Program-made: the position numbers and the translations under genes
Notes under the pieces: model-generated
Seen by the model: the letters and a program-made list of their open reading frames with translations, nothing else
Told to the model about the DNA's origin: nothing
Databases searched by the model: none
In this document: in pieces, positions 1 to 11,512 of the stretch
Numbering within the stretch: position 1 is the first letter of the stretch
Layout: each line of letters opens with the position of its first letter
Origin: Candidatus Margulisiibacteriota bacterium
Lineage (GTDB): Bacteria; Margulisbacteria; Marinamargulisbacteria; JBFWNS01
Assembly: GCA_050250935.1 (NCBI GenBank)
Contig: JBFWNS010000005.1
Location: forward strand, 1-11,512
DNA: 11,512 nt
Reading direction: 5' to 3'

Positions 1-2
1 GC

Positions 3-269
3 ATTCCCTTTAGCCCGACCACGAACATCATCACGGCCTTCCCGGACCAGGTGCGCAAAAGCCAGCCGAATGTGAACAACTTGAACCGGTTGGAGTTGGC
101 GTACACGCTGCCGAGTTTGCCCGATGGGCGGTACACCATCATTGCCAAGGCGCATGATGCCTACAACACGGAAAGTTATTTGCGGTATGGGTTTTCGGTG
201 GACAGGACACCGCCGCGGATTAAGATTTTTAAAATTGGGGTTTATAACCCGCATAAGGGGCAGCGGTAA
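3..269 (+). CDS. 3' end of a protein with a bacterial Ig-like (Big-type) beta-sandwich domain; 5' truncated by the window edge
   Basis: The frame of ORF 51..269 is open back to position 3. Peptide 'LPSLPDGRYTIIAKAHDAYNTESYLRYGFSVDRTPPRIKI' matches the LxDGxYTxxxxAxDxxGN...F.VDxTPP pattern of bacterial Ig-like repeats. Confidence 0.65.
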   Translation: MPFSPTTNIITAFPDQVRKSQPNVNNLNRLELAYTLPSLPDGRYTIIAKAHDAYNTESYLRYGFSVDRTPPRIKIFKIGVYNPHKGQR

Positions 270-358
270 AGGATTTAGACGGTTTTTCGATGTTTAACCC
301 CTTTTCCATCTGGGCATATCCGAAGTATTAATTCGTTTGGATTGAAAAAGGGGGGCCT

Positions 359-1345
359 ATGGGGAGTATTTTGTTTTTGGGGCGGGCTGTGCCTGGGGAA
401 ATTCAGGCGCTGGGTGGCGACTATTCGGTTATCCATGCCCAAACCAGCCAAGACGCCAGTCGGTTGTTGGCACAGTCGCCGGGTGTGGTTGTGGTTGATG
501 TGGATTTTCCGATCGAAGGCGAATCGCTGGAAGCGTTGATCCCACGGCTGCGGCATCAGGACCCCATGGTCTCGATTCTGTTGGCGGTTCGGGGGATGGG
601 GGTTACCCATTCTGTGCTCAGCCAAGTGGTGGGGTATCTGGTTCGGGGTGCCACCCAATTTCTCGAGCTGCCATCAACCCAAACCGAGCTGATTTGGACC
701 CTGTCTTATGCCATGGAAGAAACCCAGGTGGCCCGTTCGGCAACCCATTTTTCGGTTGAAAAGCTGCAAGAGCCGGCCTGGAAAACGACCATGGATTTGT
801 TTGTGGCGCTTTTGGATCAGCGGCGCGAAAAAGGGGTGCCGATTTCCACGGCCGAGCTTCAGGCTTTTTTTCCGCCCAATGCGTCTGAGGAAGCCAAGGC
901 CAATATTCAAGCCATTTTCGAAGAGCGGCCTCGATTGAAGTCCGTGACCTTGTTAACCATCGACGACGAGCCGGATATTCGGCGGTTGTTTGGGGATCTG
1001 TTTAAACCCCATTTTTCGGTGGTGTCGGCGGCCAATGCCGAAGAAGGACTGGCTATTATTCAGAATCAGGCCATTTATTTGGTGTTTTTGGACATTACCA
1101 TGCCCGGAAAACGGGGCGATGCTTTGGTGGCCGACATCAAGGCCTGTTCGCCGGATACCGAAATTGTCATGGTCAGTGGCAATGCCGATTTCGACTTGGT
1201 GTCCAAAACCATTCACGCCGGGGCTTCGGACTATATTTTGAAGCCCTTCGACAAAATTCATTTGCGCACCATCGTTTTTCGATTGTTGCAGCACCGCATG
1301 TTTAAAGACATGATCAAAACCGATGCATTAAGGGGACTTGTATGA
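359..1345 (+). CDS. Response regulator: degenerate N-terminal receiver-like domain, helical linker, canonical C-terminal receiver domain, no DNA-binding domain
   Basis: The C-terminal REC has all hallmarks: LLTIDDE, phospho-acceptor FLDITMPG, MVSG, GASDYILKPF. The N-terminal part has VVVVDVDFP and RGATQFLELP (no conserved Lys). A G-rich RBS-like stretch lies at about 345-356. Confidence 0.85.
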   Translation: MGSILFLGRAVPGEIQALGGDYSVIHAQTSQDASRLLAQSPGVVVVDVDFPIEGESLEALIPRLRHQDPMVSILLAVRGMGVTHSVLSQVVGYLVRGATQFLELPSTQTELIWTLSYAMEETQVARSATHFSVEKLQEPAWKTTMDLFVALLDQRREKGVPISTAELQAFFPPNASEEAKANIQAIFEERPRLKSVTLLTIDDEPDIRRLFGDLFKPHFSVVSAANAEEGLAIIQNQAIYLVFLDITMPGKRGDALVADIKACSPDTEIVMVSGNADFDLVSKTIHAGASDYILKPFDKIHLRTIVFRLLQHRMFKDMIKTDALRGLV

Positions 1346-2562
1346 CCAAAAAAACCGCGATGATGATGACCCAAAACAAAGCGTTGGAAACCACGTTGAT
1401 GGGCGCTACAGAGGCGTTGTGCGATTGGTTGCCCTGTGGCAGCTTGGCCGAGGCCTTGGACACCCTAAATTTTATCCCCCATTCGTTTAGCATGATTGTG
1501 ATCGATGCGGATTTGCCCAAATTGGATCTTAAACAAGCCATCCACGACATACACACCCGCAGCTATGTGCCGGAAATTTTGGTGATCAGCGAAAAAGAAG
1601 TGCGGTTCGAGGTGTACCGGGATGTGCTGAAATGTGGCATTTACGACTACATCATCCCGCCTTTCGACCAAACCCGAATTCGGGCCGAGGTGAAATCGCT
1701 GTTGGCCTATTCGAATACCTTGCAGAAATTGAATGTGTATTTGGGCGAGACTTTTATGGATTCGTTTTCCAGACGCCTGGCCTTGGCCCACGAGCTGGCA
1801 GCCATGCGCAGAACCGAGGGCAAGACCTTGTCGGAAGACGAATTGTTGGCTTTTTTTCCTTTGCACGAACGCAGCGAAGCATCGTTGCAGCATAAATTAA
1901 AACCGTTTTCCCAGGCCCTGGATTCGGCCCACCGTCCCGTTATTTTGGCCGTGGATGATGAAGAACCCATTCGCACCATGATGAAGGACTTTTTAAGAAC
2001 CCAGCGCTTTATTCCTTTGGTGGCCGAAACGGCAGAACAGGCCTTGGCCATGGCCCTTCAACACCCCGAAATCGATGCGTTTGTGTTGGATATCGGGTTG
2101 CCGGGCATGAATGGGGTTCAATTGCTCAAAGCGCTAAAAGGCTTGGTTCCCGATGCCGAAGCACTCATGTTAACCGGCTTTCAGGACCACGATTTTGTAA
2201 CGGGTAGTTTCCGAAGTATGGCCGCCGACTATGTGGTGAAGCCTTTTGATAAGGACAAATTTTTAATTAGCCTCTCCAGAACCCTGCAGCGTCGCGCCCT
2301 TAACAAGATGGTTCAACACCACGACGCCCACCATATTTTTGATGAAAGCCTGACGGTTGCAGCCAGAATTAAGCTCCTGTCCAACATCGCCGAAAAGCGC
2401 ATCGATGCCGACGAGCCTTTTTTGATGGAAGATGTCTATGCCTTCTTCCCCGAACTTCGCAAAAGCCATGTGTCCCCATCCACCAAAATTTCCAAAACCA
2501 AAGTTGCGGATGGGCTGGACTATGTGGTGGCTGGGTTGAGGGAGAAGATCGGTAGCGCCTGA
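1342..2562 (+). CDS. Response regulator with two receiver domains (first atypical, second canonical), each followed by a helical AFFP module
   Basis: ATGA overlap with the upstream stop (1342-1345). REC1: IVIDADLP...VISE...GIYDYIIPPFD (Lys replaced by Pro). REC2: LAVDDEE...VLDIGLPGMNG...MLTG...DYVVKPFD. Confidence 0.88.
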   Translation: MTKKTAMMMTQNKALETTLMGATEALCDWLPCGSLAEALDTLNFIPHSFSMIVIDADLPKLDLKQAIHDIHTRSYVPEILVISEKEVRFEVYRDVLKCGIYDYIIPPFDQTRIRAEVKSLLAYSNTLQKLNVYLGETFMDSFSRRLALAHELAAMRRTEGKTLSEDELLAFFPLHERSEASLQHKLKPFSQALDSAHRPVILAVDDEEPIRTMMKDFLRTQRFIPLVAETAEQALAMALQHPEIDAFVLDIGLPGMNGVQLLKALKGLVPDAEALMLTGFQDHDFVTGSFRSMAADYVVKPFDKDKFLISLSRTLQRRALNKMVQHHDAHHIFDESLTVAARIKLLSNIAEKRIDADEPFLMEDVYAFFPELRKSHVSPSTKISKTKVADGLDYVVAGLREKIGSA

Positions 2563-4410
2563 TTATTTGATAAAATCGTGAAGGGTTTCGAGTTCGATGG
2601 GTTGCCATCCCAATTGGTTGCCGAGGCGTTGTAAGTAGGTGCTTGCCCAACTGATAGCCCGTTTGAGTTGGGTGTGGTTCTCGATGGGTGGATTTTCTCT
2701 ATGAGTCCTTAATTTTTTGCGTTGGGCTTGGGTACTGTTGATGGCTTCAGAGAGTTGGTTTAGCTGATGAGATAGGTCTTTTCGGCCTGGATTTTGTGGG
2801 AACAAGGATTCCACCGTTGTGCCCATGGTGTAGGGGTTTTGGGTGAGTCGTTGGGCGGTTTTTTGAATCCGGGTTAAAAGGGTTCTGAGGGCATCTTTGT
2901 GTGTTGAGGTTAAGAAGTGCAAATTGTTTCGGATGGTTTGAAGGGTTTGGTTTGCGCTTTTAAGTTGCGTGGCAAGTGGGGTTGTTAGTCCCAGTTGACG
3001 GGCTGTTTCAATACGTCGATAAGGTAAGAAATGGGGATCTGTTAATGCGGGAAGATGACGGTTTTGTGACAGTCGTTTTCCAGTTCTGCCAGCATTTCCG
3101 GTGTATTGTTCCAGGCGAGGCCCTGCATCGGGATTGCAGTGGACATCATCAAAATACACAGTGGGGATGCCCAAAAAAGCCAACCGGTGTAAATTGCCGC
3201 TCCTCATGCCTGCCATGACCGCTTGTTTCGATTTGAACAGAGAGACAAAATAATCCTGAACCAGGGGTTTTGACACAGCTAGAGAGATTTGGTCCCGCTG
3301 ATCGGGGCAAGCATTTAGGGCTTTTTCGGCCAAACTCCCAGCTTCGAAGCGCCAGAAAGTGTTGACTGATCGTACTTTTTTAAACCGACTTACATCCAGG
3401 CCAGGGACGGGGTCCCCCATCAGAACGATGGTCCGTTGCGGGAAGGTTTTTCTGAGGTATCGAATCAGATTGATCCAGGCAGTTGGATCGGAATCCAATT
3501 CCCGATGCGCCCCACCGTTTTGGCCGCTGGTTCTTCCCCACAACACGATGCACTGATCGGGAAATTGAAACGCATCAAAATAGTTCTTGATAGCTGTTTT
3601 TGTGGCTGTGGGAACCATATTTAATCGCAGATCCATGTGTTTTTGGGCATGATTGACCACTTTTTTGGTGCGAAGTCCTGCGGCCTTGGTGGCGAAAGTC
3701 ACATGTAAATTCCACGGTTTTTTGGGGGTGGTTCGTCGGAGGTTTTCGGGATCGATGTCGTCGGCGTATCGGGCCTGGGCCACAGCCGAAGTGCCTTGGT
3801 TTTTGGTGCTTAAATCGGTTGTTTTAACTTGGTTGTGGATGGTTTTGGTGTAGTACAGGGCATGGCGTTTAGCCCCTTCAGCTTCCGATGTTTGGGTAGT
3901 ACAACGGGCAGAAATGGATGGTGTTTTGGGGGCTTGGCTGTTGGGCTTTGGCGGATTTTTTGGGCCTTTTAAGAGTTTGACACTCCAGTGTTTACGGCGG
4001 AACAAGGCCAGGCGAATTTCGTCGGTGTCGCCTGTCATGTAGTCGGCGTGGCCGATGACCTGCCATTTTAATGTGGTGTGGGCCCAATATTTGCAGACAT
4101 CTTTAATCCATTTTTGGCGTTGACGATCGTCGTTGGGCATTGCCTCATAGGCGAAGGTAATGGGCTTTTTGGGTTTGGAATGGGCTTTGTAGGCCTCGTC
4201 TTGGGTGCTGTGGAAGCGATGAATCCAGTCCATCCACCGCTTTGCAGCTTGTTCAAAGTTGGTTTCTGAAAGGGTAAATGCCCTTTGAACAGAGGCGGGC
4301 AGACTGGTTTTGACTTCTTGGATGGTATTGTCGAGGGACAATTGGTTTGTTGAAGCCCAGTTTAGCAGTTGGATATGGTGTGGAAGGGCTAGGATTTTAA
4401 AATGAGACAT
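2563..4410 (-). CDS. Hypothetical 615-aa protein with a possible GT-B glycosyltransferase-like C-terminal Rossmann domain
   Basis: Long ATG-started ORF 27 nt downstream of ygiD. 'WINLIRYLRKTFPQRTIVLMGD' and 'AVMAGMRSGNLHRLAFLGIPTVYFD' resemble the GT9-type donor-binding signature (xxxDSGxxHLAAALGxPTVxLF). The CDS is well supported; the function is inference. Confidence 0.6.
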   Translation of the reverse strand: MSHFKILALPHHIQLLNWASTNQLSLDNTIQEVKTSLPASVQRAFTLSETNFEQAAKRWMDWIHRFHSTQDEAYKAHSKPKKPITFAYEAMPNDDRQRQKWIKDVCKYWAHTTLKWQVIGHADYMTGDTDEIRLALFRRKHWSVKLLKGPKNPPKPNSQAPKTPSISARCTTQTSEAEGAKRHALYYTKTIHNQVKTTDLSTKNQGTSAVAQARYADDIDPENLRRTTPKKPWNLHVTFATKAAGLRTKKVVNHAQKHMDLRLNMVPTATKTAIKNYFDAFQFPDQCIVLWGRTSGQNGGAHRELDSDPTAWINLIRYLRKTFPQRTIVLMGDPVPGLDVSRFKKVRSVNTFWRFEAGSLAEKALNACPDQRDQISLAVSKPLVQDYFVSLFKSKQAVMAGMRSGNLHRLAFLGIPTVYFDDVHCNPDAGPRLEQYTGNAGRTGKRLSQNRHLPALTDPHFLPYRRIETARQLGLTTPLATQLKSANQTLQTIRNNLHFLTSTHKDALRTLLTRIQKTAQRLTQNPYTMGTTVESLFPQNPGRKDLSHQLNQLSEAINSTQAQRKKLRTHRENPPIENHTQLKRAISWASTYLQRLGNQLGWQPIELETLHDFIK

Positions 4411-4437
4411 GATGCGGGGTTTTCATTTTTTTGATTT

Positions 4438-5253
4438 TTAAAGATAGCCTTCGGGGGTATTGAATCCCACGGACAACATCGAAATCGAGCCCATCACCAG
4501 GTCGTTGTTAAAAAAGAAGGTGGGGTCTTGGGGTGATTGTAGGGCCAGGATGTAGAGTAAGGGCAAAAAATGTTCGGGGGTGGGGATGGCGTGGCGAAGT
4601 TCGGGGCCTAGTTTGGCATAGTTGGCTAGGGAGTCGTGGTTGCCGGATTCGATCAGGGTTTGAATTTGGTGATTGGCTTCTTTTGCCCAGTCGAATTGGG
4701 CGGTTGCATCCTGCCAATCGGCGGCCCGCAAATTGTGAACCACATTGCCGCTGCCAATAATCAGAACGCCCTGGGTGCGTAAAAAGGCTAGCTCTTTGGC
4801 CAAATGGTAATGGTCTTGGGGGGATTTGTGTTTGTCCAAGCTCAGCTGAAGCACTGGGATGTCCGCTGCGTTGTACAAATGGGTTAACAGGCTCCAAGCC
4901 CCGTGATCCAATCCCCAAGCATGGTCGAGGTGAATGTGCTGGGTCATGGACGCTTGAATGGTGGTGGCCAGGGCTGGGTCGCCAGGGGCTGGGTATTGAA
5001 AGGTGGACAAGGGTTCTGGGAACCCATAAAAATCGTGGATGGTTTTGGGGGTTGGCATGGCCGTAATGGCCGTGCCTTGGGTTTCCCAATGGGCGGAAAT
5101 ACACAAAATGGCCCTGGGTTTTGGCAAGGTTTGGCCCAGCTGTTGCCAGGTTTTGGAAAAGGCATTGTTTTCGATGGCATTCATGGGGTTGCCATGGCCA
5201 ATGAATAGGGTGGGCATCAGAGGGGTGGTGGGGCCGAAATTGCGAAGGTTCAT
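4438..5253 (-). CDS. ygiD: 4,5-DOPA extradiol dioxygenase (LigB / class III ring-cleavage family)
   Basis: MPTLFIGHGNPMNA, ILCISAHW, PKTIHDFYGFP, WGLDHGAWS, IIGSGNVVHNL and AIPTPEHFLPLLY are the YgiD signature motifs. Confidence 0.95.
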   Translation of the reverse strand: MNLRNFGPTTPLMPTLFIGHGNPMNAIENNAFSKTWQQLGQTLPKPRAILCISAHWETQGTAITAMPTPKTIHDFYGFPEPLSTFQYPAPGDPALATTIQASMTQHIHLDHAWGLDHGAWSLLTHLYNAADIPVLQLSLDKHKSPQDHYHLAKELAFLRTQGVLIIGSGNVVHNLRAADWQDATAQFDWAKEANHQIQTLIESGNHDSLANYAKLGPELRHAIPTPEHFLPLLYILALQSPQDPTFFFNNDLVMGSISMLSVGFNTPEGYL

Positions 5254-5260
5254 GGGGTCT

Positions 5261-5269
5261 AGTGTATCA
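5261..5269 (-). promoter_or_regulatory. Extended -10 promoter (TGaTACACT) for ygiD, probably giving a leaderless transcript
   Basis: The minus strand reads tgTGaTACACT-agacccc-ATG: 7 nt between the -10 and the ATG, with no Shine-Dalgarno. Confidence 0.5.
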
Positions 5270-5286
5270 CAGGCTTTTGTGTGATA
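5265..5286. promoter_or_regulatory. Inverted repeat TATCACA-N8-TGTGATA, candidate operator overlapping the ygiD promoter
   Basis: Perfect 7-bp arms at 5265-5271 and 5280-5286 in the divergent intergenic region. Confidence 0.4.
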
Positions 5287-5423
5287 TTCATGAAAAATTT
5301 TTGTATAAAAAGTTCATAAATGGCTTATTTTTTTTGTTTTTCTAGGTATTTTTGTCATAATAATGCAATTTTTTGATTGTTTTCCCGATAACTCTAAAAT
5401 TGACCTACAGAAAGGGTTTTGCG

Positions 5424-6116
5424 GTGAGAGCAAATCCAGTATGTGTACGAGCCCTTTCTGTTGTGGCAAGGCCGGTTTTAAGAGCCGTTGCTGAGCTGGG
5501 TTCTAGGCAGATGCCAAGGCGGCTTGTTCGAACGGCGGCTGCGAAAAACCCAAGCTCCACCATGTTGGTAGCCCGTTCGACCCCTGTTCGGCAGGATAGG
5601 GGAGCTATTCAGACCCGTGCAGCTGTTCTCGCAGCCGAAAGGGCCATGGTTCCCAATCTTCGGAATGCTGTGCCTCGTGTTTCCGATCATGGCGCTATTG
5701 GTCAAAACTGGTCGAGCGTCAAAGCCGACTATGTCATTTTGGGCTATCATGGCACCTCGAAACCCTGGGTTCATCGGCAAAATCCCGAAAAATTCACCTA
5801 TTTTACCCGAAACTATGGTCAGGCCCGTACCTATGCTGGCCCAGACGGCGAGGTTTATGTGATTGCTTTACGACGACAGAGCGGGCAAGACGCAATAAAA
5901 AGCGTTCACCGCAATGACGATTTTGGAACCTATTACACCACCGGCAATACGGTTGTGGTGTTGGCCAGTCAGTCCGCAATGGTTCCAGAAAACGAGGTCT
6001 TGGCCAAGCGGTTTAAGGGTAGGGACAATCATGCGTTGTCATATGCAGTTTTGACCGTTGGTGGATTGAATCTGTTTCATGAAATGGTTGCTCACGTTTT
6101 TGTGAATTTGGCCTAG
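5424..6116 (+). CDS. Hypothetical protein with ADP-ribosyltransferase-like (H-Y clade) motifs after an Ala/Arg/Val-rich N-terminal extension
   Basis: GYHGTS (5742-5759), then YFTRNYGQARTYA and GEVYVIAL, follow the HGT...YF(T/S)xxxxxAxxYA...GxVY order of PARP/diphtheria-type ART folds. The in-frame GTG at 5424, preceded by AAAGGG, is preferred over the track's TTG at 5373. Confidence 0.5.
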   Translation: MRANPVCVRALSVVARPVLRAVAELGSRQMPRRLVRTAAAKNPSSTMLVARSTPVRQDRGAIQTRAAVLAAERAMVPNLRNAVPRVSDHGAIGQNWSSVKADYVILGYHGTSKPWVHRQNPEKFTYFTRNYGQARTYAGPDGEVYVIALRRQSGQDAIKSVHRNDDFGTYYTTGNTVVVLASQSAMVPENEVLAKRFKGRDNHALSYAVLTVGGLNLFHEMVAHVFVNLA

Positions 6117-6141
6117 TTCAATTCCCCTGGTTTTGCCCGTA

Positions 6142-6171
6142 TTGACTTACGGATTTTTGGGACGATATAGT
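6142..6171 (+). promoter_or_regulatory. Sigma70-type promoter TTGACT-N18-TATAGT immediately upstream of the MAPEG ATG
   Basis: -35 at 6142-6147, -10 at 6166-6171 and ATG at 6178 (6 nt after the -10); no SD. Confidence 0.6.
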
Positions 6172-6177
6172 CGAAGC

Positions 6178-6582
6178 ATGTTTGTTCCCTTAACCTCGTT
6201 GTTTGCAGGCATTATGACCTTGTTTTATGTGCGCCTTACCCTGCGTGTGGTGGGGTTTCGCAAAACGTACAAGGTATTGTTGGGCGATGGTGGACATGAT
6301 GTTTTAAAAGCCGCCATTAGCGGGCACGCCAATTTTGCACAGTATGCTCCCTTGGGTGTGCTGCTGTCGTTTTTGTGCGAGATCCAAGGTGTTTCGCCTT
6401 ATTTTATGGGCCCCTTAATTATCCTTTTTATGGCAGGACGGGTGATTCATTACATCGCTTTAACCAACTTCACCCTTAAAGACCCCATCCGCATTCGCCG
6501 CCTGGGCATGCGTTTAACCCTGATGCCCCTGATTCTGTTTGCGGTTTTCTTGATTTTTTTGAGCGTTTATAGGGTGGTATAA
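6178..6582 (+). CDS. MAPEG family membrane protein (YecN-like)
   Basis: Four hydrophobic segments; RVVGFRKTYKVLLGDGG, HANFAQYAP and GRVIHY match the bacterial MAPEG pattern. ATG 6178 is preferred over the track's TTG at 6133. Confidence 0.88.
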   Translation: MFVPLTSLFAGIMTLFYVRLTLRVVGFRKTYKVLLGDGGHDVLKAAISGHANFAQYAPLGVLLSFLCEIQGVSPYFMGPLIILFMAGRVIHYIALTNFTLKDPIRIRRLGMRLTLMPLILFAVFLIFLSVYRVV

Positions 6583-6650
6583 CCTCGTTTTTTAATCCCT
6601 TTTTTGCCCAGAGCCATGTATAAATATAGTGCACAATCCAAACACACCGG

Positions 6651-6914
6651 ATGGGGGGATTCATCGATGTTCAGCGGATAGTAGAGCAGCTTCGAACCGC
6701 AAGGGCGGCTTACCGGCATTTTCTCAAGAATTTAAGCTCGATACCCACCCCCCAAAGCCCCAGTGATTTGGTCGCACTGGCCCAACGCTGCAATGTTTCC
6801 GTTCCCGGCCTAACCCAAGTGGCGGCCCTGGTGAGCAACACCAATAGCGACGTCCAAGCCCTGAAAGAGCTGAGCCGTTTGGTGGCTGCCGAGCCGATTC
6901 GGGCGCGGTTGTAA
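6651..6914 (+). CDS. Hypothetical 87-aa helical protein
   Basis: ATG-started ORF filling the gap between MAPEG and the tRNA fragment; no recognisable motif. Confidence 0.5.
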   Translation: MGGFIDVQRIVEQLRTARAAYRHFLKNLSSIPTPQSPSDLVALAQRCNVSVPGLTQVAALVSNTNSDVQALKELSRLVAAEPIRARL

Positions 6915-6922
6915 ACGAGATC

Positions 6923-6967
6923 TGGTGCGCCGTGCTGGATTCGAACCAACGGCCAGCTGATTAAGAG
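6923..6967 (-). repeat. Displaced 3' half of tRNA-Lys(CTT) (att junction, distal end of island)
   Basis: Direct repeat of 11330-11374 with 37/45 identity. On the minus strand it starts exactly at the anticodon loop CTCTTAA and runs through the T-arm (GTTGG TTCGAAT CCAGC) to ACGGCGC-ACCA. There is no D-arm or 5' acceptor strand. Confidence 0.92.
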
Positions 6968-7063
6968 ATGTGGAAAATGGTATCAAAAACACGGTGTTAG
7001 AGCTAGTTTGAGTACACTGTGAACCATTGCTATGCAGTGAAAATGAGTGGATTTTAGTGGGTG

Positions 7064-7082
7064 TGTTACCTATATGTTGCCT
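7064..7082. repeat. Tandem direct repeat TGTTACCT/TGTTGCCT (11-bp period), candidate integrase arm-type binding sites
   Basis: Copies at 7064-7071 and 7075-7082, about 100 bp inside the att crossover in non-coding DNA. Confidence 0.35.
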
Positions 7083-7134
7083 GTAAAAGGAGGGAGGGGA
7101 GCTGGTTGATCTGGGTTGGTAGTCTGCGTATAGA

Positions 7135-7617
7135 CTACACTAGTCCTACTCTTGAATGCTTCCGTATAGCTGCTTGGACATGAGACATATCTAACCCCTG
7201 TTGATATGTGAAATCCATAAGATCTTCTGTGATAGCATCCTCTAGTGTTTTTGCATTGTTATGAACAGATTTAATCCGATGAAATAAGATATTTCTACTT
7301 TCTTCTACCCGCATATCATCGATATGGTGAATCATGCATTTATGGATCAGCCAATTTCTTTCTTCTAAAAAACCCTTTAGGCTCTGCTGTAGTGAATCCG
7401 AATATATCCCGGCTTCCTTAGCCGTATTTATTGCTTTGCCTAGTGTAAGGGCGTGGTACTTGGTAAAAATCTCATCAGCCTGTATTAAAAGCATACAATT
7501 TGGGGTTTTAACGTCTTTTTTCAGTGTGATTGAACGACTTAGGGCCTCTTCTAAGCGTTGGATTTGCCAAACAGCTTCGCCGATAAGGGCGTAAAGGATG
7601 GTAATGTTATTTTGCAT
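7135..7617 (-). CDS. Small all-helical protein with an RxxxxH motif, putative HEPN-superfamily RNase
   Basis: N-terminal helix IGEAVWQIQRLEEAL, TLGKAI motif and EERNWLIHK (R-N-x3-H at 7342-7359) follow the usual HEPN layout. Confidence 0.65.
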   Translation of the reverse strand: MQNNITILYALIGEAVWQIQRLEEALSRSITLKKDVKTPNCMLLIQADEIFTKYHALTLGKAINTAKEAGIYSDSLQQSLKGFLEERNWLIHKCMIHHIDDMRVEESRNILFHRIKSVHNNAKTLEDAITEDLMDFTYQQGLDMSHVQAAIRKHSRVGLV

Positions 7618-7850
7618 GTTTATTTGTGGACTTTCTTTTAATGGAGTTTGTTGTTTCGTTGAAATGATACCAGAACCCTATAAACGATATCGATGATTCT
7701 GAGAAGAATGCTATTGGCGACTAAAGAAACTCTGTTGATTTTGCAAAGCCCCTTTAAACCTCTGTAAACAAGTTTTGAATCAAGCACCCAGGCAAAGGGT
7801 TGGGCGTTATTGTTGCCAGAGGTTTAAAAGAAAATACAGGGGCGTTTTTA

Positions 7851-8093
7851 AATGAACTATACAGATTAAGAAAAATAGCTGGCATCAGTCAGGGTCGTTA
7901 GAACGGAAATCTCGGTGTATGAGGGGTATGTGTTTGTTCCGTGGGAAGGAGTTGGAAAACTCGCCGGGGAAGATGCTTATACGGGTTAAAGATGATGCTT
8001 AAAGGAATGGCAGAGGGGTTTTACGACTTGGCAGGAGAGGTTTTGGTCTTTAGCCCAGGGAATGGGTTGGGGGTAGTGATTAGAGAAGGTTAA
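7851..8093 (+). pseudogene. Possible heavily degraded XRE-family HTH gene
   Basis: The frame from 7851 reads NELYRLRKIAGISQGR*NGNLGV*GVCVCSVGRSWKT...LKMMLKGMAEGFYDLAGEV..., and a local shifted frame supplies LERKS. This resembles LxxLRxxxGLSQxxLAxxSGVS; two in-frame stops. Confidence 0.35.
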
Positions 8094-8152
8094 AAGAATA
8101 CTATTTAGAAACAACCTGTAGTTTTCAAATAGTGATGTAATAATGTGTTCCT

Positions 8153-9331
8153 ATGGATAGGCTGATTGTTAATAGTAGAGTAGACCATTTATGCAAAATA
8201 ATTGCCAATGAATTAGCCAATCGGAACCAATTTCCGGTGCTTGAATTAGCGATATTGTTAGACGGGGATACTCAAGACAATCTGGTAGCGAATTGGAAAG
8301 AACTCTTCGGACTTATCAAGGACTATATCTCAATAGGAGAAAATTTTCGGGCATTTCAGAATTGGGATCCAAAGCCGCATTGGGCAGTTTTAGCTCTCAA
8401 TTTTGGCTATATAAACGAGACCTATAATCTAGATAAAATTACTCTTTATATAGGTATAGGGCTCGTTGAAAAAAAGCGAAAAAGCTTAGATGAACACATA
8501 CAAAATCTATGTAATACTGGCCTTCTAGAAAAAATTAGGTTAAGCGTGGACGATAATTTTCTTGTTGATCTTTCTAATCCTAAATTGGAGATCAGAAGTC
8601 ACGGAGTAATTGTTAACCGAGATATTTTGGTGTATCCACACGAGTTTTTTAGACGATACTACTCTTCAAACTTTCTTGGCATGCCAGGCTTACTGAAGAA
8701 GGCACAAAAAATAGGGCTGCGGGTTTATATAAGACTCGATCCTTTTCGCTTGACATCGAGCAATCACTACCTCGAAATTTCCGAGAAAGATCATTGGTAT
8801 GGGCCGCCTTTTTCAGAAAAGATCCTAAAGGATTTGTATTCTAATACGAGGGTAGTACATCGAAGCACTGGAAAATCAAACTTAAGCTATGATGTTCAAT
8901 TTACGGTTTTTAGAACGAAGATGATGGATGCTTCCATAAGAGAATTTATGATCGAGGAATATTGCCCGATACAGCTTTTCAAAACCCAAAAATCTCCAGG
9001 TATTGGCGACGAATATTGTATACAAAAGTTTGCTCACTTTTGTTACGACCAAATACAGGATTGTTTCACACATTTGGATGGAGCTGTGAGGGTTTTCACG
9101 ACAGAGGAATATAAAAGACATTTTCAAGCTATTGAGCATGGGCAAGATGTAGAAGAAAAAATAGGGACACGCCATAAAATGTTTCTTCTTGAAGGGGCGT
9201 TTACACTAGAGCTAACTCAGGAAATTCTTACAGAGTGGTTTAGATTCAATCCGCATATAGCTGAATACTTTTCTGGAATTACTCTAGAGCCTTGGATTAG
9301 CTATGACAAAATAAATGAAATGGGAATTTAG
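8153..9331 (+). CDS. Hypothetical 392-aa protein, island cargo
   Basis: Long intact ATG-started ORF with AT-rich codon usage, soluble by inspection; no family recognised with confidence. Confidence 0.85.
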   Translation: MDRLIVNSRVDHLCKIIANELANRNQFPVLELAILLDGDTQDNLVANWKELFGLIKDYISIGENFRAFQNWDPKPHWAVLALNFGYINETYNLDKITLYIGIGLVEKKRKSLDEHIQNLCNTGLLEKIRLSVDDNFLVDLSNPKLEIRSHGVIVNRDILVYPHEFFRRYYSSNFLGMPGLLKKAQKIGLRVYIRLDPFRLTSSNHYLEISEKDHWYGPPFSEKILKDLYSNTRVVHRSTGKSNLSYDVQFTVFRTKMMDASIREFMIEEYCPIQLFKTQKSPGIGDEYCIQKFAHFCYDQIQDCFTHLDGAVRVFTTEEYKRHFQAIEHGQDVEEKIGTRHKMFLLEGAFTLELTQEILTEWFRFNPHIAEYFSGITLEPWISYDKINEMGI

Positions 9332-9366
9332 CGAAAATAAAAAATGATGGCAGCGCTAGTGCAAGT

Positions 9367-10005
9367 CTAAAAAAGCTTTTCTATCTCTTTGGTATACTGA
9401 ACAAGATTCATACTAATCTGATTAAGATCGTTTGAAAGTTCTTTAAAGTGAGGATACCTCTGTTGAATTTCTTGGGGGGACAGAAGACGGTCACTTTCCT
9501 CTAATTCCAGGTTATACCATCTTCTAAATTTGGCTTGCCAAATTGTCAGGTGAGGCCGAAGGCCCGTATTCAGTGTTTTTACAAGGAGATCGATCAATAT
9601 TTTCGAGCTCTCATGATTTTTAAATTCGGGAGGGATCGCCTTTATAAGTTCTCTTGTTTCGCCAAAAAGACGATACCAAGAATCATAAATTTCAACTATC
9701 AGATCATGTTGTAAATCAATCGGAAGGCCCGCTTTCCTTGTGGCTAATTCTGTCCAAGCCTTATGGGCAATTTCAGCAACTTCGAAGCTCTGCTTGATTT
9801 CGATTTTACCGATAGAACCGAGAGGAATATTGAGTTCAACCTTACTTGAGAACATATGGTGAACGTTTCTTTTTAAGGAAAGGGCTATCAAAATAGCTAC
9901 TAGTAGAAGAAAAGCAATAACGAAAACCATGTTGAACCTAACAACTAAATTTGCTTCATCGATTGAAATTTGAAGAAGATTAAAGTTCCCTAAGAGGTTA
10001 TTCAT
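9367..10005 (-). CDS. 212-aa protein with one N-terminal transmembrane helix and a helical soluble domain; putative effector partner of the TIR gene
   Basis: ATG at 10005 overlaps the TIR stop (ATGAATAA) and is preferred over the track's TTG at 10038. TM segment MVFVIAFLLLVAILIALSL is followed by KR. The soluble part contains WTELATRK, EIYDSWYRLF and LNTGLRPHLTIWQAKFRRWY. Confidence 0.8.
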   Translation of the reverse strand: MNNLLGNFNLLQISIDEANLVVRFNMVFVIAFLLLVAILIALSLKRNVHHMFSSKVELNIPLGSIGKIEIKQSFEVAEIAHKAWTELATRKAGLPIDLQHDLIVEIYDSWYRLFGETRELIKAIPPEFKNHESSKILIDLLVKTLNTGLRPHLTIWQAKFRRWYNLELEESDRLLSPQEIQQRYPHFKELSNDLNQISMNLVQYTKEIEKLF

Positions 10006-10681
10006 ATCCGGAGGTCTCACCATAAAGAACTTCTGCAAGAGATTTTTTCATAGTAGACCTATTCCGTTGCATTTGGGGGAGAGAGTTTTTAATAAGACCC
10101 GAGTTCTTTCGGTTGGAAAAAGCTTCTTCTATCCGTTTTGACATCTCAGTGGGATCTTCGGTCCACCGATATTGCTTTGCGTAACCACTCTCGATATTTT
10201 CAGCAAGCCTGGGTGGAATAGACTGTCGAGCAATTTCTGATAGAAGAAAATCCGGATGTGAAGGAAGAGTTAGCCCCAAGATACCTGAATAGCCGTCGAG
10301 CTTCTTATTTAAAGCCCCAGAAATTTCCCAATCAACATGTTTCCGCCCCCATGTGTTTGGCCCACATAATACAACCAAAACACTAGCGTCTAGCAGAAAA
10401 TCAGGGCCTTGAATTAAGCGTTTAATATACTCCGTACTAACATCGGTGTTTATATCTCCATTTTGAACAGATTTGTTAATAAAAAGATGTCCAAAAAGAG
10501 ATTCGAAACGATCTTTATAATATTGGTCTTCTCTATGGTAAAAGCTGATAAAAACCTTGCGTCTGACAGAGAGTCCAAGAGGAGCTAAAACGGATCCCTC
10601 AAGACCTAAACCCTTAATAGGTTTTAGGCCTCCTAAATAACTAAGCAGACTGTTTTGTGGATTAGAATTATTACCTATCAA
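9998..10681 (-). CDS. TIR-domain protein of the ThsB / MTH538 (DUF1863) type
   Basis: RRKVFISFYHRED...DASVLVVLCGPNTWGRKHVDWEISGAL...GILGLTLP...IPPRL. The putative catalytic Glu in WE is at 10325-10327 (E119). TTG start with GGAG 6 nt upstream. Confidence 0.92.
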   Translation of the reverse strand: MIGNNSNPQNSLLSYLGGLKPIKGLGLEGSVLAPLGLSVRRKVFISFYHREDQYYKDRFESLFGHLFINKSVQNGDINTDVSTEYIKRLIQGPDFLLDASVLVVLCGPNTWGRKHVDWEISGALNKKLDGYSGILGLTLPSHPDFLLSEIARQSIPPRLAENIESGYAKQYRWTEDPTEMSKRIEEAFSNRKNSGLIKNSLPQMQRNRSTMKKSLAEVLYGETSGYE

Positions 10682-10723
10682 TCTTTGCTCCGTCTCGTCA
10701 CAAGAGATAAAATCAGGACAAGA

Positions 10724-10752
10724 ATTATAGTACCAAAGTATTAAACTTATAA
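10724..10752 (-). promoter_or_regulatory. Candidate sigma70 promoter of the TIR operon
   Basis: Perfect TATAAT on the minus strand at 10724-10729, with a weak -35 (TTATAA, 10747-10752) at 17-bp spacing, about 40 nt upstream of the TTG. Confidence 0.45.
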
Positions 10753-10819
10753 TCTTCCACTAGCCAAATTTCTCATATGAAGGTCGCCTATAGCCTCCCC
10801 AGAAACCTTATGTTAAAAA

Positions 10820-10841
10820 TTTTGTTGTGAAATCAACAAAA
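10820..10841. promoter_or_regulatory. Inverted repeat TTTTGTTG-N6-CAACAAAA, candidate operator
   Basis: Perfect 8-bp arms in the divergent intergenic region, just upstream of the small ORF's RBS. Confidence 0.4.
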
Positions 10842-10858
10842 AACTTATGGAGGTGGCT

Positions 10859-11116
10859 ATGAAACTTTCAACGGTTAGGTACGAAGAATCGTTCGGGCTA
10901 GAGTTCACGGCTGAAGAACTCTACATCATTAACTGGGCGTTAAGCGATTACATGCTGTTAAAGCAATACAGCCTGACGCACCGGATCGAGGCAAGTCCCT
11001 TTGTTTCAGAAGGGCAGGTCTTAGATCGGTTAAATACTGAGAGAAGAAAAGATATCGAGAACAGTCTAAAAATTAGTGAGAACATGAAGTCCGTAATGGA
11101 ATTACTGGTCTACTAA
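10859..11116 (+). CDS. Hypothetical 85-aa protein
   Basis: The strong SD GGAGGT at 10849-10854 favours ATG 10859 over 10847. The stop lies 1 nt from the convergent HTH stop. Confidence 0.65.
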   Translation: MKLSTVRYEESFGLEFTAEELYIINWALSDYMLLKQYSLTHRIEASPFVSEGQVLDRLNTERRKDIENSLKISENMKSVMELLVY

Positions 11117-11117
11117 C

Positions 11118-11312
11118 TTAAGCTGCTTCAACCCTCTGCTCGATTGACTTTACCAATGCTGACGGTGACAGTTTCAACGTCTTAGCCAAAGCAAACACGA
11201 CCTTTAAAGTCGGATTCCGCTCCCCTCTTTCTAACAAGGACAAATACGTCCGATCCATATCAGATTCCAAAGCCAATTTTTCTTGAGATAACTTCTTTTC
11301 TGTAATCGATAC
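11118..11312 (-). pseudogene. 5'-disrupted XRE-family (HTH_3, C-protein-like) transcriptional regulator, not in the ORF track
   Basis: Hand translation gives VSITEKKLSQEKLALESDMDRTYLSLLERGERNPTLKVVFALAKTLKLSPSALVKSIEQRVEAA*, a textbook XRE HTH. An in-frame TAG at 11313-11315 precedes it, with no start codon before helix 2. An adjacent frame gives FRYRLQK (helix-1-like). Confidence 0.85.
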
Positions 11313-11329
11313 CTAAAACTTAAAAGCTT

Positions 11330-11405
11330 TGGTGCGCCGTCAGGGATTCGAACCCCGGGCCTACTGATTAAGAGTCAGCTGCTCTACCAACTGAGCTAAC
11401 GGCGC
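11330..11405 (-). tRNA. tRNA-Lys (anticodon CTT), 76 nt, CCA encoded
   Basis: Minus strand GCGCCGT TA GCTC AGTTGGTA GAGC A GCTGA CTCTTAA TCAGT AGGCC CGGGG TTCGAAT CCCTG ACGGCGC ACCA folds into a full cloverleaf. Confidence 0.98.
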
Positions 11406-11454
11406 AAAGGAAATGGACAGAACAAGAAGGACAAGCGGAAAAGAGCTTTAGCGA

Positions 11455-11504
11455 GGAATTTGGATTTACTCCAAATTCCGACCCACAAAACGAGTGGTTT
11501 TGTG
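11455..11504. repeat. Two adjacent perfect hairpins upstream of the tRNA
   Basis: GGAATTTGGA-tttac-TCCAAATTCC (11455-11479, 10-bp stem) and CACAAAAC-gagtg-GTTTTGTG (11484-11504, 8-bp stem). Confidence 0.7.
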
Positions 11505-11512
11505 ATTACAAT

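Follow-up and report, generated by a model that had tools for sequence, protein, structure and literature searches.

Two overlapping genes in the window (the whole stretch of DNA that was analysed, 11,512 nt of contig JBFWNS010000005.1 from a Candidatus Margulisiibacteriota bacterium) on balance probably act as an abortive-infection pair of the Thoeris type, made up of a TIR protein of the ThsB type and a membrane protein that spans the bilayer once, here called the partner. Since the partner family is almost always found beside TIR genes, the pair is likely to be a Thoeris-like anti-phage alarm system; the arrangement by which Thoeris is recognised is present, in that the TIR gene shares a conserved operon with a dedicated effector gene that is not a TIR. 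Phage infection would lead the TIR to convert NAD+ to an ADP-ribose-derived signal, and this signal would dock on the basic and aromatic surface that is conserved in the cytoplasmic domain of the partner. Oligomers of the partner would then form and damage the membrane, and phage growth would stop. As far as sequence comparison can tell, the partner family is without a name and has no detectable relation to any described Thoeris effector. Thoeris pairs with membrane effectors have already been described (bioRxiv 10.64898/2025.12.03.692087), so what is new is the effector family, the kind of system being known. The same family is present also in DS-4-like TIR-Nmad2 cassettes, which the initial annotation of this DNA had missed and which opens a rival chemistry.

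The gene pair and its island

The features of the pair and its surroundings are collected in Table 1. The TIR domain matches the Pfam family PF08937 (ThsB_TIR) with E=8.7e-17 and 61.8 bits (cut-off 21.2); the genome search recovered this match at the same place as the window scan, and the PADLOC ThsB models match the protein at ~1e-7. The domain is preceded by no in-frame ATG. Glu119, which we take to be the catalytic residue from established knowledge of TIR and ThsB proteins, is kept in all 40 aligned partner-linked TIRs, where only two other non-start columns are invariant, and aligns inside the W/Y-E-I motif of the solved ThsB structure 9b7d. The intact TIR gene with a putative catalytic Glu, as initially described, is thus confirmed. 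The profile of these 40 TIRs retrieved solved ThsB structures from the PDB (8wcf at 1.4e-12, 9b7d at 8.6e-12 and 6lhy at 8.7e-12), with no other enzyme family and no NDT or CMP hydrolase among its hits; the window TIR, used as a single sequence, gave no match in the PDB. Partner-linked TIRs, including the one in the window, carry a conserved C-terminal extension of ~70 aa.

Table 1. Coordinates of the gene pair, its sequence elements and the island boundaries in the window.
Feature	Position (nt)	Strand	Basis and remarks
thsB-like TIR gene	9998-10681	-	ORF; 227 aa; start TTG at 10681
TIR domain, residues 44-140	10262-10552	-	PF08937 match
Putative Shine-Dalgarno-like motif, GGAG	10688-10691	-	Sequence; 6 nt 5' of the TIR TTG
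Glu119 codon, putative catalytic, VDWEI motif	10325-10327	-	Sequence
Partner gene, 212 aa and stop	9367-10005	-	Translation; single-pass membrane protein with conserved cytoplasmic helical domain
Transmembrane helix, residues 26-53	9847-9930	-	Model helix; Kyte-Doolittle 19-mer 3.21
Conserved cytoplasmic four-helix domain, residues 74-212	9370-9786	-	Alignments A1 and A3, model helices
ATGAATAA, overlap of TIR stop and partner start	9998-10005	-	Sequence
TATAAT, -10-like hexamer (candidate only)	10724-10729	-	Sequence; upstream of the TIR gene
tRNA-Lys(CTT), one island boundary	11330-11405	-	ARAGORN; Rfam RF00005, 74.7 bits
Partial tRNA-Lys 3'-half copy, other boundary	6918-6967	-	Direct repeat D1 of 50 nt, 80% identical

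The partner was modelled with AlphaFold2 at a pLDDT of 91.3, and its cytoplasmic domain consists of helices at residues 74-89, 103-123, 132-170 and 187-209. The protein has one hydrophobic helix, in agreement with the single membrane helix first proposed, and a transmembrane segment is found in 40 of the 40 family members tested. The K+R content is 0.7 before this segment and 3.15 after it, an asymmetry that predicts an N-out, C-in topology. Trp, Tyr, Arg, Lys and His abound in the cytoplasmic domain, whose invariant or near-invariant residues are W84, E86, R90, K91, D101, Y107, S109, W110, Y111, R118, N146, R150, P151, H152, T154, W156, Q157, W163, P177, Q178 and Q181. The three motifs noticed earlier, WTELATRK (residues 84-91), YDSWY (107-111) and LRPHLTIWQAKFRRW (149-163), are all present and lie on such columns of the family. 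In the alignments the N-terminus and the membrane helix are variable and many polar and aromatic sites of the cytoplasmic domain are invariant, which is how a ligand site would be expected to look. In a few relatives a soluble N-terminal extension takes the place of the membrane helix; swapped N-terminal modules are common among sensor modules.

The stop codon of the TIR gene (TAA, 10000-9998) and the start codon of the partner (ATG, 10005-10003) overlap by 8 nt, as had been reported. This overlap would allow translational coupling; it would equally suit a stable complex of the two proteins, which counts against the Thoeris-type reading.

Both genes are located inside a 4.4-kb low-GC island at the tRNA-Lys gene. 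The partial copy of the tRNA runs from the anticodon loop to CCA and resembles an att remnant, and the GC content is 37-43% between the gene and its copy, against 45-55% outside, so that the tRNA island of the initial annotation is borne out. The ORF and Pfam scans found no integrase in the island and left its further genes unannotated, and family scans found no Nmad2, thymidylate-synthase-like or kinase genes there, so the island does not have the composition of a DS-4-like cassette. None of the 60 relatives searched has the pair (0/60); with this and the low-GC tRNA island, its distribution is patchy and mobile. A promoter belonging to the pair, also proposed at first, did not find support: the TATAAT hexamer is perfect (10729-10724 on the minus strand), yet it does not coincide with any promoter call of the consensus scan, and the region held 2 sites against 3.7 expected by chance. 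The stretch was found in three DNA runs of one study, and none of the runs listed with it was RNA.

The partner family and its neighbours

More than 160 proteins, 492 clusters at 50% identity and 287 species genomes were counted for the partner family, which is spread over many phyla and is very conserved. The partner has no match in Pfam, NCBIfam, PADLOC or PHROGs other than noise below threshold (NICE-3, 0.068; LetS, 0.011). Its structure searches in the PDB and BFVD returned generic helical bundles only, and the partner profile matched a single PDB sequence, a designed coiled coil (0.035). The models of SIR2-SLOG, Macro-TM, caspase-like, DUF2270 and SLATT effectors (types I, II, IV, V and VII) gave 0 matches in Pfam and PADLOC for the partner and 24 relatives. 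The view that the partner lacks any ThsA-type motif therefore holds for these four collections, and the defence-model and structure checks once suggested for it found no catalogued effector. Fused forms of the partner domain were sought among proteins of 372-2000 aa and none scored, which is weak evidence. No description of the family was found in papers on Thoeris, DUF6650/ThsG, Nmad2 and PDC-M50, the Thoeris preprint with its 29 putative types being covered by its text and not by its figures and supplements. A large and very conserved family with no relative of known structure may thus offer a new ligand-binding domain to characterise.

Linkage was assessed in partner loci from different species, 79 by Pfam and 80 by profile and BLAST clustering. 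According to Pfam, the ORF directly upstream belongs to PF08937 in 37 of the 75 loci tested, and the one directly downstream encodes a TIR in 21 of 73; together this makes 55 loci in which a TIR adjoins the partner, and 16 more have an adjacent Nmad2 gene with the TIR one gene beyond. Of the 79 loci, 71 therefore have a TIR or Nmad2 gene as first neighbour. TIR genes were found in 70 of 80 loci by BLAST clustering, and the TIR profile places a ThsB-like TIR at most 4 kb from the partner in 76 of 80, a count that is partly circular because 39 of the 80 loci fed the profile (the Pfam-based counts are free of this). Whether homologues of the partner consistently neighbour TIR genes, as first suggested, is answered in the affirmative by the Pfam and profile counts alike. 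Two of the four loci missed by the profile are at contig ends and one has a TIR_2-nSTAND1 gene. Where the TIR lies upstream, as in 37 related loci, the gap between it and the partner ranges from -38 to +47 nt.

At least two profile TIRs are present in 12 of the 80 loci, 8 further loci additionally carry a DUF1883-TIR_2 gene, and an Aureispira plasmid carries, next to cas genes, a single partner preceded by five consecutive TIR/NDT-annotated genes. Matches to PADLOC models at E<=1e-5 were obtained for 36 of the 133 nearest non-core neighbours, and the defence neighbours include restriction-modification types I to III, pAgo, AriA, bSEFIR, BrxL and SoFic; in two loci (L008 and L045) the pair is flanked by mod/res or by hsdS/hsdR. 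These multi-TIR arrays and the defence-island context would fit a sensor-effector system. The family is on only 4 viral contigs and only 1 plasmid, and the phage-record collection gave no partner match.

About 20 of the 80 partner loci are cassettes with Nmad2, thymidylate-synthase-like, 5-hmdU-kinase, MazG_C and UDG genes. In 8 loci of Bacteroidota the partner closes operons with the order HMUDK, thymidylate-synthase-like, Nmad1, TIR and Nmad2, and elsewhere it heads operons of TIR, Nmad2, MazG_C and UDG. The partners of Nmad2 context are scattered through a quick tree of the family, which indicates that the plain-TIR and Nmad2 contexts exchange.

Relation to described defence systems

In the case of Thoeris, 29 putative types have been proposed (Yirmiya et al. 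2025, bioRxiv 10.64898/2025.12.03.692087), and membrane-spanning effectors of various kinds are found in types II, V, VI and VII. The same preprint reports that TIR-made cADPR isomers activate the membrane-spanning ThsF and ThsH and the TM-bearing ThsG, which were modelled as oligomers with basic pockets. The window pair is like types II (ThsC, TM-Macro), V (ThsF, DUF2270, 3 TM) and VII (ThsH, SLATT) in that a ThsB-type TIR stands beside a membrane-spanning protein. These effectors are predicted to oligomerise on ligand and then to breach the membrane, which is also the reading proposed for the partner. The partner differs from all three by its one membrane helix and its distinct all-helical cytoplasmic domain. 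The membrane effectors of CBASS (Cap15 and SLATT-type) are small membrane proteins that are activated by a nucleotide signal, and the cell dies. The logic from nucleotide signal to small membrane killer protein is shared with the pair, but the signal is made by a CD-NTase and not by a TIR, and the effector folds are unrelated; the Pfam and PADLOC scans gave no hit of the partner to such a family.

DS-4 comprises TS, dNMP kinase, 5-hmdU kinase, TIR/NDT and Nmad2 genes and protects E. coli (DeWeirdt, Mahoney & Laub, Science 2026, PMC13092281). A ThsB-like TIR with Nmad2, TS-like and 5-hmdU-kinase genes is the common feature, and the partner joins this same cassette in the ~20 of 80 loci above; the window, however, holds the TIR and partner only, and the five genes listed for DS-4 in that paper include no member of the partner family.

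The four-helix domain may be a new receptor module for TIR-made nucleotide signals, present in hundreds of clusters and in most bacterial phyla and wired to ThsB sensors as well as to DS-4-type cassettes; we put this forward tentatively and regard it as doubtful. As the domain is wired to both, it could read a signal beyond the known cADPR isomers, and if the module is what it seems, DS-4-like systems would also signal by a small molecule to a membrane-breaching effector. The occurrence of the partner in plain TIR pairs and in DS-4-like cassettes gives a handle on how the latter work. Thoeris-type immunity connects the TIR signalling of bacteria, plants and animals, and to our knowledge every new Thoeris effector family so far has led to a new signal molecule or a new killing mode.

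Competing explanations

It is unlikely, and yet worth weighing first, that the partner represents a strongly diverged ThsG of the membrane-bound kind and the pair a type VI Thoeris system, which consists of a ThsB TIR and ThsG/DUF6650 (PF20355) with 2'cADPR as the signal (bioRxiv 10.64898/2025.12.03.692087). Some forms of ThsG bear N-terminal membrane helices (Yirmiya et al.), and the two systems are alike in having two genes, a TIR and a small helical effector, with a cytoplasmic domain of similar size (~150 aa). The AlphaFold2 models are also similar in how the first helices are ordered and in how long they are: DUF6650 shows a helix of 16 aa, a loop of 12 aa and a helix of 21 aa, the partner 16, 13 and 21, and two long helices are next in both. 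This comparison covers helix order and length, and the DUF6650 model has a pLDDT of only 73. The motifs TRK, YDSWY and GLRPHLTxWQA of the partner, in contrast, are absent from the DUF6650 consensus. An Atlas feature search gave at rank 18 a cluster with PF20355 in 13% of its members, with a score of 0.76 that the tool's own note places in the chance range. PF20355 itself was found in 0 of 25 family members at E<=1, in 0 of 5 N-terminally extended relatives at E<=0.01 (four of them retested at E<=1, none matching) and in none of 4 partner-bearing genomes at E<=0.01. Hhalign repeatedly aligns the same 25-28 columns of the two families, a beta strand and the first helix, but at a probability of 0.3-0.4% (40 against 15 and 252 against 122 sequences), and hmmsearch without filters gave at most 6 bits in both directions. 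No sequence link between the partner and ThsG/DUF6650 was thus found with single sequences, profiles or genome searches. Were the partner merely a divergent ThsG, the gain would be smaller, namely better detection models for type VI Thoeris.

The roles could also be reversed, with the membrane protein as a sensor or anchor (for example of phage DNA entry or envelope stress) that binds and switches on an NAD+-depleting TIR effector, which we hold to be rather improbable. Many bacterial TIRs are NAD+-depleting effectors (bioRxiv 10.64898/2025.12.03.692087). The 8-nt overlap and the fixed order of TIR and partner suit a stoichiometric complex, the conserved TIR extension could serve as a docking surface, and variation in the partner is greatest in its short extracellular N-terminus, as would be expected of a phage-facing surface. 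The invariant region, however, is the cytoplasmic one, and its richness in Arg, Lys, His, Trp and Tyr is more like a small-molecule site. Up to five different TIRs accompany one partner, and several sensors feeding one effector fit this better than the reverse; partner-linked TIRs are, moreover, closest to signal-making ThsB proteins.

The DS-4-like cassettes raise another possibility, a reduced nucleotide-modification defence in which the TIR-like protein would be an N-glycosidase or deoxyribosyltransferase acting on (modified) nucleotides instead of NAD+, and the membrane protein would respond to it or regulate it. HHpred labelled the TIR of DS-4 as NDT/CMP-hydrolase-like (PMC13092281), so the chemistry of these cassettes may not be NAD+-derived signalling. 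The position of the partner as last or head gene of Nmad2 operons, the scatter of such partners in the tree and the protection of E. coli by DS-4 all speak for it. We consider it very unlikely for the window pair, as neither the window nor ~60 of the 80 loci have Nmad2, TS-like or kinase genes, and the window TIR is of the long ThsB-like type, in contrast to the short TIRs of the Nmad2 cassettes, which are 16-26% identical to it. The retrieval of ThsB structures, with no NDT or CMP hydrolase, by the TIR profile in the PDB and the lack of the partner family among the five listed DS-4 genes also stand against it.

Finally, a non-immune pair, which would serve either the island as a toxin-antitoxin-like addiction module or the cell in a housekeeping role at the membrane, would agree with an island that has other unannotated genes and no integrase, but is hardly credible in view of the defence-model matches among the nearest neighbours, the patchy, mobile distribution with few viral and plasmid occurrences, and the ThsB-type nature of the TIR partners.

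The gene pair and its island

The pair consists of two overlapping genes on the minus strand (9367-10681), found by ORF calling and from the sequence itself. The TIR ORF has no in-frame ATG ahead of the domain and starts with a TTG at 10681; a GGAG lies 6 nt ahead of this start. In Pfam it matches PF08937 (ThsB_TIR) over residues 44-140 (E=8.7e-17, 61.8 bits, cut-off 21.2 bits), in PADLOC several ThsB models (1e-7 to 1e-4), and in PHROGs phrog_13658 (8e-14); a search of the genome returned this PF08937 gene alone. As described in the initial annotation, the TIR stop codon (TAA) overlaps the partner ATG inside ATGAATAA, translation of the second gene gives 212 aa, and every motif quoted for it is found in the sequence. 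A TATAAT is present, but the consensus scan gives no support to the candidate promoter proposed there for the pair.

The tRNA-island setting proposed earlier is borne out by a 4.4-kb stretch of 37-43% GC against a background of 45-55% GC. The tRNA-Lys and the displaced copy of its 3' half, which spans the anticodon loop to CCA, are, judged by sequence, a putative attL/attR-like footprint of an integrated element. ORF calls and Pfam reveal no integrase ORF within the island, which thus seems to be an element that has decayed or was mobilised in trans. The 392-aa ORF has no match in Pfam, NCBIfam, PADLOC or PHROGs and is not conserved beside the pair in 79 other loci. For the 160-aa ORF the matches are weak (phrog_12893 at 9e-4; HepT toxin NF047751 at E=0.0052, under the cut-off). 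The 52-aa HTH_3 ORF aligns to profile positions 16-54 only, and may therefore be an N-terminally truncated Cro/C1-type regulator.

Features of the window and of compared loci (L083 and L084 carry DUF6650; the other L-numbers are partner-family loci from other genomes)
Feature	Sequence	Position	Strand	Description
TIR ORF	window	9998-10681	minus	227 aa, upstream gene of the pair
Partner gene	window	9367-10005	minus	single-pass membrane protein
tRNA-Lys(CTT), intact	window	about 11325-11405		island boundary
tRNA-Lys(CTT), 3'-half copy	window	6918-6967		other island boundary; 50 nt, 80% identical
392-aa ORF	window	8153-9331	plus	convergent with the pair
160-aa ORF	window	7135-7617	minus	within the island
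52-aa HTH_3 ORF	window	11118-11276	minus	abuts the tRNA
89-aa ORF	window	10847-11116	plus	no family; adjoins the 52-aa ORF
Type III RM operon	L008	3576-9120		methyltransferase (mod), TIR-partner pair, restriction subunit (res)
hsd operon	L045	1221-7149		hsdS, TIR-partner pair, hsdR
DUF2188 gene	L045	972-1220		small gene near the pair
DUF2188 gene	L061	4375-4806		small gene near the pair
DUF2188 gene	L072			small gene near the pair
TIR array	L093	496-5657		Aureispira sp. CCB-E plasmid NZ_CP133672.1
DUF6650 genes	L083/L084	1465-3053	minus	overlap a 361-aa upstream ORF

The partner family and its TIR neighbours

The partner had been taken for an unrecognised effector, and indeed it yields no significant match in PADLOC or in the family libraries (Pfam, NCBIfam, PHROGs). 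The family is widespread, conserved and unnamed. A word-indexed search returned 160 relatives of 116-371 aa, none with a Pfam domain and each, where named, a 'hypothetical protein'. Among 1.84 billion cluster representatives, searched exhaustively, 492 clusters reach E<=0.001, of which 312 pass <=1e-10 and 90 pass <=1e-30. The 287 loci confirmed in the species-genome collection span CPR/Patescibacteria, Acidobacteriota, Bacillota, Bacteroidota, Pseudomonadota, Planctomycetota, Actinomycetota and other phyla. A search of 60 relatives of the window's genome, each sharing its class or phylum but nothing closer, did not find the partner, which groups with Patescibacteria homologues at modest support (SH-aLRT 86, not starred) in a quick maximum-likelihood tree. 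Viral contigs seldom carry the family (4 loci); it occurs once on a plasmid and is absent from 50,697 phage records.

In the alignments the N-terminus and the membrane segment are variable and the domain after them is strikingly conserved. The residues invariant in a 25-sequence set include W84, E86, R90, K91, D101, Y107, S109, W110, Y111 and R118, as well as N146, R150, P151, H152, T154, W156, Q157, W163, P177, Q178 and Q181. The AlphaFold2 model built from the partner alignment (pLDDT 91.3) shows a short beta hairpin, a helix at 26-53, a second hairpin and four main helices. A strongly hydrophobic 19-mer is present in all 40 diverse members inspected; the mean K+R count is 0.7 before and 3.15 after it, so the conserved domain is predicted to be cytoplasmic. 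P0249, P0255, P0257 and P0259 (representative proteins of 300-337 aa) have no membrane helix; their N-termini are extended by 150-170 aa of soluble sequence that matches no recognised family, a pattern suggesting that the conserved domain serves as a module linked to various outputs. Longer fused forms were not found, which is weak evidence.

ORF calling around the partner covered 79 of the 80 loci retained; L019 (a Gracilibacteria genome) was left out because the table-11 ORF search missed its partner gene. The linkage of partner homologues to TIR genes is seen at several levels. By Pfam, a TIR adjoins the partner in 55 of the 79 loci, and Nmad2 in 16 further ones; the first same-strand upstream ORF is ThsB_TIR in 37/75 and Nmad2 in 10/75, the first downstream ORF a TIR family in 21/73 and Nmad2 in 6/73. 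When all genes within 3.5 kb are clustered by BLAST, ThsB-like TIRs appear in 70/80 loci, including the window. A profile of 40 partner-linked TIRs finds one within 4 kb in 76/80, a partly circular count since 39 loci supplied the profile sequences. The misses lie at contig ends (L021, L077), near a TIR_2-nSTAND1-FGE gene (L079) or with an nSTAND1-WD40 gene (L025).

In Thoeris systems, several ThsB sensors feed one effector. Partner loci show the same pattern, with more than one kind of TIR for one partner: 12 loci have at least two profile TIRs, and 8 have an additional DUF1883-TIR_2 gene. The Aureispira plasmid carries five consecutive NDT-domain/TIR-annotated genes (one of 686 aa) followed by one partner 'hypothetical protein', with cas6 and cas1 a few kb away; this array is a source of the partner from a cultured bacterium.

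Thoeris-type and alternative readings

The architecture, conservation, TIR linkage and context of the pair are direct observations, and their most likely reading, which we favour somewhat, is a Thoeris-type pair. The TIR would sense infection and make an NAD+-derived signal; this would bind to a conserved face of the partner's cytoplasmic domain, basic and aromatic in character, and the partner would oligomerise and damage the membrane. The Thoeris-like interpretation of the initial annotation is supported in part.

According to a recent preprint (Yirmiya et al., bioRxiv 10.64898/2025.12.03.692087), there are 29 putative Thoeris types, of which types V-XI are validated. In type VI a TIR is paired with ThsG (DUF6650, PF20355), which 'in some cases' has membrane helices at its N-terminus. 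The partner family may already be catalogued among the putative types. The partner could be a divergent membrane ThsG, which would leave the mechanism unchanged and give it a known label; we consider this unlikely. Genuine DUF6650 proteins were collected and aligned for comparison, and their AlphaFold2 model (pLDDT 73) has a helix order and length similar to the partner model, a likeness generic for helical bundles. PF20355 matches 0/25 family members at E<=1, 0/5 extended relatives at E<=0.01 (four of these also at E<=1) and 0/4 partner-bearing genomes; hhalign gives 0.3-0.4% probability (40 vs 15 and 252 vs 122 sequences), and hmmsearch with filters off <=6 bits. By sequence the partner is therefore not a member of PF20355, and the two may share a fold. 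The partner is a new putative effector family in a known kind of system, set apart from DUF6650 by sequence. In two actinomycete genomes (L083, L084) the 361-aa ORF upstream of genuine DUF6650 genes appears SIR2-like by eye, and no TIR ORF is evident near these genes in the ORF lists inspected.

A reversal of roles within the pair, with the TIR as an NADase effector, seems more doubtful still.

Nucleotide chemistry resembling that of DS-4, instead of NAD+ signalling, is improbable. Its description (PMC13092281) presents DS-4 as a five-gene system protecting E. coli (TS, dNMP kinase, 5-hmdU kinase, TIR and Nmad2), with a TIR labelled NDT/CMP-hydrolase-like by HHpred. In about 20 loci the partner lies within longer operons matching this composition; the five genes listed for DS-4 include none of the partner family. 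Eight Bacteroidota loci carry, in this order, a 5-hmdU DNA kinase (HMUDK_hel), a thymidylate-synthase-like gene, Nmad1 (DUF1599), a short TIR, Nmad2 and the partner; other long operons have the partner, TIR, Nmad2, MazG/MazG_C and UDG, in that order. The cassette TIRs are merely 16-26% identical to the window TIR and do not have its conserved C-terminal extension. Partners in the Nmad2 context are scattered across the quick maximum-likelihood tree, and the link to DS-4-like cassettes is a point worth pursuing.

Defence neighbourhood

That the pair has no defence role is very improbable. Of the 133 non-core genes that lie nearest and encode at least 100 aa, 36 match PADLOC models at E<=1e-5. 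The majority of these belong to RM types I, II and III, and the remainder include pAgo, AriA, bSEFIR, BrxL, SoFic and PDC candidates; 2 are further TIRs and 2 others are not strictly defence enzymes. RM operons of several genomes contain the TIR-partner pair as an insertion (L008, L045, L001, L049). Three loci have small DUF2188 genes close to the pair; Yirmiya et al. (bioRxiv 10.64898/2025.12.03.692087) name DUF2188 as a putative Thoeris effector.
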